The position numbers and the translations under genes were made by a program. Of a stretch of 64,000 bases of DNA, positions 1 through 64,000 are shown piece after piece. This DNA comes from an uncultured Spirochaetia bacterium (GTDB taxonomy: Bacteria > Spirochaetota > UBA4802 > UBA5368). The notes beneath the pieces were generated by a model. It did not search any database. It saw only the letters and a program-made list of their open reading frames with translations, and was not told where the DNA came from. The stretch is taken from NCBI GenBank assembly GCA_937877025.1, contig CALEGE010000029.1, positions 13,696 through 77,695 of the forward strand, read 5' to 3'. The first letter of the stretch is position 1, and the number at the start of each line of letters is the position of its first letter.

Positions 1-543
1 TACGCCATGACGCGGATACGCGGGGCCATCTTCGATGAGCTGCGTTCCATTGACTGGATCCCCCGTTCGATACGGCAGAAGGCGAAACAGATCGAGCAGG
101 TGATTGCCGACCTGGAGAATAAGCTGGGGCGCACCGTGGAGGACGAGGAAATAGCACAGGAGCTGGGGGTGTCGGCTGACCAGTTCCAAAGCCTGCTGAA
201 TAAATTGAGCGGCACATCTATGCTGTCGCTCAACGACATCTGGTATCTCGGAGATGACAGCGACGAACTGTCAATACTGGAAACCCTCGAAGCGCCTGAC
301 AACATGAATCCCGATGTGCTGATCGAAAAAGAGGAGATACGCGACTATATAATCGACGCGATAAAAAAGCTTCCCGACAAGGAAAAGAAGGTTATCGTAC
401 TATATTACTACGAGGATCTCACGCTGAAGGAAATCGGCGAGGTGCTCGACGTCACCGAGAGCAGGGTTTCCCAGCTTCATACGAAAGCGATTATGCGTCT
501 GCGCGGGCGCCTCGGCCGGATTAAATCGAATATCGTCGGATAA
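1..543 (+). CDS. fliA: Flagellar sigma factor FliA (sigma-28), C-terminal part; the N-terminus lies upstream of the window
   Basis: Reading frame is open from base 1. Sigma-70 family region 3/4 features with a C-terminal HTH ([24 protein letters not shown]). Flagellar/che neighbourhood and a sigma-28 promoter elsewhere in the window. Confidence 0.85.
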
Positions 544-547
544 TTGA

Positions 548-2530
548 ATGAGCAAGCTAAAAGACATGCTGCTGAGTCTCGCGGATGAGGATGAAGCATC
601 CGGGAACGAGATCGAAGTCTTCGCCGATTCGGTGCGGCAGGCGCTTGAGATGGCGGCGCGAGAGTTCAAGGTCGATATATCGACGCTTGACTACAGCATC
701 CTCGAAAAAGGCACGCAGGGATTTCTCGGTGTTGGCCGTCAGCCCTACAGGGTGCTTGTGAAGCCCTCGAAAACAGAAGATGCGTACCGTGATCTGGATG
801 AAATAGAGAAAAAGATATTAAAGACATCGCAAACCGACCTTGAGCTGCGCAATGTCGACAGGTATTCTGACGGCAAGGTGAAGATCAGGGTGACGAAATC
901 GGGCATCTGGCTGACGATAACAAAACCAACAGGCGGCGGCAGGCCCGCCGATGTCAACGATGTCAACAACAGGCTCTACTCGCTTCGAATCAGCAATGTC
1001 AATGTGAAGAAGATCGAAAAAGAAATAGATAAGCCGTCGGAAAAACCGGTTAAAATCGGCGACTGGATTCCCAACCCGGAATATGACGGTACGCTGACCG
1101 TCGAGATTACCGAAGACGAAATGAAAGCCTTTGTTCATTTTGTCCCGCCCCGGTTCGCGGGGAAACATATGGAAACCGACGATGTGCTTGATTCGCTGAA
1201 GCGTTCGGGAGTTATTACCGGAATCAACCAGGCGCGGATAAGCGATTATCTCGAGCAGATGGATTATTCGCGGCCGTTGCTCGCGGCAGAGGGCCAGCCG
1301 CCGCATAACGGCAGGGACGCATATATTGATTACAAGGTACGCATAGATAAAAGCGATGTATCGTTCTCGGAGGATGAAAAGGGGCAAGTCGACTTCAAGA
1401 ACCTCGATTTGCTTGAAAACGTCGTTGTAGGGCAGGTGCTTGCCGTCAAGGTCCCCGCTGAGGACGGAATTCCCGGAAGGACGATAACAAACAGGGTGCT
1501 GCCCGCGAGATCGGGAAAGGACATTCCGTTCAAATACGGGAAAGGCACAATACTCTCGGATGATAAAACCGAGCTGTCCGCCGAGATCAACGGTCAGGTT
1601 GTTTTTCAGGGTGGGAAGATCAGTGTCGAGCCCGTTTTCTTTGTCAAGGGGGACGTTTCATTTGAAACCGGCAATATCGTTTTTCTGGGATCCGTCGTTG
1701 TCGGCGGCAGCGTGCAGGATAATTTTGTCGTAAAAGCCGCGGGCAATATCGAAGTGAAGGGATCGGTTCAGAAGGCGTTTCTCGAGGCCGAGGGCGATAT
1801 TATCGTTCGGCAGGGGATAATGGGCAGGGAAGAAGCGAAAATAGAATCAACCGGCGGTTCCGTGTACGCGAATTTCATTCAATCGGCGAATGTGTATGCT
1901 GAAAAGGATGTGCTGGTTTCGGAGGGTATTCTTCATTCAAAGATCGATGCGGGTAACCGGATTCTCTGCAACGGCAGGCGTGCGCGTATTGTGGGTGGGC
2001 TTATCAGGGCCGGAGAAGAGGTCAACGCCCGAGCTATTGGATCGGATTCATTTACAAAAACCGAGGTGCGCGTTGGCATCAATCCCAAGGTGCTGCAGCA
2101 GATTACCGAACTGGAGTCCGCGAAAAAACAGATAGACGAAGAGTTTGATAAAATTAAGAAGGATGTCACCACGCTTACCGTGTTGAAGAATAATTCCGGA
2201 GGCCGCCTGCCGCAAGAGAGAGAGGAGATGCTTGGCAAACTGCTGCAGCAGAAACAGAAAACCGAAAACCGGCTCAATGAGCTGAATCTCGTGCTCGAGG
2301 AATTGAAAGCGTATCTGGGGATGCTCGAGCAGAAGGGGAAGGTGTGCGCGGAGCAGACCATATTTCCGGGCGTCGATATCTATATCAAGGACAAGCGTTT
2401 TTCCATAAAGGATCCGTATAATTACATAAAGTTTTCGCTTGAAGGCGGTGAAATAAGGCTGTCAGAATACGAAAAGCCTGAAATCAGCGATGCCATTGGA
2501 AAGATGACCATGGCAAGGAGAAGACGATAA
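548..2530 (+). CDS. FapA/DUF342-family (flagellar-assembly-associated) protein with Jag_N-like N-terminal segment
   Basis: 660 aa. N-terminal ~70 aa resemble the Jag_N fold (...EKGTQGFLGVGRQPYRV). Long Gly/Val-rich beta-solenoid-like middle (GNIVFLGSVVVGGSVQDNFVVKAAGNIEVKGSV...), C-terminal coiled coil. Starts 5 nt after fliA. Confidence 0.6.
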   Translation: MSKLKDMLLSLADEDEASGNEIEVFADSVRQALEMAAREFKVDISTLDYSILEKGTQGFLGVGRQPYRVLVKPSKTEDAYRDLDEIEKKILKTSQTDLELRNVDRYSDGKVKIRVTKSGIWLTITKPTGGGRPADVNDVNNRLYSLRISNVNVKKIEKEIDKPSEKPVKIGDWIPNPEYDGTLTVEITEDEMKAFVHFVPPRFAGKHMETDDVLDSLKRSGVITGINQARISDYLEQMDYSRPLLAAEGQPPHNGRDAYIDYKVRIDKSDVSFSEDEKGQVDFKNLDLLENVVVGQVLAVKVPAEDGIPGRTITNRVLPARSGKDIPFKYGKGTILSDDKTELSAEINGQVVFQGGKISVEPVFFVKGDVSFETGNIVFLGSVVVGGSVQDNFVVKAAGNIEVKGSVQKAFLEAEGDIIVRQGIMGREEAKIESTGGSVYANFIQSANVYAEKDVLVSEGILHSKIDAGNRILCNGRRARIVGGLIRAGEEVNARAIGSDSFTKTEVRVGINPKVLQQITELESAKKQIDEEFDKIKKDVTTLTVLKNNSGGRLPQEREEMLGKLLQQKQKTENRLNELNLVLEELKAYLGMLEQKGKVCAEQTIFPGVDIYIKDKRFSIKDPYNYIKFSLEGGEIRLSEYEKPEISDAIGKMTMARRRR

Positions 2531-2553
2531 TATAATCGTACAGGAACCCTCCT

Positions 2554-2871
2554 ATGTCGGTAAAACCGATTGATTTACAGACGAATATCGCGCAGATGCA
2601 TGAGGTCGCGCGGGGCGCGCAGGTGCGATCGGAAGCGGTAGGCGAGCAACAGGTGTTGCTGGACAAGGAGTCCAGTGAAAAATCCCGGCTGGTGAGTTCG
2701 CGGGTCGACCAGAATAAAAAAGCCGAGAAAACTATTATAATGGATGAGGAAAAAAAACATTCGCGCAGGGAGCATAAAGGAAGGGAAGGGGAGCGCCGCG
2801 AAAAAAAGGAGGAACAAACGAAACCCCTTGCGGATGACAGAATGGGAAGAATCATTGACGTAAAGAAATGA
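2554..2871 (+). CDS. Hypothetical small highly charged protein (K/E/R-rich C-terminus)
   Basis: 105-aa ORF between the FapA-like gene and the next membrane protein. No recognisable SD (CCTCCT precedes the ATG). Antisense ORFs here look like low-complexity junk. Confidence 0.3.
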   Translation: MSVKPIDLQTNIAQMHEVARGAQVRSEAVGEQQVLLDKESSEKSRLVSSRVDQNKKAEKTIIMDEEKKHSRREHKGREGERREKKEEQTKPLADDRMGRIIDVKK

Positions 2872-2910
2872 CACTGCAGCTACATTAAAGGATTATTTTC
2901 GGAGAGCATA

Positions 2911-3765
2911 ATGCAGTTTGCCATACTACTGTTTATCAATATAATTTTATGGACGCTGTTTTATTTTGTTATCAGCCTCAAGCTCGAACGGTCCGCGTCG
3001 GAGTTTCGCGAAAAGAAGATGCGCAGGGAAATGGACCAGATAATCCAGGATTTCAACGCGACCGCAGAGAGGAATATTTCCATACTTGAAAACCGCATTT
3101 CAATAATGAAGAGGCTGTTGCGTCAGACCGGCGCGTATAAAGAATTCAGCGTTGATGTTCGAGATGAAACGGTCACGCCAGCCGGCCCTGACGCAGGCGG
3201 GGCGCCGGCGGATAATGCCGACGCTGCAAATGATACACCGACCGTCGCGCGGGCCGGTGACGCTCCGCCCGCGGCGGCAGCGCCGCATCGCGGCCCGGAT
3301 CGCAGTGGTGATGTGCATTCCGGCGGTGTTGTGGCGGCGATGGGGGGATTGCTTTCCGCGCTGATCGGCCCCGCGATCGCGGCGGTCGGCGAATTTAAGA
3401 AAAGAAGCGCTGCGAGGTCCCGCGCAGTTGCACACGCTGACATGGCGGGCAAACGGGGGTTTCCCGCCGCGTTTAACGCCGCGATGCAGGGAGAGGCGCC
3501 CGGCGCACCCGATGAGACGGCGCAGCCGTCGTTGCAAAAGGAATTGAGCGATGTGAGGACGATAATGCAATCCGCGGCGGAAAAACCCGAATCGCCGGCC
3601 ATCGATGAGGCCGGCATTGCCGATATGTTTGCGTCCGCCGAGGATAAATACTTGCTTATATCCGAATTATTCACGCGGGGATGCTCTGTGGAAATCCTCG
3701 CGAAATGCTCCGGGATCCCCGTGGGCGAAATAAAGCTTGTTCTGAATCTCAACCGCCCTCATTAA
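2911..3765 (+). CDS. Membrane-anchored protein: N-terminal TM helix, coiled coil, Ala/Pro/Gly-rich low-complexity region, conserved-looking C-terminus
   Basis: MQFAILLFINIILWTLFYFVISL TM segment followed by a charged coiled coil. Sits in the fliA-cheR cluster; architecture is reminiscent of SwrB-type flagellar accessory proteins (weak). Confidence 0.4.
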   Translation: MQFAILLFINIILWTLFYFVISLKLERSASEFREKKMRREMDQIIQDFNATAERNISILENRISIMKRLLRQTGAYKEFSVDVRDETVTPAGPDAGGAPADNADAANDTPTVARAGDAPPAAAAPHRGPDRSGDVHSGGVVAAMGGLLSALIGPAIAAVGEFKKRSAARSRAVAHADMAGKRGFPAAFNAAMQGEAPGAPDETAQPSLQKELSDVRTIMQSAAEKPESPAIDEAGIADMFASAEDKYLLISELFTRGCSVEILAKCSGIPVGEIKLVLNLNRPH

Positions 3766-3918
3766 AGGAGCGGCGCGACACCTCGCGGGAGCGTATCATT
3801 TTAAGAAAAGCTTGTTTGGGTTGCTATTAATAATAGTACCCGCATGCCGCCGGCTGTGGCAGTGCGTCGTGGAATGCGGAATCAGAAAGCGCGGTAGCGT
3901 GAAAGACGGGTATGTAAT

Positions 3919-4779
3919 ATGATTGAATTTGGAAATATCAAACGGCTTAACGAGGATGAGTTTAAAAAATTTGCAAAACTTGTATATGAAGAAAGCGGTA
4001 TTTTTTTAAAGGACTCCAAAATCACGTTGCTTTCCAACAGGCTTCGAAAACGGTTGCAGGCGCTCGATATCGATTCTTTCAGGGAATATTATGATTATAT
4101 TCAGAATTTTCCGGACAAGGCGAAAGAAATAGAACAGCTGCTCGATGTTGTCTCGACAAATGAAACCTATTTTTTCCGAAACGAGCGGCAGTTCGAAGCG
4201 CTTGAAAAATACTGCCTCCCCGATCTTGCGAGCAAGAAGACCGACAAAACGCTTAAAATATGGAGTGCCGGGTGCTCGACGGGGGAGGAGCCGTATACGA
4301 TCGCGATCTGTATTCTCGAATGTCAGCACCTGTTTGCGGGATGGGACATCGAGATTATCGCTACCGATATCGCGCCGTCCGTGCTGGATTTCGCGCGGAA
4401 AGGCGAATATTCGGGCCGGAGGATTGAAAAAGTTCCGCCCGGTATACTACAGAAGTACTTTACACGTGACGCGGAGTATCCTGAAGTGTATACCGTCAAA
4501 GACAGGGTGCGGAAAATGGCGAGATTTTATTATCTCAACCTGTTTAAAAATCCGTATCCGAAAAACATGGATATTATATTCTGCAGAAACGTGATGATAT
4601 ATTTTGACAGAGAGCACCAGAAGAGGCTCGTGGCGGGATTTCACAATTCGCTGTCAAAGCACGGGTATCTGTTCATCGGCCATTCCGAAACGCTGCATTC
4701 TATTTCTGAAGATTTTATGTACGTGAAGCTTCTGGATTCGCCTGTGTATGTGCCAAGGGAGAGTGGAAATGAATTTTAG
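3919..4779 (+). CDS. cheR: Chemotaxis protein methyltransferase CheR
   Basis: CheR N-terminal helical domain plus SAM-binding fold (LKIWSAGCSTGEEPYTIAI, CRNVMIYFD). Confidence 0.9.
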   Translation: MIEFGNIKRLNEDEFKKFAKLVYEESGIFLKDSKITLLSNRLRKRLQALDIDSFREYYDYIQNFPDKAKEIEQLLDVVSTNETYFFRNERQFEALEKYCLPDLASKKTDKTLKIWSAGCSTGEEPYTIAICILECQHLFAGWDIEIIATDIAPSVLDFARKGEYSGRRIEKVPPGILQKYFTRDAEYPEVYTVKDRVRKMARFYYLNLFKNPYPKNMDIIFCRNVMIYFDREHQKRLVAGFHNSLSKHGYLFIGHSETLHSISEDFMYVKLLDSPVYVPRESGNEF

Positions 4780-5248
4780 GATGGTTACCATCGGTATTGC
4801 CGACCTGGGAGTGGCCGGTTCGCCGGATATTCTGCGGACGATACTTGGATCGTGTGTCGGCATCTGCCTGTACGATCAGACGACGCGCCTGGCGGGGATG
4901 GCGCATATCATGCTGCCCGAAATGAAAGACAGAAATTCGAACGCCAGGAAGTACGCCGCTACGGCCATACCGATGCTGATCGGGGAGATGGAAAAATCCG
5001 GCGCCGACAGCGCAAGAATCGTGGCGAAGATCGTGGGCGGCGCTGCGATGTTCAAAATATCCGAAAACAGCATTATGGGCGAAATAGGAAAGAACAACGT
5101 GAAAAAGGTGCGGGAGGTGCTCGAAGAGCAACGCATAGAAATAATTGCGGAGGATGTCGGCGGTGATTACGGCAGGACAATCGATTTTTACTCGGAAGAC
5201 GGACGTCTGAAAATCAAATCGCTGGGCCGCCCAGAAAAGGTGATATGA
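4769..5248 (+). CDS. cheD: Chemoreceptor glutamine deamidase CheD
   Basis: CheD signature (ILGSCVGICLYD). ATG at 4769 has an SD (GGGAGAG) and overlaps the cheR stop (ATGAATTTTAG). The ORF-track start at 4748 is probably too early. Confidence 0.85.
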   Translation: MNFRMVTIGIADLGVAGSPDILRTILGSCVGICLYDQTTRLAGMAHIMLPEMKDRNSNARKYAATAIPMLIGEMEKSGADSARIVAKIVGGAAMFKISENSIMGEIGKNNVKKVREVLEEQRIEIIAEDVGGDYGRTIDFYSEDGRLKIKSLGRPEKVI

Positions 5249-5255
5249 GGAACGC

Positions 5256-6122
5256 ATGGAAAGCATGACGGGATACGCCTTCATTGAGAAGAACACACAG
5301 CAGTTTTCATTTTCAATCGAGCTTAAATCGCTGAATTCGAAGTATCTCGAATCGTATATCAATCTGCCGCGCATACTCAGAAACGATGAAAACGATTTCG
5401 ATTCGCTGTTGAAAAAACGTTTCGGCAGGGGAAAGCTGGAGCTATCAATAGAATTGTACGGCTGGAACGAAACGAGGCCTGTGTCGATTAACAGGGAACT
5501 GTTGAAAAAATATTACTCGGAAGTCGTTGCGGTGACGAAAGGCCTGAAGATCGAGAACTCGTTTTCTATCGACGCCCTGCTGACGCTGGATGGCGTTATT
5601 CAGAAGGAAAAGTCAATTCTCGCCGAGAAATCGCGCGCGGATATCATGGTTGCGCTGAATACGGTGATCGACCGGACTTTAAAAATGAGGAGGCGCGAGG
5701 GCTCTGCTACCGCGAAAGACCTGCGGGCGTGCCTTACGGTGATCGCGAAGCGCCTGGCGGGAATTGAGGCGCTTTCAAAAGACGTATCGCAGGCGCTTTT
5801 TGCCCGGCTGAAAAAGTCGGTTGAATCTCTTGCGAACGCCAGGGTGGACGATGTGCGCCTCTATACGGAAATCGCTATTCTTGCCGACAAGCAGGATATC
5901 AACGAGGAGATCGTTCGGCTGAAAGACCACATGAAGAAATTCAGGCAGGTTATGGACGAGGAGGGGCAGGTCGGCAAACAGCTTGACTTTCTGGCCCAGG
6001 AGATGTTCAGGGAGATAAATACGATATCTTCCAAATCGAATAATTCGGGGATTTCCCATCTGGCGGTCGATATCAAGAATAATATAGATAAAATCCGGGA
6101 GCAGTGCAGAAACATAATATGA
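5256..6122 (+). CDS. yicC: YicC-family stress-induced protein (YloC-like)
   Basis: N-terminal MxSMTGYA motif typical of the YicC family. Position upstream of remA-gmk-rpoZ as in many bacteria. Confidence 0.85.
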
Positions 6123-6373
6123 ACATGAAAACATCGTTGATCAATATCGGTTTCGGCAACGCCGTTGTGGCGGAACGGGTGGTTGCGGTGATAACGCCGC
6201 AATCGGCATCCGGGAAACGGATCCGGGAAGACGCGAAGGATAACAACCTGCTGATCGATGCGACGCACGGCAGAAAGACGAGGGCGATCATTATCATGGA
6301 TAGCAATCATATTATTCTTTCGGCCATGCAGCCGGAAACACTCGCGAACAGATTGACGAACAATGCCGAATAG
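6104..6373 (+). CDS. remA: RemA/YlzA-like DUF370 regulator
   Basis: [24 protein letters not shown]...[24 protein letters not shown] matches B. subtilis RemA closely. Start is ambiguous (GTG 6104, ATG 6119 or ATG 6125); it overlaps the yicC stop. Confidence 0.75.
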
Positions 6374-6989
6374 CATGATTTCCGTAGTAGTTTCAGCGCC
6401 CTCAGGAACTGGGAAAACCACGATTATAAAACGGCTGCTCGAGCTTGACGACCGTTTTCAGTTTTCCATATCGACAACGACACGCGAGCGCAGGCCGGAC
6501 GAAAAGGAAGGGCTCCATTACTATTACATCAGCGAAGAGAGCTTTCTCGAGAAAATACGCGGGAAAGAGTTTGTAGAGTGGGCCAGGGTATACAACAACT
6601 ATTACGGAACGACTAAAAAAGAGATTGACAGGATTCAATCGGCCGGAAAAATCCCCATATTTGATGTGGATGTTCAGGGCGCCCGGCAGCTCAAATGCGC
6701 GATTGAAAACGCGGTTTTCATTTTTGTTTTACCGCCTTCACTACAAGATCTCAGGGAAAGACTGTTTACAAGAAATACCGATTCACCGGCGCAGAGGGAG
6801 CTGCGGCTGAATAACGCCGTTTCAGAGTTGCGCGAATATGCCATGTACGATTACATCGTGCTGAACAAGAGCATTGATGACGCCATTGCGGATATCATGG
6901 CTATCGTAAGGGCGGAATCGCGACGAACGTTTCGCATGGAGCACATAATGAATAACTGGAGGGGTGAAATTGATAATTCCACTCGATAA
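6363..6989 (+). CDS. gmk: Guanylate kinase
   Basis: P-loop [10 protein letters not shown] and guanylate kinase fold. Canonical remA-gmk-rpoZ order. Confidence 0.9.
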
Positions 6990-7179
6990 GCTGATTTCAT
7001 ATAACCAGAACCGGTATATTTTTTCGCGGGCCAATATGGTAATGGTTGACCGTCTCGGGAATATAAAAGATTATCCCGAAAAGGAAGAGAACTGGAAACT
7101 CGTTCCGAATATCCTCAATATGGTTCTGAACGAGAAGCTGCATTATAACTGGAGTTGTAACTGGAAAGATGAGGAGTAA
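6964..7179 (+). CDS. rpoZ: DNA-directed RNA polymerase omega subunit (probable)
   Basis: 71 aa. [27 protein letters not shown] aligns with the RpoZ N-terminal helix (…[25 protein letters not shown]). Conserved position after gmk. Confidence 0.55.
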   Translation: MKLIIPLDKLISYNQNRYIFSRANMVMVDRLGNIKDYPEKEENWKLVPNILNMVLNEKLHYNWSCNWKDEE

Positions 7180-8138
7180 TTATAGTCTGCGTTCGTGCGG
7201 CTGTTCATAATTCTAACGAACTGAGGGATACAGAAGCCATCAAAGCCGTCGTACTACTCGGGCCGACCGCGTCTGGAAAAACCGGCGTATCGCTTGAGCT
7301 TGCGGGAACTGAGTTCGAGATAATTTCCGCCGATTCGGTGCAGGTGTACCGGGGCCTTGACATAGGCAGCGGCAAACCATCGCTGGAACAACGGCAAAAA
7401 ATCGCGCATCATTGCATAGATATTGTCGATCCCGATTACAGGTTTACCGCAGGCGATTTTTGCCGGGAGGCGTTCAGCGCCTGCGAAACGATACGCAAAA
7501 GCGGGAGGATACCGCTTTTCGTCGGCGGTACGGGGCTGTATATCGATTCCTTTTTCAAGGGGATTTCGTCAATTCCGGAAATAGCAAGCACCGTGAAAGA
7601 GGTGCTCGAGCGCGAACTGGATGAGCGCGGCCTTGACAAGCTTTATAGGGAGTTGTTGTCGTGCGATCCGGTGTTTGCCGGGAGGGTTCATTGCAATGAC
7701 CGCCAGAGAATCCTTCGCGGGCTTGAGGTGTACAGGGGCACCGGCAGGCCATTGAGCTGGTTTTTTGGCAATAAAGAAGGACATGAGTCGGCGGAAACCC
7801 TGTATATCGGGCTTAATCTTGACAGGGCTGCGCTGATCGACAGGATACATTGCCGCGTTGATGACATGATCGGGGCGGGATTTGTCGAGGAGGTTGCGAG
7901 ATTGCGTGAAATGGGATACGGGCCCGGCCTGAACTCGATGAAGTCAATAGGTTACGCGGAATTGAATGCGTACCTCGACGGGCGGTTGTCGCTCGAAGAG
8001 GCGGTTGAGGCAATCAAGATCGAGACGCGAAAATACGCCAAGCGGCAGATGACATGGTTCAAAAAAAATGGGCGCGTCACATGGTTTCGTTATTTTGAAA
8101 TTGAAAAAATAAGGTCGCTGGTATATACTTGGCTCTAA
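7179..8138 (+). CDS. miaA: tRNA dimethylallyltransferase MiaA (start codon uncertain)
   Basis: P-loop VVLLGPTASGKT lies in frame upstream of the ORF-track start (7338, a GTG inside the gene). No ATG/GTG/TTG in any frame between the rpoZ stop (7170-7172 in this frame) and the P-loop. Candidate starts are ATT 7179, ATA 7182 and CTG 7221. Confidence 0.8.
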   Translation: MIVCVRAAVHNSNELRDTEAIKAVVLLGPTASGKTGVSLELAGTEFEIISADSVQVYRGLDIGSGKPSLEQRQKIAHHCIDIVDPDYRFTAGDFCREAFSACETIRKSGRIPLFVGGTGLYIDSFFKGISSIPEIASTVKEVLERELDERGLDKLYRELLSCDPVFAGRVHCNDRQRILRGLEVYRGTGRPLSWFFGNKEGHESAETLYIGLNLDRAALIDRIHCRVDDMIGAGFVEEVARLREMGYGPGLNSMKSIGYAELNAYLDGRLSLEEAVEAIKIETRKYAKRQMTWFKKNGRVTWFRYFEIEKIRSLVYTWL

Positions 8139-8180
8139 GTAGTAGGACGTATTATTTAAAATATATAAAGGAACGATGTA

Positions 8181-8414
8181 ATGGTGAAACAAACAAAAAA
8201 TTTGCAGGATACTATTTTGAATCTTGCGCGAAAAGAAAAACTTGAAATTACCATCTATCTGGTAAACGGGGTTCCCATCAAGGGGAGGGTGCTGAGTTTT
8301 GATAATTTTACCATCCTGATTGAAGTGGATAAAAAACAGAACATGATTTACAAGCATGCGATATCGACGATAGTGCCGTCAAGACCGCTGCAATACAGGG
8401 AAGAAGAGGCGTAG
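8181..8414 (+). CDS. hfq: RNA chaperone Hfq
   Basis: Sm1/Sm2 motifs ([27 protein letters not shown]...[12 protein letters not shown]). miaA-hfq synteny. Confidence 0.95.
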
Positions 8415-8432
8415 GCCCCTGCCTGTGAAACA

Positions 8433-9329
8433 ATGAAGAAGTCACGATGGAAATTATTTCTGCTCCTCGTAGCCGCAATGGGGGGATATCTGTACATAAT
8501 GTGCGTGGCGGTTATTGCGCCCGGCCGTTTCGGCGTTGCACACGACAGGGATACAGGCAGTTTCCGTTTTTTACCGTCGGGATTCAATTTTCTATGGCAG
8601 GGCGTCGTGCCGCAGCGGATTAGCGTCCGTGACTATGGTGCGAGGAATTCTGAGATCATAACGGCTAAAGTCCCCGTGCCGCCGCTCGGTGAATTAAAAA
8701 GTGATTATTATTCCATATCGTTTCCCGTCAGCGTTATATACGAGATTGATGCGAGACGGCTGGCGGTTAATGCCGGCTCGGTATGGTCGAGCGCCGCATC
8801 GGTAACGGCCGCCGTTTCAAGGGCGTTTGAAACATCCCTTGAAAGAGAGTTGTCGCGGTGGATATCGCCCTTATACGGCAGATATGCGCTACTCAATAAC
8901 CGCGACCGGATACTGCACAATGCCGCAGAGGGCGCCTCAAGGTATTGTGCAGGTGTCGGTATTACCATCATTGCAGTTGAGCTTGCAGGCGCGGTAATTG
9001 CGCCGGATGAGCGTACCATTGCAGAGGGCATGGCGTTTTACAGCGAGATGCGAATGATAGAAAGAAATAATAAAAAAGAGCTGCTGTTTCTCGGCACAAC
9101 GCTTGAAAAGGACAGGCAGTTGAGAAAAGACTACTTCGAAAAGCTCAATGAAATGTCAAAAATAATTAAGGCAAATCCGGACATGCTGAAATATATTTAT
9201 ATTGACAAGATGGCCGGTAATGTGAAAGTGATAATTGCGCCGGAAAAGTCAGGCATGCCGTTTGGGTTTGACTACGTTGCGCCGGAAAAACCGGCACAAA
9301 GAAAGGGAGAAATTGACAACCTTAGATAA
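8433..9329 (+). CDS. Membrane-anchored SPFH/band-7-like protein (HflC/HflK-like), tentative
   Basis: N-terminal TM. Downstream region resembles the SPFH fold. Sits immediately after hfq, where hflK/hflC lie in enterobacteria. Similarity is judged by eye only. Confidence 0.4.
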   Translation: MKKSRWKLFLLLVAAMGGYLYIMCVAVIAPGRFGVAHDRDTGSFRFLPSGFNFLWQGVVPQRISVRDYGARNSEIITAKVPVPPLGELKSDYYSISFPVSVIYEIDARRLAVNAGSVWSSAASVTAAVSRAFETSLERELSRWISPLYGRYALLNNRDRILHNAAEGASRYCAGVGITIIAVELAGAVIAPDERTIAEGMAFYSEMRMIERNNKKELLFLGTTLEKDRQLRKDYFEKLNEMSKIIKANPDMLKYIYIDKMAGNVKVIIAPEKSGMPFGFDYVAPEKPAQRKGEIDNLR

Positions 9330-9368
9330 GCGATAAGGTGGGTGAGAAATTTTATAAAGGAGAAGAGT

Positions 9369-9458
9369 ATGCCTTGCGGTAGAAAGAAAAAAAGGAAGAA
9401 GATTGCGAACCATAAAAGAAAAAAAAGACGACGTCAGAATCGTCATAAGAAGAAATAA
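9369..9458 (+). CDS. 29-aa Lys/Arg-rich micro-protein, ribosomal bS22/AURKAIP1-like (not in ORF track)
   Basis: MPCGRKKKRKKIANHKRKKRRRQNRHKKK. Strong SD (AAAGGAG) 6-7 nt upstream; intrinsic terminator 25 nt downstream. Composition and pattern match the mycobacterial/Bacteroidia bS22 family (…[25 protein letters not shown]…). Confidence 0.5.
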   Translation: MPCGRKKKRKKIANHKRKKRRRQNRHKKK

Positions 9459-9482
9459 TAGGGTGAAACGTTAAAGTTAACA

Positions 9483-9528
9483 GAAAAGATTGGTTGTGCC
9501 GTGCGGTATGCCAATCTTTTCTTTTTAT
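9483..9528 (+). terminator. Rho-independent terminator after the micro-ORF
   Basis: 12-bp stem AGAAAAGATTGG / CCAATCTTTTCT, 16-nt loop, then TTTTTAT. Confidence 0.55.
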
Positions 9529-9546
9529 GGGCGGGGCGGAATAACC

Positions 9547-10272
9547 ATGAAAAAAAGTCGTATAATGAATGTGACTTTAAAAACGGAAACGAAGAAGTCC
9601 GCGTGGAAAAGAAGGCCGTCCGAGATCAGGGGATATCAGGCTGCGATCTATATGAATACGGAAAGCGGCGACTATCTCCGGGTAGATTACAATCTGCGGG
9701 AGCGGAAGATCCGCGTGTATCTCGAAGATTCCGAGGAAGGCGGAAATCCGTATTATGCCGTCATTACACACGGAAAAATAACCGCGCAACGGAATGCGAC
9801 GTCCGGGCGCGCTTTGGATGTGACGGGGAAAATTAGAAAGCGCGCGGCCCTGTTTGCGACAATATCGAACAAGGAAGTAAAGCAAACGATCTCTACCGCG
9901 TTTGGACTGAAGCAGCAAAAGCCCGAACCCGAAAAGAATGTCGCCAAAAATGAGCGTATAAAGGAAACAAAGCGACGCTATTTTAAAAATGAACAGGCCT
10001 CGTCGCTTGCATCGCAGGCGGGGTCGCTTGTTTCCCCCACGCAGCGCGTTTTTTTCGAATTGGCGGATATCGTGACGGGCGGTCTTCTCGGTTCGTCCGC
10101 CTTTCTCTATTTCAAGAGCTATATTGCGGCCGGTATCGTGTTGGCCGTATTCGGCGTGGCAACCGGTGTTGTGGATATATTTTTGCGGGGGAGGCCGCCA
10201 TCCTTTGTAAAAATGCTGCTTCTCATTATTACCGGCATGGCAAGCTATATTTACGGCTATTATATATATTGA
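9547..10272 (+). CDS. Hypothetical protein with basic N-terminal region and two C-terminal TM helices
   Basis: The ORF-track start (9490) lies inside the upstream terminator hairpin. ATG 9547 (MKKSRIMNV...) is the plausible start. C-terminal hydrophobic helices (GIVLAVFGVATGVV..., MLLLIITGMASYIYGYYIY). Confidence 0.45.
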   Translation: MKKSRIMNVTLKTETKKSAWKRRPSEIRGYQAAIYMNTESGDYLRVDYNLRERKIRVYLEDSEEGGNPYYAVITHGKITAQRNATSGRALDVTGKIRKRAALFATISNKEVKQTISTAFGLKQQKPEPEKNVAKNERIKETKRRYFKNEQASSLASQAGSLVSPTQRVFFELADIVTGGLLGSSAFLYFKSYIAAGIVLAVFGVATGVVDIFLRGRPPSFVKMLLLIITGMASYIYGYYIY

Positions 10273-10359
10273 ATTCCCAATTCGTGATATTTATTTCTTG
10301 AAAACTGCGGCATCCATAATAGACTTAGTACATGCATACTGAATCAGGGGACGGGACAC

Positions 10360-10821
10360 ATGGATAAAACCGAAAAGGCGGCCACAGCGCTTCAGATTGT
10401 CTGTTTTAACGTCGGCAAAGAGGAATATGGCATTGATATTCTCAAGGTGCAGGAAATCCTGAAGCTTCCTAAGATAACCGCATTGCCGAAATCCGCTGAT
10501 TTTATCATGGGAGTTATCGATCTTCGCGGCAAGGTGATACCGATCATCGATCTAAGCAAAAGGTTCCACATTGAAGAGGCCGTAAACAAGAACAGCCTCA
10601 GGGCGATAGTTGTGGATATCCGCGGCAAGAGGGTGGGGCTTGCGATCGATGCGGTGAGCCATGTAATCAAGGTAGAGCAAAAAGACATTGAGCCTCCTCC
10701 TCCAATCGTCAAGGGTATCTCCGGCAGATATATAACCGGCATTGGAAAATTGCAGGACGGATTTGTCATTATCCTGGATATCGATCAGATTTTTTCGTCC
10801 GAGGAGTTCAGTGCGTTATAG
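10360..10821 (+). CDS. cheW: Chemotaxis coupling protein CheW
   Basis: CheW domain (EYGIDILKVQEIL..., GVIDLRGKVIPIIDL). Confidence 0.9.
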   Translation: MDKTEKAATALQIVCFNVGKEEYGIDILKVQEILKLPKITALPKSADFIMGVIDLRGKVIPIIDLSKRFHIEEAVNKNSLRAIVVDIRGKRVGLAIDAVSHVIKVEQKDIEPPPPIVKGISGRYITGIGKLQDGFVIILDIDQIFSSEEFSAL

Positions 10822-12011
10822 ACCGGTTTTTTTCCGGACTTCCTGGCGGCTTCGTTGATTATTTCCTTGAGCGGGATGTTTTTTAATTCGGAGATTCTTT
10901 TGCAATCCTCATATTCAGGCTGTATATTGACGGGCTCTCCGTTGAGATAGCCTGTTTTTATCCTCACTTCCTCGTCGAATACCCTGACGGTGCTGAAACC
11001 GCGCTCCAGTTTTTCGCGGACAACAGGAGAAACTCGCGTTCCGAGTGTCGTTGTTTCCCTGTATATCAGATCTTTAATCCTGTCGAGCGACTCGTTTGGT
11101 GCGATAACCGTAATGAGCGTACCTGGCCGGCCTTTTTTCATTATAACAGGAGTGAGATACGCATCAAGCGCGCCTCGCTGAAAAAGAAGCTCGATAACGT
11201 GCGGATATATCTGAGGATTCATGTCGTCGACGTTGCATTCCAGCAGCACTATGTCGCTCTCCGCGCGGGGTTCGGTTTCGGCCAGCATTGCCCGGGTGTA
11301 GCTGGGATATGTGTAGCTGCGCGTTCCGAATCCTGTTCCCGATTGCAGCAGGGTAAAGCTCATGGGGGCGCGCATCTGCTTGCCGAGCGCTGTGAGTATG
11401 GCGGCGGCGGTCGGTGTGGTCTGCTCGCCGTCCCTGCCGCTCCATACCGCAGTGTAATTTCGTGTCAGTTGCACAACAGCGGGTGCCGGAAGGGGCAATT
11501 CTCCGTGCTGCGATTGTACGGTGCCGCTTCCGAAACAGAATTCGTTGAAATAGAATTTTTCAACGCCAAGGAGATCAAGCGCCGCGCAGAACCCGGTTAT
11601 ATCGATGATGGAGTCGACGGCGCCGACTTCATGAAAGTGCACCTTGTCGGCGGAAAGCCCATGCACCCCGGCCTCCGCCTTGGCGAGCCGTGTGAAGACG
11701 GCAATGCTTTTGTTCCGTATGGATTCGGGAAGCGGGCTTTTCTCGATGATGCCGGTGATGTCGGAAAGCGTTCGATGCACCGGCCCTTCTGTGCACGAAA
11801 TACGGGCGGAGGTGCCGCAAATCCCGTATTTCACCTCCCGAACCGGCGACATATCCCAGCCGTCGAGGCCGAGCTTTTCCAGTTCGCGTCTCAGCGCGTT
11901 CACGTCGAGGCCCAGATCAATTAACGAGCCCAGCAGCATGTCGCCCGACGCGCCGAGCCGAATGTCGAATATCACCGATCGGTTCATTGCGCGAGTTTCC
12001 GTGCCGTACAA
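10785..12011 (-). CDS. larC: LarC-like nickel-pincer cofactor nickel insertase (DUF111)
   Basis: N-terminal IFDIRLGASGDMLLGSLIDLGL motif and ~400-aa length typical of LarC. Overlaps larB's 3' end. Confidence 0.8.
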   Translation of the reverse strand: MYGTETRAMNRSVIFDIRLGASGDMLLGSLIDLGLDVNALRRELEKLGLDGWDMSPVREVKYGICGTSARISCTEGPVHRTLSDITGIIEKSPLPESIRNKSIAVFTRLAKAEAGVHGLSADKVHFHEVGAVDSIIDITGFCAALDLLGVEKFYFNEFCFGSGTVQSQHGELPLPAPAVVQLTRNYTAVWSGRDGEQTTPTAAAILTALGKQMRAPMSFTLLQSGTGFGTRSYTYPSYTRAMLAETEPRAESDIVLLECNVDDMNPQIYPHVIELLFQRGALDAYLTPVIMKKGRPGTLITVIAPNESLDRIKDLIYRETTTLGTRVSPVVREKLERGFSTVRVFDEEVRIKTGYLNGEPVNIQPEYEDCKRISELKNIPLKEIINEAARKSGKKPVYNALNSSDEKI

Positions 12012-12748
12012 AGAATTTTATATGCGAGAAAGGCGGCGCCGAACCCGTTGTCGATGTTCATCACTGCGACGCCCGGTACGCACGAATTGAGCATGCTGAG
12101 AAGGGCGGCGATTCCCTCGAATGACGCCCCGTAGCCGTTCGATGTCGGTACGGCTACGACCGGCGACTGCACAAGCCCCGCGATAACCGTCGCGAGCGCG
12201 CCCTCCATCCCCGCGATGACGATAACGACCGCGGCCGACGCTATTTCGTCCCTGTAATGCATTACCCTGTGAATTCCCGCGACGCCGATGTCGTGCAGCA
12301 GCTCTGCGTCAAGGCCGAGCATTTTCGCGGTTTCGCCAGCCTCCTCCGCGACCGGCATGTCGGACGTGCCGGCGGTGACGATCAGCACCTTCCCTTCAAC
12401 CGGCGCGATATCATGGTTGATGAACGTGATGGTGCGCCCCGCCGCGTTGTAGTGCGCACCGGGGCAGACGGCGAGGATCGCGCCGTATGCCTCGCGGTTA
12501 GCCCTCGTCGCGAGAAGGTTGGAGCCGCGGTCGAGTATCGCCCGCGCTATGGCGGTTATCTGGTCGGGCGTTTTCCCCTGGCAGAATATTACCTCGGGGA
12601 AACCCCAGCGGATCTCGCGGTGATGGTCAATTTTCGCGTAAAGAATGTCCTCGAACGGCAGGTTTTCGATATAGCGCAGAAGCTCATCCTCGGGCAGGTC
12701 GTTGTTTTTGAATCGCCCGAGCAATTCTTTCAGTTTTTCTCTTTCCAT
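11984..12748 (-). CDS. larB: LarB-like PurE-family carboxylase/hydrolase (P2CMN synthase)
   Basis: PurE/NCAIR-mutase-like core (VIAGMEGALATVIAGL, AGTSDMPVAEEA) with an ~100-aa N-terminal extension, as in LarB. Confidence 0.75.
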   Translation of the reverse strand: MEREKLKELLGRFKNNDLPEDELLRYIENLPFEDILYAKIDHHREIRWGFPEVIFCQGKTPDQITAIARAILDRGSNLLATRANREAYGAILAVCPGAHYNAAGRTITFINHDIAPVEGKVLIVTAGTSDMPVAEEAGETAKMLGLDAELLHDIGVAGIHRVMHYRDEIASAAVVIVIAGMEGALATVIAGLVQSPVVAVPTSNGYGASFEGIAALLSMLNSCVPGVAVMNIDNGFGAAFLAYKILCTARKLAQ

Positions 12749-12751
12749 TGG

Positions 12752-13924
12752 TCAGTATGCCGCGATCAGTATTGTTTCCATTTCGTCCCTGGTCAGGGGG
12801 CGCGGGGCGTTTTCTATAAACGGGTACGTAAGGGCGATCTCCGCCACGCGTGAAAATTCGGACTTCCCGATGTCGAACAGCGACAGCCGCTGCGGTATGT
12901 CGATGTCGATTTCCAGCTTTCGTACGCCCTCGACCGCCTTGATCGCGGCCTCGATAACGGTGATCTCCTTTACGTCCTCGTCCATAACCTTCGACATCTG
13001 TACGTATTTGCCCGGCGATGAGGTGAGGTTGTATTCCATGATATGCGGCAATATGACGCCCATTGCGTGCGTGACAGGTATGCTGGTGCGCGATGACAGC
13101 GCCAGCGACAGCGCAAGCGTTATCGAGAGGTTTGCGACCGAAAACGCAACGCCCGACATCACCGACGCGAGCGCAAGCTGTGCGCGCGCCGCCGTGTTCT
13201 GCGGCTCCCTGAAGGCGACAGGGAGATTTTTAAAAATGAGGTCAATGGATTTCAGGGCATAGGTGTTGATCATGCCGTTGTTGATTTTCGATATTACCGA
13301 CTCTGTGGCGAGGGCGAGGCTGCCGACGCTGCTGTAGGCCGTCGATTCGTCATCGATGATGGTCGCTATCTGGGGGTCGATGATAGAGGCCTTCGGAAAC
13401 AGGTATTTATGCGCATACACATTCTTCATCCGGTACTGAATCTCGTCGACATACAGCATCGGAAGGATTTCAAAACCGACCGACGGATATGCGGGTATGG
13501 TGACAAGGTTGACCGGCGGGCTGACCTCGGGGTGTTCGAACAGGTTTTCGCAGAAAAGATAATTGTTCATGAGTAAGGCGACCGCTTTTGCCGCGTTCAT
13601 CGATTCTATGCCGCCGAACCCGATGATCATATCGCAGTGCGTTTTTTTCGCGAAATAGACCGCCGAGTCAATATACTCTGTATCGGGCGTGGCGCTCATT
13701 TCATCGTAAATAATGAAACCGAGCGAGGATTTCGCGATGCTGCGGGATATCTTTTCGATGGCGTCGGAAAATTTTGCGAGGTCCTGGTCGGTGGTTATCA
13801 GTACGGCGCGCGAACCGAAATTTTTTAATATTCCGCCCGCCTCGTTAATGATGTCCTGCTTTAGATAGATTTCGCTTGGCAGATGGAAATCGGGGATAAC
13901 TTCTTTTTTTAACGCTGTCGTCAT
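12752..13924 (-). CDS. Iron-containing alcohol dehydrogenase-family protein (divergent)
   Basis: Fe-ADH/DHQS-like fold with a variant GGGS dinucleotide motif (IGFGGIESMNAAKAV). Starts 8 nt after the flgM terminator T-tract and ends 4 nt before larB, so it looks co-transcribed with larB-larC. Confidence 0.7.
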   Translation of the reverse strand: MTTALKKEVIPDFHLPSEIYLKQDIINEAGGILKNFGSRAVLITTDQDLAKFSDAIEKISRSIAKSSLGFIIYDEMSATPDTEYIDSAVYFAKKTHCDMIIGFGGIESMNAAKAVALLMNNYLFCENLFEHPEVSPPVNLVTIPAYPSVGFEILPMLYVDEIQYRMKNVYAHKYLFPKASIIDPQIATIIDDESTAYSSVGSLALATESVISKINNGMINTYALKSIDLIFKNLPVAFREPQNTAARAQLALASVMSGVAFSVANLSITLALSLALSSRTSIPVTHAMGVILPHIMEYNLTSSPGKYVQMSKVMDEDVKEITVIEAAIKAVEGVRKLEIDIDIPQRLSLFDIGKSEFSRVAEIALTYPFIENAPRPLTRDEMETILIAAY

Positions 13925-13930
13925 GTACGG

Positions 13931-13967
13931 GTATAAAAAAAGCGGATGTTCTTTCTCTCCGCTTTTT
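13931..13967 (-). terminator. Rho-independent terminator downstream of flgM
   Basis: On the minus strand: AAAAAGCGGA-GAGAAAGAACA-TCCGCTTTTT followed by TTTTTTAT. Confidence 0.6.
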
Positions 13968-13994
13968 CCTTCAATTTGATATTATAAATTAGAG

Positions 13995-14291
13995 CTATTT
14001 GCGCAATAAGCTGTTCGCAATTTTATCGGCAACCATTTCAAGCACCTTGTCGTCACTGAATTTGTCGTAGGTGCCCGCCTGGATCTGCTCCTTGATTTCC
14101 CTCACCCTTTCCATGCGGATGTCCGGCGTCTCTTTTACTATCTGGGTATAGCGCGCAACCTCGGCCGCTACCTTGCCTTCTGTGGAAATTTGTATCGAAT
14201 CGCTTTTGCCGCTTTCCTTTGCCCTGGATACGGATTTCGAATTCTTCGTTTCGGTGATGTTATGTATGTTTCCTATCTTGTCGATAACCAT
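13995..14291 (-). CDS. flgM: Anti-sigma-28 factor FlgM
   Basis: 98 aa. C-terminal FlgM-like helices (RMERVREIKEQIQAGTYDKFSDDKVLEMVADKI). Preceded by a sigma-28 consensus promoter. Confidence 0.7.
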   Translation of the reverse strand: MVIDKIGNIHNITETKNSKSVSRAKESGKSDSIQISTEGKVAAEVARYTQIVKETPDIRMERVREIKEQIQAGTYDKFSDDKVLEMVADKIANSLLRK

Positions 14292-14321
14292 CTGTTGTAA
14301 TCCTCCGCTAATCTATTTTCA

Positions 14322-14348
14322 TTATCGGAATTATTTGTCAAATCTTTA
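14322..14348 (-). promoter_or_regulatory. Sigma-28 (FliA) class promoter upstream of flgM
   Basis: Minus strand reads TAAA-N15-tCCGATAA (consensus TAAA-N15-GCCGATAA), about 30 nt upstream of the flgM ATG, with a GGAGG SD in between. Confidence 0.55.
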
Positions 14349-14458
14349 ATCAATATCGTGCATTGTCATCCGGAATATACATAAATTTTACTGGTAGAGC
14401 AAGTATAATTTTGTAAAATTTGTCAGATAGTTACGGACAGGCATTATGTTAAAACTGA

Positions 14459-15157
14459 TCAATCGCGTTTTTTGCCGCGGTACAGTGCAATCGCGAACTC
14501 GCCACGCTCAATTAGGGAGTCCAGCGATTCGTATATCTCCCGCACGCTTCCCCGCCTGATCTCTTCGTATAGTTTGGATATTTCGCGGCCAATGACTATG
14601 CTGGCGTCGGGGACCAGATCGTTCAGGATCGTTATCAGCTTCTTTATGCGGTATGGCGATTCGTATATCACCAATATGCCGTCGAATTCGAGGAGGTGTT
14701 CTATCTCGCGCTTCTTTTTCCCGTCTTTTTTGGAGAGAAATCCGGCGAAAAGTATGTTTTTCTCGGGAAATCCCGCGACGGAGGCGATTGCCGTGAGGGC
14801 TGACGGGCCGGGAACCGGAATCACGGGAATATGATGTTCGAACGCGGCATGGACCAGCCTGCCGCCCGGGTCTGACACGCCGGGTGTGCCCGAATCGGTG
14901 AGGTACGCGATTGAGGTGCCGTCGAGAAGCAGATTGACCGCACGGAGGACCTTTTCGTCCGAGGAGTGGGCGTGCAGCGACTGCAATGGGAGTGATATCC
15001 CATAATGCCTGAGCAGCTTTGCTGTCTGACGCGTATCCTCGCAGTATGCGTACTGCGCCTCCTCTTTGAGAATCCGAAGCGCACGGAGGGTGATATCCTC
15101 CATATTGCCGATAGGCGAGGCGATGATATACAGTGTTCCCGGTTTGTGTGATGCCAT
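14459..15157 (-). CDS. rsmI: 16S rRNA 2'-O-methyltransferase RsmI (tetrapyrrole-methylase fold)
   Basis: LYIIASPIGNMEDITLRALRIL...YCEDTRQTAKLL and the remaining RsmI motifs. Confidence 0.85.
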   Translation of the reverse strand: MASHKPGTLYIIASPIGNMEDITLRALRILKEEAQYAYCEDTRQTAKLLRHYGISLPLQSLHAHSSDEKVLRAVNLLLDGTSIAYLTDSGTPGVSDPGGRLVHAAFEHHIPVIPVPGPSALTAIASVAGFPEKNILFAGFLSKKDGKKKREIEHLLEFDGILVIYESPYRIKKLITILNDLVPDASIVIGREISKLYEEIRRGSVREIYESLDSLIERGEFAIALYRGKKRD

Positions 15158-15204
15158 GACCAGATTCTCTCCAGGTGCAAAATTATGGGCGGCTCGCGAA
15201 ATGA

Positions 15205-16152
15205 CTACAGCGAGTCAAGTATCGCGAAAACGTCGGCAACCGCCGATGCCTTCAGCAGTTCGGTACGCACTTTCGCGGCGTTATCGAAACCGTGTATATA
15301 TTTTACGCAGTGCTTACGCATCAGGATGATGCCATAGTCGCCGTAAAAATCGACCATGAGCTCCAGGTGTGTTTTCATGATGCCGATTATATCGCCCAGC
15401 GCAGGCGCCTCATTGCCGAAAATCCATGGATTGCCGACGGACGCACGGCCGATCATGACAGCCCGGCAGCCCGACGATCCAAGCCTGTAGAGCGCGTCTT
15501 CATGCGAGCGGATGTCGCCGTTGCCGATGACCGGCAGGCTGCTGTTTTGCGCGATCTGCGCTATGATATCCCAGTCGGCGAGGCCCGAAAATTTCTGCGC
15601 CCTGGTGCGGCCGTGCACGGAAATGAACGCCACGCCGGAGTTTTCGAGCGCATGCACTATGTCGGTGTAGTTTTTATGTTGATCGTCCCATCCGATCCGG
15701 ATTTTTACCGACACGGGGATTGTTACGGCGCGGGCGACCGCCGATGCGAGTGATTCTATTATTGCCGGGTCTTTCAGCAATGTCGCGCCCCCCCCGCCTG
15801 CGCATACCTTCGGCGCGCAGCAGCCCATATTGATGTCGATGAAATCCGGCCCAAGCTCAGCCGCCTTTCGCGCCGCTTCCGCCATCACGTCTGCATTACG
15901 TCCGAATATCTGGATGCCGATGGGGTGCTCTTCCGTCGTAAAACGCAAAAGATCCATCGTTTTTTGCTGGTTGCGGGCGATTCCCTCGGCGGAAATGAGC
16001 TCGCTGACGACCATGCCGGCTCCCATACGCCGCGCGATGCGCCGGGCGGGCGAATCGGTATATCCCGCCATCGGGGCTAACACAAGCGGGCTGTCAATGC
16101 GCAGCGGTCCCAGTGTTGTTTCGGTTGAATTCATATCGCGTATCATCAGCAC
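15205..16152 (-). CDS. dus: tRNA-dihydrouridine synthase
   Basis: LAPMAGYTD...FR, catalytic Cys region (INMGCCAPKV), TIM-barrel Dus family. Confidence 0.9.
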   Translation of the reverse strand: MLMIRDMNSTETTLGPLRIDSPLVLAPMAGYTDSPARRIARRMGAGMVVSELISAEGIARNQQKTMDLLRFTTEEHPIGIQIFGRNADVMAEAARKAAELGPDFIDINMGCCAPKVCAGGGGATLLKDPAIIESLASAVARAVTIPVSVKIRIGWDDQHKNYTDIVHALENSGVAFISVHGRTRAQKFSGLADWDIIAQIAQNSSLPVIGNGDIRSHEDALYRLGSSGCRAVMIGRASVGNPWIFGNEAPALGDIIGIMKTHLELMVDFYGDYGIILMRKHCVKYIHGFDNAAKVRTELLKASAVADVFAILDSL

Positions 16153-16285
16153 ATCACAGATAATGGCATTGCCCCTGTAAGCTCAACACAAATATGCGGG
16201 TGGTGGAATTTTTCTTGGGGGCTGTCGTCGTGCGCGTTTTCCGCCGGCATCCGACACGGTATCGGCAAGGCCGCACAGCGTGGGT

Positions 16286-16336
16286 GAGTGAGTATTCAAT
16301 CATTTATGAATGAATGCTCACTCAATTTTGTTTATT
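16286..16336 (+). terminator. Orphan intrinsic terminator (possible 3' end of an sRNA) in the dus/AOS divergent intergenic region
   Basis: 13-bp stem GAGTGAGTATTCA / TGAATGCTCACTC (one G.U), 12-nt loop, then AATTTTGTTTATT. Oriented + strand, with no + strand CDS upstream (dus is on -). Confidence 0.5.
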
Positions 16337-16526
16337 ATTAATAATTACAATATTGATATATAATTTTATAACATTTTCAATATTTTGATTGATTTATTTC
16401 TTTCCATGAATATACTGCCGCGCGTATGTGACCCGGCTGAAAATTAATCACTATAAAAAGGACGAAGCCCTCCGTCTCCACTGGCGGACGACTTCTCGCC
16501 ACGTAATATTCAAAGGAGAAAATTAA

Positions 16527-17732
16527 ATGGATCTTTTCGATAAGTGTTACTCTTTCACCAGGGCCGACGAGGTTCGGGCGATAGGGTACTACCCTTATTT
16601 TTACCCCATCTATGAAAACGACGGGCCCATTGTCTTCATAAACGGACAACGCACCATAATGGCTGGATCGAACAACTATCTTGGGCTCACCACCGATCCC
16701 CGTGTAAAGGAAGCGGCAATTGCGGCAATCAGAAAATACGGTTCCGGATGCTCCGGTTCGCGCCTGCTTAACGGTACGCTTGACATCCATGTCGAGCTCG
16801 AGGAAGCGCTTGCCGATTTCGTCGGCAAGGAGGCGGCCCTGCTCTTCAGTACCGGCTTCCAGACCAACCAGGGCGCCATTGTCCCCATGATAGGCGACGG
16901 CGATTTTATCATTTCCGACAGCGAAAACCATTCCAGTATTATACAGGGTACGTTGATTGCGAAGGGCCGCGTCGGCGCCGGCGTGCTTGTTAAATACGAA
17001 CATAACGACATGGCCGATCTCGAAAAAAAGATATCGGCCCTGCCGCTTGACGCCGGCAAGCTGTTGGTCACCGATGGCGTGTTCAGCATGAGCGGCGACA
17101 TAGTGAACCTTCCGGAAGTGGTCCGGATTGCGAAAAAGTACAATGCCCGCGTGATGGTTGATGACGCTCATGGTCTTGGCGTGCTTGGAAAAGGCGGGCG
17201 GGGAACGGCGAGCCATTTCGGGCTTGACGACCAGGTTGACCTCATCATGGGCACCTTCAGCAAAAGCCTCGCGTCGCTCGGCGGGTATATCGCCGCGGAA
17301 AAAAAGGTTATAGAATACCTCAAGCACCATTCCCCGGCCTGCATATTCAGCGCCAGTATGACGCCCGCGCAAGTCGCCGCCGCTCGCGCCGCCCTCGAAA
17401 TCGTCAAGAACGAGCCCGAGATTGTTCAGCGCGTCCATGACAACGCCAATCGCGTACGGAACGGGCTCAAGGAGACCGGCCTGCGGGTCATTGACGCCGA
17501 AACGCCGATCGTATCGATCGTTATTGGCGACGATATGCTCACCTTCATGTTCTGGCGTAAACTTTTCGATGGCGGGGTGTTTAACAATCCGATCATCTTC
17601 CCTGCGACACCGCAGGGCATGCAACTCATACGCATGAGCTTCATGGCAAGCCACGAGGACTGGCAGCTCGATTTCGTCATTGAGCAATGTGAAAAGATAG
17701 CGCGCGAGATCGGTCTGCTTAACGCCAGTTGA
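16527..17732 (+). CDS. PLP-dependent alpha-oxoamine synthase family enzyme (BioF/Kbl/serine-palmitoyltransferase-like)
   Basis: PLP lysine motif GTFSKSLASLGG. Family-typical HGLG and DDAHG segments. SD AAAGGAG. Confidence 0.85.
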   Translation: MDLFDKCYSFTRADEVRAIGYYPYFYPIYENDGPIVFINGQRTIMAGSNNYLGLTTDPRVKEAAIAAIRKYGSGCSGSRLLNGTLDIHVELEEALADFVGKEAALLFSTGFQTNQGAIVPMIGDGDFIISDSENHSSIIQGTLIAKGRVGAGVLVKYEHNDMADLEKKISALPLDAGKLLVTDGVFSMSGDIVNLPEVVRIAKKYNARVMVDDAHGLGVLGKGGRGTASHFGLDDQVDLIMGTFSKSLASLGGYIAAEKKVIEYLKHHSPACIFSASMTPAQVAAARAALEIVKNEPEIVQRVHDNANRVRNGLKETGLRVIDAETPIVSIVIGDDMLTFMFWRKLFDGGVFNNPIIFPATPQGMQLIRMSFMASHEDWQLDFVIEQCEKIAREIGLLNAS

Positions 17733-17982
17733 TTTTTTCGAAAAACCCCCGTTGTACGGTGTTCGGCCTCCGGCTGAACACCGTGTGGCTTGTGTTAAAA
17801 TTCAAACCCATCCCGTTATAAAGATAAATTGCCGTACCCGAGTAATTTTTATATGACATGCGGTATTTACCTCATTTTACTGTGCAGGCGGGGATGGCGG
17901 TGATATTCTGATTATAGCGCCGTTGTTTCGGGCCGATAGTATACGTAATGCAACCAGCAAAAACGTGAGATTAAAGATTACC

Positions 17983-19128
17983 ATGAAGGTTCCATTCCAC
18001 AAACCATACATCACCGATGATGAGGTGAATGCCGTGGCATCCGTGCTCCGAAGCGGATGGCTTACCATGGGTAGCGTGACGATTGATTTCGAGCGGTTGT
18101 TCAGGGAGTACACCGGCGCGCGCAACGCGGTCGCGGTAAATTCGGCCACATCGGCGCTTCATCTGGCGCTGCGCGCTATCGATCTTCGCGATGGGGATGA
18201 GGTGATCGTTCCCTCTCTTACCTTTGTTGCGACTGCGGAGGTGGTGCGGTATTTCAACGCCGTGCCTGTGATTGCAGATATCGAATTCGATACGCACCTG
18301 ATCGACGCGGCGAAGCTGGAAGCATTGATTACGCCGCGAACGCGCGCGATTATACCCGTCCACTATGCCGGGCAGCCCTGCGATATGGACGAGCTGTGCG
18401 CGCTGGCGGCCCGGCATCATCTTCATATTATCGAGGATGCGGCGCATTCTCTGCCTGCGTGGTACGGCGGCAGAAAGATCGGCACACTTGGCGATATTAC
18501 GTGCTTCAGTTTTTACGCCACAAAGACGCTTGCCACCGGCGAGGGGGGCATGATTACCACCGATAGCGACGAGTGGGCGGCGCGAATGGGCTCGCTAAGG
18601 CTGCACGGCATCGGGCGCGATGCCTGGAACAGGTACTCCGAGGCGGGAAGCTGGATGTACGATGTGGGCGAGTTGGGCTATAAATACAATATTACCGATA
18701 TTGCCTCGGCGATCGGCATTGAACAGTTGAAAAAACTCGAATGGATGCGCGACAGGCGCGTGGAAATCGCCGGGCGATATGCGGAGGCGTTCGCATCGAT
18801 GGATGCTGTTATCCCATATACGGTAAAAGACGGCCGGGTATCGGCCTGGCATCTCTACCCGGCAAAGCTCAATCTTGACGCGCTTACGATAACGCGCGAC
18901 CGGTTTATCGGCGAGCTTGCCTCTCGTGGGGTGGGCGCCAGCGTGCATTTCATTCCGCTTTACCGGTTTACATATTATAAGAATATGGGATATGAGTGCG
19001 GGGCGTTTCCGCAGAGCGAACGCGTATTTGAAAGGATTATTTCTCTGCCGATCTATCCCGGCATGAATGATGAAACCGGCTATGTCATCCAGTGCATTGA
19101 CGATATAGCGCGGCAGTTTAAACGGTAA
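17983..19128 (+). CDS. DegT/DnrJ/EryC1/StrS-family sugar aminotransferase (PglE/WecE-like)
   Basis: MKVPFHKPYITDDEVNAV..., PLP-binding region ...FSFYATKTLATGEGG. The ORF-track start at 17923 is probably an upstream extension. Confidence 0.85.
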   Translation: MKVPFHKPYITDDEVNAVASVLRSGWLTMGSVTIDFERLFREYTGARNAVAVNSATSALHLALRAIDLRDGDEVIVPSLTFVATAEVVRYFNAVPVIADIEFDTHLIDAAKLEALITPRTRAIIPVHYAGQPCDMDELCALAARHHLHIIEDAAHSLPAWYGGRKIGTLGDITCFSFYATKTLATGEGGMITTDSDEWAARMGSLRLHGIGRDAWNRYSEAGSWMYDVGELGYKYNITDIASAIGIEQLKKLEWMRDRRVEIAGRYAEAFASMDAVIPYTVKDGRVSAWHLYPAKLNLDALTITRDRFIGELASRGVGASVHFIPLYRFTYYKNMGYECGAFPQSERVFERIISLPIYPGMNDETGYVIQCIDDIARQFKR

Positions 19129-19153
19129 TTCGACAACAACGCGAGGTTTTACT

Positions 19154-21082
19154 ATGCCGATCTGGTACGCGGTACACGGGAAACGGATTCTTTATATATT
19201 CTGCGACGCCGCCGTCGCCGCGGTCTCGTACGCGATTGCCCTCTGCATTGCCGCGTATCCGGATATGTGCGCAATCGTTTCAATGGATCACCGGACCGGT
19301 ATTGCGCTGATGGTGATTGCGTACTGTGCGTCGTTATATTTTTTCAAAATATACAGGATCATCTGGAAGTATTTCAATGTCCGCGATATGTGCAGGCTTG
19401 CCGCGGCCAACGCGACGGGCTTTTGCGTCTTTACCGCGATGATGCTTGCTACGGGCTCCTCGTATTCTCCGCCCGCGGCGGTGCTCGCGCTTTTTTTTAA
19501 CGGCTTTTTCACGGGCGCGTACAGGACGCTCGTCCGCGGGATTGGCGCCGACGCGGAATTGCCGGGTGGTGATGGGGCGGATGCCGCGATAGACGCGGTA
19601 AAGGGAACGGCCGAAGAGAAAAGGATCCTCATTGCCGGGGCCGGCGATGCGGGGAGCATGCTGCTTGCCGAATATGCGAAACGCGGGTTGGAGCGGTGCG
19701 TTGTCGGGTTTGTCGATGACGACAGGGCGAAGATCGGGAAAATGCTGAACGGCAAGATGGTGTTTTCCTCGACCGGCGGCGTGAATGACGTTATACGAAA
19801 TAAAAAGATCACCGAGGTCGTCATTGCCATGCCGTCCGTCGGGGCCGCCGCGATCAACCGCATCATCGCCGACGTACGGCGCGAACATCCAAGGCTGCTC
19901 GTGAAGACGCTGCCGTCGTTCACGCGGATTTTCGAGAAATCGCTGCTGCCCGATCTGCGCGAGCTGGGGATCGCCGATCTGCTGGGCCGCGAGGAATTCG
20001 GCATAGACGTACAAGCCATTCAAAATCATTTTACGGGGGCGACGGTGCTCGTGACCGGCGCCGGCGGAAGCATCGGGTCCGAGCTGTGCCGCCAGCTTCT
20101 GAAATTCAACATACGGCGGCTCATCGCCGTGGGCAGGGGCGAGTTTTCGATCTATACGCTCGCGAAATCGCTGCAGGAGCACATGTACTATCTCGAATCG
20201 GAAACGGAAATTGTGTACCGCATTGCCGACGTGAAAGACCGCGGAATGCTCAACCTCATATTCGGCCGTTACCGGCCCGACATCGTGTTTCATGCGGCCG
20301 CGCACAAGCATGTGCCGCTGATGGAGTTTAACGAGATAGAGGCCATTCAGAACAATGTCATTGGGAGCTTCAACGTGTTCGAGGTCGCACTGGCTAATCA
20401 TGCGCGCGAATGCGTGCTGATCTCCACAGACAAGGCGGTGCATCCGGTGAACGTTATGGGCGCGACGAAGCGGGCGGCTGAATTGATGGCGCGGTATTAT
20501 TTCGAGAAGGGCCTCACGACATCGATCGTGCGTTTCGGCAACGTCATCGGCAGCCGCGGCTCGGTAATTCCGCTTTTCCGCGAGCAAATTGAGAAGGGCG
20601 GCCCGGTTACCGTGACCCATCCCGAGGTGACACGCTACTTTATGTCGATTCCCGAGGCGTCGATACTGGTTATCAACGCGGCGGCGTATTCGAAGGGTGG
20701 CGAGGTGTTTGTGCTCGATATGGGAAAACAGTACCGCGTCGCGGACATCGCGCGGAACCTCATCCGGTTTTACGGCTACGAGCCCGACAGGGACATTAAA
20801 ATAGAGTATACCGGTCTGCGGCCGGGCGAGAAGCTGTACGAAGAGCTTTTTTACCCGAAGGAAAATCTTGTAAAAACGCAGAATGAAAAAATATATATAT
20901 TGAATGCTGCCGGCGAATCATATTCGCGCGATGGTATAGAGCGGTGGCTTTCGGAGGAATATCCGCGTTTATATGAATGCGATTCCCGAGGCGCCAGAAG
21001 GCTTCTCAACAAGCTTGTGCCGGAATTCGAGAACGGTTCCGATGTCGAAGAATACGGTCCCAATCCCCGCCTGGTCAACTGA
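19154..21082 (+). CDS. Membrane-bound nucleotide-sugar 4,6-dehydratase (PglF/CapD/WbpM-like)
   Basis: N-terminal TM helices. Rossmann GAGGSIGSELCRQL and SDR-like catalytic region typical of the PglF/CapD family. Confidence 0.85.
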   Translation: MPIWYAVHGKRILYIFCDAAVAAVSYAIALCIAAYPDMCAIVSMDHRTGIALMVIAYCASLYFFKIYRIIWKYFNVRDMCRLAAANATGFCVFTAMMLATGSSYSPPAAVLALFFNGFFTGAYRTLVRGIGADAELPGGDGADAAIDAVKGTAEEKRILIAGAGDAGSMLLAEYAKRGLERCVVGFVDDDRAKIGKMLNGKMVFSSTGGVNDVIRNKKITEVVIAMPSVGAAAINRIIADVRREHPRLLVKTLPSFTRIFEKSLLPDLRELGIADLLGREEFGIDVQAIQNHFTGATVLVTGAGGSIGSELCRQLLKFNIRRLIAVGRGEFSIYTLAKSLQEHMYYLESETEIVYRIADVKDRGMLNLIFGRYRPDIVFHAAAHKHVPLMEFNEIEAIQNNVIGSFNVFEVALANHARECVLISTDKAVHPVNVMGATKRAAELMARYYFEKGLTTSIVRFGNVIGSRGSVIPLFREQIEKGGPVTVTHPEVTRYFMSIPEASILVINAAAYSKGGEVFVLDMGKQYRVADIARNLIRFYGYEPDRDIKIEYTGLRPGEKLYEELFYPKENLVKTQNEKIYILNAAGESYSRDGIERWLSEEYPRLYECDSRGARRLLNKLVPEFENGSDVEEYGPNPRLVN

Positions 21083-21258
21083 CATGCCCGTGTAATACGT
21101 CTTCGAAAATTCCATTCTTTATGTGGTATGCATTACCGGTGCGGTTTTTTGTACTTGCGTATAATGATTATCCGATTAAACTTAAAAAAGAGTGCCACTT
21201 ACTGCGTGCGATGAAAATATGGTACAGACTGACCTGCTTTCACGTGGGAGGATGATCA

Positions 21259-22527
21259 ATGGAATATGCCACAGCGCTTCGTCCGTATACCGTACGGCGG
21301 CTCGAAGAGATAAAAAAAGCGGACATCCTGGTGGGCGTGCCATGTTATAATAACGAAAATACTGTGGGGCATGTCATTGAGATGGTATCCGCCGGCCTCG
21401 CTAAATATTACCGTGACGCGCGGTCGGTTATTTTTGTTTCCGACGGGGGATCGACAGACGATACCAGAGACATTGCGCTCGCGACGGAATTGAAGCCGTG
21501 GCAGGAAAAGCTTGTGCAGATATACAGGGGCATATCCGGAAAGGGGAGCGCCTTCAGGGCGATCTTCGAGGCCGGGGCGATTCTCGATGTCCGGGCGTGC
21601 ATGGTCGTCGATTCTGACCTGCGAAGCATATCGCCCGACTGGGTCAATCTGCTGCTTGCTCCCGTAATGCACAACGACTATGAATTTGTAGCGCCGGTAT
21701 ACACGCGCCACAAGTACGACGGCACCATTACGAACAATATCGTATACAATCTCACTCGCTCAGTGTACGGGAAACGAATTCGGCAGCCTATTGGCGGCGA
21801 TTTTACCTTTTCGAAAGGTCTGGCCAAATTCTATCTTGAAAAGCCTGTATGGAGCACAGATATCGCGAAATTCGGCATTGACGTATGGATGACCATCAAT
21901 GCCATCGCGCGGAACGTGAATATCTGCCAGGCGAACCTTGGCGTGAAAATCCACGACGCGAAAGATCCCGCGCAGTCGCTGGGGCCGATGTTCGTCCAGG
22001 TCGTCGGTACGCTTTTCAACCTGATGGAGCACTACGAGCTGTTCTGGAAAAATGTCACCGGCTCACGGGATGTGCCCCTCTTCGGCGACGAGGTGCGCAA
22101 GGAGCCGGAGCCGGTGAAGGTCGATATGCGGAAACTTGTGCATGAATACACGACAGGCTTTTCGCAGTTCAGGCCGCTCTACAGGGGGATTTTTTCGCCC
22201 GAGGTGTATGCCGGCCTTGAAGCCGCGTCTTTGCGTGGCGCGGCGAATTTCGATATTCCAATTAATATCTGGGTAAAAACCCTCTTTGAGCTGGCCGCTA
22301 CGTATCATCACTGGAAAATCAACCGGGTGCGTCTTATCAACCTCATGGTGCCGTTGTATTATGGTCGCGTGGCCTCGTTTGTCAACACCACGCTCGACAT
22401 GGACTCCTTCCAGGCGGAATCTGTCGTTCAAGAGCAGGCGGAAGCCTTTGAGCGGGAGAAGGAGTACCTCATTGCCAGATGGGATGAAGGCAGGCCCGAG
22501 CCGGAATTATTTGGACAGGTTTTTTAA
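21259..22527 (+). CDS. GT-A fold (family-2-like) glycosyltransferase with C-terminal extension
   Basis: ILVGVPCYNNENTVG... and a DxD-like VVDSDL. The 422-aa length implies an extra C-terminal domain. Confidence 0.55.
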   Translation: MEYATALRPYTVRRLEEIKKADILVGVPCYNNENTVGHVIEMVSAGLAKYYRDARSVIFVSDGGSTDDTRDIALATELKPWQEKLVQIYRGISGKGSAFRAIFEAGAILDVRACMVVDSDLRSISPDWVNLLLAPVMHNDYEFVAPVYTRHKYDGTITNNIVYNLTRSVYGKRIRQPIGGDFTFSKGLAKFYLEKPVWSTDIAKFGIDVWMTINAIARNVNICQANLGVKIHDAKDPAQSLGPMFVQVVGTLFNLMEHYELFWKNVTGSRDVPLFGDEVRKEPEPVKVDMRKLVHEYTTGFSQFRPLYRGIFSPEVYAGLEAASLRGAANFDIPINIWVKTLFELAATYHHWKINRVRLINLMVPLYYGRVASFVNTTLDMDSFQAESVVQEQAEAFEREKEYLIARWDEGRPEPELFGQVF

Positions 22528-22573
22528 GATAATTTACCTCTTGAATAATACGATAATAATAAAGGGGTCACCC

Positions 22574-22620
22574 GGATGCCGGCGTACGGCGGGGGGAGTG
22601 TCCGGCATGCTTTTTTTTAA
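22574..22620 (+). terminator. Putative intrinsic terminator after the glycosyltransferase gene
   Basis: ATGCCGG ... CCGGCAT stem followed by GCTTTTTTTT. Lies upstream of an AT-rich promoter region. Confidence 0.4.
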
Positions 22621-22751
22621 GAAAATGATTTTGTAATGCCATTATGACGTAAATTACAATGCGTATAAAATATTTTATATGATTTAAATTTTATAATATG
22701 GTTTGACGTTGCGATGATGACGATATATGCGAAACACCATTACTATTTTAC

Positions 22752-24845
22752 ATGGAACCGGTAGGAATTATGGAAATTGCGGAATGTAATGCCGATATCG
22801 TGACCAACAGGTTCGTGTGCATATCCGAAAGGGTGAAAAACAGAATCGATTTTTCCGCGGCGATGGATATTACGCCGTTCGTTTTCGAGGATATCGCAAA
22901 GGAAATTGAGAACATTACACACGGGTTGTCCGGCGCGGCCTTTGCGCTTGTATTCGCAAACCGGAGTGAATGGGACGATATTGAAAAAACGCTGTCGGAT
23001 TTACGGAATGAGCGGCTGTATTCCACATGCGTGCTTGTCGGCAGCGAGGATGATATCGTTGATGAGGCGGATCTTGGCGGCATACTGCACTATGCCGCAT
23101 CGCGGATAAACGCGCGTGAATATGACTTTCTCGTGAAAAAGGGATTTGCGGTTCTCGATGAACAGCACCGTGCCGCGCGTGATCGTGCGGAGTATAACGC
23201 CCTGCTTCTTGACATGAAACAAGACCAGGAAGACCTCATCAACATTGGAAGGTCGCTGTCCATAGAAAAGGACTCTGACAAGCTGCTGCGCCTGATACTG
23301 CTGCTTGGAAAAAAAATCACCGGAGCCGACGCGGGGAGTATTTATATCGTTGAAGAAAAGGATGACGGAGCGAAGCATTTACGCTTTAAATACTCGCACA
23401 CGTTTTCCAAAAACCTCCCGTATGAAGAATTCGTGCTGCCAATTGACGCCAATTCCATCGCCGGATATGTGGCGATGACAGGAAAGGTGCTTAATATTCC
23501 GGATGTATACGAACTTTCGGATGGCGATCCAGTTTCGTTCAATTCTACGTTCGACAGCGCGCATAATTACCGCTCGAGATCCATGCTTGTTGTGCCCATG
23601 AAAAACAATGTCGACGAGATAATCGGCGTTATTCAGCTCATCAACAGCAAGGAGGACACCAGCGAGAATTCGCGGATCAGGGGCAACGAGGCCTTTGAAA
23701 TCACTCTTGCAACGACTGAGGACTTCAATGTGAAGGTTGTGCCGTTTGCCGCGCGGTACGAATCGCTTCTCGAGGCGGTTGCCGGCCAGGCGGCAATTGC
23801 GTTAGAAAACAACAGGATGATGAAGCAGATTCAGTTCCAGTTCGAGGAATTTGTCAGAGCGTCGGTTTCCGCGATAGAGTCCCGAGACCCGGCGACATCC
23901 GGGCACTCCTTCCGCGTTGCCGAGATATGCAAACAGCTTGCGTACGCGGTCAACAGCGAAACAGAGGGTGAGTACGAAACTGTCAATTTCAGCGAGACGG
24001 CGATAAAGGAGCTTGAATACGCGGCGCTGTTGCACGATTTTGGAAAGGTGTATATCGATCTTGCAGTGTTTCAAAAGGCGAAAAAGCTTTTCCCGAAAGA
24101 ACTCGACAACCTGATGCTGAAGATGGATTATCTGTACCGGTGCACCGAACTTGAGTATAATGCGAAAGAAATTGCCCTGCTGAAAAAATCACGAAACGGG
24201 GCGAACGTCCCGGCGCTGACCGGGGGTCTCGAAGCGGAACGGAAGCGTCTGCTCGATGCAATCATGGACATTAAAAAGGAACTGCGTGCGCTGAACGAGC
24301 CCACGGCGACCGATGCCGATCCCCTGAAGGTGCTCGATGGCGTGATTTCGAAGCTGCCTGCGGTGTCGTGCCTGCTGCCGGATGGTAACGCGATTGATGT
24401 GATTTCAGAAAGCGAACGCCGCAATCTCGAAATACGCCGCGGCAGCCTCAATTCGCAGGAGCGCAAAATCATTGAGAGCCATGTGGTGCACACATACAAT
24501 TTTGTCAGCAGAATACCGTGGCCGCCGGAGTTTCGCAATATCCCGGAGATTGCCGCGAAACACCACGAAAAGCTCGATGGCTCGGGATATCCCGGAAGAT
24601 TACACGGCGAGAACGATATACCCATCCAGGCGAGGATGATGGCGATTGCCGATATCTTCGACGCGCTCTCCGCATCGGACAGGCCGTACAAAAAATCGCT
24701 GCCGATAGAAAAAACTCTCGCGATTTTACAGGATGAGGCAAAACAGCGCAAGCTTGACCAGAAACTTGTTGATCTTTTTATCAGGTACAGAATATATGAG
24801 AAAACCGATAAGAATTCACTTAAAGGAGAAAACACGGCGACATGA
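22752..24845 (+). CDS. GAF-domain / HD-GYP c-di-GMP phosphodiesterase-family protein with large insertion in the HD domain
   Basis: HD motif (LLHDFGKV) and HHEKLDGSGYP (HD-GYP signature) are separated by ~185 aa instead of ~55. A GAF-like segment lies upstream. Stop overlaps the next start (ATGA). Confidence 0.75.
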   Translation: MEPVGIMEIAECNADIVTNRFVCISERVKNRIDFSAAMDITPFVFEDIAKEIENITHGLSGAAFALVFANRSEWDDIEKTLSDLRNERLYSTCVLVGSEDDIVDEADLGGILHYAASRINAREYDFLVKKGFAVLDEQHRAARDRAEYNALLLDMKQDQEDLINIGRSLSIEKDSDKLLRLILLLGKKITGADAGSIYIVEEKDDGAKHLRFKYSHTFSKNLPYEEFVLPIDANSIAGYVAMTGKVLNIPDVYELSDGDPVSFNSTFDSAHNYRSRSMLVVPMKNNVDEIIGVIQLINSKEDTSENSRIRGNEAFEITLATTEDFNVKVVPFAARYESLLEAVAGQAAIALENNRMMKQIQFQFEEFVRASVSAIESRDPATSGHSFRVAEICKQLAYAVNSETEGEYETVNFSETAIKELEYAALLHDFGKVYIDLAVFQKAKKLFPKELDNLMLKMDYLYRCTELEYNAKEIALLKKSRNGANVPALTGGLEAERKRLLDAIMDIKKELRALNEPTATDADPLKVLDGVISKLPAVSCLLPDGNAIDVISESERRNLEIRRGSLNSQERKIIESHVVHTYNFVSRIPWPPEFRNIPEIAAKHHEKLDGSGYPGRLHGENDIPIQARMMAIADIFDALSASDRPYKKSLPIEKTLAILQDEAKQRKLDQKLVDLFIRYRIYEKTDKNSLKGENTAT

Positions 24846-25780
24846 AACGGCACTTCATCCAGGGACTCGCGCTGCTATGCGTGCTGTTCGTTTCGCTTTC
24901 CGCTGTGTCTGTGCGTGCCGATGAAAAGGTCACGTTAGTGTACACCAACTCTCTCAATGGGGCACTCGATTACTGCCGCTGTAAAAGCGATCCTAAAGGC
25001 GGACTGGTGAAGCGGGCCACCGAGATTCGCGAAATACAAAAGGCGTATCCGAATGTCGTTCTCTTCGAATCGGGAGATTTTGCGTCGTATGACCCGGACC
25101 CCCTGTTATACGGGTATCTGGTACAAGCGTACCGCCATATCAAATACGACGCGATACTCTTCGGCGATCAGGAATTTTCCGCGGGAATCCCCAATTTTCT
25201 GCGTTACAAAAACGAATTGCCGTTCGTCTGCGACAACATTGTTATAAAGAATGAAAACCGCTGGGAGCAGTTTGCCACGCGAACGATAACGCTGAAACGC
25301 GGCGGTCTTGTTATCGGCGTTATCGGAACAATCGCGCCTTCCGCGTTCAGATATTACAGCCGCGGTATTACCGGCTCGGTGCGGGTTTCCGGACAGGTGG
25401 ATGAGATTCGCAAGGATGTGAAGGCGTTGCGAAACGATGGGGCGGGGCTCGTGGTGCTTCTTTCCCATTCCGGCTACGGGGCCGACTGCGAGCTTGAAAA
25501 AGATATCCCGGGTGTTGATATCATCATTGGCGGCCATTCGCAGACGTTGTTGAAAAATCCCGTGAAGGGCGTCAACGCCATTATCGTCCAGGCGGGCGCC
25601 GACGGTGCGCACATCGGCATACTTGAATGTGTCGTTTCAAAGGACGGCATTCGCTCGTATAAAAATTCGTTCCGCCGGCCGGACGAGAACCGGCCTGCCG
25701 ACGATGCGTATATACGCTCGCTGATTACGCGGTATCAGGAAGAGACGGAAAAGGAATTTAAAAAAATGAGGTTCAAGTGA
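24842..25780 (+). CDS. Secreted 5'-nucleotidase/calcineurin-like metallophosphoesterase-fold protein with degenerate metal-ligand motifs
   Basis: Signal peptide. The GD motif (ESGDFASYDP) and GGHSQT are present. Motif I reads YTNSLNGAL instead of HTNDxHG, and GNHE is replaced by GDQE. Confidence 0.55.
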   Translation: MKRHFIQGLALLCVLFVSLSAVSVRADEKVTLVYTNSLNGALDYCRCKSDPKGGLVKRATEIREIQKAYPNVVLFESGDFASYDPDPLLYGYLVQAYRHIKYDAILFGDQEFSAGIPNFLRYKNELPFVCDNIVIKNENRWEQFATRTITLKRGGLVIGVIGTIAPSAFRYYSRGITGSVRVSGQVDEIRKDVKALRNDGAGLVVLLSHSGYGADCELEKDIPGVDIIIGGHSQTLLKNPVKGVNAIIVQAGADGAHIGILECVVSKDGIRSYKNSFRRPDENRPADDAYIRSLITRYQEETEKEFKKMRFK

Positions 25781-26280
25781 TGATTGACGCGTCAGAAGCG
25801 CGCACCCTTCTGCGGGAGATGTTTTTCATCGTGATTGCCGCCGCCTTTCTGGGCTATTGCATTGCCATGTTTCATCCGAAAGGGTACGTGCTTATAGGGC
25901 GGGGCGCGTTGAATGATACGCGGATTGTGACGATCTCCGTCGATGAGGCGCGGCCGAAGCGTAATTGCTCCGCCCTCTTTATCGACGCCCGCGGACGTTT
26001 GGACTACAACGTGTCGCATATTGCCGGCGCGGTCAGCATACCCGCGTCGCCGGAATCGGTTACACTGCATGCGATCAGGGAGCACTTTAAAAAAATCGGG
26101 GACGCGGGCGAGCTGGTCGTCTACTGCGGCGGCAGCTCATGCGGGATTTCCACACAGGTCGCGAAGCGCCTGATTTCGATGGGATATCCCCGGCATATCT
26201 ATGTGCTGGCGGAGGGGTTTGCGGGATGGCGGGAGAAACGCCTGCCGCTGGAAGCCGGAGAGGAGCATGATGGGGAGTAA
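25780..26280 (+). CDS. Membrane-anchored rhodanese-domain sulfurtransferase
   Basis: N-terminal TM. Rhodanese fold with an active-site loop Cys (VVYCGGSSCGIS). Start overlaps the preceding stop (GTGATG). Confidence 0.7.
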   Translation: MIDASEARTLLREMFFIVIAAAFLGYCIAMFHPKGYVLIGRGALNDTRIVTISVDEARPKRNCSALFIDARGRLDYNVSHIAGAVSIPASPESVTLHAIREHFKKIGDAGELVVYCGGSSCGISTQVAKRLISMGYPRHIYVLAEGFAGWREKRLPLEAGEEHDGE

Positions 26281-26283
26281 GCC

Positions 26284-26784
26284 ATGGAATCGGTAATCAA
26301 TTTTTTTCGTGACACCGCATACGGCAATCGCTTCAGCGCGTGTGTGCGTGTTTTACTCGGAGCGCTTCTTGCGTATGGGGGATTCTTCAAACTGCTCGAT
26401 ATCGAGTCGTTCGGGGGTGTGATACGAATGTACGATATGCTTCCGGAGGCGTTTGCGCCGCACGCCGCGATTGTGCTGCCTCCCCTGGAGGTGCTGCTGG
26501 GTATCATGCTTGTGGTCGGATATAAAACCAGGGCGGCGAGCCTGCTGTCGATGATACTGATGGGCGTCTTCGCCGTGGCGATTGCCGTGAATGCGGCGCG
26601 CGGCGCTTCGTTCGATTGCGGCTGTCTTGAGCTTGGAAGGTTCGGGATCAGCGAAAATATCAGCATGACGCTTGCCGCCAGGAATATAGTGCTGATACTC
26701 GCGTTCCTGCTTGTGTTTAACCTGAGAAAAAATGTGTTGTCGATCGACGCGCGCATCGAACGCGGAACGTTGCGCGATATCTGA
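26284..26784 (+). CDS. MauE/DoxX-family membrane protein
   Basis: Four predicted TM helices and a DCGC motif characteristic of MauE-like proteins. 3-nt gap after the rhodanese gene. Confidence 0.6.
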   Translation: MESVINFFRDTAYGNRFSACVRVLLGALLAYGGFFKLLDIESFGGVIRMYDMLPEAFAPHAAIVLPPLEVLLGIMLVVGYKTRAASLLSMILMGVFAVAIAVNAARGASFDCGCLELGRFGISENISMTLAARNIVLILAFLLVFNLRKNVLSIDARIERGTLRDI

Positions 26785-26793
26785 GAAGGCACT

Positions 26794-28395
26794 ATGATTG
26801 CACAGGTGCTTGGCGGCATAGGCATTTTCCTGATCGGCATGATTCTGATGACCGACGGTCTTAAATCGCTGGGCGGAGACGCCCTGCGGAGGGCTCTCAC
26901 GCGGTTTACTGGGGGGACGGTGCAATCCATCATTTCTGGATTTGCTGTCACCTCTCTGGTGCAGGCGTCGAGCGCCACCATCCTCGCAACGATCGGCTTT
27001 GTATCCGCGGGGCTCATAACGTTTACGCAGGCCATCGCGATCGTATTCGGCGCGAATCTGGGGACCACCACCATCGGCTGGCTGGTGTCGCTGCTTGGTT
27101 TTAAGTTTCACGTCGAGCTTGTCGCGATGCCGATGGCGGGTATCGGCGCGTTAATGATGCTGCTTGCGCGCGGCAGAAAGGCCTCTGCGGGAATGGTCAT
27201 TGCCGGATTTGGCCTCCTGTTCATCGGCATTGCCACGCTGCAATCGGGGATGAAACATCTTACCGACAACGTCGATATCACCACATTTCCCGATGCGGGA
27301 TGGTACGGCAGGGTTGTGCTTATCGCCGTCGGAATTTTAATGACAATCCTGATGCAGTCGTCGACAGCGGCGCTCGTAACCACGCTCGCGGCGCTGTATA
27401 CCGGCAATCTTACCCTGGCGCAGGCCGCCGCGCTTGTGATAGGACAGAGTATCGGTAAAACGTCGACAGCGGTTATTGCGACAATCGGCGCGTCGGTCCA
27501 GGCCAGGCGCGCCGCTCTGGTGCATATAATTTTCAATTGCGTCACGGGATTCGTTGTCTATTTTCTGTTTGCGCCCTTTCTCAATACGACCACATGGCTC
27601 TGCTCGCTTGCGGGCATCCATGATCCTTCTGTGGCGCTGTCGGGATTTTTTACGCTCTATAATCTTTTCGGCATCGTTTTGCTTTCCCCGTTCATCTCGC
27701 ATATCGGGGCTCTGATAGAGCGCTATATTCCCGAGCGCGGCTCGGCGCTGACGCGTAATCTTGACGATTCTGTGACGAAGGTGGCGCCTGTCGCGGTCGA
27801 AACGGCGCGCCGTACGGTGATTGGTATCGCGGCGCTTGTGATGGGATCGCTTCGCAGACTTGTGCTTGCCGAGGTTACCTACAGGGATATTGCCGATGAT
27901 ATTGAAGGAGCGCAGACCGCCTTAGCCGAAACGGGAAGATTTCTCGGGAAAGTCAGTTCGGAATCCGCGTCGGCGGAGGTGCACCACCAGCACATATCGG
28001 TGCTGCACGCAATCGACCATCTTGAGCGGCTGACCGATGCGTGCAAAGAGATAGAGGAGGTGCGCACCGTAGCGCATATCGAAGAATTACGCGCCATTGC
28101 CCTTGAAAAGCTTGACCAGCTTGATGATGTAGTGAAATGGCTGCAGGGCCGTTCTTTTGAACCGCCGGTACGCATCGTGGAGGCCATGTCACGATCGATT
28201 GCCGGCATACGGCAGACGCAGCGCGTCGAGGTGCTCGAGCTCACGGCGCGGGGCGGAATTGACCCGAACCTCGCTATGGGAAAACTTGAAGCGATGCGCT
28301 GGCTTGACCGGCTGGTGTATCATATCTGGCGTGCGGTCTACCACCTCGGCGACAGGCTGCAAGAGCAGGTGCAACTGCCCCGGGACAGGCGATAA
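26794..28395 (+). CDS. Na+/phosphate-cotransporter-family (NptA-like) membrane protein with C-terminal PhoU-like domain
   Basis: N-terminal MIAQVLGGIGIFLIGMILMTDGLK... typical of Na/Pi-cotransporter II-related proteins. C-terminal helical PhoU-like region. Confidence 0.8.
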   Translation: MIAQVLGGIGIFLIGMILMTDGLKSLGGDALRRALTRFTGGTVQSIISGFAVTSLVQASSATILATIGFVSAGLITFTQAIAIVFGANLGTTTIGWLVSLLGFKFHVELVAMPMAGIGALMMLLARGRKASAGMVIAGFGLLFIGIATLQSGMKHLTDNVDITTFPDAGWYGRVVLIAVGILMTILMQSSTAALVTTLAALYTGNLTLAQAAALVIGQSIGKTSTAVIATIGASVQARRAALVHIIFNCVTGFVVYFLFAPFLNTTTWLCSLAGIHDPSVALSGFFTLYNLFGIVLLSPFISHIGALIERYIPERGSALTRNLDDSVTKVAPVAVETARRTVIGIAALVMGSLRRLVLAEVTYRDIADDIEGAQTALAETGRFLGKVSSESASAEVHHQHISVLHAIDHLERLTDACKEIEEVRTVAHIEELRAIALEKLDQLDDVVKWLQGRSFEPPVRIVEAMSRSIAGIRQTQRVEVLELTARGGIDPNLAMGKLEAMRWLDRLVYHIWRAVYHLGDRLQEQVQLPRDRR

Positions 28396-28398
28396 CGG

Positions 28399-29220
28399 TT
28401 ATGCCAGCCGGCGCTGTGCGGCGCTCTCGGTCATCCCGTCCACTTCTTCTTGAAGCAGTACTATCCGCGCGCGAAGGTCGTTCATAAGGTCATCGAGCCT
28501 CTCGACGGAGTATCCGGCAGTGGGCATTTCCTTTCCTATTTTTACAATCACATTGCTTGGATAGATTAACGGCGTGTCGGGTTTGAGTATGTTGTACGAT
28601 CCTTTTATGTATATGGGTACGATCGGTACGCCCGTTTGCACGCAGAGATGAAAGAGCCCTTTCTTGAATTGCTGCAGTTCACCGGTTCGGCTGCGGGTTC
28701 CTTCAGGGAATATCATTATGCGGCGCCCCTGTTTTACTTTTTCCGCCGCCTCGTTCATGCTGTTGATCGCCTTTTCCCTGTTGCCGCGGTCCACCGATAT
28801 GTACCCGTTCAGCTTCATATGCCATCCCATGAATGGAATCTTAAAAAGCACGGCCTTGGCGACCCATCCGAACTTGACAGGTATGACTGAATTCAATATG
28901 AAAATATCGAAATGGCTGGAATGGTTTGATGCGAAAATTTGCACTCTGCCGGGATCGATATTTCCGATGCCTTCTGTGCGGACCCTGATTCGGCAGACAA
29001 AGAGAATGCTTTTTGACCATGCGCGCATGCAGAAATGAGCCATCCTTCCTCCGGGGCTGTAGATGATCGATGTGATCGATACCGTTCCCCAGAAAACTGT
29101 GTCGAGAAGAATGAAAATCCAGCATGCAAGGGAATTGAGTATCGCGAGAATATCCTTCATTATCAAGTTCCTCCTGGGGCCGAAAGTGCGGTCTCCGGGC
29201 GCGCACCGGCCGGTGCTCAA
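28399..29220 (-). CDS. Lysophospholipid acyltransferase (PlsC-like)
   Basis: HxxxxD motif (NHSSHFDIF) and FPEGTRS motif. N-terminal TM. Confidence 0.75.
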   Translation of the reverse strand: MSTGRCAPGDRTFGPRRNLIMKDILAILNSLACWIFILLDTVFWGTVSITSIIYSPGGRMAHFCMRAWSKSILFVCRIRVRTEGIGNIDPGRVQIFASNHSSHFDIFILNSVIPVKFGWVAKAVLFKIPFMGWHMKLNGYISVDRGNREKAINSMNEAAEKVKQGRRIMIFPEGTRSRTGELQQFKKGLFHLCVQTGVPIVPIYIKGSYNILKPDTPLIYPSNVIVKIGKEMPTAGYSVERLDDLMNDLRARIVLLQEEVDGMTESAAQRRLA

Positions 29221-29375
29221 TAATTACTCAAATCATTTTCGAAAACGTGTTGATATATTGCCAATTCGAGAAATTTGTCAATTACATTTCCCTGACAAAC
29301 GGCCATAGTCGCAGGAAACGCTTTTTACTTGCGTTTGCCCTGCGGCGGTAGTAGGCAGGTACTCTGGAGAATGAA

Positions 29376-30602
29376 ATGAGAAAAAGCAAAAAAACTGTCG
29401 CGGTCATCGGCGGCGGTGCATCCGGGCTGGTGGCGGCGTTGTTCGCGGCCGACGCCGGATGCAGTGTTGTGCTGTTTGAAAAACAGAAGGCGCTTGGGCG
29501 CAAACTACGGATTACCGGTAACGGGCGCTGTAACATTACAAACAGGGATATCGACGCCACCCATTACCATGGGCACAATCCCATGTTTGTGAAGAATATA
29601 TTTGCGCGTTTCGGACTCGACGCCACGATCGATTTTTTCGAATCGATCGGCATACCCTTTTGCGAGGGAGAAGGAGGCCGCCTGTATCCGGCGTCACTGC
29701 AGGCGTCATCAGTGGTGAAGATTCTGGAATACGAGGCGCGCAGGCGCGGGGTCGATGTGCTGCTTCACCGCAAGGTCGACAGGATTGAGGTGTCTGGAGG
29801 CGGGGTGCGCCTGATTACCGCGGGAAAAGAGGAATTCGACGTCGATTCGGCCGTCCTTGCCGCGGGGAGTTGCGCCTATTCGCCTCTGGGCGCGTCGCGA
29901 AGCGGATACGAGCTTGCGATATCGCTTGGCCACCGGGTATACGAGCCTTTTCCTTCGATACTCCCGCTCACTATCCCCTTGAAAGCGCTGCACCGTCTCG
30001 AAGGGATAAAATGGGACTGCCGGTTGAGCGCTATCCTTGATGGTAAAATAATTGCGCAGTCCGAGGAAGAAACGCTTTTTACCCGGTATGGCATTTCCGG
30101 GCCCGCCGCGCTCGAGATCTCCCGCGCCGTGAACGAGGCCATGACGCGGGGCGCGATACCGGAGGTGAATATCGATTTTTTCCCGCGCATGGATTCGAAT
30201 GCGCTTATGTCGTTGCTTGATTCACTCTGGGACGATGGCGACAGGCCGATCGGTTTCAGCCTGCTGGGCATACTCAAAGAGCGCATGCCCGCTGTTGTGC
30301 TTCACGTTATTGGTATCGATACGGAGATGCCGGTGCGTGCTGCAACGGCAGCCCAGAGGAGCGCTATTGCCGCCGCATTGAAAGATTTTCGAGTTGTTCC
30401 GGGAGAGCCGCGGGGCTTTGGCGAGGCGGTCGTCGCGGCGGGCGGCGTTGATGTCGATCAAATTCATCCGGCGACAATGGAGTCAAAAATCGCCCGCGGC
30501 GTGCACATTACAGGCGAGCTGCTCGACATCGACGGTGATAGCGGCGGCTATAATCTCCAGTTTGCATGGAGCACCGGCGCGATCGCGGGCATGGCCCAGT
30601 AA
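29376..30602 (+). CDS. HI0933/BaiN-like NAD(P)/FAD-dependent oxidoreductase
   Basis: VAVIGGGASGLVAALFAA dinucleotide fold, ...RITGNGRCNITN typical of the HI0933 family. Confidence 0.8.
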   Translation: MRKSKKTVAVIGGGASGLVAALFAADAGCSVVLFEKQKALGRKLRITGNGRCNITNRDIDATHYHGHNPMFVKNIFARFGLDATIDFFESIGIPFCEGEGGRLYPASLQASSVVKILEYEARRRGVDVLLHRKVDRIEVSGGGVRLITAGKEEFDVDSAVLAAGSCAYSPLGASRSGYELAISLGHRVYEPFPSILPLTIPLKALHRLEGIKWDCRLSAILDGKIIAQSEEETLFTRYGISGPAALEISRAVNEAMTRGAIPEVNIDFFPRMDSNALMSLLDSLWDDGDRPIGFSLLGILKERMPAVVLHVIGIDTEMPVRAATAAQRSAIAAALKDFRVVPGEPRGFGEAVVAAGGVDVDQIHPATMESKIARGVHITGELLDIDGDSGGYNLQFAWSTGAIAGMAQ

Positions 30603-30621
30603 GTGCGCGGATTGCAGCCGG

Positions 30622-30882
30622 TTAAAACATTGCAGTGAAGCCTTTAAGCGTTGTGAGCCTGCCGCATACTGTATTCAATACCCCCTCTTCAGGAAACACC
30701 GCGGTAATGGTATATGAAATATATGTGCTGTTTTTACTTGTGCGCGCGCTGATGTCGGCGCTGATTGCATGTTCGGCAAGTATGTTTTTCAGCGTTTCCA
30801 TCAGGTATGGAAGATTTCGATATACCGCCTTGAACGTAATTTCGGTGGGAAATTCGGGAACTTTCTTTTCAGATGCTTTCAT
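30622..30882 (-). CDS. DUF493/YbeD-like small protein
   Basis: EFPTEITFKAV... matches the YbeD N-terminal pattern (EFPTPFTYKVMG). 86 aa. Confidence 0.6.
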   Translation of the reverse strand: MKASEKKVPEFPTEITFKAVYRNLPYLMETLKNILAEHAISADISARTSKNSTYISYTITAVFPEEGVLNTVCGRLTTLKGFTAMF

Positions 30883-31195
30883 GTACGATACCGTTATCCA
30901 GAGATATATCAGCCCCTCTGTCGTGGCCTCTGTATGTTACTGTAGCATGAGACGGCGGCCTTGACGTTTATTTCCCACGTAAAAATATATTCGGGCTTTG
31001 CGTCGTATCGTGTAAAATATAGCGAATGGCCGTCCTGCGTGCAATCATAATTTAGCCGCCTGCCGCCGCTTTTTACTTTGACATAATAAAAAAAATGTGA
31101 GATGCGTTGAGAGCGCAGATACGTAATCATGCCGAATGAATGGCATCGTGGGGGGTTGCAATCCCATAACACTCTGAGAACAATGCGGGGGTGGT

Positions 31196-31855
31196 ATGAA
31201 GAATAGTGTATATGCGTGTATCAGATGCGCGTGTGCGGTATGGCTGGGTGTCATGGCCATGGAATATGGCGCATTGGGGGCGGAATGCCGGCCGAAAACC
31301 GCATACGGGAATCCGCCTGTTATCGGTTTGAAAATACCAGAGGCGGAGCTTGACGCATATTACAGGGGTGAGATAAAGAAAATACGGTTGTCCGATTACA
31401 GGGGCAAATGGCTTGTGCTGTTTTTTTATCCTGCGGATTTTACGTTTGTATGCCCCACGGAACTGAAGGAGATGTCGGCATATTATGACAAATTTAGAAA
31501 GGCGGGCGCCGAAGTGCTGAGCGTCAGCACAGACTCGGTGTATGTTCACCGTGCCTGGGCCGAGCATAACGAGGATATCAGGAAGATCGCGTATCCCATG
31601 CTTTCCGACCGACCGGGCAAACTCTCCCGGGCGATGGGCGTGTATGTCGAAGAGCGTGGCGTCGCACTGCGCGCGTCGTTTGTCGTGGACCCCGACGGTA
31701 AAATAATTGCGTGCGAAATTCACGATGAGAGCATAGGCAGAAGCGCCTCCGAGCTGCTCCGCAAACTCGATGCCGCCATAGCCGTCCGTGAGAGTGATGG
31801 GGGATTCTGCCCCGCAAACTGGAACGCCGGTGACGCGCTGATCAAACCGAAATGA
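31196..31855 (+). CDS. 2-Cys peroxiredoxin (AhpC/TSA family), possibly exported
   Basis: FFYPADFTFVCPTE peroxidatic Cys motif and a resolving Cys near the C-terminus. Hydrophobic N-terminus suggests a signal peptide; an alternative start is ATG 31259. Confidence 0.85.
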   Translation: MKNSVYACIRCACAVWLGVMAMEYGALGAECRPKTAYGNPPVIGLKIPEAELDAYYRGEIKKIRLSDYRGKWLVLFFYPADFTFVCPTELKEMSAYYDKFRKAGAEVLSVSTDSVYVHRAWAEHNEDIRKIAYPMLSDRPGKLSRAMGVYVEERGVALRASFVVDPDGKIIACEIHDESIGRSASELLRKLDAAIAVRESDGGFCPANWNAGDALIKPK

Positions 31856-31859
31856 AATT

Positions 31860-33014
31860 TTAAATCGCTTCCCCGATGGTGATGTAGAACGCGTTGAAAT
31901 CGCCGCAGCGGCCGTAATCGATCCGCGCGTTGATCTTCTCGGCGGTATTTATGCAGAAGCGTATTCCGCTGCCGTAGGCGACCTTGAAATCCTTCACGTC
32001 GAGATATTCGAGACGGTGCATTACGTCGCCGACGCTCGCGAACACGACCGTGCCGAAACGCCACAAGATATGCATACGGTATTCGCTTTGCAGCAATACC
32101 ATATCGTTGTCGCGGTAGCGTCCCATAAAAAGACCCCGCATAAGCTGCTTGCCGCCGAGTTGCGAGAGCATCTCGAAGGGCGCCGTCCCCGATATCACGT
32201 TCGCGTATCCCTGGAGGGCAAGCGCCTGATTTTTATATGTGGGGAAATATTTCCGGATATCGAGTGTGTATTTCAGAAAATCGTACCCGCTGCCGAAAAA
32301 CTTGTTGAACGCGATTGCGGTAAATTGATAATGCTCCCCTTTTGTGGTGTAGAGGTTGTTGTCCCGCGTATCGTAGGTGACCGAAAAACCCGCACCCGAA
32401 GAATAATTACCGCCGCGCGATCCGGGAACATCTCTTTTGGCGATCATTCCGCCTTCCTCGGCCTTCGTAACATGGCTCCACTCGTACTGGTACACAATGC
32501 CCAGATACAGTCTGTTCCACACGTCGCGCTGCAACTCCACGCGTGATCTGAAGATGTCCGATGTGTAGTGCTCCTTGTTTGCCGCGGGCGTGTCGTTGCC
32601 GATTCCGTAAAACAGGTTGGGGTAATTGAGGTATTCCATCGCCCCCACGATATGTAATTTTTCGTTGTCCATATAAAATTCTGGAAAAAGCTGCCAGATG
32701 AACTGCTTATTTTGAGTGTAGGTGAAGGTTGTTGCGATTGTCGACGGACGGATATTCAGCGGCAATTGCGTTGATGGCCGAAAATATGTGATAAAGACGA
32801 GTCCGCCCGCGACCTGCGTTTCCGGTTTATAATACAGGTGCGGTATCACCATAAATCCGTTTGCCTGCACTGCTACAACATCTTTTTTTATTTCTTCTTC
32901 GGGCAGTTTTTCAGGGGATGTGGGCGCCGCGCCGATGCGGATACTGCACACGGGGATTGATAATACAATACACACAATGGCGATTCGCCTGAATAGTCTT
33001 TTACACGGTAGCAT
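31860..33014 (-). CDS. Putative outer-membrane beta-barrel protein
   Basis: Signal peptide, then alternating amphipathic/aromatic-rich strands throughout. No confident family assignment. Confidence 0.4.
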   Translation of the reverse strand: MLPCKRLFRRIAIVCIVLSIPVCSIRIGAAPTSPEKLPEEEIKKDVVAVQANGFMVIPHLYYKPETQVAGGLVFITYFRPSTQLPLNIRPSTIATTFTYTQNKQFIWQLFPEFYMDNEKLHIVGAMEYLNYPNLFYGIGNDTPAANKEHYTSDIFRSRVELQRDVWNRLYLGIVYQYEWSHVTKAEEGGMIAKRDVPGSRGGNYSSGAGFSVTYDTRDNNLYTTKGEHYQFTAIAFNKFFGSGYDFLKYTLDIRKYFPTYKNQALALQGYANVISGTAPFEMLSQLGGKQLMRGLFMGRYRDNDMVLLQSEYRMHILWRFGTVVFASVGDVMHRLEYLDVKDFKVAYGSGIRFCINTAEKINARIDYGRCGDFNAFYITIGEAI

Positions 33015-33343
33015 GCAGTTTCCTGATAATCGTTGTCGATGTGGCGGTACGGTCAGTGCCCACGCAGCGTTATCCCGTTATTTCGTCTTAATTTCGTCTC
33101 ACAGAAAACATGAGAAGTACAGCGGGGAAAAACATGTAAAATCAAGCATTATTTTTACATAAAAAATTAATGCGCACTGCGAAATATAGCATGAACGGCA
33201 CGGCGCATCAAGAATTAATTGTCGCTTTGGTGCGCAGTGGTTCTTTTTTATTCTTCGCGGACTGTGTTTTTCCGTAGCGTATTTTTTTCTTGATCGTTGC
33301 GGAGAATATAGTAAAGTAATAAAAAAATTATTCAGTATTTCCC

Positions 33344-34120
33344 ATGTATCACGTGACTATACGGTTTTATGAGGAATTAAACGATTTCCTCGCCCGCGAT
33401 CGCCGCAAACATGATATCGAATTTGCGTTTGGAGGCCGCCGCTCGGTAAAAGATCTGATTGAGAGTTTCGGGGTGCCGCATGTGGAGGTCGATCTCATTC
33501 TGGTAAACGGCGCATCGGTCGGCTTCAATTACATTGTCCGCGATAACGATAGAATCAGCGTGTATCCTGTGTTCGAGCTTTTTGATATAGGCGGGGTTAC
33601 GCGATTGAGACCGACGCCGCTGCGCGATACGAAATTTGTGCTCGACGTTCATCTGCGAAAGCTGGCGCGCCATATGCGTTTGCTTGGATTCGATGTTGAT
33701 TACCTGGAAGGGCGAAGCGATGCGGAGCTTGCCGGTATCGCCGAGCGTGATAACAGGATACTCCTTACGCGCGACAGACAGTTGTTGATGCGGAAAATCG
33801 TTTCGCGGGGCCTCATTGTGCGGAATACTGATCCGGACAGGCAGATCGTCGAGGTGCTCGACCGTCTGCAGCTCTGGAATGCCTGCAATCCCTTCAGCAG
33901 ATGCATTGAATGTAACGGTGCGATGCAGGGCGTGCGCGCGGACGATGACGGTTTTGCGCAGATAGCCGCCGTCATTCCCCCGGGGGTACGCGCATGGTGC
34001 GAGGAATACTATAGCTGCACGAACTGCGGCAGGGTCTACTGGAAGGGGAGTCACTACGTCAGACTCAGGGCCTTTGTGGATCGTCTCAGAAAGCGGAAAG
34101 AGGATTTAAACACGGGATGA
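33344..34120 (+). CDS. Ubiquitin-like (MoaD/ThiS-type) N-terminal domain fused to Mut7-C (PIN-like) RNase domain with C-terminal Zn-ribbon
   Basis: N-terminal ~80 aa beta-grasp-like (…HVEVDLILVNGASV…ISVYPVF). Mut7-C-like core (KFVLDVHLRKLARHMRLLGFDV, LLTRDRQLL). CxxC...CxxC ribbon (CIECNG...CTNCG). Confidence 0.6.
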   Translation: MYHVTIRFYEELNDFLARDRRKHDIEFAFGGRRSVKDLIESFGVPHVEVDLILVNGASVGFNYIVRDNDRISVYPVFELFDIGGVTRLRPTPLRDTKFVLDVHLRKLARHMRLLGFDVDYLEGRSDAELAGIAERDNRILLTRDRQLLMRKIVSRGLIVRNTDPDRQIVEVLDRLQLWNACNPFSRCIECNGAMQGVRADDDGFAQIAAVIPPGVRAWCEEYYSCTNCGRVYWKGSHYVRLRAFVDRLRKRKEDLNTG

Positions 34121-34244
34121 TGAGTATGCGTGTTCGCGGAGCTATGGTTAATTAAAATTTTGTATACAAACAAAATATTGTATGCAAAACAAAATGATAT
34201 ATATTAATGTATGAACAACGATGCGGATTTCAGGGGCGATCGAC

Positions 34245-35915
34245 ATGAAGCTGCTTCTGCTGTATCTGTGCAATTATGAAGACCGACGCGATTATTTTCT
34301 CTCGTCAATGCCTTCCGGATTGGTATCGCTTGCCGCGTATCTCGAGGGACGCGGCTGTGATGTGACCCTCGCGAATTTTTCAAAAACTGGATGCCGTGCC
34401 GCCCTGAAATACGCGGTGCAGTCATCTCCCGATGTTGTCGGCATGTCGTTGTACACGCACAACAGGGCGGACTCGTTAAAACTTGTAAAAGAGATAAAAA
34501 AATCGCTGCCGAACACAGTTGTCATCACCGGGGGGCCGCACGCCACGCATCTCGCGGACGAATTGCTGAAGCGGGCGCCCGCGATCGATTATGTGGTGTG
34601 CGGCGAGGGTGAAAAGGCGATGGCGTTTCTGTTGAAGAAAATTGCCGCCGGCCTGGCGCCCGCCCGCGGCGCCTATGAAAAGGGCAGAATTGAGAATCTC
34701 GATACGCTTCCCTTTCCCGGGCAATTCAGGGGAACTCGCGTCGGCATCGACCCGAATGAACAGTTCAAGGTAATCATCACGTCGCGCGGGTGCCCCGCCC
34801 GCTGCACGTTCTGCTGTTCGCCCGGATTCTGGGGACGCAGAACCGCGTTTCGCGGCGCGGAGAATATCGTCCGGGAAATTGAGTACCTTCATACCGAATA
34901 CGGTATCATATATTTTTCCATTCGCGATGATAATTTTACCCTCCGCAGGGAGCGTGTGCTCGAATTCTGCCGCCTGCTTGTCGAAAAGAAGCTGTACATC
35001 ATGTGGAACTGCCAGTCCAGGGTCGATACTGTCGACGAAGAGATGCTCGTGTCGATGAAGCGGGCCGGGCTTGAGCAGATACAGTTCGGCGTTGAATCGG
35101 GATCGGAAAAGATTCTGAAGATGTACGATAAAAACATCACGCCAGCGGAGATATCGAAAGCGATGGAAATGACGCGCCATGCGGGGATTTATCTTTCGAT
35201 CTATCTCATGGCCGGCATGAACGGTGAAACGCGGACCGACATTAATATGACGCGCGCATTGATACGGCAGACGCTTCCGGGTGACGGCGTCGTATCGCCG
35301 GTGGCGCTGTATCCCGGCACACAATTGTACAACGATTTGAAACGCGACGGCCGTATCGCCGATTCGGTGTGGTTTTCTAAGAAAGATGCCGGCATCTATC
35401 TGCGCAACGATACGGAAGTGGAAGAATGGATGGCATTGCTGCTGAACGAGATCGGGAAGGTGCGCGAGCGGGCGTGGTACGGTGAAAGCGATTTTAAACA
35501 GCATCGCAAAGTCACGGGAAAGGATTGCTGGGTTACCGATATACTCGAAGGCGATTATTATATGGATGAAGACCGGTTTGCCGACGCGGAATCGCGGTAC
35601 GTCAGGGTGATCGCCGCTCATCCCCGCAATCTCTGGGGGTATCTCAGGATGGGCAAGGCGCAATTCGCCATGGCGCGGTATGCGGAAGCGGCGCAGAGTT
35701 ACGGGATGGTGACGCGTCTTGCGCCGCGATATTATGGCGGATGGCTCAAGCGGGCGGAATCGCTTCTGGGGCTGGGAATGGGGGATGAGGCGCGTCAGTG
35801 CGCCGACGAGGCGGCGCGCCTCAACGGATATGACCCGAGGATAAAAAACCTTAAAAGGCTGCTGGGCGGTAATTCCACGAAACGCCGGGTCCCGTTACCG
35901 CGGCCCTCTTCGTGA
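34245..35915 (+). CDS. B12-binding-domain radical SAM protein with C-terminal TPR repeats
   Basis: N-terminal cobalamin-binding-like domain, CxxxCxxC (CPARCTFC), TPR-like C-terminus. SD AGGGG upstream of ATG 34245; the ORF-track start at 34221 is less likely. Confidence 0.75.
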   Translation: MKLLLLYLCNYEDRRDYFLSSMPSGLVSLAAYLEGRGCDVTLANFSKTGCRAALKYAVQSSPDVVGMSLYTHNRADSLKLVKEIKKSLPNTVVITGGPHATHLADELLKRAPAIDYVVCGEGEKAMAFLLKKIAAGLAPARGAYEKGRIENLDTLPFPGQFRGTRVGIDPNEQFKVIITSRGCPARCTFCCSPGFWGRRTAFRGAENIVREIEYLHTEYGIIYFSIRDDNFTLRRERVLEFCRLLVEKKLYIMWNCQSRVDTVDEEMLVSMKRAGLEQIQFGVESGSEKILKMYDKNITPAEISKAMEMTRHAGIYLSIYLMAGMNGETRTDINMTRALIRQTLPGDGVVSPVALYPGTQLYNDLKRDGRIADSVWFSKKDAGIYLRNDTEVEEWMALLLNEIGKVRERAWYGESDFKQHRKVTGKDCWVTDILEGDYYMDEDRFADAESRYVRVIAAHPRNLWGYLRMGKAQFAMARYAEAAQSYGMVTRLAPRYYGGWLKRAESLLGLGMGDEARQCADEAARLNGYDPRIKNLKRLLGGNSTKRRVPLPRPSS

Positions 35916-37376
35916 AACCTTCCATGTATATAGCGCGATCGATGCCGCGATTGCCGCGTTAAGCGATTCAACATCTCCGCTCATCGGTATAGAAAGAGCG
36001 TCCACCTTCAACGTGTCCGGAATGCCGGGGCCCTCGATCCCCGCAAGCAGCAGAAACCTTTCGGGAAAAACGAACCCGTCGATCGGCGCCCCCCCGCTGT
36101 CGAGCGCCAGAAGCGGCGCGTTTCCCTCTTTCACCGATTGAGCAAACTCGGCGAGCGAGGGGCCCCTGCTGAGGCGCGCGGCGAACACTGCGCCCCCCGA
36201 TGCGCGGATGCTTTTTGGGTGAAATGGGTGAGCGGCCTCGCGCAGCAGCACGATGTGCTGCACGCCGAATCCCACGGCGCTCCTGATAACAGTACCGACG
36301 TTCGACGGGTCCTGAAACGGGATAAGCAGTGTGCAGCCCTCGCCAGCCGTTCGGTCCCATTCGGGGATTTCCGGCGTACGCGCTTCCAGAACCGGGCCGT
36401 TGGTGTTGAATATGTCGATCTCGTTGAACAGGGATTTCTTTACAATATAAAGCCGGCGGTTACGCTGAAACGATCCGATGCAGTCGTTCATGCCGCTGTC
36501 GGTTTCGGCGTAACCGTCGAAGAGCGCCAACGCTTCGCAGAGGCCGGGATGCCGGGTTATTGTTTCGTGCACTTGTTTTTTTCCGGACACGAGTGTTTTC
36601 CCAATTTTCTTTATGCCGTCGGACGATATCAGTTTTTTCATCTCCCTGAATGTCGCGTTTTCCGGCGACGAGATCGGAATGCCCGGCGTTTCGCCGGCCT
36701 GTGAGAGGATGCGATACGTCGTTTTCCGCGCAGAGGAAGTCTTCGTGAATATGAGCAAACGCCTGCCGAACTGAGTGCCGGGCAGCGTATAGTCGCGGTC
36801 GAGCTCGATTTCGTAATCGGCGTCGTGTGACGGCGATATTTTGCGGATATCCTCGTCGGCGGCGGGCCCCTTCATGAAAATCACCCTCCCTCCGCGCGGG
36901 AGGAAATGCGCGACCCTGCCGAGGGTGTCGTCTACCGATTCGAGCGCCCGGGTAATCACGCCCGCGACCTCGAAGACCGAATGCTCCGTCACCATGTGGG
37001 GATAAATCTCCACATTACTGAGGTTCAGCGCCGCCACGGTCTCCGCGAGAAACGCGGCCCGCTTTTTGCGCGGTTCGGCGAGGATGAGGCGAAGATCGGG
37101 CTTCATGATTTTCAGCGGAATCCCCGGAAACCCCGCGCCCGTGCCGATATCGACAAGGGGGGAAGGAAGATCGCAGAGACGCGTAACGAGCGCACAGTCG
37201 ATAAAATGCTTGATAACGATATCCTCGAAACGGTTGAGCCTGGTAAGGTCGAGTTCGTCGTTGTGTTTTTGCAGAAGGGAATAGTACGAGCCGAATTGAT
37301 CAATTTGCGTTCCGGTCAGGGTTAGTCCCGATTGCTGGAAAAGCTGAGCCATTGCCGTTTTTTCAGTTTTACGCAT
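35895..37376 (-). CDS. rsmG: Fusion protein: RsmG (16S rRNA m7G527 methyltransferase) N-terminal domain + SpoU/TrmH-family 2'-O-ribose RNA methyltransferase C-terminal domain
   Basis: N-terminal ~215 aa: VDIGTGAGFPGIPLKI and GidB-like context. C-terminal ~270 aa: SPOUT motifs (PSNVGTVIRSAVGFGV, LLLAGIEGPGIP, VESLNAAIAASIALY). Single uninterrupted ORF. Confidence 0.75.
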   Translation of the reverse strand: MRKTEKTAMAQLFQQSGLTLTGTQIDQFGSYYSLLQKHNDELDLTRLNRFEDIVIKHFIDCALVTRLCDLPSPLVDIGTGAGFPGIPLKIMKPDLRLILAEPRKKRAAFLAETVAALNLSNVEIYPHMVTEHSVFEVAGVITRALESVDDTLGRVAHFLPRGGRVIFMKGPAADEDIRKISPSHDADYEIELDRDYTLPGTQFGRRLLIFTKTSSARKTTYRILSQAGETPGIPISSPENATFREMKKLISSDGIKKIGKTLVSGKKQVHETITRHPGLCEALALFDGYAETDSGMNDCIGSFQRNRRLYIVKKSLFNEIDIFNTNGPVLEARTPEIPEWDRTAGEGCTLLIPFQDPSNVGTVIRSAVGFGVQHIVLLREAAHPFHPKSIRASGGAVFAARLSRGPSLAEFAQSVKEGNAPLLALDSGGAPIDGFVFPERFLLLAGIEGPGIPDTLKVDALSIPMSGDVESLNAAIAASIALYTWKVSRRGPR

Positions 37377-37503
37377 GCATATCTCCTTTGTGTGGGGACA
37401 ATTGTACAGGCCGCCTTCCGCATTTCAAATTAAAAAACTGGTGCAAAATTCGGCGCGGCGCGATACACTGCCGGCATGTCGCATCAGGGTGAGGAGGTAC
37501 GTC

Positions 37504-38061
37504 ATGAAAAAATTTATTATCATCTTTCTTATTATTGTTGGTGTTATTGTCGTGTATCTTGGATATTTCGGTTTTTTTATGATGGTCGCCGTTCGTGAAA
37601 TGGACATGGGACCGTACACGCTCGTTTACAAAAAGCATGTCGGGGATTACGGCAAAACCCCAGCCATACAGAATGAAATATATTATTCCCTCCTGAACAA
37701 CGAAAAAATACGCACGACGAAGGGGTTCGGCATCTATTTCGACGATCCGCGCGAGGTGAAGAAGGAAAACCTCAGAAGCTTTGTGGGATGCATTCTCGAA
37801 AAGAACGACGCCGCTAACGCCGGCAGACTGAAGGCGGCCTATTCGCTGATGGAATATCCGCGGTCGAGAAGCGTTGTTGCCGAATTTCCATTCAGGGGGA
37901 AGCTTTCTATTATCGCGGGAATAATGAAGGCGTATCCGGCGATCGAAAGATATGTGAAAGATAAAGGCTACCGTCAGGCGCCGGTTATGGAGATATACGA
38001 CGTGCCGGCGAAAAAAATCGTGTACGCGCTGCCGCTTACCACAGCACCTGCATGGGATTGA
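37504..38061 (+). CDS. TM-anchored GyrI-like small-molecule-binding domain protein
   Basis: SD GAGGAGG 7 nt before ATG 37504. N-terminal TM, then a GyrI-like pattern (…GFGIYFDDPREV…). The antisense 231-aa ORF is judged a shadow. Confidence 0.45.
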   Translation: MKKFIIIFLIIVGVIVVYLGYFGFFMMVAVREMDMGPYTLVYKKHVGDYGKTPAIQNEIYYSLLNNEKIRTTKGFGIYFDDPREVKKENLRSFVGCILEKNDAANAGRLKAAYSLMEYPRSRSVVAEFPFRGKLSIIAGIMKAYPAIERYVKDKGYRQAPVMEIYDVPAKKIVYALPLTTAPAWD

Positions 38062-38992
38062 CAAGCTTGCCGTTGTGCCACATCGTAAAGTGCAGGTGTG
38101 GGCCGGTTGACCACCCGGTGGAGCCGACTTTCCCGATTATTTTCCCCGCGCTTACGCTCTGTCCGTAGCGCACGTTGATTCGGGAGAGGTGTCCGTAAAG
38201 CGTCTTGAACCCATTCGGGTGTGTGATGACAACCGCGTTCCCGTAGCCGCCCATCCAGCCGCAGGCGGTGACCGTACCCTGGCAGGCGGCGCCCACAAGC
38301 GTGCCGTGCGGCGCGGCGATGTCGACACCGTTATGAAATCCGTGCTGCCGGAATATCGGGTGCATGCGTCCGCCGAAGAATGAGCTGTAGCGTCCCGCAA
38401 GGGGCGAGCGGAACATCTCGCGCAGGGAATATTTCCGGGCCATGCTTTCCGTCATCGCGAGTTCCGTGGGGCGGGCGTCTTTTATAAAAACCGCCAGTGG
38501 CCTCTTCGGGAGAAAGTCACGGTACAGCCTGTACAGAAACGGAAGCTTCTGAATTACGATGGCGTTGTCAGAAACGCCGTAGAGCGTAATGAGTCCTTCA
38601 ATTTCGTTGAAATCGGTGATGAAATGCAGCACTCCTTTTTCGGATGGCACAACAATTCGCTGGCGAAGTCGCGCGGTCAGGCTGTTCCAGTGCGGGTTTG
38701 CTCCCAGAAGCGTATCGATGTTGATGCCGTTTTCGCGCGCAATCTTCCAGAAGTTGTCGCCGCGTTGAATTTCAATGATGCGCAGCGTGATGTCTGTAAA
38801 CCGGATGTTGTTGCTTTCTATATAATTGATGTAATCGTCTTCAGTGGAAAAGAGCGCCTGAGCGCGCATAATCGAGTCGTCTTTTGTGTCACCACCGAAA
38901 GGGAAAAAAACGGAAATAATGATTACGAGAATAATCGCAGCCGCGCATCCAATTATAGAAAAGATATATCGTTTCGGCATTAATAAACCCAT
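38036..38992 (-). CDS. M23-family peptidase with LysM domain
   Basis: LysM (GDNFWKIARENGINIDTLLGANP). M23 motifs (HNGVDIAAPHGT, GSTGWSTGPHLHF). N-terminal TM/signal. Confidence 0.85.
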   Translation of the reverse strand: MGLLMPKRYIFSIIGCAAAIILVIIISVFFPFGGDTKDDSIMRAQALFSTEDDYINYIESNNIRFTDITLRIIEIQRGDNFWKIARENGINIDTLLGANPHWNSLTARLRQRIVVPSEKGVLHFITDFNEIEGLITLYGVSDNAIVIQKLPFLYRLYRDFLPKRPLAVFIKDARPTELAMTESMARKYSLREMFRSPLAGRYSSFFGGRMHPIFRQHGFHNGVDIAAPHGTLVGAACQGTVTACGWMGGYGNAVVITHPNGFKTLYGHLSRINVRYGQSVSAGKIIGKVGSTGWSTGPHLHFTMWHNGKLVNPMQVLW

Positions 38993-39105
38993 CTGCTCGT
39001 GAAGTGTCGCCCTACGCGTGGATGGCTACAGGGAAATGAAAAGAATATATACGCGTGAACGGACGAGTCAAGAATTATTTTACCAAAGTGCCTTTCTCGG
39101 CGGAA

Positions 39106-39134
39106 TAAAAAAAGAGAGTGTGGCTGCACTCTCT
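39106..39134 (-). terminator. Rho-independent terminator after cspA
   Basis: Minus strand: GAGAGTG-cagcca-CACTCTC followed by TTTTTTT. Confidence 0.55.
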
Positions 39135-39162
39135 TAATGGTTTCAAATATGTTTCCGTTAGC

Positions 39163-39363
39163 TTATAGCACTTTAACAGAAACGGCTCGTGGGCCCTTTT
39201 CGCCGTTTTCAACCTCGAATTCAACATTATCACCTTCGGAGAGCGTTTTAAAACCGTCGCCGCCGATTCCCGAGTAATGTACAAACACATCACTACCATC
39301 CTCTTTCCTGATGAACCCGAACCCCTTTTTGTCGTTAAACCATTTAACCACACCCTTCGGCAT
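39163..39363 (-). CDS. cspA: Cold-shock protein (CspA family)
   Basis: RNP motifs KGFGFI and VFVHYS. 66 aa. Confidence 0.95.
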
Positions 39364-39484
39364 TGTACAAACTCCTTACAATAAAATTACGGCGTTACGC
39401 CAGCAGAACGACATCCGTCGGTGCGTCCCCGGTACCGCCCGATTTATCCGTTCCGAAGAAACACAGGGGATGGCAGACTGCATT

Positions 39485-39513
39485 AAAACCTTACACAATA
39501 TATATTTTAATCT
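39485..39513 (-). promoter_or_regulatory. Sigma-70-type promoter for cspA with ~100-nt 5'UTR
   Basis: Minus strand: TTGACA-N17-TATTGT. A long leader is typical of cold-shock genes. Confidence 0.4.
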
Positions 39514-39678
39514 AATTTGTCAAATATAATTACTGTCAGACGTTTTTTATTGTTTTGTTTATTGCGTGCCTGTAACATATGCGCGCGGTTGGGCGCAATA
39601 ATATCTATTGACAAATACGGTATGGTACCGTCCTTTAATTGGAATGCAAAGTAAACCGAAAAACCGGGTGCGCCGGAT

Positions 39679-40980
39679 ATGAGCCTGTACGAACTGTTCA
39701 TTGGATTTCGCTATCTCAAGGCGAAGAAGAGCCAGGGATTTATTTCGTTTAATACCGTTCTCTCGATATTTATCGTTTTTATCGGCGTTTTCATTCTTAT
39801 CGTCGTGATATCTGTGATGACGGGCTTTCAGAGCCAGATCAAGGATAAAATAATCGACGTCGATTCACATATCACCGTTGCCACATACTTTGGCGAAAGC
39901 GGCGACGGAATCCGGAATTATGCCGAACTTCAGAAGAAGATCGCGACTGTTGGCGGCGTTACCTCGATCAATCCTTATCTGCAGGGACAGGGGCTTGCCA
40001 GATACAGAACATTTATTACGCCGGTCATGATCCGCGGCATAGGCTCGATAGGCGCGCTGCCGGATGATGTGCGCACATTTATCATCGAGGGCGAGAAAAA
40101 CTACCAAAAAGCCGGTGAGGTCTATATCGGCGCCGAGATGGCGTTCAACAATAATATCCGCGTCGGCGATACGATCGAGTTGATCGTTCCGAGGGGGCGT
40201 CTTACGGCGACGACGGGCGTGACCCCGGGGATGGGATCTTTCAAGATTGCCGGATTTTTTAAGACCGGATATTATGATTTCGATACACGCCTTATACTGA
40301 TGCCGCTTCGATCGGCGCAGGCGCTTTACGGTGTCGGCGATATCGTGTGGGGCATTGGCATCAAGATATACGACATTTATAAAATGGATTACCTTGCGTC
40401 GAAAATTCAATCGGTCATCGGCTTCCAATACCAGACGCTTACCGCCGAACAGCGCAACCAGAACCTGTTTTATGCCCTCAAGCTTGAAAAGCTTATTATG
40501 ACGATCATTCTTTTCCTGGTGGTTATCTCCGCGGGCTTTACCATCATGGGGACGCTGGTCATGGTGGTGATGGAGAAGAAGAAGGCGGTCGGCGTTCTCA
40601 AGTCTATGGGGGCGCGGCCAAACTCCATCATGGCGATCTTTGTGCTCGAGGGTTTCCTCATCGGCGTTATCGGCTCGGTGCTCGGCGTGATTTTCGGGCT
40701 TGCCGCGTCGCTCAATCTCGAAGCCATAATCAGGTGGATTGAGAGGCTTATCAATTTGACCATGACGCATATCTATAAAGCGTTCGATCTTGGCGTGTTT
40801 TACAATATATCGCTTGTGCCCAAGAGCGTGTATTATATCGATACGATACCGGCGGAGATCAATCCGGAGTTTGTCGTACTCATCGCCAGCGTTGCGGTAT
40901 TCCTCGCTACGGTTGCCGCGATATTCCCGTCGTGGCATGCCTCGCGGCTGAAGCCCGTTGAGACGATACGGTACGAGTAA
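39679..40980 (+). CDS. lolC: Lipoprotein-release ABC transporter permease (LolC/LolE, FtsX-like)
   Basis: N-terminal MSLYELFIGFRYLKAKK..., 4-TM FtsX-like C-terminal domain, large periplasmic loop. Confidence 0.85.
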   Translation: MSLYELFIGFRYLKAKKSQGFISFNTVLSIFIVFIGVFILIVVISVMTGFQSQIKDKIIDVDSHITVATYFGESGDGIRNYAELQKKIATVGGVTSINPYLQGQGLARYRTFITPVMIRGIGSIGALPDDVRTFIIEGEKNYQKAGEVYIGAEMAFNNNIRVGDTIELIVPRGRLTATTGVTPGMGSFKIAGFFKTGYYDFDTRLILMPLRSAQALYGVGDIVWGIGIKIYDIYKMDYLASKIQSVIGFQYQTLTAEQRNQNLFYALKLEKLIMTIILFLVVISAGFTIMGTLVMVVMEKKKAVGVLKSMGARPNSIMAIFVLEGFLIGVIGSVLGVIFGLAASLNLEAIIRWIERLINLTMTHIYKAFDLGVFYNISLVPKSVYYIDTIPAEINPEFVVLIASVAVFLATVAAIFPSWHASRLKPVETIRYE

Positions 40981-41008
40981 TCATCGACGATACGAGAATG
41001 AACAGGCA

Positions 41009-41692
41009 ATGGAAGAAGGCCCAATAATACGAATAGAGGATATCGATAAAATTTACGGCGAGGGCGTTAACGCGCTGCGGGTGCTTAAATCGGTGTCGCT
41101 TGAAATCGGCGCCGGCGAGATCGTGTCGATAATGGGGCCCTCGGGCGCCGGAAAATCGACTTTGCTCAATCTTATCGGCTGCCTTGATGGATTCAATTCT
41201 GGACGGCTTAGCATTCTCGGCAGGGACATCTCGAGCTGTTCTGTGGAAGATCTGGCGGGTTTTCGCAACAGGCATATTGGATTCGTGTTCCAGATGCACA
41301 ACCTTCTTCCGGAGTTTACTGCGCTCGAGAACGTGATGATGCCGCTCCTTATCCGCCGCTGCTCGAAGAAGGAGGCAAAAAAAATGGCGGCGGCTGCGAT
41401 AGAGCAATTCAATCTCGGCGATAGGATGCATCATCGTCCGTCCGAGCTTTCCGGCGGCGAATGCCAGCGGATCGCCGTTGCGCGCGCCATCGTTGGCGAG
41501 CCCGACATCATTCTTGCGGACGAGCCGACGGGAAACCTCGACAGGGAAAACTCGCGGCTTCTCACCGACATCATCTTCAGCATGGGCAGAGAGAAGCGTA
41601 TCACCATTGTCGTCGTTACCCACGACAGGGAGATTGCGGGCCGGACGGAGCGAACAATCACGCTTGTCGACGGGAACATCGTAAACGTGTAA
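41009..41692 (+). CDS. lolD: Lipoprotein-release ABC transporter ATP-binding protein LolD
   Basis: Walker A GPSGAGKST, ABC signature LSGGECQRIAVARA, Walker B ILADEPTGNLD. The ORF-track start at 40958 overlaps lolC; ATG 41009 is preferred. Confidence 0.85.
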   Translation: MEEGPIIRIEDIDKIYGEGVNALRVLKSVSLEIGAGEIVSIMGPSGAGKSTLLNLIGCLDGFNSGRLSILGRDISSCSVEDLAGFRNRHIGFVFQMHNLLPEFTALENVMMPLLIRRCSKKEAKKMAAAAIEQFNLGDRMHHRPSELSGGECQRIAVARAIVGEPDIILADEPTGNLDRENSRLLTDIIFSMGREKRITIVVVTHDREIAGRTERTITLVDGNIVNV

Positions 41693-41759
41693 CGCTACGC
41701 ATGCGGCGTGCCGTGTGGCGGTGCGCGCGTGACTATTATATTTGAGAGGATTCGCGATT

Positions 41760-43361
41760 ATGAAGATTGAATTTGTTGGCGGAGCGGGAACGGTTACAGG
41801 GTCTTCGTATATCGTAAAAAACCGCGAGTTTACAATAATGGTCGATTGCGGCATGTTCCAGGGCAAGCGGGAGCTGAAAGAAAGAAATTTCCTGAATCTT
41901 ATATACGACCCGCCGCAGATTGACGCCCTGCTGCTGACGCACGCCCATATCGACCACAGCGGGCTCATCCCCAAAATCGTGAAAGAAGGATACAATAATC
42001 CTATTTTCGCGACCGACGCGACAACAGAGCTGTGTTCCGTGATGCTGCCTGACAGCGCGCATATTCAGGAAATGGACAATGCGTGGATCAACAGGCGGCA
42101 GAAAAAGCTCGGCCGCGACCCCGTGCCGATGCTCTATTCGACGCAGGACGCGCTCGCGGCGCAGCAGTTTTTCAGGCCGGTGAAGTACGGCGAGATGGTG
42201 CAGATACATCCGAAAGTCAGGGCGCGGTTCAGGGACGCGGGACATATTCTGGGATCGTCGTTTATTGAAATGTGGATCGAGGAAAACGGCGCGACGATGA
42301 AAATCGTGTTCTCCGGCGATATCGGATCGAAGGACCAGGTGATAATACGGGACCCGGAGGCGATTGAGGACGCGGATGTATTGCTTATAGAATCGACTTA
42401 TGGAGACAGGCTGCATAAGAACAGGCAGGATACGTACGATGAATTCAAGCAGATTATTCTCGATGCGTACAACAAAAAGGGCAATATCGTGATCCCGTCG
42501 TTTGCCATCGAGCGGACACAGGAAATAATTTTTACGCTGGGCAGGCTGTTCAAATCGGGCGAGCTTCCGAGGATTCCTGTGTATATTGATTCGCCCCTCG
42601 CGATATCCGCAACCGAGATCTTTAAAAAGTACGAGCATGTGTTCCATGATGATACGCGGCAGATTCACCTTTCGGGTGACGATCCCCTGAGTTTTCCGAA
42701 CCTGTATTATACAAAGACGACCGAGGAATCCAAGCGGCTCAACGATACCGCGAAGGGCACCATCATTATATCGGCGTCGGGTATGTGCACGGCCGGGCGG
42801 ATAAAATATCATCTCCAAAACAACCTCTACAGGCCCGAATCGAGCGTTATTTTCGTTGGATACCAGGCGGAGGGCACGCTCGGTAGAAAGCTTGTTGACG
42901 GAGAAAAGCGCGTGAAGATTTATGGCGAGGACGTCGTTGTCCGTGCGAATGTGCATACGCTTGGCGGATTTTCCGCGCACGCCGACAGGGACGGCTTGCT
43001 CGACTGGATGAGCACCATTAAAAACGACCGCCTGAAGGTGTTCGTGGTCCACGGCGAGGAGAATGCGGCGATGAGCTTTGCCGGGTCGATACGAAACAGG
43101 TTTGGATTTGATGCCGTCGTGCCGTCGTGGGGCGAAACCGTCGATCTTGCGACGATGGGCAGGGCGGTCGTTCCCTACGGAGGGAGGGAGACGACGCCTG
43201 TTGACAGCGAGATAGAGCAACTGGCTGTCAACATGAAGCGGCTTCAGGAAAAATACCGCGCTGCCAAAGGCGAAAACAGGCTGTTTCAGTTGAAACGGCT
43301 CGAACAGGATATCAACGACCTGAACGAGATGATACGGATGGTCACCGATGATCTCGGGTGA
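41760..43361 (+). CDS. beta-CASP family MBL-fold ribonuclease (CPSF-like / TTHA0252-like) with C-terminal coiled-coil extension
   Basis: MKIEFVGGAGTVTGSSYIV..., HxHxDH (THAHIDHSG), beta-CASP motifs. ~100-aa C-terminal extra helix. Confidence 0.8.
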   Translation: MKIEFVGGAGTVTGSSYIVKNREFTIMVDCGMFQGKRELKERNFLNLIYDPPQIDALLLTHAHIDHSGLIPKIVKEGYNNPIFATDATTELCSVMLPDSAHIQEMDNAWINRRQKKLGRDPVPMLYSTQDALAAQQFFRPVKYGEMVQIHPKVRARFRDAGHILGSSFIEMWIEENGATMKIVFSGDIGSKDQVIIRDPEAIEDADVLLIESTYGDRLHKNRQDTYDEFKQIILDAYNKKGNIVIPSFAIERTQEIIFTLGRLFKSGELPRIPVYIDSPLAISATEIFKKYEHVFHDDTRQIHLSGDDPLSFPNLYYTKTTEESKRLNDTAKGTIIISASGMCTAGRIKYHLQNNLYRPESSVIFVGYQAEGTLGRKLVDGEKRVKIYGEDVVVRANVHTLGGFSAHADRDGLLDWMSTIKNDRLKVFVVHGEENAAMSFAGSIRNRFGFDAVVPSWGETVDLATMGRAVVPYGGRETTPVDSEIEQLAVNMKRLQEKYRAAKGENRLFQLKRLEQDINDLNEMIRMVTDDLG

Positions 43362-43440
43362 CAGAGGCATTGCGTATTATTGTACGTGTGTTTTTGCTCT
43401 GTTGTGAGCTACACTGAAAGCCGGAGCGGGATTGTAACGT

Positions 43441-44535
43441 ATGTCAGATTCGATTAAAACGATAACCGACAGGGGCCTTTTCGAAGACATTTTCTACAAG
43501 TTTTTTCTCAATCGCGACGTGTTTTTAAAGACATCAAGCGGTGATCTGAAAATACAGTTCTTCGGCTATACCGACGGTATGGCCGCCCTTAAGATACCCT
43601 TCATAAAAAAAATGTACGATACGTGCATTGTTTTTGCGCGTCGTGAAAACCATACATTGTACGCGCACCTCAAGTTTATTGAGAAGCAGGAGGAAGACAT
43701 CTATATATTTACGCCGATCCAGTTTCAGGTGATATCGGCGTCGAGGAAGGACCCCAGAAAAACCGTGGATATCGGCGGCGATGGAAAACAGGTCATATAT
43801 GTCGGTAACCTGATTTCCGATTTCATTATTCAGAATTCCCTGGCGATGGAAAACAAAAAGGTCGATCACGTAAAAGAGATTATACGGTTCGATCTTGAAA
43901 AGCAGTTTAAAATGGTAAAGGTGTATTTCTGCAACGAGGGAATGGGCGATGTACGGATGAAGTTTTTTTATGACGAAAAAAAAACGATTATGATTCCGGA
44001 TTTGAACAAGAAAGAGGCGGCGAAAGACGATACTTTTTTTAAGTTTTATATCAATAACATATACGCTCGCGATTATCATCTGATTAATAGAAAAAACGTC
44101 GTTTCCGAGGTTTCTGTTCCGGTGCTGTATAAAACAAAGATTCCGTACGGGTATATTCAGGTTAATAACTTTACGCCGCTCACTGAATCGGCGCTTCACA
44201 TCGTCAAGCGTATGGCGATTGTTGTCGAGGAGCTGTTCGCGAAATACAAGGTGTTCCCGGTTTCTGACGAGCGCCTGCTTGTTTCGGACGTCTCGCGGCG
44301 CGGCCTGGGGATTGTTTTCCGCGAGCGCCGCTATATACGCTATTTTAAGGAAAACAACTATGTCTATTTCGATATCATCCTCCCCGCTGGCAAAAAGGCA
44401 TCCTGCCTGGCCATGGTGAAGAACATCGGGATTCTCGAAAACAAGATAATTAAAATTGGATGTGAGATTAAGGAGATTGACGCCCTCAGCGAGGTGAATT
44501 ACGAAGAGTACCTCGAATCCCTCGGATTGAAGTAG
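43441..44535 (+). CDS. Hypothetical protein, lower-GC gene, with degenerate PilZ-like C-terminal segment
   Basis: K/E/D-rich 364-aa protein. C-terminal DVSRRGLG fits the PilZ DxSxxG motif, but no RxxxR lies upstream. The antisense 340-aa ORF is judged a shadow. Confidence 0.45.
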   Translation: MSDSIKTITDRGLFEDIFYKFFLNRDVFLKTSSGDLKIQFFGYTDGMAALKIPFIKKMYDTCIVFARRENHTLYAHLKFIEKQEEDIYIFTPIQFQVISASRKDPRKTVDIGGDGKQVIYVGNLISDFIIQNSLAMENKKVDHVKEIIRFDLEKQFKMVKVYFCNEGMGDVRMKFFYDEKKTIMIPDLNKKEAAKDDTFFKFYINNIYARDYHLINRKNVVSEVSVPVLYKTKIPYGYIQVNNFTPLTESALHIVKRMAIVVEELFAKYKVFPVSDERLLVSDVSRRGLGIVFRERRYIRYFKENNYVYFDIILPAGKKASCLAMVKNIGILENKIIKIGCEIKEIDALSEVNYEEYLESLGLK

Positions 44536-45302
44536 AGCCAAACGACGGGTGCGCATTCATCCTTCGAACCGGCCGCCGTTTCGCAGACGCACACGGCTTT
44601 CGCGTCGAACGACGCAGCCGCGAACATGATAGTGCCGCCGATGCGATGAACAACATACCGTGCGTCCGTTTTGCCGCCCATGTGAGCATCCATGACAGCA
44701 ATCGTTTCGCCGATGACGCATTCGGTGTTTTTCAGTGCGTCGAAAATGCCGCCCCCCGTGAGCTTTGCGTACGATTCCTTGAGCGTCCATATCCGGAAAA
44801 ATTCTTCATCGGCGAATTCGCTATTACGCAGGTGCGCAAACTCGCGTTTGGTAAAAAAACGTTGCGCTGTTCCGGCAGGCGCGTTGCGCACCTTCTCAAC
44901 ATCAATGCCGACGTGCGCCAGCGCGAACGCCGTCGCGACGAGGCCTTCCGTATACGAGATGCTTATATGGATCCGCTCCATGTCTGCGCCGGCCGACGAG
45001 AGGCGGCCGGCTGCGTCGGCCTCCAGTGACACATTCGTTGGTGGAACTTCCACAGCCAGTTGCGCGATTATGCCCTTCACGATGATACGGGAAAGCAGAA
45101 ACTGCAGACGCTTTGATGGCACAGAAATTTTGTAGTAGCGGTTCAGTTCCCCGGCGTCGAGAATGCGCCGTTCGCTGCCCGCCGGGAAAAAATTCCGGCC
45201 TGTATGGCGGCACATGACACACATCACGATGCCGTCCCGCAAATGTGCGAACCATTCGGATGCGTTGATTTGTGGCGCCGGGGGCGCGGTGATGCGTGTC
45301 AT
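44499..45302 (-). CDS. Sfp-type 4'-phosphopantetheinyl transferase
   Basis: GIDVEKV and FFRIWTLKESYAKLTGGG PPTase motifs. SD GGGAG 9 nt upstream of ATG 45302. The ORF track extends 62 codons further upstream, probably spuriously. Confidence 0.7.
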   Translation of the reverse strand: MTRITAPPAPQINASEWFAHLRDGIVMCVMCRHTGRNFFPAGSERRILDAGELNRYYKISVPSKRLQFLLSRIIVKGIIAQLAVEVPPTNVSLEADAAGRLSSAGADMERIHISISYTEGLVATAFALAHVGIDVEKVRNAPAGTAQRFFTKREFAHLRNSEFADEEFFRIWTLKESYAKLTGGGIFDALKNTECVIGETIAVMDAHMGGKTDARYVVHRIGGTIMFAAASFDAKAVCVCETAAGSKDECAPVVWLYFNPRDSRYSS

Positions 45303-45523
45303 TGTAGCGGACTCCCTGCTGACATCGGCTTTATCCTGTTGCATACGTGTGTGCCTGGTAATCGTATTTTCCGGGTCCGGGTGATTTTGCACAATAAAAA
45401 AATTCAACGCGAAACAGTCGAGAACAGGAATATTCAAAATATGTTTTGTGCGAAATACGCCTGCGAAATCGCTGTGTAAATTGCGCATATCGCCGCCGAC
45501 GTGCTTGATTTTTATCTTCGGTC

Positions 45524-46531
45524 ATGGTAGATGGTCCTGACGCCATGAACCCTGTCAAAAAAATTAAACCCTGTTATTGTACTATCGTCATTGCCGCGGT
45601 ACTTGTGGTGTGCGCCGCGGATGCGTTCAGCGATGGGCGTTTACCGCGCTGGGGTTACATCGTGGGAAGCGATACCCGGCATAACGATAATCCCGATTAT
45701 ATTCAACGTATTGCCCGGCAGTATGACATGGTCGCGGTGACAGGGTGCGCAATTGACGAACGTGGGGGAGTCCGCTGTCCCTGGCGGACTGAAAAAAAAT
45801 TGAAAATGTTTGCGTCGATGGGCGTGGAAACGTCGATGGTTGCGACATTCACATCGGTACGGGCGGGCGAGCGACTGCTGCGTTCTCCTGAACTGAGAAG
45901 GGCGGCGGCGCGCGCCCTGTACGATACGGCGGTTGCCCTGCGGGCGCGCGATATTCACTGCGATTTTGAATACCTTGCGCCTTCGTACGCCGCCGATCTG
46001 GCATTGTTCTTTCGCGAGCTGCGATCTCTGACACAACGGAACCGGGGCTCTCCCGCGATTTCGATGGCCGTCTTCCCCGCGATTGATTTTCCAGGGGAGT
46101 GGAGCGGATTTCACGATCTCGCAAAATTGTCGCCGTTTCTCGACAGGGTTGTGCTGATGTGCTATGACTATCACCGAAAAGATACGCAGCCCGGCCCGGT
46201 AACCGATGTTGCATGGGCCGAACGCAATATCGAGGATGTGCTTACCCGCGTTCCTCCCGAAAGGCTCTGGCTTGGCGTGCCCGCGTACGGCTACGCGTGG
46301 AACGCGAGCGGCGGCGTCGCGGTCGTGTCGTCGCGTCATGCCGTGCGGCAGGCAAAAAAATATGGCGCGCGGCGGCACCGGTCGGGAACGCTCTATTACG
46401 AATACGGCAGCGGAGTCGATACGGTGCGTGTGTTTGCCGCCGACGCGGAAACGAGAAAAATGCTCGAGGAGATTGCGCGTAAACACCGGCTACGCGGCAC
46501 GGCGCTGTGGCGTATCGGCCTTGAGGAGTAA
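45524..46531 (+). CDS. Secreted glycoside-hydrolase family 18-like protein (possibly non-canonical active site)
   Basis: Signal/TM. GH18-like segments MCYDYH and LGVPAYGYAW. The DxxDxDxE motif appears only partially (DIHCDFEY). Confidence 0.5.
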   Translation: MVDGPDAMNPVKKIKPCYCTIVIAAVLVVCAADAFSDGRLPRWGYIVGSDTRHNDNPDYIQRIARQYDMVAVTGCAIDERGGVRCPWRTEKKLKMFASMGVETSMVATFTSVRAGERLLRSPELRRAAARALYDTAVALRARDIHCDFEYLAPSYAADLALFFRELRSLTQRNRGSPAISMAVFPAIDFPGEWSGFHDLAKLSPFLDRVVLMCYDYHRKDTQPGPVTDVAWAERNIEDVLTRVPPERLWLGVPAYGYAWNASGGVAVVSSRHAVRQAKKYGARRHRSGTLYYEYGSGVDTVRVFAADAETRKMLEEIARKHRLRGTALWRIGLEE

Positions 46532-46548
46532 TGGGTTTTTATAGGTAC

Positions 46549-46734
46549 TTACTGTCTGGAAAAATAATCGATCACGAGCGATTTTTCCAGATGAGGCGTT
46601 AATAGCTGTTTAAACGTCTCGTGCGCCGGGTGGGGAAGGTATGCGTTTTCGATTATTTTTATTTCACGTTCTGGGGTGTCTTCCCTGAATTTAAAAAGCA
46701 CCACGTGACGCAGGCATCCGAGAGTGGCTTTCAT
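46549..46734 (-). CDS. Truncated stress-responsive alpha/beta-barrel (Dabb)-like small protein
   Basis: N-terminal HVVLFKFREDTPEREIKIIENAY and C-terminal HPAHETF...LVIDY both match Dabb-domain ends. The middle ~45 residues of the domain are absent. Confidence 0.35.
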   Translation of the reverse strand: MKATLGCLRHVVLFKFREDTPEREIKIIENAYLPHPAHETFKQLLTPHLEKSLVIDYFSRQ

Positions 46735-46755
46735 GAGTATCCTCCAAGTATGCGG

Positions 46756-47505
46756 TCAGGTTCGCTGCTGAAGCCGGACTGCGACCGGTGGCGAAATGGT
46801 AGCGATGTAGCCGCAGGCGGCCCGGTATTTTTCAACGGAAATATTTTCAAGGAAAAGGATATACGTTCTGAGCGATTTGAACTCGGTCGGCCCGGCGGGA
46901 TTGCAGAAATACAGTGTGAGGCGCTCCCGAAGCGTTGTTTGCTCGTCGAGAGTGAGGAGGTCAATCGCCGGCGCGTCGATTTTCTTTTTCAGGGCGTTGC
47001 AGTAATAATCGACGACCGCGTTCACGTCAATTTTTGACCGGGCGATTATCATCTGTATTGCTCTACGGTACTGATTGCACAGGGGTGGGTTTTCCCCCAT
47101 TTTAAAGAGCCACATTGCGCAGAGCCGAAATGCGCCTGTCGCATCTTTTGGAAGCTCGTCATCAAAGCGCCTTGCATTTTCCGTGCTGACGGCGGGCATG
47201 GAGTAATATGTGGCGGTAATAAGCTCCTCCGGCGTATCGATGGCGCGGTCTTGCTCGATTCCGCCGAAGGTTGTTTCTATCGTGTAATCGATCTGCATGT
47301 CCCCTGTCGATCCGGGATCGATCACGCCCGACGCAAACCCGAGGTATGTCAAAAGCCGCGATGTGTCGGCGAAACGGATATCGGCCCGCGCTGCGGAATC
47401 ATGCGCGATGAGAATACTCGTTGCGAACATGGATGTGCATACAATACCGAGCACAATCGATGTGGAAAATATAAGTGTAGAAATAGTGTGCCGATGATGA
47501 CGCAT
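46756..47505 (-). CDS. Hypothetical exported protein
   Basis: N-terminal hydrophobic signal-like segment. No family recognised. Confidence 0.4.
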   Translation of the reverse strand: MRHHRHTISTLIFSTSIVLGIVCTSMFATSILIAHDSAARADIRFADTSRLLTYLGFASGVIDPGSTGDMQIDYTIETTFGGIEQDRAIDTPEELITATYYSMPAVSTENARRFDDELPKDATGAFRLCAMWLFKMGENPPLCNQYRRAIQMIIARSKIDVNAVVDYYCNALKKKIDAPAIDLLTLDEQTTLRERLTLYFCNPAGPTEFKSLRTYILFLENISVEKYRAACGYIATISPPVAVRLQQRT

Positions 47506-47873
47506 ATGAACCCCGGGGTTTTAATCAATGCTCCCACTATGAATAATCGGCCCATGCGCTCTGTTATATTAAAGAATTCACGCCTGAAAATGCGCAAAGC
47601 AATGCATTATATGAACACTCCGGATGATGCGCAGGCGGAAGATCACCCCTCCTGCACTGATAATGATTTTGATTTTCCTTAAAAAATGTGCGTTTTTGTC
47701 TTTACAAAATAAAAGTCAACAAATAGTTAAAAAAGCAGGAAAAATGGAATGCCGCAAAGCACACGTCGTATGCGCGTTTGCCTGATGTGAAACAAAATAT
47801 ATCTTGACCGGCAGTGGGTCCGCGAGTGCGTTTTTTGCGCCGTTTCCACGACAAAATTGTCGAAAAATATACC

Positions 47874-50036
47874 ATGAGCGATATCAGGATACTTCTCGTC
47901 GAGGACGAACTTATCATTTCGCAGGATATTAAAAATATCCTGAAAAACAGCGGCTATACCGTTATTGCCACCGCTGTCAGCGGCGAAGAGGCCGTGATGA
48001 AAGCCCTGAGCCTGTACCCTGACCTCATCCTGATGGATATTGTGCTCAGGGGCGATATGGACGGTGTCGACGCGGCGGTAAAAATACGCGAGCGGCTGGC
48101 GATTCCGATTGTGTATCTTACGGCGCGTCTTGAAAAAGAAACATGGGAGCGCGCCAAGAATGCCAATCCCTATGGGTACGTGCTGAAACCGCTCGATGAC
48201 AACATGCTGTATGCCGCAATCGAACTGGCCATGTGCCGGTATTCGATCGACAGAAAGCTTAAAGAAAGCGAAGAGCGGTATAAATACCTGGTTGAGCACG
48301 CGAACGACATGATTTACAGCACCGACCACCGGGGATACTTTACGTTTGTCAATCATACCGCGATACGGTGTATGGGCTATGAGGAGAATGAGGTTCTCGG
48401 CAGGCATTATCTGGCGTTTATACATCAGCCGTTTCGCAAGGATTGCGCAAAATTTTACGATCTGCAGTACGAAGCGTGTCTTCCGAACACGTATATCGAG
48501 CTTCCCCTCATAGCGAAAAACGGCGCTCTTGTGTGGATAGGGCAGAATGTCCAGCTTGTAATAGAGAACGGTGAAATCATCGGATTTCAGGCGATAGCGC
48601 GCGACATCACGAAGCGCCGGCAGGTTGAGATGGCGCTGAAGGAAAGCGAGGAACGCTATCGGATGGTCGTGGAAAACCAGACCGAGCTGATATGCCATTC
48701 GAAGCCCGATGGAACCATCACGTTCGTCAACGAGGCCTACTGTAAATACTTCAATAAAACACGGCATGACCTGATCGGGAAAAGCTTCATGCCTCTTTTG
48801 CCCGAGGAAGACAGGAGGCGCGCCGACGCACACCTGAAGTCTATCGACCGCGACAATCCCATCGGCGTGATCGAGCACAGGGTGATTATGCCCAATGGCG
48901 ATATACGATGGCAGCAGTGGACCGACAGGGTGATATTCGATGATGCCGGCGAAATCGATGAATTCCAGTCGGTCGGCAGGGATATTACCGAGAGTAAAAA
49001 CCTTGAACAGAAGCTGAAGTATTTGAGCATGCACGATTCACTGACGGGATTGTACAACCGCGCGTATTTCGACGAGGAGATGCGCCGTCTCGACAGCAAA
49101 CGTTTTTTCCCCGTGAGCATCGTGATCGGCGACGTGAACGGCCTCAAGATTGTGAACGATACGCTCGGCCACAAGAAGGGCGATATGCTGATTACGGCCG
49201 TGGCGTCGATTCTGAAGCGCTCGTTTCGCAGCAGCGACATGGTCGCGCGCATTGGGGGGGACGAGTTTGCCGTCCTGCTTCCAAACACCGGGAGGGACGT
49301 TGTGCGAAACTCGTGCGAAAGGATACAGAGGCAGATCGAGCAGTATCGTGAACAGAACCCGTCGATGCCTCTGACGTTTTCAATAGGCTACGCCGTGTGC
49401 GAAAATCCGGGCCAACGCCTCGAAATCGTTTTCGCCGAAGCCGACGATGACATGTACCGCGAAAAGGAATCCCAGCGGAAGGCCACCACTACGATAATTC
49501 TGAACGCGTTGTTAGCGCAGCTGCGCGAGCATGACGGCGGGCGCGTCGACCATCAAACGCGGGTGCACCGTTACGCGCTCAGGCTGGGCGGCGAGTGCGG
49601 CCTTACCGCGGCCGACATGAAACTGCTTGACATCGCCGCCGCGTATCATGATATCGGCATGATCGGCATCGATGGGAAAATCATCCGTAAAAACGGGCAT
49701 CTTTCAGTGGACGAATTCGAGGAAATCAAACGGCATGTGGATATCGGGTCAAGGATCGCATCCGTACATCCCGCATTGAAGGCTGTTGCGGATATTATTC
49801 TCAAACACCACGAGTGGTGGATGGGGAGGGGATACCCGTCGGGCGTGTGCGGCGAGGACATACCTCTTTTGTCCAGGATAATCGCGATTGCCGACGCGTA
49901 CGACGCGATGACGTCGGATAGCTGTTACCGGGCGGCGATGTCGGAGAGTGAGGCGATGCGCCGGCTGACGGATGCCGCCGCCACGCAGTTCGATCCGGAG
50001 CTTGTCCGTAAGTTTGTTGAATTAAACGGCATATAA
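47874..50036 (+). CDS. Response-regulator receiver / PAS-PAS / GGDEF / HD-GYP multidomain c-di-GMP turnover protein
   Basis: REC (DIVLRGDMDGVD...), two PAS blocks, GGDEF with an RxxD I-site (RSSDMVARIGGDEF), C-terminal HD-GYP (HDIGMIG..., HHEWWMGRGYP). Confidence 0.8.
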   Translation: MSDIRILLVEDELIISQDIKNILKNSGYTVIATAVSGEEAVMKALSLYPDLILMDIVLRGDMDGVDAAVKIRERLAIPIVYLTARLEKETWERAKNANPYGYVLKPLDDNMLYAAIELAMCRYSIDRKLKESEERYKYLVEHANDMIYSTDHRGYFTFVNHTAIRCMGYEENEVLGRHYLAFIHQPFRKDCAKFYDLQYEACLPNTYIELPLIAKNGALVWIGQNVQLVIENGEIIGFQAIARDITKRRQVEMALKESEERYRMVVENQTELICHSKPDGTITFVNEAYCKYFNKTRHDLIGKSFMPLLPEEDRRRADAHLKSIDRDNPIGVIEHRVIMPNGDIRWQQWTDRVIFDDAGEIDEFQSVGRDITESKNLEQKLKYLSMHDSLTGLYNRAYFDEEMRRLDSKRFFPVSIVIGDVNGLKIVNDTLGHKKGDMLITAVASILKRSFRSSDMVARIGGDEFAVLLPNTGRDVVRNSCERIQRQIEQYREQNPSMPLTFSIGYAVCENPGQRLEIVFAEADDDMYREKESQRKATTTIILNALLAQLREHDGGRVDHQTRVHRYALRLGGECGLTAADMKLLDIAAAYHDIGMIGIDGKIIRKNGHLSVDEFEEIKRHVDIGSRIASVHPALKAVADIILKHHEWWMGRGYPSGVCGEDIPLLSRIIAIADAYDAMTSDSCYRAAMSESEAMRRLTDAAATQFDPELVRKFVELNGI

Positions 50037-50059
50037 CCTGCCGCATCTGGAGCACCATT

Positions 50060-50980
50060 ATGAAAGACCTTGTAATAATCGGCGCCGGCCCCGCGGGACT
50101 GGCGGCTGCGATATATGGCGTGCGCGCCGGTCTCGATCTTCTTGTCATCGAGAAGTTTTCGCCCGGAGGCCAGGTGATGAACACCTATGAAGTGGAGAAT
50201 TATCCCGGTTTTGTGGAGCCGGTTCCCGGCTGGGAGCTGGTAAGCGCCATGGAAAACCAGGCCCGTCGGCTCGGTGCCGATATACAGAGCGTTGAAATGT
50301 CGTCGCTTGCAAAGAACGCCCATGATAACTGTTTCGACATTACGTGCGCCGGCGGCGATGTTATACGCGCACGCTCTGTTATCGCCGCGACCGGGGCGTC
50401 GCTTATAAAGCTGGGCGTGCCGGGCGAAAGCGAATTTACGGGCCGTGGCGTATCGTACTGCGCCACGTGCGACGCCGCGTTTTTCCGCGACAAAATTACG
50501 ACGGTCGTCGGCGGCGGCGATACCGCGCTCGAGGAGGCCGTGTACCTTGCGAAATTTGCGTCAAAAGTCTATCTGGTGCACAGGCGCGATCAGTTCAGGG
50601 GGATGAAGGTCTTGCAGGACAGGGCGCGTGCGTGCGAAAAAATTATTCCGGTATACGATTCCGTTATCACCTCGATCAACGGAGCCGGAAAGGTCGAATC
50701 GGTATCGGTGCTGAATAAAAAATCGGGCGAAACGCGTGACCTTGGCGTCGACGGTGTGTTTATCTTTATCGGATACCGGCCCAACACGGCGTATCTTTCC
50801 GCGGACATGCTCAATGAGTACGGCGAGGTGAAGGTCGATATGCGCATGAAAACGTCTATGGAAGGGCTCTTCGCGGCCGGGGATATGCGGCAAAACTCGA
50901 TTCGGCAGATTGTCGCCGCCGCCGCCGACGGTGCAACCGCCGCTCTCGGTGCGTACGATTATATAACGGGCCTGTCTTAA
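50060..50980 (+). CDS. trxB: Thioredoxin reductase
   Basis: Redox-active CATC, two Rossmann folds (IIGAGPAGLAAAIY, VGGGDTALEEAVYLA). Confidence 0.9.
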   Translation: MKDLVIIGAGPAGLAAAIYGVRAGLDLLVIEKFSPGGQVMNTYEVENYPGFVEPVPGWELVSAMENQARRLGADIQSVEMSSLAKNAHDNCFDITCAGGDVIRARSVIAATGASLIKLGVPGESEFTGRGVSYCATCDAAFFRDKITTVVGGGDTALEEAVYLAKFASKVYLVHRRDQFRGMKVLQDRARACEKIIPVYDSVITSINGAGKVESVSVLNKKSGETRDLGVDGVFIFIGYRPNTAYLSADMLNEYGEVKVDMRMKTSMEGLFAAGDMRQNSIRQIVAAAADGATAALGAYDYITGLS

Positions 50981-51780
50981 AAAAACCGCGCGTAAAACCT
51001 TTCGATCGATGATTGCAGCCTGTCACGGATATCGCTGATGCGCAGATTGTCCACCCGCAGATAGTCGAAGTTGAAATGCGCCTCATTCAGAAAAAGCGAC
51101 CTCGAAACGGAAAGCCGCAGCATCGGAATACCGCCCACGCCGAACGTCTTCAAAAGATTGCCTCTGAAAAGGGGGATGTTTCCCGTGAAGCGCGGGGCGA
51201 CGGTCGAGGTTTCGCCGCTGAAATTTTTCTTCATCGCTTCGAGTATGCCGCGCAGCAACTCTTCGTTGCACGTTTTCAGGTTTTTGCCGTCCGCATCTGT
51301 AACGTTGCACGCGGAAATGATAGGCCGCGGTTTTCCCGGATCGGGCGAACCGGGCGGGCCGACCGGCATCATGGTATGGCATTCAAGAATGAGCTTTATT
51401 TCTCCCGTGGAAAGTATTTTCTCGATTGTGCGATAGAAGGGAAAGTAGTAGCGTTTGAGGATGTTCGATATGGATATTTCGTCGGGGAAAACATCGGGCG
51501 GGAAGAGCGGCTTTCCCGACGACGTTTCCTTTTTTATTACGCCGTCGTCGCTTGCCGGCGGCAGCAGAAGTGACGGGCGGTCGAGATCGACAAAGAGGCG
51601 CGATACATACGAATCGATGCTGGCGGTTACCGCGTCATCGAAGGAAAAAATCTCATTTGCGCAGGTGTCCGCTTCGAAAAAAAGCTCATTCTTGCCGGCA
51701 AGGGTAAGGCCGGCAAGCTCTTCTGGAACCGAATATCCCCCATGGGGGATTATGATAAGTATCGGCAATCTGGATTTCAT
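50977..51780 (-). CDS. N-formylglutamate amidohydrolase-family-like protein (tentative)
   Basis: N-terminal LPILIIIPHGGYSVPEEL resembles the FGase family start. Overlaps the trxB stop convergently. Confidence 0.4.
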   Translation of the reverse strand: MKSRLPILIIIPHGGYSVPEELAGLTLAGKNELFFEADTCANEIFSFDDAVTASIDSYVSRLFVDLDRPSLLLPPASDDGVIKKETSSGKPLFPPDVFPDEISISNILKRYYFPFYRTIEKILSTGEIKLILECHTMMPVGPPGSPDPGKPRPIISACNVTDADGKNLKTCNEELLRGILEAMKKNFSGETSTVAPRFTGNIPLFRGNLLKTFGVGGIPMLRLSVSRSLFLNEAHFNFDYLRVDNLRISDIRDRLQSSIERFYARFF

Positions 51781-51871
51781 GGCCTTATTGTGAGCAAATT
51801 AATATTGACGAATCCAATAGTAAAGACTTTATTCACTGTAACAAATCAATTCTATCATAACGGAGAAAATA

Positions 51872-52387
51872 ATGCATCCATTTAAACCATATAAAACCGA
51901 TGAAACGGGCAACGCCATTCTTGAAATACTCGCCACCGATGCGAAGGCGGCGCCATCTGATATTGCGCTCCAACTGAATATTCCCGAAGCGAAGGTGAAA
52001 AAATATATCGCGCAGTTCGAGAAAGAACGGATCATTTTGAGGTATAAAACCCACATCAACTGGGAGCGGGTCCGCAACAATGAAGTGCATGCCCTGATCG
52101 AGGTGAAGGTCACGCCCGAGCGCGGCATCGGGTTCGACGCGGTAGCGGAGGCCATTTATCGTTTTCCGGAGGTTTCCTCGGTGTACCTCCTTTCGGGAAG
52201 CTATGACCTCCTGGTGCAGGTCGAGGGGCCCACGCTGCAACAGGTCTCGCTGTTTGTGTCGCAAAAGCTTGCGACGATCAGGAACGTCCAGTCCACGGTG
52301 ACGCACTTCCTTCTGAAGAAATACAAAGAAGACGGCGATATTCTCGTTGACCAGCCCGAATCAAAACGGCTGCCGTTGAGTATTTAA
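51872..52387 (+). CDS. Lrp/AsnC-family transcriptional regulator
   Basis: N-terminal HTH (ILEILATDAKAAPSDIALQLNIPEAKVKKYI) plus a C-terminal RAM domain. Confidence 0.85.
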   Translation: MHPFKPYKTDETGNAILEILATDAKAAPSDIALQLNIPEAKVKKYIAQFEKERIILRYKTHINWERVRNNEVHALIEVKVTPERGIGFDAVAEAIYRFPEVSSVYLLSGSYDLLVQVEGPTLQQVSLFVSQKLATIRNVQSTVTHFLLKKYKEDGDILVDQPESKRLPLSI

Positions 52388-52435
52388 TTTTGTTTTCTTG
52401 GACCTTGCGTCATTTTCCGCGATGCGATATGTATA

Positions 52436-53101
52436 ATGCCGACAGTCAACACAATCTACACCCGGCTTGAAGCGGCCTACGGCCCGCAGCACTGGTGGCC
52501 CGGCGAGACGCCGTTCGAGGTGGCCGTGGGAGCCATCCTCACACAGAGCGTTTCGTGGAAAAATGTAGAAACCGCGATCGCGGCGCTTGCGGACGGCGGG
52601 TTGCTCAATCCGCGAAAGCTTTACGCTCTCGATGCCGGCAGTATTGCCCCCCTCATTCGCTCGACCGGCTATTTCAACCAGAAGGCGAAAAAATTGCGCC
52701 ATTTTCTCGAGTGGTTCAGTTGCCATGATTTTTCGTTCGACCGGCTTTCTCGGATTGACGCACTTGCCCTGCGCGGCGAGCTGCTGCGCGTAAACGGCAT
52801 CGGCCCCGAAACCGCCGATTCGATATTGCTGTATGCGCTTGAAAAGAAGATCTTCGTGATCGACGCCTATACGCGGCGCATCTTCAGCCGAATAGGGCTG
52901 TGCGGCGGGGACGAAAACTATGACGATTTACAGCGCATGTTTCACAAAAAATTTCGCGGCGATGTGCGGGAGTATAACGAGTATCACGCGCTCATTGTGC
53001 GCCACGGCAAGGATGTGTGCAAAAAAAAGCCGTTGTGCGGCGCCTGCTGCCTTGCGGGGGAATGCGCTTTTGGGAAAGACGTTTCCGGGGCTGCCGACTG
53101 A
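52436..53101 (+). CDS. Endonuclease III-like HhH-GPD DNA glycosylase with [4Fe-4S] cluster loop
   Basis: HhH (VNGIGPETADSILLYAL) and C-terminal Cys cluster (CKKKPLCGACCLAGEC). Confidence 0.7.
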   Translation: MPTVNTIYTRLEAAYGPQHWWPGETPFEVAVGAILTQSVSWKNVETAIAALADGGLLNPRKLYALDAGSIAPLIRSTGYFNQKAKKLRHFLEWFSCHDFSFDRLSRIDALALRGELLRVNGIGPETADSILLYALEKKIFVIDAYTRRIFSRIGLCGGDENYDDLQRMFHKKFRGDVREYNEYHALIVRHGKDVCKKKPLCGACCLAGECAFGKDVSGAAD

Positions 53102-53121
53102 AACGGCCGCCGCAGGGGGCG

Positions 53122-53886
53122 CTATCGCGGTATTCTGATAATCGAGCATACGTCGCCTGTGGCGTCGGATGCCGAGTCCCTGTTGTAGAGGTCGACCGAC
53201 CACGTCCCGTCGATGATGTACTTGTAGCGGTATGTGCCGGGATAAAGCCGTTTTCTAAGCCGCCACACGCCATCCCTTCCTTTCTCTAACAGGTCGTTTT
53301 CCGGGTTCCAGTTGTTGAAATCGCCCACAAGCGAGATCAGACGGGCGTGCGGCCGGTATATCCTGAACTCAATGGCGGCGTTTTTCAGCACCCTGTAGGT
53401 CAGATGCGTTCCCTCGCTGAACGAACCCGGATAGATCAGCGATACGTACGATCCGGAGCCGTCGTCGTCGCTGTTGAAGTTTTTCGGATCGCGCGTCCAT
53501 ATGCCGTCGACTATGTACTTATAGCGTAGCGACGGCGAATCCAGCATGTCCGTAATGAAATAATACCATACCCCGTATTCGCCCCGCGACATGGGAGTGT
53601 TTTTCCAGAGCGTAAAATCGCCCGACACGCTGACGCTCCGCGCGTCCCTGTTTTTATACGATACGAGGATCCCCTGCTCCACGCGCGTCTGGCGTGTCGC
53701 ATTATCGAGCCGAATTAGTTTCATTTCCCTGGGCGGCTGCGCGTTTTTCAGAAACCTGAGGTTGTAGTAGCTGTCGGTGTTGATTGGCTGCGGCTCCATC
53801 GGCATAAACGCGGTCATGAGCAGCGGCAAAAGCGTTATCAGCTTTCTATGGGGTGCGATCATAAGGGTTAATCCTCTTCCGGCCAA
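53122..53886 (-). CDS. Secreted protein with two CBM48/AMPK-beta-type glycogen-binding (E-set) domains
   Basis: Signal peptide. Two repeats with GDF..W and YKYI(V)DG.W motifs (GDFTLWKN...YKYIVDGIWTRD; GDFNNWNP...YKYIIDGTWSVD). Confidence 0.55.
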   Translation of the reverse strand: MAGRGLTLMIAPHRKLITLLPLLMTAFMPMEPQPINTDSYYNLRFLKNAQPPREMKLIRLDNATRQTRVEQGILVSYKNRDARSVSVSGDFTLWKNTPMSRGEYGVWYYFITDMLDSPSLRYKYIVDGIWTRDPKNFNSDDDGSGSYVSLIYPGSFSEGTHLTYRVLKNAAIEFRIYRPHARLISLVGDFNNWNPENDLLEKGRDGVWRLRKRLYPGTYRYKYIIDGTWSVDLYNRDSASDATGDVCSIIRIPR

Positions 53887-54202
53887 AATGAATTTCAGCG
53901 ATACATTATTTATGTCGATAACAATAGTGAAAATGTTTATGCAAAAATACGGCGGCTCCGCAAAATACGCGCAACACGGTCTGCGGAAACGCGAACGGCT
54001 GTACGGAAGTCGACGGTGGGAGGCGCGTCAAAGTGGAAAAATCCGCGACAAATTGGCAGCAAATATGAAAATGTATTGATTTTTTCAGTACAGGGGAGTT
54101 CACTGATTATGTCGCTTTTCCCTTGTTTTGCGCGCGCGGCGACGTTACATTCAACAGGGCTGGATGCACCCGCGATAATTACTATACACCCCGGGATGGT
54201 CG

Positions 54203-57200
54203 ATGGGCGATAAGGAAGAAAAAATAGAGTACACACCCGATGAATTGAGCGAGATCGACAGGATTCTCGATATTCTGCCTGATGAATCGGCCGCATTTGA
54301 AAAACCGGCGCCGCACACAGCGCCGGGAGAGGCGGGGCTGCCGGACGAAATTTCGTTTGAGGATGTCGATCTCGGCGTGATGGAGGAACCGGAAGCCGCA
54401 AAGAGCGAGGAACTGCTTGATATTACCGACCTTCTCAGTGAAGTGAAGGAGCCGGGAGAGCATCCTGTCCCGGAAATGATTGAGTTTCCCGAAGAAATAC
54501 TGGCGCCGCCCCGTGTCCCGAAAGCCGCGACCCCGCTTGATGAGCTTGAAGCGCTGACATCGCTTGAACCCGCCTCGGTCGACATGCAGGATCTGTCGAA
54601 AGATGTCTTTACCGAAGAGATTATGCCGGCGGAAGAAGCTGTTGCGCACGCCGCGGTTGAAATTCCTGAAATCAGCGAAGAGCTGCCGGAGCTTCCCGGT
54701 GAAGTGGCAATTGCGAGCGATCTCGAAGCGGATATCGGCGACCTGTCTGATATAGAATTTGGCGAGACGAAAGAAATCCCCGAGGCGCAGACGGTCGAGA
54801 TCCCGGAAATAGATCTTGGCGATATCACCCTTCCCGGCGAAGTTGAAGCGCCGCGGATGCGTGAAGCCGGCTCCCCGGCCGAGCCCACGGATGACTTTTA
54901 TGATGCGAGCATGCCGAGCCCTGTCGATTTTGACCAGCTCGAGCCAATCGAGGGAAAAGCGCCATCGGCTATGACGCCGCCGCACGATGAAGGATTTGGT
55001 GATGAAGGGATTATCGGCATACCGAAAATCGGTGAATTCGAGGAAATAGTCAAAACCGAGGAGATTCCGCACGTCGAAGAAGAATTTGCCCCTCTGCACG
55101 AGGAGCCGCCCCGAGGGGACGAGGAGGGCGGCGCAGAAGGCATCGAGCTTACCGAGAAAGAACTGAAAAAGCTGAGAGCGGCGCTTTTATTGCTTAACGC
55201 GGAGCTTCGTAAGGAAATAAAGCAGACGCTGCTGAATGATCTTCTACCTCAGAAGGATACGCGCCAGCTTGTCGACATGATCATTACCGGCAAGCCCGAG
55301 GATAACATACGGCGTTTTCTCGAAAAGAAGCTCAAAAAGAAAATCGAAATTACTGAAGAAGTGAGAGAAACAGGGCGGCGCGTTATCGCGGCCCGGCCCG
55401 AGTATACGAAAGAAGGGGCGGAGCGTCAGAAGCGTCTCATGAAGACCACAAAGGTGTTCGGCGCCGCGGCCGCGATCGCCTTTGTGCTGACGGTTCTCAG
55501 CTATCAATATATCTACAAGCCGGTCATGGCGAAGCGGATCATCCAGCAGGGTGTGGCGCTTATCCGCGAGCCGGGCGATCCTGTGACAAAAAAGGTGCAG
55601 GATTACAACAAGGCCGAGCAGCTGTTTAGAAAAGTTGACAAGGATTATGTAAAAGATTATATCCCCGGCTACAACGCGTACGCGCGTGCGTATTTCGATA
55701 AAAAGGAATACGATCTTGCGCGCAGAAAGCTTGAAAAGGCGCTTTCGCTCGACCCGGTCAGCATAGAAACGCTCAACAATCTCGGGTATTTCTATTCCAG
55801 AATCCCCGACAGCTATTACGAACGCATCAGGCCGTCTGGATCGACCGAAACACGGCTCGACACCGCGATTAAATATTACCGCTATGTGCTCAATCGCAAG
55901 CCGAACGATGTGACGGCAATGTACGGGATAGGCAACGCATACCTCTATCAGGGCCAGCATCTGAAGGCGCGCCAGTATTTTGAGGACATCGTTCGTGTCG
56001 ATCCGAAGTCGATTGTTGGCTATTCGGGGCTGATTAATCTGTACATTGAGCGCGACGCGCTGGACCAGGTGTTATCGATCCATGCGCACCTCGTCGACAA
56101 GAAGATGCTTGAGGAAACGCCGTCGGCCCTGCTTGGCAAGCTTGCCGTATATTATCTTGGCAAGAAGCGTACCGATTCGACGAACATCCGCATCGATTAC
56201 GGCATACAATCGTCAAAGTATAAAGACCTCAGCGACAATCCGTATCCCGTGGTGCGTTCCGTGCTCGACGCGCTGCACCGCCGCGATCCCGGCTATCCGC
56301 CACAGTATCTGCTCTACGCGAAGCTGAGCCAGGAACAGAAAAATCTGGCGCTCATGGATAACTATCTCAAAAAGGCGCTCAAGCTCGAGCCGAACTATTT
56401 TGCCGCCCTGCACATGCTGGGAGAATATCATTACCTTGTCAAGGAGCCGGTCAAGGCGTACGAATATTTCAAAAAAGCAGTTAAGGCCAGCCTTTCGCCT
56501 CCGGAATTTACGTTCGAGGATTTCTACTTTGAAACGGAAAGCGTGGGCAAAACATATTATTATATGGGCAACATATTCTATTATTTCTTCGATAAAGTGA
56601 GATATCGCTTCGGTGACGAGCTCGAGGAAGAGGAGCTTGATGCCGACGTGGAAGAACAGGCGAATTACGAAATAGCCCGCACAAAATATGAGATGGCGTT
56701 GAAAGAAGGGTACGAATCGCCGGAGCTGTCGTACAATCTCGGCAGGATATACTACATGGCGGGACAGTACGAGAGGGCGCTCGATCGGTGGCTCAGCCTG
56801 TACGAGGATTTTGTATCCGAGCCGGAGATCATGTTTGCCCTCGGCAACGCTTTCTATCATCTCGACAATTTCGAGGCAAGCAGGGGCGAATACCTCAAGC
56901 TTATTTCCCTCTTCGAACGGGATGCGGAGGGCATCAGGACGGTAGTGCCCGACAGGAAGGATCATATCAAGATTTTTCAGAGCCTGTCGTCGGCGTACAA
57001 TAACCTTGGCGCGATCTACCAGCGCAAAAACAACGAAACGCGCAGCAGCGTAAGTTACTGGAAGGCCATCGATTATGCGAAGCGTATTGAGCGCGAAAAC
57101 GAATTTGCCCGCGTCAACCTCGGGCGCGCGTTCAAACAGCGGAGCGAGCCCATATTGCCGATACTTGACGAAAACATTCCCTACAGCATCGGCGTCTACA

Positions 57201-57217
57201 GCGCGTCAATGCGCTGA
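54203..57217 (+). CDS. Large (1004 aa) protein: acidic Glu/Pro-rich N-terminal region, central TM helix, C-terminal multi-TPR domain
   Basis: ~420 aa of low-complexity acidic sequence (EIPE/EELPE-type repeats). TM (VFGAAAAIAFVLTVLSY). Then >10 TPR-like repeats. Confidence 0.7.
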   Translation: MGDKEEKIEYTPDELSEIDRILDILPDESAAFEKPAPHTAPGEAGLPDEISFEDVDLGVMEEPEAAKSEELLDITDLLSEVKEPGEHPVPEMIEFPEEILAPPRVPKAATPLDELEALTSLEPASVDMQDLSKDVFTEEIMPAEEAVAHAAVEIPEISEELPELPGEVAIASDLEADIGDLSDIEFGETKEIPEAQTVEIPEIDLGDITLPGEVEAPRMREAGSPAEPTDDFYDASMPSPVDFDQLEPIEGKAPSAMTPPHDEGFGDEGIIGIPKIGEFEEIVKTEEIPHVEEEFAPLHEEPPRGDEEGGAEGIELTEKELKKLRAALLLLNAELRKEIKQTLLNDLLPQKDTRQLVDMIITGKPEDNIRRFLEKKLKKKIEITEEVRETGRRVIAARPEYTKEGAERQKRLMKTTKVFGAAAAIAFVLTVLSYQYIYKPVMAKRIIQQGVALIREPGDPVTKKVQDYNKAEQLFRKVDKDYVKDYIPGYNAYARAYFDKKEYDLARRKLEKALSLDPVSIETLNNLGYFYSRIPDSYYERIRPSGSTETRLDTAIKYYRYVLNRKPNDVTAMYGIGNAYLYQGQHLKARQYFEDIVRVDPKSIVGYSGLINLYIERDALDQVLSIHAHLVDKKMLEETPSALLGKLAVYYLGKKRTDSTNIRIDYGIQSSKYKDLSDNPYPVVRSVLDALHRRDPGYPPQYLLYAKLSQEQKNLALMDNYLKKALKLEPNYFAALHMLGEYHYLVKEPVKAYEYFKKAVKASLSPPEFTFEDFYFETESVGKTYYYMGNIFYYFFDKVRYRFGDELEEEELDADVEEQANYEIARTKYEMALKEGYESPELSYNLGRIYYMAGQYERALDRWLSLYEDFVSEPEIMFALGNAFYHLDNFEASRGEYLKLISLFERDAEGIRTVVPDRKDHIKIFQSLSSAYNNLGAIYQRKNNETRSSVSYWKAIDYAKRIERENEFARVNLGRAFKQRSEPILPILDENIPYSIGVYSASMR

Positions 57218-57309
57218 TGTGCGCGCATTGACGTTTTCTTATGCCGGGGCTCTGACCCCTTGCGACAGTTAATGATATGGCCGGCGACATAACCCCCTGG
57301 CTCCCTTTC

Positions 57310-58536
57310 TTATAAGGAGGCGCCCGCAGGGCGGGGGATTGCCTTTGCCAGCAGCGCAAGCGTCACGAGCGAAATGAGAACCCCGGCCGCGAAGAGGCTG
57401 GAGTAGCCCATCCGTTCGGCAAGCAGTCCCGATACCCACGCGCCTGGCGATTTTCCCAGCACCTCGACGCAGGCGAGTATCGTATAGTGCGTGGCGCCGA
57501 TCTCTCTGTTGACCCGCGACATCATGTAGGCGAACATGGCCGTGGTAAGCATGCCGCCGAAGAAGTGTTCGGCCAGCGTTACGCCGATTACCTGCGCCGC
57601 GCCGGGATGCAACAGCGTGAGGCGCCACTCGAGCGCAAGCGGAATGATGCGCAGCAGCGCGGCGATCGCAAGCCCGCGGAACACGGAAAGCCGCGATGAG
57701 CAGTAACCGCCGAAAAGCGAGCCCGCCAGCGACGCCGCCATCCCGTAGGTGCCCAGCCACAGGCCGATCTGCGCGGCGGAAAAGCCGCTGTCGACGAGAA
57801 ACGGCTTGAACATAGCGTCGATCATCACCTCGCCGGTCTTGTACGTGGCAATAAACGCCATCAGCCACCACGCGCCGGGGAGCGCGAATGCGGCGCGTAC
57901 TTTCGATAGTATAATTCCGAGGCTCTGACCCCCGGCACCGGCCGCCGCGTGCCGCCCTTCGCGATAGAAAAGCAGCGGGAGTACTGGCAAAAACGCAAGT
58001 GTCCCCATGATGAGAAAAAGGCCGCGCCAGCCGGTCCATGCAGATAGCCATACGAGGAGGCCGCCGCTTATCAGCATGCCGGCCTTGTAACCCACCACCT
58101 GCGCGGCGTTGCCGGGGCCAAGCTCGCGCGGGCCCAGCATGTCAACGGCGAGGCCGTCTACGGCGATGTCCTGCGTAGCGGCGATAAGGTTAACGGCGAA
58201 CACGGATATAAGGAGACATGTCATCTCTGTTGCCGGATCGAATGCGGAGGCGGTGAAGATGACTGCCACCATGAGCAACTGCAGGGGAAGAATCCACGAT
58301 TTGCGCATGCCGATAGAAGGCGAACCGAACCGGTCGACCAGCGGTGACCAGAGAAATTTCAGCATCCATGGCAGCGCGAGCGCCCCGGTAAAGCCGATAG
58401 CGGTGAGCGATACGCCGCACGTGCGCAGGTATACCGGCAATGCTATCGACTGGAAGCCAAATGGCAGGCCCTGCGACATGTAGAGCAGAAAAAGGATGCC
58501 GATCTTTACAGACGGACGCGCAGGCGGATGTGTCAT
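57310..58536 (-). CDS. ampG: AmpG-family MFS permease (muropeptide/lysophospholipid transporter-like)
   Basis: LPWMLKFLWSPLVDRFG motif and 12-14 TM helices. Start taken at M48 of the ORF-track protein, because the upstream part overlaps the DUF3795-like gene. Confidence 0.7.
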   Translation of the reverse strand: MTHPPARPSVKIGILFLLYMSQGLPFGFQSIALPVYLRTCGVSLTAIGFTGALALPWMLKFLWSPLVDRFGSPSIGMRKSWILPLQLLMVAVIFTASAFDPATEMTCLLISVFAVNLIAATQDIAVDGLAVDMLGPRELGPGNAAQVVGYKAGMLISGGLLVWLSAWTGWRGLFLIMGTLAFLPVLPLLFYREGRHAAAGAGGQSLGIILSKVRAAFALPGAWWLMAFIATYKTGEVMIDAMFKPFLVDSGFSAAQIGLWLGTYGMAASLAGSLFGGYCSSRLSVFRGLAIAALLRIIPLALEWRLTLLHPGAAQVIGVTLAEHFFGGMLTTAMFAYMMSRVNREIGATHYTILACVEVLGKSPGAWVSGLLAERMGYSSLFAAGVLISLVTLALLAKAIPRPAGASL

Positions 58537-58546
58537 GGATATCGCG

Positions 58547-58903
58547 TTATCGCCGTATCGTTTGCAGGCCCTTCGAGGCCATGTCGACGGCAAATGCGTC
58601 GTAGCCGTGCCGCTGAATAAGTCGTATGCATTCTGAGCGGTTTGAGCGCAAAAGAAATCCGATGACCTTTGCGACAAAATTGTTGTAGGTTCCGCAGGCG
58701 TTTACGTCGGTATACGTTGAACAGTCGGCGCAGCTTTTGTATTCGTGTTCGATGCAGCACGAGCGTATGCCGCACCATGACGCGGCGTTGTTGCCGGCGC
58801 ATCCGGGGCATTTTCCCAGTCGATATTTTTTACATGCGCCGCAATAAAGTCCGCAGTATGCGATCTGTTTTGTATCGGCGGTGATTTGTTTCATGACAGT
58901 CAC
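58547..58903 (-). CDS. Cys-rich DUF3795-like small protein
   Basis: Multiple CxxC pairs (CGLYCGACKKY, CPGCAG, CADCSTY) in 118 aa. 10 nt upstream of ampG. Confidence 0.4.
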   Translation of the reverse strand: MTVMKQITADTKQIAYCGLYCGACKKYRLGKCPGCAGNNAASWCGIRSCCIEHEYKSCADCSTYTDVNACGTYNNFVAKVIGFLLRSNRSECIRLIQRHGYDAFAVDMASKGLQTIRR

Positions 58904-58918
58904 TCCATGGTAAAATGA

Positions 58919-59785
58919 TTATATTTTTTCGCCCAGACCATACCGCTGCGGGGCGTTTGTGTAATATCCTCGCATCTCGCCCGAAACCTTCGCGAGCGCC
59001 TTTACCCTGTTTCCATCGGCAGGGTGCGTCGAGAGAAACTCTGGCGTCTTCGTCCCGCCAAGCTTTATCATTTTCTTCCAGAACGCCGTCGCCGCGTCGG
59101 GATCATATCCGGATTTTGCCATCAGCATGGTGCCGGTGCGGTCGGCCTCGTATTCGTGTTTTCTGCTGAACGGCAGCAACACGCCGACATTCGAAATTCC
59201 GCCGAATGCGAGCATATACAGGGCTCTGTTTTGCGATGTTTCCGTCATCGATTCGAGCATCGTGCCGAGCGCCTGAATGACCAGGCCCTGGCTCATGCGC
59301 TCGCCCCCGTGGCGAAGCACTGCGTGTGCTATCTCGTGGCCCATAACCGCCGCGATCTCGGCCTCGTTGTCGAAGAGCTTCATTATCCCGGTATAAAAAA
59401 CGATTTTACCGCCGGGGAGGCACCATGCGTTGATTTCCTTCGATTCGACAACCTCGAATTCCCACGCGTAATCCGGCCTGTTCGCGGCGGCCGCCAGGCG
59501 CGTGCCGACCCGCGTCACGAGATCGATATAGGCGCGGTTTGACGAAGGTGTCGCTTTGCCCATAAACTCTTTGTACGATTCAGCGCCCATGGCGTTTTCT
59601 TGCTGCTCGGTTGTCAGCATGAGGCGTTTTCTGCCGGTATATGGCGTGGCGGAACATGCCATGATAAAAAGCATGGCAGCGAGCGGGATGCCGAGCGCCC
59701 GGACACGGCGGTTGTTTAAACGATGTGCCATTGCGGTTCTCCTTGTTTCAACGAAACTTGTATGGATAGAATCTTCGAGTTTCAT
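58919..59785 (-). CDS. M48-family Zn-metallopeptidase (lipoprotein-type, BepA/YcaL-like)
   Basis: HEIAHAVLRH (HExxH) plus a downstream E...EAD. Signal peptide with Cys (FIMACSA). Confidence 0.8.
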   Translation of the reverse strand: MKLEDSIHTSFVETRRTAMAHRLNNRRVRALGIPLAAMLFIMACSATPYTGRKRLMLTTEQQENAMGAESYKEFMGKATPSSNRAYIDLVTRVGTRLAAAANRPDYAWEFEVVESKEINAWCLPGGKIVFYTGIMKLFDNEAEIAAVMGHEIAHAVLRHGGERMSQGLVIQALGTMLESMTETSQNRALYMLAFGGISNVGVLLPFSRKHEYEADRTGTMLMAKSGYDPDAATAFWKKMIKLGGTKTPEFLSTHPADGNRVKALAKVSGEMRGYYTNAPQRYGLGEKI

Positions 59786-59997
59786 GTCTGCGGGACAGTC
59801 CGCATGATATGGGCAGTATACGACAACAGTGTGAGATTTTCAAATCATTTTGCCGGCACGTTGCGCGGTAAAAACCGGGATGTTAGCCGGCCGAGTATCG
59901 ATCTTTAAAAAATACTTGAATTTTGCGCCGTAATCTGTATTATGTCACGTATACGAAAAGATGCATTCAACACTAACGTAATCCAGACATTATGAAG

Positions 59998-60026
59998 ATA
60001 ACAGGCTCCGGTACGGAGCTTTTTGC
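59998..60026 (+). terminator. Terminator-like hairpin + T-tract 65 nt upstream of rapA (leader/attenuator or sRNA 3' end)
   Basis: GCTCCG-gta-CGGAGC followed by TTTTTG. A 23-codon ORF (ATG 59991) spans it. Confidence 0.35.
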
Positions 60027-60089
60027 GGTATGCGGTCCGGTTGTACGCCGGCGCGCACAGTGAACCAATTATAACCAGCGAGGGCTGAA

Positions 60090-62921
60090 TTGACTGAACG
60101 GAACGTGGCATGCCTGGATGCCGACCTTTTTTCATATAACGCTGACAACGCCGTGGGCAGGCTTGCGGCGATAGAGGGCGAGGACGCCGTGTTTCGCGCC
60201 TTCATGGAGCGCGATATCGCGCTCGATCGCCGTTTCGAGCTTACAACGGAGGCATATGCCCTGCGGCTTGCCTATGCGAACAATAAAATCCTGTCGCTGT
60301 CGAATTCGCGTACACGGATACTCGCCCACCAGGTGGAAAGCACGCACCGTATTGTGAATGCGCTCCAGCAGCGCTTTCTCCTCGCTGACGAGGTCGGTCT
60401 CGGGAAAACAATTGAGGCGGGCCTCGTGATCAAGGAGTTGGTGTATCGTTACGCGTATAAAAAAATCCTCATCGTCTGCCCTGCGTCGCTTACAATACAG
60501 TGGCAGCACGAAATGGAAAACAAGTTTAACGAAACGTTCGTGCTGCTCGACAGGAGGCGCATGAAATCTTCCGACAGGGGCGCGTCTGCGGGCGCGAACC
60601 CATGGAATGTGCATGACCGCGTTATTTGCTCGCTCGATTTTATCAAGAACGCCGCGTTCAGGGACGCTCTCAAACGAAGCCGCTGGGACGCGGTGATCTT
60701 CGACGAGGCGCACAGGTTGCGGCGCGATTCTCTGAAAAGTACGCTCGCGTACAACGCGGCGGAGATTATCGCGAAAAATACGAAAGCGTTGCTTTTGCTG
60801 ACCGCGACGCCGTTCCGGGGCAAGCTGGAGGAGCTCTATTATCTGATCCGCCTGATCGACGAGAATCTCCTGGGGCCGTACCAGAGTTTTTACAACGAAT
60901 ACTGTGTCGAAGGCGCCGATCTTTCGGGGCTGCGGTCGAAGTTGTCGCCTGTTCTCATCCGGCGGACGAAGAAGGAGGTGGGCGGCTTTACCGCGCGCCA
61001 TGCGAAGACGGTGCGGTTCGATCTTTATCCGGAAGAGCGCAATCTCTACGACGCGACAACACGATATGTCGTGGAGGAATTTAACCGCGCGCTCCAGACG
61101 GAAAACAGGGCCGTGGGATTTGTCATGACGGTGTTTCAGAAGCTGCTGGATTCGTCGTCCTTCGCGTTGCTGTCGGCGCTTGTGAACAGGCGCAACAACC
61201 TGGCCGCCATGCTTGAAAGGGCGGAACGAAAAAATCTCGATGCGTGCGGGTGTCCCGATGAGCTGGACGTTGATGCAATGGATATCGACGATTCGGAGGA
61301 TGTCGATGAGCTGGTGATGCTGTCGCTGCAAAAAACCGTGGAAGAGCTGCGCGAGGAGATTGCCACGCTCGAATCGCTTATCGGCATCGCAAAGTCGATC
61401 GAGCGCAACAAGAAAGGGGAAAAACTGCGCGAGCTTCTCCGCGGGTTGATCACGGGGAAGGGCAAAAAGGTCGTTATCTTCACCCAGTTCAGAACCACCC
61501 AGGACTACCTGTGCGGTCTTCTGTCGGATTATTCCGTTGTGCCGTTCAACGGTTCGATGGATCGGGATCGCAAAGAGGAGGCCATCCAGTCGTTTCGCGA
61601 CGGGGCTGACGTGCTGATATGCACCGAGGCCGGCGGTGAGGGCAGAAACATGCAGTTCTGCAACATTCTGATCAATTACGACCTTCCGTGGTCGCCGCTG
61701 AAGGTGGAACAGCGCATCGGGCGCGTCCACCGTTTCGGGCAGCCGTACGACGTGTATATCTACAACTTCGCTACGAGGGACACCGTCGCGGAGAGGGTGC
61801 TCGAGGTGCTGACGCGCAAGCTGAAGCTCTTTGAGGAATCGATCGGCGTGCCCGACGTGCTTCTCGGGCAGATGGAGGACGAGCTGAATCTCACGGCGCT
61901 GTTTATGGAAGCGGCCGCGGGCGGAAAAAGCAAAAAGGCGATGATGGCGGAGGTCGACGAAAAGATAAAAAACGCGCGACGGAGCTATGAGAAGCTTTCC
62001 GAGCTTACCGTTGCGCGGAACATGGATTTCAACTACGACGAGTATTACGCGATTACCATGAAGGAGCGGCAGTTTTCCAACAGGCGCATTGAAAGCTTTG
62101 TCAACCGCCTCAGGGACGCCGATCAGGAAACGGCAAAGCTCATCGGTCCGAAAAACAGGCGCAACGGGCTGTACGCGGTGAAAGGGCTTTCCGGCGATGG
62201 GGTGCGGCGGTTCGGCACGTTCGATTCGCGCATTGCCCTCGATAACGAAAGCCTGGAGTTTCTCGCGTTTGGGCACCCGCTTGTCGACCACCTGTTTTGC
62301 CGGTGCGAGTCGGAGAGCTTTGGCGGCGTGACGGGAATACGGATAATCCGGCATCATACGGCGTTTACCGGAATGCTGTTCAATTATCTTGTTACCTACG
62401 AGGGGTGGAGCGTGACTCGGGAGTTGCTGCCGGTTGCCGTCGATATAGACGAGATGGCCGACGATCCGGAACTCGAAGAGATCGAGCGCGAAACCATCTA
62501 CCAGGAGGGGCTTGACGCGGCGGCTGCCGCTGCCGCATTACATGGCGTCATCGGGGATATTCGAAGCAATGCTGAAGAGCTTTTTGCGCGCGCCGGGGAG
62601 CGGGCGCAGCGGCTGGCGCAGCGGCGGGCGATGGAGATATCGGAAACGCTCGATCTATCCATCGATCCCGAGCTTGAGAAAATACGCGACGCAAGCGGGA
62701 AGCGCCTGCGCGAACTTGCCGAGCAGATGGACCGCCAGGAATGCCAGAAAAAGTGGTTTGGAAGGGACATGAAAAGCGCCCTCAGCCGCACGCGAAACGA
62801 AATCGCGAGGATCGAGAAAGAAAGAGAATTGCTGACGCAGCGTTACACACGCTCACGCAACGTGCGGTACGCTGTTCAGCTGATCAATGCGGGAATCATT
62901 ATCGCGGTCACCGGTGAGTGA
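60090..62921 (+). CDS. rapA: RNA polymerase-associated SNF2-family ATPase RapA (HepA-like)
   Basis: Motif I LLADEVGLGKTIEAG (near-identical to E. coli RapA), DEAH-box FDEAHRLR, helicase C motifs. 943 aa. Confidence 0.85.
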   Translation: MTERNVACLDADLFSYNADNAVGRLAAIEGEDAVFRAFMERDIALDRRFELTTEAYALRLAYANNKILSLSNSRTRILAHQVESTHRIVNALQQRFLLADEVGLGKTIEAGLVIKELVYRYAYKKILIVCPASLTIQWQHEMENKFNETFVLLDRRRMKSSDRGASAGANPWNVHDRVICSLDFIKNAAFRDALKRSRWDAVIFDEAHRLRRDSLKSTLAYNAAEIIAKNTKALLLLTATPFRGKLEELYYLIRLIDENLLGPYQSFYNEYCVEGADLSGLRSKLSPVLIRRTKKEVGGFTARHAKTVRFDLYPEERNLYDATTRYVVEEFNRALQTENRAVGFVMTVFQKLLDSSSFALLSALVNRRNNLAAMLERAERKNLDACGCPDELDVDAMDIDDSEDVDELVMLSLQKTVEELREEIATLESLIGIAKSIERNKKGEKLRELLRGLITGKGKKVVIFTQFRTTQDYLCGLLSDYSVVPFNGSMDRDRKEEAIQSFRDGADVLICTEAGGEGRNMQFCNILINYDLPWSPLKVEQRIGRVHRFGQPYDVYIYNFATRDTVAERVLEVLTRKLKLFEESIGVPDVLLGQMEDELNLTALFMEAAAGGKSKKAMMAEVDEKIKNARRSYEKLSELTVARNMDFNYDEYYAITMKERQFSNRRIESFVNRLRDADQETAKLIGPKNRRNGLYAVKGLSGDGVRRFGTFDSRIALDNESLEFLAFGHPLVDHLFCRCESESFGGVTGIRIIRHHTAFTGMLFNYLVTYEGWSVTRELLPVAVDIDEMADDPELEEIERETIYQEGLDAAAAAAALHGVIGDIRSNAEELFARAGERAQRLAQRRAMEISETLDLSIDPELEKIRDASGKRLRELAEQMDRQECQKKWFGRDMKSALSRTRNEIARIEKERELLTQRYTRSRNVRYAVQLINAGIIIAVTGE

Positions 62922-62927
62922 CGGGAA

Positions 62928-63239
62928 TTATAGCACCTTTTTGAGCAGCTTCAGGCTGTCGTTGCTCATCTTCGTAAATTCGATGCCCATGCCCGTCTTT
63001 TTGTCGGGCGCATCATCATTTCGCGTCCATCGTATAATGCCCTGTATGTTGACCGGCTGTTCGCCCGGGATATACACTTGCAGTTCGACATGGTCGCCCG
63101 ACTTCAGCGGTTCCGGCGTCGTAATGAAAATGCCGCCCTGGCTCAGGTCGGCTGTGTTGCTGAATGTCATGCCCGATGCGCTGTGAACCTCTGATTTCAG
63201 CTTCTTTTGAGTGCGCGAGGTCTTTCGTTTCTCTTGCAT
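62928..63239 (-). CDS. PilZ-domain c-di-GMP-binding protein
   Basis: RxxxR (RKTSR) and D/NxSxxG (DLSQGG) motifs with correct spacing. 103 aa. Confidence 0.75.
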   Translation of the reverse strand: MQEKRKTSRTQKKLKSEVHSASGMTFSNTADLSQGGIFITTPEPLKSGDHVELQVYIPGEQPVNIQGIIRWTRNDDAPDKKTGMGIEFTKMSNDSLKLLKKVL

Positions 63240-63383
63240 AGATCGCCCCGTGATTGGTAGTATGGCCCAAAATAATTTGGCTCATGGTATATACGTATTG
63301 ACAAATATTACAATTATTTTTTTAATAATGGCGGTATCCGGCTGCCGGGTGTCGAATATACGCGCGGGTAATGTGAACATCGA

Positions 63384-63983
63384 ATGAAGAAATCGAAACG
63401 TTTGTCCATTCTCCATCTCTATAAAAAAGCGTTATTTCCCTATTGCACCATCACAGTCCGTTCACGGCTGAAAAAATTCGGGAAACTCTCCCAGGGCGAC
63501 AGACTTATCGCACAGCCGGTGCGCGGTGCCCTGGATATCGTTTTCAATAACAGGAAGCTCGCGACGCTTGCCGAGGTTCTCGAGGTGAAATCGGATGGCG
63601 GATTTACCATGTTGCACCTGAAGGGCCTTACGCGTGTAAGGATTATCGGCGGAAACTCCGTGTTTTCGGGAATGTACGATGAAATTCCAGTAACCGGCAA
63701 CGATCGGCAGGAGCGGCTGCGCGAAGAACTTCGTAAAAAGGCGCAGGAACTGATATTCCTGATCAATGTCGACGAATCCGACAAACTTATTCATCTCCTC
63801 AACTTTATCGTGAACCTTCACCAGCTTACGGATTTTGTGTCAAATTATTTTGTGTTAAAATATCCCTCGCGCTTTACTGTGTTTAACGAAATAGATGTTG
63901 AAAAAAGGGGGCATATTCTGCTCGGTATTCTCGACGGCCTTATCGTCGAGTTGAAAAGAAAAAGCGAGAAGGAGCATCGATGA
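63384..63983 (+). CDS. Lon N-terminal (LON substrate-binding) domain-like protein, tentative
   Basis: N-terminal LSILHLYKKALFPYCTITVRS resembles the Lon N-domain start. A TTGACA-N17-TTTAAT promoter lies upstream. Confidence 0.45.
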   Translation: MKKSKRLSILHLYKKALFPYCTITVRSRLKKFGKLSQGDRLIAQPVRGALDIVFNNRKLATLAEVLEVKSDGGFTMLHLKGLTRVRIIGGNSVFSGMYDEIPVTGNDRQERLREELRKKAQELIFLINVDESDKLIHLLNFIVNLHQLTDFVSNYFVLKYPSRFTVFNEIDVEKRGHILLGILDGLIVELKRKSEKEHR

Positions 63984-64000
63984 AAAAAAGCGTACTGAAT
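63980..64000 (+). CDS. Start of a downstream CDS (ATGA overlap with the previous stop), truncated by the window end
   Basis: ATGAAAAAAAGCGTACTGAAT begins inside the stop codon of the preceding gene. Confidence 0.3.

Follow-up and report, generated by a model that had tools for sequence, protein, structure and literature searches.

The locus lies in a 64,000-nucleotide window (the whole stretch of DNA that we analysed) from an uncultured member of the Spirochaetota, with all features described here on the forward (+) strand. It begins with miaA (tRNA dimethylallyltransferase, 7338–8138; TIGR00174, 256 bits), whose profile match begins at model position 33; the P-loop is encoded in frame at 7260–7283, 5′ of the first canonical start, and the true start is probably upstream of 7338, near 7179–7182. 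Next come hfq (8181–8414; TIGR02383, 101.8 bits; PF17209, 104.5 bits) and a gene for an SPFH-family membrane protein (8433–9329), composed of a transmembrane helix, an SPFH domain and a long coiled-coil helix. This SPFH-like protein scored 20.8 bits against Pfam Band_7, under the 23.6 cut-off; its AF2 model (pLDDT 80) has a transmembrane helix at 2–22, an alpha/beta domain and a helix at 193–247, predicting an SPFH fold that is anchored in the membrane by its N-terminus and has a coiled-coil helix at the C-terminal end. A Foldseek search of the PDB with the model gave 34 matches at E ≤ 1e-3, all to SPFH-family or vault proteins, including prohibitin (1.5e-9), HflK/C (7.5e-9) and stomatin, and the start at 8433 agrees with the 298–302-aa lengths of the SPFH-like proteins of relatives. 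The last gene (9547–10272) encodes a 241-aa protein of unknown function, whose beta domain precedes three long C-terminal helices that are probably membrane-spanning. These neighbours are as an earlier note, made from the sequence alone, had described them.

Between the SPFH-like gene (8433–9329) and the membrane-protein gene, where the note had placed it, lies a 90-nt ORF at 9369–9458 with the reading frame, start and stop that the note reported. Its 29 codons plus TAA encode MPCGRKKKRKKIANHKRKKRRRQNRHKKK, a peptide in which 18 of 29 residues (62%) are Lys or Arg, and the AAAGGAG read at 9356–9362, 6 nt 5′ of the ATG, places a Shine-Dalgarno (SD) sequence at good spacing. An ORF this short and of such low complexity, skipped by most gene callers, could have arisen by chance in an A/G-rich spacer between genes and never be translated. 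Against this, 28 of the 29 codon positions vary across eight syntenic relatives while only three residues change, leaving the peptide identical at 27–29 of its 29 positions; in the same relatives identity is 53–65% for MiaA and only 30–44% for the SPFH-like protein. In pairwise comparisons, synonymous codon differences outnumber non-synonymous ones by as much as 15:1 and 21:1. All syntenic relatives keep the start, SD and stop, each with an AAGGAG-type SD about 5–8 nt before the start, so that the conservation of ORF and SD named in the note as a check is present, together with purifying selection at the codon level. A degenerate search pattern based on the invariant residues matched the window once, at 9372–9452, and was found in 0 of 100 shuffles, and the full-length homologs of the peptide, described below, are ribosome-bound proteins. 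We attach a negligible probability to a chance frame, which the codon-level conservation, on the sequences compared, effectively refutes.

The gene, assigned below to ribosomal protein bS22, is seldom annotated. Public gene calls at 10 syntenic loci include bS22 in one (L009), give a wrong overlapping ORF in its place in another (L007) and omit it in the other eight, in line with the remark that such genes are often missed by gene callers. SD sequences of the AAGGAG type are common among the 130 bS22 loci.

Match to ribosome-bound bS22 and linkage to miaA

Searching the PDB with phmmer, we found that the peptide matches bS22 chains from three bacterial ribosome structures over the full length of the chains: those of Borrelia burgdorferi (8fmw_V; E 5.3e-8, 22/28 identical, 79%), Flavobacterium johnsoniae (7jil_5; E 1.5e-6, 72% identity) and Porphyromonas gingivalis (9i5v_10; E 8.3e-5, 69% identity), E-values that need caution because the peptide is of low complexity, a doubt offset by motif-level identity and synteny. 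An alignment (A1) of nine bS22 peptides from Spirochaetota and Bacteroidota has 16 invariant columns, and all 16 residues are kept in the peptide, which also follows the pattern of the type, M-P-x-G-x-K-x-K-x-x-K-x3-HKRKK-x4-NRHKK in about 28–34 aa with about 60% Lys/Arg. The bS22 reading put forward in the earlier note is borne out by this close homology (69–79%). By sequence comparison, 9369–9458 is a genuine gene under strong selection, closely homologous to bS22 and of a kind already known; we are highly confident that it is the bS22 gene, of the Bacteroidota/spirochaete type and with its own SD, of an uncultured Spirochaetota member.

The closest relative of known structure, B. burgdorferi bb0822 (8FMW chain V), is from the same phylum, shares the N-terminal MPCGRK and is similar in length and charge; its gene, unannotated in the Borrelia genome, was verified by side-chain density (PMC10618245). 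The Borrelia gene likewise follows miaA on the same strand, but it has a GTG start and comes about 63 nt after miaA, whereas the present gene starts with ATG and is separated from miaA by hfq and the SPFH gene. The Bacteroidota proteins (F. johnsoniae Fjoh_1533, 7JIL; P. gingivalis, 9I5V/9I5X) share 69–72% full-length identity with the peptide, with HKRKK and NRHKK invariant, and insert between 16S h44 and h45, contacting 23S H70 (PMC7797042, PMC12123416). They have Ser or Asn at position 3, which is Cys here, and Lys at position 5, and Bacteroidia bS22 genes are generally without an SD (PMC7797042), in contrast to the strong SD here.

Among 35 spirochaete loci, miaA is upstream of bS22 in 23; it is directly upstream and on the same strand in Borreliella (including L012 and L049, gap 63 nt), Borrelia (L082), Treponema (L084) and many Spirochaetia MAGs. 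Because bS22 lies just downstream of miaA across the Spirochaetota, including Borrelia, the 9369–9458 gene is, by its gene order, the positional ortholog of bb0822. The association of bS22 with miaA is the older one; the source clade carries hfq and the SPFH gene as an insertion between the two.

The E. coli operon has the order miaA-hfq-hflX-hflK-hflC and, as here, passes from miaA to hfq and then to an SPFH-family membrane protein, HflK/C being among the best fold matches of the SPFH-like protein here; it differs from the present locus, which has a single SPFH gene, no hflX and, at the end, a bS22 gene, which E. coli is not known to have. The "hfq-SPFH-microORF-membrane module" of the earlier note survives as a conserved gene order in one Spirochaetota clade; beyond that order, no support emerged for a functional link between bS22 and the products of its neighbours hfq, the SPFH gene and the membrane-protein gene. 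The clade-specific placement next to hfq and the SPFH gene would also suit a conserved basic peptide with a non-ribosomal role here, for example a nucleic-acid-binding or regulatory one, tied to Hfq or the SPFH protein. We consider this very unlikely, given the 79% identity to the chain built into the Borrelia 70S cryo-EM map, the retention of every invariant residue of the nine-sequence alignment, the presence of the same peptide in many phyla where its neighbours are not hfq or SPFH genes, and the greater age of the miaA linkage.

Relation to mycobacterial bS22 and mS38/AURKAIP1

The note had also likened the peptide to mycobacterial bS22 and AURKAIP1, to which we could detect no sequence similarity. 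BLASTP against Mycobacterium smegmatis bS22 gave E 7.1, and the AURKAIP1/COX24 profile search suggested in the note failed (PF08213 COX24_C, 8.1 bits, E 3.4, cut-off 23), as did NF047430 ribo_bS22, which returned no match. In controls, M. smegmatis bS22 passed both PF08213 (46.2 bits) and NF047430 (62.6 bits), and the cryo-EM-verified Borrelia and Flavobacterium bS22 proteins matched neither. Because these verified proteins fail the same profiles, the negative result reflects a blind spot of the models, and taking a lack of profile similarity as refutation, as the note had done, would give a false negative. The note's comparison therefore holds for bS22 of the Bacteroidota/spirochaete type and not for sequence similarity to the mycobacterial protein or mS38.

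Searches in both directions gave the same picture. Profile A1 against the PDB found no mycobacterial bS22 or mS38 chains at E ≤ 10, and the reverse search from mycobacterial bS22 reached mS38 weakly (E 0.1–6) and never 7jil, 8fmw or 9i5v. Together with the BLASTP result and with two profiles that detect the mycobacterial protein and none of the Bacteroidota/spirochaete type, this favors the view, raised by the P. gingivalis authors (PMC12123416), that the latter type came to fit the same rRNA pocket by convergence, as a structural analog and not a true homolog of mycobacterial bS22, mS38/AURKAIP1 or COX24. However, mycobacterial and actinobacterial bS22 (5O5J, 5XYU, 8CRX; NF047430, PF08213) and mS38/AURKAIP1/Cox24 are comparable to the peptide in size and charge, and the structural papers place them in the same pocket of the 30S subunit, where both types form a bent helix with the bend at the same place (PMC10618245, PMC7797042). 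Peptides of about 30 residues dominated by Lys and Arg hold too little signal for sequence methods to settle the matter, and the 9i5v depositors named the P. gingivalis protein "AURKAIP1/COX24 domain-containing". We regard convergence as plausible, short of probable.

The hairpin after bS22 and transcription of the locus

As the note had proposed, the bS22 gene is followed by an intrinsic-terminator-like hairpin with a T-rich tail (9482–9528). The hairpin proper (9482–9522) consists of 18 base pairs, interrupted by a single bulge and capped by a 4-nt loop, and is followed by TTTTAT; its folding energy is −21.7 kcal/mol (z −4.9), a stability equalled by 0 of 200 shuffles. A stable hairpin with a U-rich tract (UUUUAU), lying 3′ of the stop codon, predicts intrinsic termination. 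The hairpin was not picked up by a simple terminator scan, probably because of the bulge, and an Rfam search of 9482–9528 gave no match.

A hairpin with a T-run lies 3′ of bS22 in every relative, as a conserved, clade-specific element that is not found in Borrelia. Pairing at 12 stem positions is preserved in essentially all of the 12 clade sequences, one position showing an A-T/G-C compensatory change, and the core GATTGG...CCAATC is conserved, its 5′ arm invariant and its 3′ arm nearly so; the loop is free in sequence and length (12–18 nt), and the remaining spacer is unalignable. Ordinary terminators do not hold their stem sequence at 51–65% MiaA identity, so the hairpin is perhaps more than a terminator. 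It might be a stable small RNA that derives from the 3′ UTR and associates with Hfq, or else a site of protein binding or processing through which bS22 levels are set or read-through into the downstream membrane-protein and cheW genes is controlled, suggestions that we think unlikely to be correct.

The alternative downstream start at 9490 is, as noted earlier, embedded in the hairpin: it is a TTG in the 5′ arm, within GATTGG at 9488–9493. Translation from 9547 is supported by an identical public protein called at 241 aa, whereas the separate transcription unit proposed to begin there was not established. Only 24 nt separate the hairpin from the 9547 ATG, so any promoter there would need to overlap the terminator or the bS22 gene, or else the 9547 gene is expressed by read-through. 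Transcription most likely stops at the hairpin; bS22 is probably the final cistron of a miaA-hfq-SPFH-bS22 transcript, or may be under its own promoter, and would be translated from its own SD.

Proposed role and distribution of bS22

From the homology we infer expression, ribosome incorporation and a structural role in the source organism. Judging from its Borrelia, Flavobacterium and Porphyromonas homologs, the 29-residue peptide would fold as a bent helix and enter a 30S pocket formed by 16S rRNA helices h2, h27, h44 and h45 near the decoding centre, contacting 23S H68/H70 across the subunit interface. There it would neutralise rRNA charge, stabilise h44/h45 and add an intersubunit contact, as the binding site and role described for bS22 suggest (PMC10618245, PMC7797042, PMC12123416). 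No 16S rRNA gene lies within the window.

We found bS22 of the Bacteroidota/spirochaete type in at least 120 species-representative genomes spanning many phyla, among them Spirochaetota, Bacteroidota sensu lato, Latescibacterota, Omnitrophota, Cloacimonadota and Calditrichota. The collected peptides are always encoded by a 28–34-aa ORF starting M-P-x-G-R-K, with GTG or TTG starts in about a quarter of the genes, and the type is recognised by neither PF08213 nor NCBIfam ribo_bS22. The Borrelia bS22 authors had predicted further unannotated bS22 genes (PMC10618245).

On its own, the single instance at 9369–9458 adds little biology and is of modest interest. In the ribosome, bS22 adjoins both the decoding centre and the site in h44 that binds aminoglycosides; in M. 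smegmatis it modulates the latter, and its loss in mycobacteria raises kanamycin susceptibility (preprint, PMC10081302). The linkage of miaA and bS22 offers a simple positional marker for bS22 in Spirochaetota. Because the type is widespread, lacks an ATG start in about a quarter of cases and escapes both models, a ribosomal protein has probably gone undetected or unnamed in many parts of the bacterial tree, for which a dedicated profile would be the remedy.

A 29-codon gene for ribosomal protein bS22

The earlier note had described a 90-nt ORF at 9369–9458 preceded by AAAGGAG at ideal spacing, and the window holds it exactly so: on the forward strand, an ATG at 9369 and a TAA at 9456–9458 enclose 29 codons for MPCGRKKKRKKIANHKRKKRRRQNRHKKK, in which 18 residues are Lys or Arg, and the Shine-Dalgarno (SD) sequence at 9356–9362 ends 6 nt upstream of the ATG. 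A GTG start at 9342 (38 aa) was rejected because the SD would fall inside the ORF and because no relative has an equivalent: in all of them the start codon lies directly 5′ of a Pro codon. Searching all PDB chains with the peptide (phmmer) returned three full-length matches, every one of them to ribosomal protein bS22, bearing out the proposed bS22-like identity: 8fmw_V of Borrelia burgdorferi (E 5.3e-8, identity 22/28), 7jil_5 of Flavobacterium johnsoniae (E 1.5e-6) and 9i5v_10 of Porphyromonas gingivalis (E 8.3e-5). In all three structures, bS22 was first an unassigned helical density of the 30S subunit and was then built de novo (PMC10618245, PMC7797042). The Borrelia gene, bb0822, has a GUG start and is unannotated in its genome, and the authors expected the same protein in further bacteria (PMC10618245).

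For codon-level comparison, we sampled contigs of eight non-identical genomes related through the SPFH-like protein, which has just 14 relatives in a 5.8-billion-cluster collection, the one named by organism being from a Spirochaetales metagenome bin. All eight share the order cheR-cheD-yicC-remA-gmk-small ORF-miaA-hfq-SPFH-gap-240-aa protein, with cheW next wherever the contig reaches (that of relative L010 ends earlier). Every gap (about 200–260 nt) contains the micro-ORF, with an AAGGAG-type SD about 5–8 nt 5′ of the ATG and a hairpin and T-run 3′ of the stop, so that both ORF and SD, whose conservation the earlier note had wanted checked, are kept throughout. Peptide identity is 27–29 of 29 residues, compared with 30–44% for the SPFH protein and 53–65% for MiaA. 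At least two codons are used at 28 of the 29 positions, residue changes are confined to positions 7, 10 and 23, and pairwise synonymous:non-synonymous codon differences are as high as 15:1 and 21:1, a signature of translation and of strong purifying selection on the micro-ORF. Gene callers were said to miss bS22 often, and among ten syntenic loci the public calls include it once (L009), replace it once (L007) and miss it eight times. At L007, a wrong 33-aa ORF (4938–5039) was placed in another frame over the true bS22 ORF (5003–5095), showing that the gene is mis-called as well as missed. Judged by its sequence, the micro-ORF is a genuine bS22 gene, one that is commonly missed.

Two sequence types of bS22 and the predicted role of the peptide

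The earlier note had suggested the AURKAIP1/COX24 model for a profile search; this gave no significant match (PF08213 in Pfam, 8.1 bits and E 3.4 against a cut-off of 23), and neither did NCBIfam. As a positive control, M. smegmatis bS22 (a query exactly matching about 22 PDB entries) passes both PF08213 (46.2 bits) and NF047430 ribo_bS22 (62.6 bits). The bS22 proteins of Borrelia and Flavobacterium and a cross-phylum consensus find nothing in Pfam/NCBIfam at E ≤ 10; because these cryo-EM-verified members fail too, the negative result reflects the sequence type as a whole. The supposed likeness to mycobacterial bS22 and mS38 was undetectable in both directions: BLASTP of the peptide against mycobacterial bS22 gave E 7.1, a profile of nine peptides of the Bacteroidota/spirochaete type found no mycobacterial bS22 or mS38 chain in the PDB, and mycobacterial bS22 as query reached mS38/AURKAIP1 at E 0.1–6 only and 7jil, 8fmw and 9i5v never. 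The Borrelia authors likewise report no sequence link between the bS22 types (identity 19%; supplement to PMC10618245). Given this lack of a sequence link, we place the micro-ORF outside PF08213/NF047430, as a bS22 of the Bacteroidota/spirochaete type. The tie between the types is structural, and that they arose by convergence rather than from a common ancestor is a serious possibility, though we would not favor it: the authors of the P. gingivalis structure hold convergence possible (PMC12123416) and neither BLASTP nor profile searches detect homology, but the two types have a pocket and a bent helix in common (PMC10618245, PMC7797042, PMC12123416).

Beyond the ORF, SD, selection, homology and synteny documented in this analysis, homologs suggest a pocket-binding, structural role. 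The peptide, translated from its own SD, would fold into a short bent helix when buried in an rRNA pocket of 16S h2, h27, h44 and h45, and would contact 23S H68/H70 within the 70S ribosome, stabilizing the surroundings of the decoding center and adding an intersubunit contact. A preprint reports that M. smegmatis without bS22 is more susceptible to kanamycin (PMC10081302).

Distribution, linkage to miaA and neighboring genes

A degenerate DNA pattern made from the invariant residues matched once in the window (0 of 100 shuffles), exactly once per related locus and at 120 or more loci of a collection with one genome per species. The matches listed come from Spirochaetota (Borreliella, Borrelia, Treponema, Sphaerochaeta, a Leptospira-labelled MAG and many other MAGs), Bacteroidota and allies (Rhodothermales, Ignavibacteria, Saprospiraceae, Chitinophagales, Blattabacterium, Cardinium, Prosthecochloris) and Latescibacterota, Omnitrophota, Cloacimonadota, Calditrichota, Fidelibacterota, Fermentibacteria, Krumholzibacteriota and Eiseniibacteriota, and all are ORFs of 28–34 aa beginning M-P-[CSN]-G-R-K. 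Start codons at the 130 loci examined are ATG (100), GTG (28) and TTG (2), GTG predominating in listed Spirochaetota loci outside the window clade, Borreliella and Borrelia included. Many listed Bacteroidota-type loci have no SD; clear GGAG motifs occur in Ignavibacteria, Spirochaetota and others.

Surveying the listed loci by tblastn with the window's neighbor proteins, we found miaA 5′ of bS22 and in the same orientation in 23 of the 35 spirochaete-labelled loci and in 0 of 85 from other phyla. The gap is 63–320 nt in 18 loci (including Borreliella and Borrelia), 649 nt in one and about 1.3–1.4 kb in four with hfq and the SPFH gene between. Since miaA lies upstream of bS22 in Borreliella/Borrelia and in the window clade alike, the window gene is identified by position as the ortholog of bb0822; bb0822 adjoins miaA (gap within 63–320 nt), whereas here hfq and the SPFH gene stand between, which gene order indicates were inserted in the window lineage. 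Among the loci examined, the full order miaA-hfq-SPFH-bS22-X241 (X241 being the 241-aa gene) is limited to the window clade (L001–L010, L067, L079, L107, L125). Two Latescibacterota loci, L023 (bS22 4535–4630) and L036 (7003–7098), have miaA about 590 nt downstream of bS22; they are the only listed non-spirochaete loci with a miaA neighbor, in reversed order relative to spirochaetes. The link of hfq, the SPFH gene and X241 to bS22 goes no further than gene order within the clade, and we therefore do not endorse the functional hfq-SPFH-microORF-membrane module put forward earlier.

The neighboring hfq (8181–8414) is canonical. The 298-aa SPFH-like protein (8433–9329) scores slightly under the Pfam threshold; its AlphaFold model (pLDDT 80) combines a TM helix with an SPFH domain and a helix of 55 residues, has 34 significant PDB structure matches (prohibitin, HflK/C, stomatin, erlin, flotillin, vault proteins), and identifies it as an SPFH-family membrane protein. 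The public calls give the identical protein, P0001, 276 aa from a start at 8499; all relatives have 289–302 aa and align from ATG 8433, with the hfq stop 19 nt before, as in those relatives, and the start at 8433, TM helix included, is more likely. At its C-terminus (9309–9329), IDNL is invariant in 14/14 family members and the preceding E nearly so; the tail ends in R or K and is predicted disordered (pLDDT about 40), yet is conserved. Its codons vary synonymously, which argues for constraint on the protein and not an embedded promoter, and these residues are a possible interaction motif. E. coli has miaA-hfq-hflX-hflK-hflC, which the order miaA-hfq-SPFH recalls.

The first canonical miaA start, GTG 7338 (gene to 8138; 266 aa, as in public calls), falls 3′ of the gene's own P-loop, GPTASGKT, encoded in frame at 7260–7283. 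After an in-frame stop at 7170–7172, all candidate starts are near-cognate: ATT 7179 and ATA 7182 lie 2–5 nt past GAGGAG (7171–7176), and ATT 7179 overlaps the TAA of the preceding 71-aa ORF (TAATT in place of the usual TAATG), which suggests a non-canonical, translationally coupled start. On the other side of bS22, a 260-aa ORF from TTG 9490 was rejected; the identical public protein has 241 aa and the family about 240 aa, which places the real start at ATG 9547 (gene to 10272). This uncharacterized, lineage-specific family adjoins cheW and numbers 179 proteins, almost all of them annotated as hypothetical; the sources, where named, are Spirochaetes/Spirochaetota bins. Its motif W20-x2-RPSEI-x-GY is invariant, and its confident model joins a six-stranded beta domain to three long helices at the C-terminus. 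Neither Pfam nor NCBIfam has a family that matches it, and structure searches gave no informative neighbor.

Transcription and the conserved hairpin

A terminator had been claimed after the micro-ORF, with TTG 9490 inside it. On the forward strand, a stable hairpin at 9482–9522 (18 pairs, one bulge, 4-nt loop) is indeed followed by TTTTAT (element 9482–9528), and the TTG is part of its 5′ arm GATTGG (9488–9493). The fold has −21.7 kcal/mol (z −4.9), equalled in 0 of 200 shuffles; a simple consensus terminator scan did not pick it up, probably owing to the bulge. The element probably ends the transcription unit, and, as the 39-nt spacer from the SPFH stop to the micro-ORF ATG holds no terminator-like structure, co-transcription of bS22 with the upstream genes is plausible. 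Merely 24 nt separate the hairpin from ATG 9547, so the gene there needs read-through or a promoter overlapping the bS22 gene or the terminator; because a promoter scan did no better than shuffles, we assign none. Across 12 sequences of the clade with the hfq-SPFH insertion (the window, L004–L010, L067, L079, L107 and L125), the 5′ arm GATTGG is invariant, its partner is CCAATC (variants CCAGTC, TCAATC), 12 stem positions are paired in essentially all, and one position under the core shows a compensatory A-T to G-C change, while the loop has wholly changed in both sequence and length (12–18 nt) and the flanking spacer is unalignable. The 64-kb window has a single copy of the motif GATTGG...CCAATC, no copy follows bS22 in Borrelia, Treponema or other spirochaetes, and the hairpin matches no Rfam family. 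Conservation of the stem sequence could hint at a role beyond termination, which we consider improbable; a terminator is the economical reading.

This kind of bS22 is already known from structures since 2020 (Bacteroidota) and 2023 (spirochaete), and the new member comes from an uncultured Spirochaetota lineage. What the analysis adds is the breadth of distribution of this sequence type, the link between miaA and bS22 in Spirochaetota and a demonstration that the Bacteroidota/spirochaete type of bS22 escapes the current Pfam and NCBIfam models.

Follow-up and report, generated by a model that had tools for sequence, protein, structure and literature searches.

The locus lies in a 64,000-nt stretch of metagenome-derived DNA from an uncultured Spirochaetia bacterium (GCA_937877025.1 CALEGE010000029.1:13696-77695), referred to as the window. 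Its genes and features are given below by window position.

14459-15157, minus strand: rsmI (16S rRNA C1402 2'-O-methyltransferase; TIGR00096, 184 bits, cut-off 168)
13995-14291, minus strand: flgM (anti-sigma-28 factor; PF04316, 3e-11)
13935-13967, minus strand: terminator-like element 3' of flgM, read directly from the sequence
12752-13924, minus strand: gene of the iron-containing alcohol dehydrogenase (Fe-ADH) family (390 aa; PF00465, 3e-28, and PF25137, 2e-30)
11984-12748, minus strand: larB (254 aa; NF033503, 280 bits, cut-off 175)
10785-11987, minus strand: larC (400 aa, ATG at 11987; PF01969, 420 bits)
10360-10821, plus strand: cheW (PF01584, 1.5e-42)

The terminator-like element consists of an A-tract, a 6-bp stem (AGCGGA/TCCGCT), an 11-nt loop, and a T7 run, and stops 10 nt short of the ATG of the Fe-ADH-like gene, placing the operon directly after the flgM terminator as the original prediction had it. 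The hairpin was not listed by the automatic consensus terminator scan because its loop is longer than 8 nt. A T-run of at least five, located about 45-70 nt past the flgM stop and accompanied by a stable fold, was present in nearly all of the 84 related loci. The predicted overlap of larB and larC was found as a 4-nt ATGA junction, and the spacer between the Fe-ADH-like gene and larB was 3 nt instead of the predicted 4 nt. The longest larC ORF spans 10785-12011 with an alternative in-frame TTG start at 12011; the gene callers use the ATG at 11987. The cheW gene is the final gene of a long plus-strand flagellar/chemotaxis block and is convergent with larC, overlapping it by 37 nt. No Rfam match at the gathering threshold (riboswitch or other RNA element) and no tRNA were found in the window.

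LarB and LarC without LarE or LarA nearby

In nickel-pincer cofactor synthesis, LarB is the NaAD carboxylase/hydrolase and LarC is the CTP-dependent nickel insertase. The larB and larC genes are genuine nickel-pincer cofactor genes, and both their predicted identities and their minus-strand ORF coordinates held, with NCBIfam scores above the cut-offs. The NF033503 match of LarB covers profile positions 1-207 of 209, and its C-terminal MLNSC motif (LLSMLNSCVPGV) aligns with that of L. plantarum LarB (LLTMLNSCAEGV), whose catalytic cysteine within the motif we take to be Cys221. The LarC1 domain (TIGR00299, 183.5 bits, cut-off 90) and the LarC2 domain (NF052512, 146.9 bits, cut-off 50) are in one reading frame, with positions 2-374 of 375 of PF01969 covered.

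The local absence of larA and larE was borne out from -9.4 kb to +67 kb of the window, where precomputed Pfam annotation of every called gene contained neither a LarE/PP-loop gene nor a LarA homologue (Lar_N, PF09861). Searches using tblastn with L. plantarum LarA and LarE (E ≤ 1) gave no match in the window or in about 175 loci, and neither gene was found within 10 kb of about 35 lar-positive loci. With LarE absent locally, the larBC cluster alone therefore cannot make the thiocarboxylate pincer. In one related locus (L023), an extra 7 kb between larC and cheW was considered as a larE/larA site and was found to encode a methyl-accepting chemotaxis protein (MCP), histidine kinases, and a response regulator instead; its apparently truncated larB was an artefact of an N run.

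The Fe-ADH-like protein

Both Pfam domains are covered over their full length in the Fe-ADH-like protein, the AF2 model has a pLDDT of 91.2, and Foldseek aligned the model to DhaT (3bfj) with a TM score of 0.90. Group III Fe-ADHs (FucO, DhaT, and Zymomonas ADH2) have the same two-domain fold, with TM scores of 0.88-0.91 at 20-25% identity, but the window protein differs from them at the metal site and at the GGGSxxD and TTAGTGSE loops, belongs to no named equivalog, and is linked to flgM, not to a catabolic operon. Alignment to DhaT and FucO confirmed that the metal ligands diverge, as the original prediction had proposed checking: the Asp-His-His-His tetrad (D195/H199/H262/H276 in the 382-aa E. 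coli FucO sequence) is wholly replaced, by G201, L205, L270, and V284. The predicted variant of the GGGS motif was also found, the GGGSxxD loop for the NAD(P) diphosphate reading GGIESMN at residues 104-110. The adenosine-ribose Asp is lost and the TTAGTGSE loop is likewise replaced. All 120 closest homologues carry non-ligand residues at the four metal positions (S/A/C/G, I/L/M, L/M, and V/I/L/M) and G-G-[ILV]-[ED]-S-I-N in place of GGGSxxD, and the same loss of metal ligands and GGGSxxD was seen farther out, in about 35 clusters made at 50% identity. Only from about E 1e-44 does the homologue list contain canonical GGGSD/DHHH proteins.

Other positions are strongly conserved. The NMN-side loop is one of them, remodelled to P-x-[FY]-G-F-E, and conservation is highest in the C-terminal helix TVIEAAIKAVEGVRKLE, a hint of a surface for binding a partner. 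Residues C97 and C125 are nearly invariant in the clade that includes the window, whereas the consensus sequences of the distant lineages have Ala at both positions. A decaying pseudogene was rejected, the gene being intact at about 60% identity across >80 species with many invariant residues.

An ordinary active iron-dependent alcohol or aldehyde oxidoreductase, next to lar genes by chance, is suggested by the Pfam Fe-ADH domains, by the confident Fe-ADH fold, and by public records that label the protein "iron-containing alcohol dehydrogenase". This reading has almost no probability left, however, as it is contradicted by the ligand and loop alignment: the four metal ligands and GGGSxxD are replaced in every family member, and all 16 NCBIfam equivalog matches are far below their cut-offs, with scores 3-5 fold lower. 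With the metal ligands, the dinucleotide loop, and the adenosine-ribose Asp lost, the protein therefore cannot act as an NAD(P)/Fe alcohol dehydrogenase, and it is most likely non-catalytic or otherwise repurposed. The best NCBIfam model was ErcA (NF041833), scoring 176 bits where the cut-off is 550, and the window protein is therefore no ErcA orthologue. ErcA of Pseudomonas belongs to the Fe-ADH family and is assigned a regulatory, not a metabolic, role, a likeness that comes from the family name only.

Distribution of the gene and of lar in spirochaetes

Synteny was compared at the Fe-ADH-like loci of 80 species-representative spirochaete genomes. The flgM gene is upstream in 79/80 loci (and in 6/8 distant loci), cheW is convergent downstream in 76/80, and rsmI is 5' of flgM in 58/80, as well as in the distant loci L099, L160, L179, and L180. 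The larB gene is adjacent in 28/80 loci, larC in 25/80, and larE in none. The remaining 52 have the same flgM...cheW slot without lar genes within 10 kb, cheW directly abutting the Fe-ADH-like gene. The constant partner of the gene is thus flgM, not lar. The gene is separate from lar in these 52 relatives, and likewise in the two closest outgroup lineages, P0242 (44% identity) and P0246 (38%), which is one half of what the original prediction gave as its refutation. Both outgroups have the extended synteny of the window (rsmI-flgM-X|cheW-hfq-miaA-gmk-remA-yicC-cheD-cheR-FapA, where X is the Fe-ADH-like gene) and no lar. The operon-like packing holds, and the idea that the Fe-ADH-like gene leads the operon in place of a LarA-type user is weakened.

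In the tree of the Fe-ADH-like protein, the lar-positive loci group as a single clade and therefore count as about one evolutionary event, not 28. Almost every lar-positive locus has 1-5 nt between its Fe-ADH-like gene and larB, and the gene arrangement is still kept where LarC identity falls to 43-45%. Secondary losses are seen within the clade: L038 and L061 no longer carry lar genes, L030 has lost larC only, and the Fe-ADH-like gene is intact in all three. Among the best 120 LarC clusters listed, none was on the 1.6-4.9 Mb contigs of lar-less members, which is weak evidence. A metagenome scan with a 6-sequence alignment gave four informative loci; the remainder were canonical Fe-ADHs.

A second, distant lineage of two loci assigned to "Spirochaetia" (L099 and L179) has flgM, an Fe-ADH-like gene, and larB with a spacer of 2-3 nt and no larC. 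These LarBs are nearer to Desulfobacterales LarBs (53-57%) than to those of the window clade (43-48%). As a mere passenger, larB would be unlikely to have reached the same junction twice independently.

No residue of the Fe-ADH-like protein tracks the presence of lar. Mean pairwise identity of the protein is the same in the clades with and without lar (0.606 vs 0.614), and the clade-specific residues are all conservative and limited to K232/R, Y298/F, D315/G, and G333/A. Three of them (K232, Y298, and G333) also occur in lar-less outgroups, and D315 is absent from the second larB-linked lineage. No His, Lys, or Cys specific to lar-linked members was found in the protein, none was invariant across the wider degenerate group, and no residues convergent between the two lar-linked lineages were found beyond ancestral states.

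Origin of the association and possible roles

By a small margin over even, larBC are taken to be co-transcribed passengers that serve enzymes encoded elsewhere. Under this reading, flgM followed by an Fe-ADH-fold protein without metal and NAD sites would be an old spirochaete pair; larB-larC would have been inserted between this pair and the convergent cheW in the ancestor of one subclade, with vertical inheritance from then on. Gain of larBC, as opposed to loss, is the direction we infer. The two genes would be on one transcript with the Fe-ADH-like gene, transcribed either from a promoter inside or 5' of flgM or by polymerase reading through the hairpin that follows it, and their products would form part of the nickel-pincer cofactor for LarA homologues. 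Given that neither LarE nor LarA is near the locus, the users and the sulfur insertase are assumed in this reading, with larE and larA presumably located elsewhere in the genome. Canonical users elsewhere are plausible because Spirochaetota with LarA homologues average two or more per genome (PMC11770544). Counted against passengers are the 1-5 nt spacing kept across a deep clade and the presence of larB at the same junction in the distant L099 and L179. The linkage may instead be ancestral and followed by many losses; the root of the Fe-ADH-like tree is unstable and shifts between two outgroup-rooted NJ trees, only one of which puts a lar-positive member at the base.

A competing and clearly less probable explanation is that the degenerate Fe-ADH-fold protein uses or binds the nickel-pincer nucleotide (NPN) or the LarB product P2CMN. 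A mononucleotide cofactor with its own metal would make an Fe site and an ADP-binding loop redundant, and exactly the Fe ligands and dinucleotide determinants are lost while the P-x-[FY]-G-F-E loop is strongly conserved. The protein would then join the AKR-type NphT and the ornithine cyclodeaminases as another scaffold outside LarA, and coupling to larB would secure supply. The tight junctions kept across a deep clade, the reappearance of the pair, with a non-sister LarB, in a second lineage, and the retention of adjacent larB in L030 after loss of larC all fit this explanation. There is also precedent for NAD(P)-enzyme families switching to the nickel-pincer cofactor (PMC13524815), and published LarE-based pipelines would miss a larE-less cluster. 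Against it, about 65% of the family and the nearest outgroups have no lar within 10 kb and are equally conserved, the universal partner is flgM, the His, Lys, or Cys expected to be lar-linked or invariant is lacking, aliphatic residues occupy the former metal-site positions, and the pincer is not makeable by a cluster without a local LarE. The uncharacterised NPN-dependent class put forward originally thus gains from the kept junction, the second lineage, and the site loss, and is set back by lar-less relatives under the same constraints. Binding of NPN or P2CMN as a new scaffold by the whole flgM-linked, metal-site-less Fe-ADH-fold family of Spirochaetota is slightly more doubtful still. Far less probable is a biosynthesis accessory that would keep NaAD or P2CMN bound for use by LarB, or stand in for the LarE step in a variant pathway. 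The tightest linkage is specifically to larB (L030, L099, and L179), no LarE is nearby, and the window clade keeps C97 and C125 almost without exception. LarE chemistry requires a PP-loop/ATP-binding motif, however, and the protein has neither a PP-loop nor an ATP-binding motif; both cysteines give way to Ala in the distant lineages' consensus sequences, most family members have no lar neighbour, and canonical lar systems work without such an accessory (PMC11770544; PMC13524815).

The window shares with the L. plantarum larA-larB-larC-larE cluster a genuine LarB and LarC that are adjacent and translationally coupled; it differs in having no larA or larE nearby, in having larC as a single unbroken ORF, and in its flagellar/chemotaxis setting. 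With NphT and the lar-associated AKRs (PMC13524815), and with the NPAD-dependent ornithine cyclodeaminases (Desguin 2025, as cited in PMC13524815), it shares an NAD(P)-oxidoreductase-family gene beside nickel-pincer genes and no LarA. The clusters of those systems contain LarE, whereas the window cluster does not. Their candidates have a lar-linked-specific His/Lys (or His) motif that the window family lacks, and the window family is mostly lar-less (52/80).

Nickel-pincer enzymes beyond LarA are a recent addition, with the ornithine cyclodeaminases (2025) followed by the AKR-type NphT (2026), and both came from neighbourhood screens that depended on a nearby LarE, the published pipelines requiring LarE within 20 ORFs or being anchored on LarE. 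A locus without LarE nearby is therefore skipped, and the window exemplifies this class of lar cluster. Literature searches did not connect the Fe-ADH family with lar/NPN or with flgM, and the large Fe-ADH-fold group without metal and NAD sites, almost always right after flgM, is apparently undescribed. If the protein does not bind the cofactor, the case shows that one insertion into a conserved slot can account for lar adjacency, with the 28 loci as one event. The group that follows flgM is a concrete candidate for a still unrecognised part of motility regulation in spirochaetes. Were the Fe-ADH-like protein to bind the cofactor, it would be a new protein scaffold for the nickel-pincer nucleotide, and a nicotinate-derived metabolite could be tied to flagellar sigma-28/FlgM control.

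Gene order and identity of the lar genes

Four consecutive genes occupy the minus strand of window positions 10785-14291, and cheW lies convergent to the last of them.

Features of the flgM-larC row
13995-14291, minus: flgM, first gene of the four-gene row
13935-13967, minus: hairpin AGCGGA-11 nt-TCCGCT with A-tract and T7, between flgM and the ATG of the Fe-ADH-like gene
12752-13924, minus: Fe-ADH-like gene, 390 aa, generic Fe-ADH (iron-alcohol-dehydrogenase) domains
11984-12748, minus: larB, 254 aa, NF033503
10785-11987, minus: larC from the ATG start chosen by gene callers; LarC1, LarC2 and PF01969
10360-10821, convergent with larC: cheW, 37-nt overlap with larC

The larB and larC genes are ordinary members of known families. 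LarB scored 280 bits against NF033503 (cut-off 175), and LarC scored 183 bits for LarC1 (cut-off 90), 147 bits for LarC2 (cut-off 50) and 420 bits for PF01969. The LarB and LarC homologues of the original prediction were thus borne out by Pfam and NCBIfam scores, as was, with ORF coordinates and junctions, their operon-like packing behind the Fe-ADH-like gene on the minus strand. The predicted overlapping junction was found at larB/larC, where stop and start share 4 nt (ATGA); the predicted 4-nt junction is a spacer of 3 nt, from the stop codon of the Fe-ADH-like gene to the start codon of larB. For larC, a TTG at 12011 in the same frame is an alternative start and yields a longer ORF.

The Fe-ADH-larB-larC operon was also predicted to lie just past the flgM terminator, and the hairpin and T7 were read there; the consensus terminator scan did not list this hairpin because of its long loop. 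A T-run stands at equal distance 3' of flgM in nearly all 84 related loci, and hairpin and T-run are kept in about 80, ending ~10-40 nt ahead of the start codon of the Fe-ADH-like gene, so there is no space for a separate promoter there. Expression of the Fe-ADH-like gene and larBC may rely on read-through of the flgM terminator. The window Fe-ADH-like gene lacks an obvious Shine-Dalgarno sequence, and no Rfam families or tRNAs were found across the window.

Across the window plus ~9.4 kb on its left and ~3 kb on its right, none of the called genes had a precomputed Pfam annotation as PP-loop/LarE-like or Lar_N/LarA. With LarA and LarE from L. plantarum plasmid pLP12-1 as queries, tblastn gave no match to the window or to related loci at E<=1. 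The predicted local absence of larA and larE is thus confirmed. The left flank of the window is the flagellar operon fliN-fliOPQR-flhBA-flhFG-fliA.

Several other features were seen. In the pLP12-1 record (5100-6000), a frameshift splits larB, which lies between larA and larC, and the gene table does not list it. This larB is probably a pseudogene; a sequencing error in the record may also account for the split. One 402-aa LarB homologue (P0403) has AIRC (LarB-type) and Ni_insertion (LarC-type) Pfam domains together and could be either a fusion of LarB with LarC or a truncated merge. Window 24842-28395 (plus strand) encodes, in one run, a 312-aa protein that matches no Pfam family, together with a rhodanese, a MauE/DoxX membrane protein and a Na/Pi cotransporter, which may form a sulfur-handling cluster. 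A 493-aa ORF at 35895-37376 (minus strand) combines RsmG/GidB 16S rRNA methyltransferase and SpoU-type 2'-O-methyltransferase domains (Pfam annotation of the related locus L011); a similar 617-aa methyltransferase fusion adjoins the distant Fe-ADH-like gene of locus L100.

The Fe-ADH-like protein

The Fe-ADH-like protein matches generic Fe-ADH domains only, 3-5 fold under every functional equivalog cut-off. For its active site, the protein was aligned pairwise (HMMER) to solved structures including DhaT (3bfj), and the 120 closest homologues were aligned together with E. coli FucO in MAFFT. In this comparison, which the original prediction had proposed, all four metal ligands were replaced (the window protein has G201, L205, L270 and V284; the 120 homologues have S/A/C/G, I/L/M, L/M and V/I/L/M). 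The predicted variant GGGS motif is present, with the family consensus G-G-[ILV]-[ED]-S-I-N standing where the GGGSxxD diphosphate loop is expected, and the TTAGTGSE loop is replaced by a strongly conserved P-x-[FY]-G-F-E. Conservation is highest in the C-terminal helix TVIEAAIKAVEGVRKLE, not in the former active site.

An AF2 model (pLDDT 91.2, pTM 0.90) matched DhaT, methanol dehydrogenases, ADH2 and FucO with Foldseek TM of 0.88-0.91; as modelled, the Fe-ADH fold is retained despite the lost active site. When 1.84 billion cluster representatives were searched exhaustively, the nearest ~35 clusters (27-50% identity) were all likewise degenerate, and canonical GGGSD/DHHH proteins started only from about E 1e-44. 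Clustered at 50% identity, the set lacking the D-H-H-H ligands and GGGSxxD loop comprises some 35 clusters or more, a large, old and apparently undescribed group with dead active sites. The gene is a variant of a known fold, and no published description of the degenerate group was found in the literature searched.

Linkage to flgM and history of the lar genes

The window protein is present on about 80 metagenome contigs in identical context. A genome scan (one genome per species) gave 506 relatives, of which the best 80, all from Spirochaetota MAGs and many labelled Leptospirales, were analysed by tblastn of the window's neighbour genes. Immediately 5' of the Fe-ADH-like gene, flgM was found in 79/80 of these best loci, and convergent cheW on the 3' side in 76/80; larB and larC occurred in 28/80 and 25/80, invariably between the Fe-ADH-like gene and cheW. 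The co-occurrence with lar raised by the original prediction therefore holds for a minority, and the majority lack lar; the separation of the two in relatives, which it had also raised, was observed in 52/80, where the Fe-ADH-like gene directly adjoins cheW. The lar-less arrangement is seen in three near-complete genomes. With flgM linkage also in 6/8 distant loci (L098, L099, L101, L160, L179, L180), flgM is the general, ancient partner of the Fe-ADH-like gene.

A neighbour-joining tree of the Fe-ADH-like proteins split cleanly into a lar-positive clade of 33 loci, including the window, and a lar-less clade. Within the former, both lar genes are lost in L038 and L061, and the MAG locus L030 (3130-5619) has lost larC and keeps larB intact, with cheW about 80 nt past it. 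When outgroups were added, a small lar-less group was basal, and the two nearest outgroup lineages, P0242 (44% identity) and P0246 (38%), share the extended synteny of the window but lack lar. On the simplest account, larBC was inserted once into a pre-existing slot between flgM with the Fe-ADH-like gene and cheW, and the 28 lar-positive loci then amount to roughly one event.

All spirochaete LarCs checked, to 44-45% identity, are in the order Fe-ADH-like gene, larB, larC, even at loci whose synteny past cheW differs. A second larB-carrying lineage, L099 and L179, branches distantly within the degenerate group; its Fe-ADH-like protein is 38% identical to that of the window, and its LarBs carry the NCBI label 'Spirochaetia bacterium'. 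Its order is rsmI, flgM, Fe-ADH-like gene, larB with a 2-3 nt spacer, followed by a convergent AsnC-family regulator (L099 7992-9929; L179 8841-10771). This LarB is genuine (NF033503, 273 bits), and no larC was found within 10 kb. It shares 53-57% identity with Desulfobacterales and Clostridia LarBs versus 43-48% with those of the window clade, suggesting that larB was acquired separately at the same junction, a pattern that rate differences could mimic.

Readings of the linkage

We lean towards a degenerate flgM-linked protein with larBC as co-transcribed passengers. Compared by sequence, the protein looks alike whether or not lar is present: pairwise identity averages 0.606 versus 0.614 in the two clades, clade-specific residues are limited to K232/R, Y298/F, D315/G and G333/A, of which K232, Y298 and G333 are ancestral states common to lar-less outgroups, and no lar-linked His, Lys or Cys was found in the clade comparison. 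Ordinary cofactor users elsewhere are plausible because the average number of LarA homologues in Spirochaetota that carry any is two or more (PMC11770544).

That the protein itself binds or uses the nickel-pincer cofactor or a LarB product is unlikely, despite the 1-5 nt spacer to larB almost everywhere in lar-positive loci and the recurrence of the pair in the L099/L179 branch. Joint loss of the Fe site and ADP-binding determinants would fit a mononucleotide cofactor whose own metal replaces NAD and Fe, and NAD(P)-oxidoreductase families can change over to the nickel-pincer cofactor (PMC13524815). Against it, the lar linkage is limited to two lineages and leaves no trace in the protein sequence, and LarE is locally absent. 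Published screens demanded LarE within 20 ORFs or were anchored on LarE, so the present cluster would go unreported. An accessory role in cofactor biosynthesis, for a gene mostly found without lar, is very improbable, and an active alcohol dehydrogenase, for a protein with all four metal ligands replaced, is scarcely credible.

Adjacency to lar can come from one historical insertion and calls for caution. The degenerate Fe-ADH-fold group lies directly 3' of flgM in nearly all spirochaete lineages sampled (the window, L014-L093, L098-L101, L160, L179 and L180). This flgM-linked group may be an unrecognised part of flagellar sigma-28/FlgM biology.

Follow-up and report, generated by a model that had tools for sequence, protein, structure and literature searches.

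Which of the genes at this locus belong together, and what could an exported 5'-nucleotidase-fold protein do beside a rhodanese and a MauE/DoxX membrane protein? The locus was analysed within the window, a 64,000-nucleotide stretch of contig CALEGE010000029.1 from an uncultured Spirochaetia bacterium, whose numbering is used throughout. Five plus-strand open reading frames follow one another: g1 (22752-24845; 697 aa, GAF and HD-GYP domains), g2 (24842-25780; 312 aa, exported 5'-nucleotidase-fold protein), g3 (25777/25780-26280; 167/166 aa, rhodanese), g4 (26284-26784; 166 aa, MauE/DoxX) and g5 (26794-28395; 533 aa, Na/Pi-cotransporter family). Profile searches with Pfam and NCBIfam recovered all five domain assignments of the initial annotation (GAF with HD_5, a weak Metallophos/5'-nucleotidase family match, Rhodanese, MauE/DoxX and Na_Pi_cotrans).

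The junctions read from the sequence, together with the ORF list, exhibit the overlaps and gaps that had been claimed and support a co-directional, translationally coupled gene set. An ATGA overlap (24842-24845) joins g1 to g2, and a GTGATG (25777-25782) joins g2 to g3, with the stop TGA at 25778-25780, an ATG at 25780 and a GAGG 9 nt upstream of this ATG. A 3-nt gap (26281-26283), with GGGGAG in front, separates g3 from g4, and a 9-nt gap starting with GAAGG separates g4 from g5. The convergent gene reported at the operon end encodes a PlsC-type acyltransferase (28399-29220, minus strand; ORF list with Pfam and NCBIfam); it bounds the gene set, its stop lying 3 nt from that of g5. On the upstream side, the proposed terminator and promoter are present as sequence elements, but only at consensus level. 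A terminator-like plus-strand hairpin, AUGCCGG...CCGGCAU followed by a U8 tract (approximately 22574-22616), lies 3' of a GT2 gene (21259-22527); its fold z-score is −0.54, and terminator-like matches are no more frequent in the region than chance predicts (9 found against 8.8 expected). The AT-rich leader that follows (22617-22751, plus strand) contains sigma-70-like hexamers in the stretch 22631-22671 (pairs 22631-22660 and 22644-22671), which are consensus matches and not evidence of function.

The search for synteny in relatives delimits the conserved unit. The order g1-g2-g3-g4 is kept on the same strand in about 20 Spirochaetota species-level genomes, and the g2-g3-g4 triad in about 25. 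In more than 20 related genomes the g1/g2, g2/g3 and g3/g4 boundaries likewise overlap or nearly abut, and the tight packing is therefore not a local accident. The conserved linkage extends to loci whose g3 and g4 share only 31-52% identity with those of the window. Six other Spirochaetota loci (L019, L020 and L022-L025) carry g2 without g3 or g4 nearby. No description of the cassette combination was found in the literature, in line with the initial annotation, which had not recognised it as a described system.

The conserved unit comprises g1-g4, and a five-gene unit was rejected. The g5 protein is a clear member of its family (Pfam Na_Pi_cotrans, 148 bits; NF037997, 155.8 bits) and is probably co-transcribed with g1-g4 here. 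However, none of the 78 related loci contained a Na/Pi gene, and the g5 orthologues (60-68% identical) stand alone, adjoining menaquinone-biosynthesis genes; in one case the same assembly also carries the cassette, on another contig. The full five-gene layout was found elsewhere only in the same species (L079). Its absence from the related loci and the location of its orthologues make g5 a species-specific add-on, and the transporter does not hold as part of the system, as had been suggested. It would be a recent passenger in the transcription unit.

The g2 protein has a predicted Sec-type signal peptide extending to about VRA/DE (aa 26/27) and contains the 5'-nucleotidase N-domain fold only, the C-terminal substrate (nucleotide-binding) domain being absent. 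Foldseek comparison with the 5'-nucleotidase/SoxB fold gave TM scores of 0.76-0.79, normalised to g2. The motifs YTNSLNG (24941-24961), GD, GDQE (within GDQEF, 25163-25177) and GGHSQ were located where they had been placed, and SHSG and GGHSQT are retained. The claim that the metal ligands have been replaced proved only partly correct: in the alignment with solved 5'-nucleotidases, D is changed to S37, H to N39, N to D109 and the catalytic H to Q110, while D79, H209, H232 and Q234 are kept. As had been proposed, g2 cannot be a normal phosphoesterase. The most informative features of g2, however, are two that the earlier description had overlooked, namely the missing C-terminal domain and an invariant Cys45-Arg-Cys47 loop (24974-24982, plus strand), a redox centre predicted from conservation and alignment. 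The Cys45-x-Cys47 pair is found in 114 of 114 family members, and neither the CxC nor the substituted active-site residues vary among about 1,500 clusters at 50% identity. Since the altered residues are themselves invariant, the site is remodelled and not decayed. The loop aligns with the CGC of a homologue (L042) that passes the NF041198 cut-off, and with an in-frame TGA encoding selenocysteine in another (L070, ...DPCPT[U]DP...); in such relatives, selenocysteine occupies the second cysteine position.

The membrane-anchored rhodanese is supported in g3 by Pfam (Rhodanese, 57.2 bits) and by an N-terminal anchor at aa 14-31. Lysine and arginine are concentrated N-terminal to this anchor, an orientation from which the rhodanese domain is predicted to be periplasmic. 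Its active-site loop, Cys116-GGSS-Cys121 (26125-26142), conserves C116 in 96% and C121 in 88% of sequences. The rhodanese of one cassette (L007) has neither cysteine, and two more cassettes lack C121; the rhodanese cysteines are thus not required in every cassette, and g2 may be a direct target of MauE.

In the same way, the MauE/DoxX assignment of g4 and its DCGC motif are supported (Pfam MauE, 92.3 bits; DoxX, 33.7 bits). This four-helix membrane protein carries Cys112-Gly-Cys114 (26617-26625) in the TM3-TM4 loop, with lysine and arginine on the opposite loops; C112 and C114 are present in 22/22 sequences, and Lys36 and Glu69 are conserved. We assign the function of the CGC motif by analogy with a preprint on MauE, described as a DsbB-like, CXC-dependent disulfide-forming enzyme: MauE from two phyla can replace DsbB of E. 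coli, which requires the CXC of the periplasmic TM3-TM4 loop, and a predicted quinone site is lined by a Lys in TM1 and a Glu in TM2, both conserved (bioRxiv 10.64898/2026.03.05.709764).

Outside the cassette, the g2 domain has other partners. In non-cassette loci of at least 8 phyla, the domain is linked to a ResA/TlpA-like redoxin in 37 of about 45 cases (fused in 18, adjacent in 19), and no rhodanese or MauE was found near any of these loci. Additionally, a domain with four CxxCH motifs (tetrahaem cytochrome c) is fused to the protein in at least 20 of 139 representative relatives.

Closely spaced conserved cysteine pairs are therefore found in all three of g2, g3 and g4, and the g2 signal peptide, the anchor charges of g3 and the CGC loop of g4 predict that the proteins meet in the periplasm. 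With moderate confidence, we propose that they form an extracytoplasmic thiol-disulfide (electron) relay connecting the g2 CxC, the rhodanese CX4C, the MauE CGC and quinone. In this relay g4 would act as a DsbB-like membrane enzyme whose periplasmic Cys-Gly-Cys swaps electrons with the quinone pool, and its immediate partner would be the anchored Cys-x4-Cys rhodanese rather than a thioredoxin-fold protein of DsbA/MauD type. The exported g2, a 5'-nucleotidase N-domain without phosphoesterase chemistry, would be the terminal client or catalyst, using its Cys45-x-Cys47 loop beside a remodelled and possibly one-metal-binding site. Relatives encode the futalosine menaquinone pathway, so that a quinone acceptor is available. 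Electrons would be exchanged among g2, g3 and g4 and would flow towards quinone. ResA/TlpA-type redoxins are usually reductive, whereas MauE was shown acting oxidatively (bioRxiv 10.64898/2026.03.05.709764); the direction of flow may therefore vary by lineage or be wrongly inferred.

The GAF/HD-GYP protein g1 (Pfam HD_5, 114.8 bits; GAF, 41.8 bits) has its HD at aa 429-430 (LLHDFGK) and HHEKLDGSGYP at aa 604-614; its start is uncertain (22752, 22770 or later), the N-termini of homologues being poorly conserved. The co-encoding of an HD-GYP protein with the module, as originally described, is supported: the gene is conserved, preceding g2, in about 20 of the roughly 25 related cassettes; in five, g1 is absent or a SpoIIE phosphatase stands in its place. 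It would be the usual translationally coupled regulatory companion, possibly tying the relay to cyclic-di-nucleotide signalling. As g1 is cytoplasmic and without a membrane segment, there is no evident physical route for such a signal.

The initial annotation had left the choice between periplasmic sulfur transfer and redox chemistry, and the second part is now favoured over a SoxB-like sulfur cycle because of the redoxin and tetrahaem fusions, the selenocysteine variants and the analogy of MauE with DsbB. A sulfur-compound module is possible but rather unlikely. The rhodanese would take sulfane sulfur, e.g. from thiosulfate or polysulfide, g2, derived from SoxB, would carry or hydrolyse a sulfur adduct bound to cysteine on its CxC loop, and MauE/DoxX would hand the electrons on to quinone in the manner of the DoxDA thiosulfate:quinone oxidoreductase. 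Indeed, SoxB is the second-best NCBIfam match of g2, g3 is a genuine rhodanese that keeps the catalytic Cys, and the cytochrome c fusions resemble SoxXA. The DoxX match of g4 also fits, as DoxD-type proteins are thiosulfate:quinone oxidoreductase subunits (PMC6158253) and DoxX of M. tuberculosis pairs with the sulfurtransferase SseA, according to the account in PMC8638967. However, the SoxB score (75 bits, up to 132 in relatives) is far under the cut-off of 550, and g2 differs from SoxB in its substituted catalytic His and Asp, in two altered site-1 ligands and in lacking the C-terminal domain. None of the loci examined has SoxYZ or SoxXA genes within the cassette or next to it, the partner in most phyla is a thioredoxin-fold redoxin and not a sulfurtransferase, and the L007 rhodanese has no cysteine.

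An improbable reading is that the cysteine motifs (CxC in g2 and g4, CX4C in g3) serve in the periplasm to bind or reduce species of Cu, Hg, As, Se or Te, with g2 as an ArsC-type oxyanion reductase on a phosphatase fold and g5 moving a phosphate-like oxyanion. D79, D109, H209, H232 and Q234 might provide a site for a metal or oxyanion close to the thiols, Sec/Cys variants are common in metalloid-detoxifying enzymes (PMC13188914), and g5 belongs to a phosphate/oxyanion transporter family, but g5 is not conserved with the cassette. The NCBIfam matches of g4 to HvfX, a Cu-binding DoxX-family protein (E = 0.004), and of the next gene in Elusimicrobia, which joins an OS_HP2/DUF1573 CxC domain to an ArsG-like membrane domain (E = 3e-8), point the same way, but are weak and far under their cut-offs. 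None of the neighbours examined was an ars, mer, cop or ter gene, and the rhodanese loop does not have the CX5R of Acr2/Cdc25-type arsenate reductases.

Slightly less probable still is a shared transcript without shared function, in which g2 is an inert pseudoenzyme or a structural protein of the periplasm, while MauE and the rhodanese oxidise envelope proteins in general: MauE has been proposed as a generalist disulfide-forming enzyme (bioRxiv 10.64898/2026.03.05.709764), g5 shows that unrelated genes can join the transcription unit and some genomes keep g2 alone, but the g2-g3-g4 order, with stops and starts that overlap, is still kept at identities as low as 31-41%, the CxC and substituted residues are invariant, selenocysteine at the loop is not expected in an inert protein, and repeated independent redoxin and cytochrome c fusions argue for a redox function.

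Among known systems, the UshA-like (seleno)proteins are the best NCBIfam match of g2 (108 bits, cut-off 275). They contain CxU or CxxU selenocysteine motifs (NF041198 'PCGU' and NF049981 'family 2'), COG0737 UshA-like being listed as CxU (Zhang & Gladyshev 2008, PMC2398784; NF041198 also in PMC13188914). They share with g2 the N-domain fold, S-x-N for D-x-H, GDQE for GNHE, SHSG, GGHSQT and a Cys-x-Cys/Sec loop after motif I, and the CGC form of NF041198 aligns column for column. In contrast, g2 is a cysteine form below the cut-off, encoded with a rhodanese and MauE and not with a redoxin, and is a bare 312-aa domain, whereas L042 carries a C-terminal tetrahaem cytochrome c and LysM. With UshA/CD73 and SoxB, g2 shares the N-terminal calcineurin-like fold and the retained GD, (L)SH(S)G and GGH(S)Q, but its catalytic His/Asp dyad is replaced, as are two ligands of site 1 and one ligand type of site 2; it has no C-terminal substrate-binding domain or Sox partners, and has the extra CxC loop.

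With the MauE/MauD and DsbB/DsbA pairs, g4 shares the four helices, the CGC in the TM3-TM4 periplasmic loop, the Lys and Glu, and a periplasmic partner encoded beside it. This partner is, however, a CX4C rhodanese fold instead of a thioredoxin fold, a dedicated client, g2, lies in the operon and mau genes are absent; in g4, Leu stands in place of the Phe that is conserved after the CXC of MauE. TsoB (NF045694), a single fused selenoprotein with UxxxxU, a rhodanese and a DsbD-like domain (PMC13188914), is the best NCBIfam match of g3 (48.8 bits, cut-off 805). It likewise joins a membrane thiol-redox domain to a rhodanese domain with two redox residues five positions apart, the C116-x4-C121 spacing, while in the cassette the genes are separate, the residues are cysteines and the partner is of MauE type. 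Two precedents are known to us from secondary accounts. The DoxX-SseA-SodA membrane oxidoreductase complex of M. tuberculosis (Nambi 2015, in PMC8638967) combines a DoxX-type membrane protein with a rhodanese-family sulfurtransferase, but SseA has two domains and SodA has no counterpart in the cassette. PspE, a periplasmic rhodanese that restores disulfide formation in dsbA-deficient E. coli (Chng 2012, in PMC5403849), differs by having one cysteine and working via DsbC. Neither is known to have a pseudo-nucleotidase partner, which the cassette places beside the rhodanese and MauE.

The five genes, here called g1 to g5, all lie on the plus strand of the window, and their order and junctions are exactly as the initial annotation had described them: g1, a GAF/HD-GYP gene (22752-24845, 697 aa); g2, which encodes a pseudo-5'-nucleotidase (24842-25780, 312 aa); g3, a rhodanese gene (25780-26280, 166 aa from the ATG, with a GTG at 25777); g4, a MauE/DoxX gene (26284-26784, 166 aa); and g5, a Na/Pi-family transporter gene (26794-28395, 533 aa). 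The g1/g2 junction is an ATGA (24842-24845) and the g2/g3 junction a GTGATG (25777-25782) with GAGG 9 nt 5' of the ATG; a 3-nt gap preceded by GGGGAG separates g3 from g4, and a 9-nt gap with GAAGG at its start separates g4 from g5. The convergent gene said to close the operon encodes a PlsC-type acyltransferase on the minus strand (28399-29220), the end of which is 3 nt from the g5 stop.

On the 5' side of g1 there is a GT2 glycosyltransferase gene, followed by a hairpin with U8 and by an AT-rich leader with sigma-70-like hexamers. The terminator and the AT-rich promoter that had been proposed there exist as elements, but they match at consensus level only and the hairpin is no more stable than shuffled sequences. 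Terminator-like matches in the region occur at chance frequency (9 found, 8.8 expected), and the promoter and terminator scans within the operon also gave chance-level numbers, uninformative on its single-transcript status. The best plus-strand sigma-70-like match of the region, TTGAGA-17-TACAAT (24472-24500, 10/12), falls within g1, some 340 nt ahead of g2, and could, as a consensus match, be an internal promoter for g2-g5. The GT2 glycosyltransferase (21259-22527), separated from g1 by the terminator-like hairpin, has glucosyl-3-phosphoglycerate synthase as its best NCBIfam match, far below cut-off, and also stands directly upstream of g1 in about nine related loci, with 71-76% identity.

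Using a profile of the g2 family, one genome per GTDB species was scanned, and the 78 loci obtained were compared by tblastn and iterated HMMs, with clustering of the neighbouring ORFs. The order g1-g2-g3-g4, all co-directional and with genes that overlap or nearly abut, was found in about 20 Spirochaetota genomes (Leptospirales-affiliated MAGs), their products being 50-66% (g1), 41-56% (g2), 31-41% (g3) and 31-52% (g4) identical to the window proteins. Five further loci, two of them cut by a contig end, have g2-g3-g4 without g1. At three of them, L010 (6469-9767), L015 and L043, the position of g1 is taken by genes for a rhodanese-domain protein of 339 aa and a polytopic membrane SpoIIE/PP2C phosphatase of 720 aa, a different signalling output, and at the other two, L008 and L013, unrelated genes precede g2-g3-g4. 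In six Spirochaetota loci g2 occupies the same place, beside panB-folK, without g3 or g4, and g1 is kept in L025; three others of these six, L019 (2754-8369), L022 and L023, have type III CRISPR genes directly upstream of g2. These CRISPR genes encode Cas10/Csm1 and three RAMP proteins. The genes downstream of g4 in the relatives are unrelated (panB, an ARMT1-like phosphatase, an SBP, cysS, DegT). The synteny in the 78 loci therefore identifies g2-g3-g4, usually with g1, as the conserved functional unit.

The initial annotation had treated all five genes as one system, which holds for g2-g3-g4, usually together with g1, but not for g5, absent from all 78 loci by tblastn and iterated HMMs. The five-gene unit was rejected as a functional system on synteny, and the supposed rhodanese-MauE-Na/Pi triad falls with it, the g5 orthologues being unlinked. 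In related Spirochaetota these orthologues (60-68% identity) are solitary genes in divergent orientation to a futalosine-pathway menaquinone cluster, and in the assembly GCA_018263175.1 the orthologue of g5 (L084) is on another contig than the cassette (L009). At the orthologue loci L082-L086, the neighbouring cluster comprises UbiD, UbiA, a UbiX-like flavoprotein, two radical-SAM CofH_C proteins and VitK2_biosynth. The five-gene layout was recovered from the same species only (L079-L081, g2 99% identical), which is present in the samples SRR27449291-96. The g5 product is an ordinary Na/Pi-family transporter (Na/Pi-cotransporter family, Pfam 148 bits; NF037997 155.8 bits for a cut-off of 50; TIGR00704 170.5 bits, under the cut-off of 210.1), with no PhoU domain detected by Pfam in its C-terminal 200 aa, and within the transcription unit the gene is an addition specific to this lineage.

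Judged by its domains and motifs, g1 is an HD-GYP protein. It carries GAF (41.8 bits) and HD_5 (HD-GYP, PF13487, 114.8 bits) domains in Pfam, and the H...HD, HHExxDGxGYP and D..D motifs of the HD-GYP cyclic-di-nucleotide phosphodiesterases are intact as LLHDFGK (426-432), HHEKLDGSGYP (604-614) and IADIFDAL (632-639). No membrane segment was found in g1. Its start could be 22752, 22770 or later, the homologues being poorly conserved at their N-termini.

In Pfam, g2 has a weak Metallophos match alone (18.6 bits, cut-off 21.5), and the C-terminal substrate-binding domain (PF02872) is missing. The best NCBIfam model is the 'UshA-like (seleno)protein' NF041198 (108.3 bits, cut-off 275) and the second SoxB (TIGR04486, 75.1 bits, cut-off 550), followed by many 5'-nucleotidase and cyclic phosphodiesterase models. 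An AlphaFold2 model built with 21 family sequences is confident (pLDDT 92.3), and its top Foldseek matches are the N-terminal domains of CD73, of the Thermus 5'-nucleotidase and of UshA (E 1e-19 to 1e-22, TM 0.72-0.79 normalised to g2, 19-23% identity). The g2 product has the N-terminal metallophosphoesterase fold of the 5'-nucleotidase/UshA group (COG0737) and ends, at residue 312, after the inter-domain/linker helix; it therefore lacks the nucleotide-binding domain that 5'-nucleotidases and SoxB have at the C-terminus. Ordinary Sec signal peptides are found across the family, and g2 is therefore an exported soluble protein.

The residues of the active site were placed by HMMER alignment to solved 5'-nucleotidases. 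The canonical HTNDxH is YTNSLN in g2 (Asp replaced by Ser37, His by Asn39) and GNHEFD is GDQEFS (Asn replaced by Asp109, the catalytic His by Gln110, the dyad Asp by Ser113), while GD (Asp79), the (L)GHSG motif, here LSHSG (His209), and the GGHSxT motif, here GGHSQT (His232 and Gln234), are kept. In E. coli UshA, the Gln at the last position of the GGHSxT motif is also a ligand. The UshA residue numbering follows Knofel & Strater. The full dimetal ligand set and the catalytic His-Asp dyad of the 5'-nucleotidases are thus not present in g2, and the loss of metal ligands proposed earlier stands for site 1 and the catalytic dyad, but not for D79, H209, H232 and Q234; the remaining Asp/Asp/His/His set could, from the alignment, hold one metal. 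In a 114-member alignment, Y34, S37, N39, G78-D79, G108-D109-Q110, H209 and G231-H232-x-Q234 are invariant, the replaced residues as much as the retained ones; this is a site remodelled under selection and not decayed.

On the ligand and domain evidence, an active nucleotidase was rejected, and by the defining features tested g2 is neither a 5'-nucleotidase nor a SoxB. A SoxB-like or thiosulfate sulfur-transfer module would accommodate both the second-ranking SoxB match and the rhodanese encoded next to g2; no soxYZ or soxXA genes were found at 19-30.6 kb of the window, in the same-species locus L079 or in the clusters of neighbours that recur across the 78 loci, and we consider this reading unlikely.

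The most telling feature of g2, overlooked in the initial annotation, is a loop with Cys45 and Cys47 (DYCRCKSDPKGG), present in 114/114 family sequences. The C45-R-C47 stretch aligns with 'PCGC' members and, column for column, with the C-G-C of a Marinimicrobia relative (L042), and g2 has the loop that marks NF041198 (PCGU), a Cys-x-Cys/Sec after the remodelled motif I. In a Deltaproteobacteria MAG (VGSS01000038; locus L070, 1186-2481), the codon for the second Cys of the loop in a gene of the g2 family is an in-frame TGA (nt 1312-1314). Its product would be of the CxxU form (...YTNSINGEIDPCPT[U]DPKMRFGG...), the loop around the TGA reading ...DPCPT[U]DPKMRFGG, and the ORF has its own start and signal peptide intact upstream. 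A hairpin of -15.8 kcal/mol follows the TGA. This gene probably encodes a CxxU-type selenoprotein that has escaped annotation. In the literature, selenoproteins named 'COG0737 UshA-like' are listed with CxU as their motif and without an assigned function (PMC2398784, PMC9312934, PMC13188914).

The g3 product has the Rhodanese domain (PF00581, Pfam 57.2 bits) with its catalytic Cys and conserves the F-x-D-x-R, H-I-x-G-A and YC116 motifs. Its active-site loop is Cys116-GGSS-Cys121, with Cys121 at +5 in place of the usual Arg/Ser, and the two cysteines are conserved in 96% (C116) and 88% (C121) of 25 sequences. The best NCBIfam match is TsoB, a rhodanese/DsbD fusion-like selenoprotein listed with UxxxxU, the spacing of which equals that of C116-x4-C121 (PMC13188914). 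A hydrophobic N-terminal anchor (aa 14-31) has conserved K/R on its N-terminal side, so that a periplasmic rhodanese domain would be favoured. We assign g3 as a rhodanese with an unusual dithiol loop, which may have sulfurtransferase activity. According to PMC5403849, citing Chng 2012, DsbA-less E. coli can form disulfides again with the help of PspE, a periplasmic rhodanese, and PMC8638967 cites a pairing of DoxX with the sulfurtransferase SseA in M. tuberculosis. An otherwise complete g1-g4 cassette has a rhodanese without both loop cysteines (VVYGDGERPDID; L007:10861-11364), its g2 CxC and g4 CGC being intact; the rhodanese may therefore be an adaptor, not a redox carrier, in some lineages.

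In the same way, g4 was compared with MauE (PF07291, Pfam 92.3 bits, cut-off 27) and DoxX (33.7 bits). It has four hydrophobic segments, as expected of the four-helix proteins, with K/R-rich loops after TM2 and TM4, a Cys112-Gly-Cys114 in the TM3-TM4 loop in 22/22 members, and Lys36 and Glu69 conserved in at least 90%. A March 2026 preprint (bioRxiv 10.64898/2026.03.05.709764) reports that the DsbB of E. coli can be substituted by MauE of Caldithrix and of Desulfatibacillum, that the CXC of the periplasmic TM3-TM4 loop is required, that a conserved Lys and Glu line the predicted quinone site, and that the expected partner is a thioredoxin-fold protein, e.g. DsbA or MauD. The corresponding residues are found in g4 (CXC in TM3-TM4, Lys in TM1, Glu in TM2), with the exception of a Leu for the Phe after the CXC. 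By these features g4 is a MauE member, and replacement of DsbB and dependence on quinone are predicted for it. A word-indexed homologue search with g4 returned 4 proteins, which is no gauge of the spread of the rhodanese-MauE pair.

The g2-family domain is also found in Elusimicrobia, Desantisbacteria, Firestonebacteria, Dependentiae, Latescibacterota, Marinimicrobia, Calditrichota and the PVC group, with the S-x-N, CxC, GDQ[ED], SH and GGHSQ motifs shared; the examined loci cover Spirochaetota and at least eight other phyla. A rhodanese or MauE was never found beside it in the non-Spirochaetota loci. The domain is fused N-terminally to a ResA/TlpA-like redoxin in 18 loci and has a separate redoxin at most 2.5 kb away in 19 loci. 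The Marinimicrobia protein L042, which scores 279.5 bits and so clears the cut-off of NF041198, has four CxxCH haem motifs and LysM after its CxC domain. When 1.84 billion representative proteins were searched with the profile, 1,524 clusters (50% identity) were obtained at E <= 1e-30. Of the 150 best, 139 were considered: at least 20 carry a fused four-haem domain and others a fused redoxin, and CxC was present in every N-terminus inspected. The Sec at the loop position and the three independent kinds of electron-transfer partner point to the CxC loop of the g2 family as a catalytic redox centre.

The usual flank in the non-Spirochaetota loci (L033-L075, L059-L072) is a CsgG/LpoB/TolB_N/FlgO-like lipoprotein, with GCxxxxCA in 35/41 members, often followed by an LPP20 lipoprotein. 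Both were ruled out as cassette members; neither is in the window, and they are therefore not part of its system. In Elusimicrobia, the gene after the redoxin-CxC fusion (L046:6226-7740, the same position being occupied in L039, L045, L049, L050, L074 and L075) encodes three parts: an Ig-like domain of the DUF1573/OS_HP2 type, whose own C-x-C reads SSCVC, a segment containing CxxC, and a polytopic membrane domain in which NPC and FCTGQ motifs occur. The NPC motif prompted a CcdA/DsbD-like reading, which found no Pfam support, even at E <= 1, and is kept as tentative; the product may be a membrane electron conduit. Its membrane domain has a weak NCBIfam ArsG-like match. A soft-metal or oxyanion handling module would suit this match and the potential one-metal site of g2; we regard it as quite improbable.

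On balance we lean towards a thiol-disulfide/electron relay of g2-g3-g4, which would join what was observed of the gene linkage and its conservation, the motifs, the fold and the substitution of partners. Electrons would pass among the CxC loop of g2, the CX4C of the rhodanese and the CGC of MauE, and onward to the quinone pool, the quinone being probably menaquinone, given the futalosine pathway encoded by relatives. The g2 product would be a dedicated client, or the terminal catalyst on some periplasmic substrate, and g1 a regulatory companion. Physical interaction of the three proteins, the direction of flow, the topology of the rhodanese and the role of g1 are presumed in this scheme. However, the L007 cassette has a cysteine-free rhodanese, ResA-type redoxins are usually reductive whereas MauE was shown to be oxidative, and g2 is kept alone in some genomes. 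Mere co-transcription without shared function, which would describe g5 well, is the least probable reading of all for genes whose linkage is conserved as that of g2-g3-g4 is.

More tentatively than the relay itself, we suggest that the CxC/CxU 'UshA-like' proteins, g2 included, might form a large unrecognised class of periplasmic thiol-/selenol-dependent oxidoreductases on the calcineurin-like metallophosphoesterase fold, with interchangeable partners (MauE and rhodanese, a ResA/TlpA-like redoxin or a tetrahaem cytochrome c), the rhodanese being here the dedicated DsbA-like partner of MauE. We know of no redox enzyme on this fold. If the family were a redox enzyme, a phosphoesterase scaffold would have been turned to thiol chemistry, in parallel to ArsC, which originated from low-molecular-weight phosphatases. 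A recent proposal ranks MauE second in frequency among the DsbB-type enzymes of bacteria, and in the cassette two neighbouring genes are candidates for its natural periplasmic partner and client, the CX4C rhodanese as a partner without the thioredoxin fold and g2 as a dedicated client. The cassette also opens a genetic way into the 'UshA-like' selenoprotein family, which selenoproteome surveys have listed since 2008 with no function attached. Additionally, the HD-GYP link suggests that the envelope redox state may be tied to cyclic-di-GMP signalling in these spirochaetes.

The gene combination had not been recognised as a described system, and literature searches, including MauE with rhodanese and TsoB, agree, no published account of the rhodanese-MauE pair or of the cassette having been found. 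Among known proteins, g2 is related to the catalogued UshA-like (seleno)proteins, with which it would share the mode of working, but it scores under the NF041198 cut-off and is without a cytochrome domain. The cassette would be of the same extracytoplasmic thiol-disulfide relay type as DsbB/DsbA and MauE/MauD, from which it would differ by a partner that is not a thioredoxin and by a pseudo-nucleotidase client.
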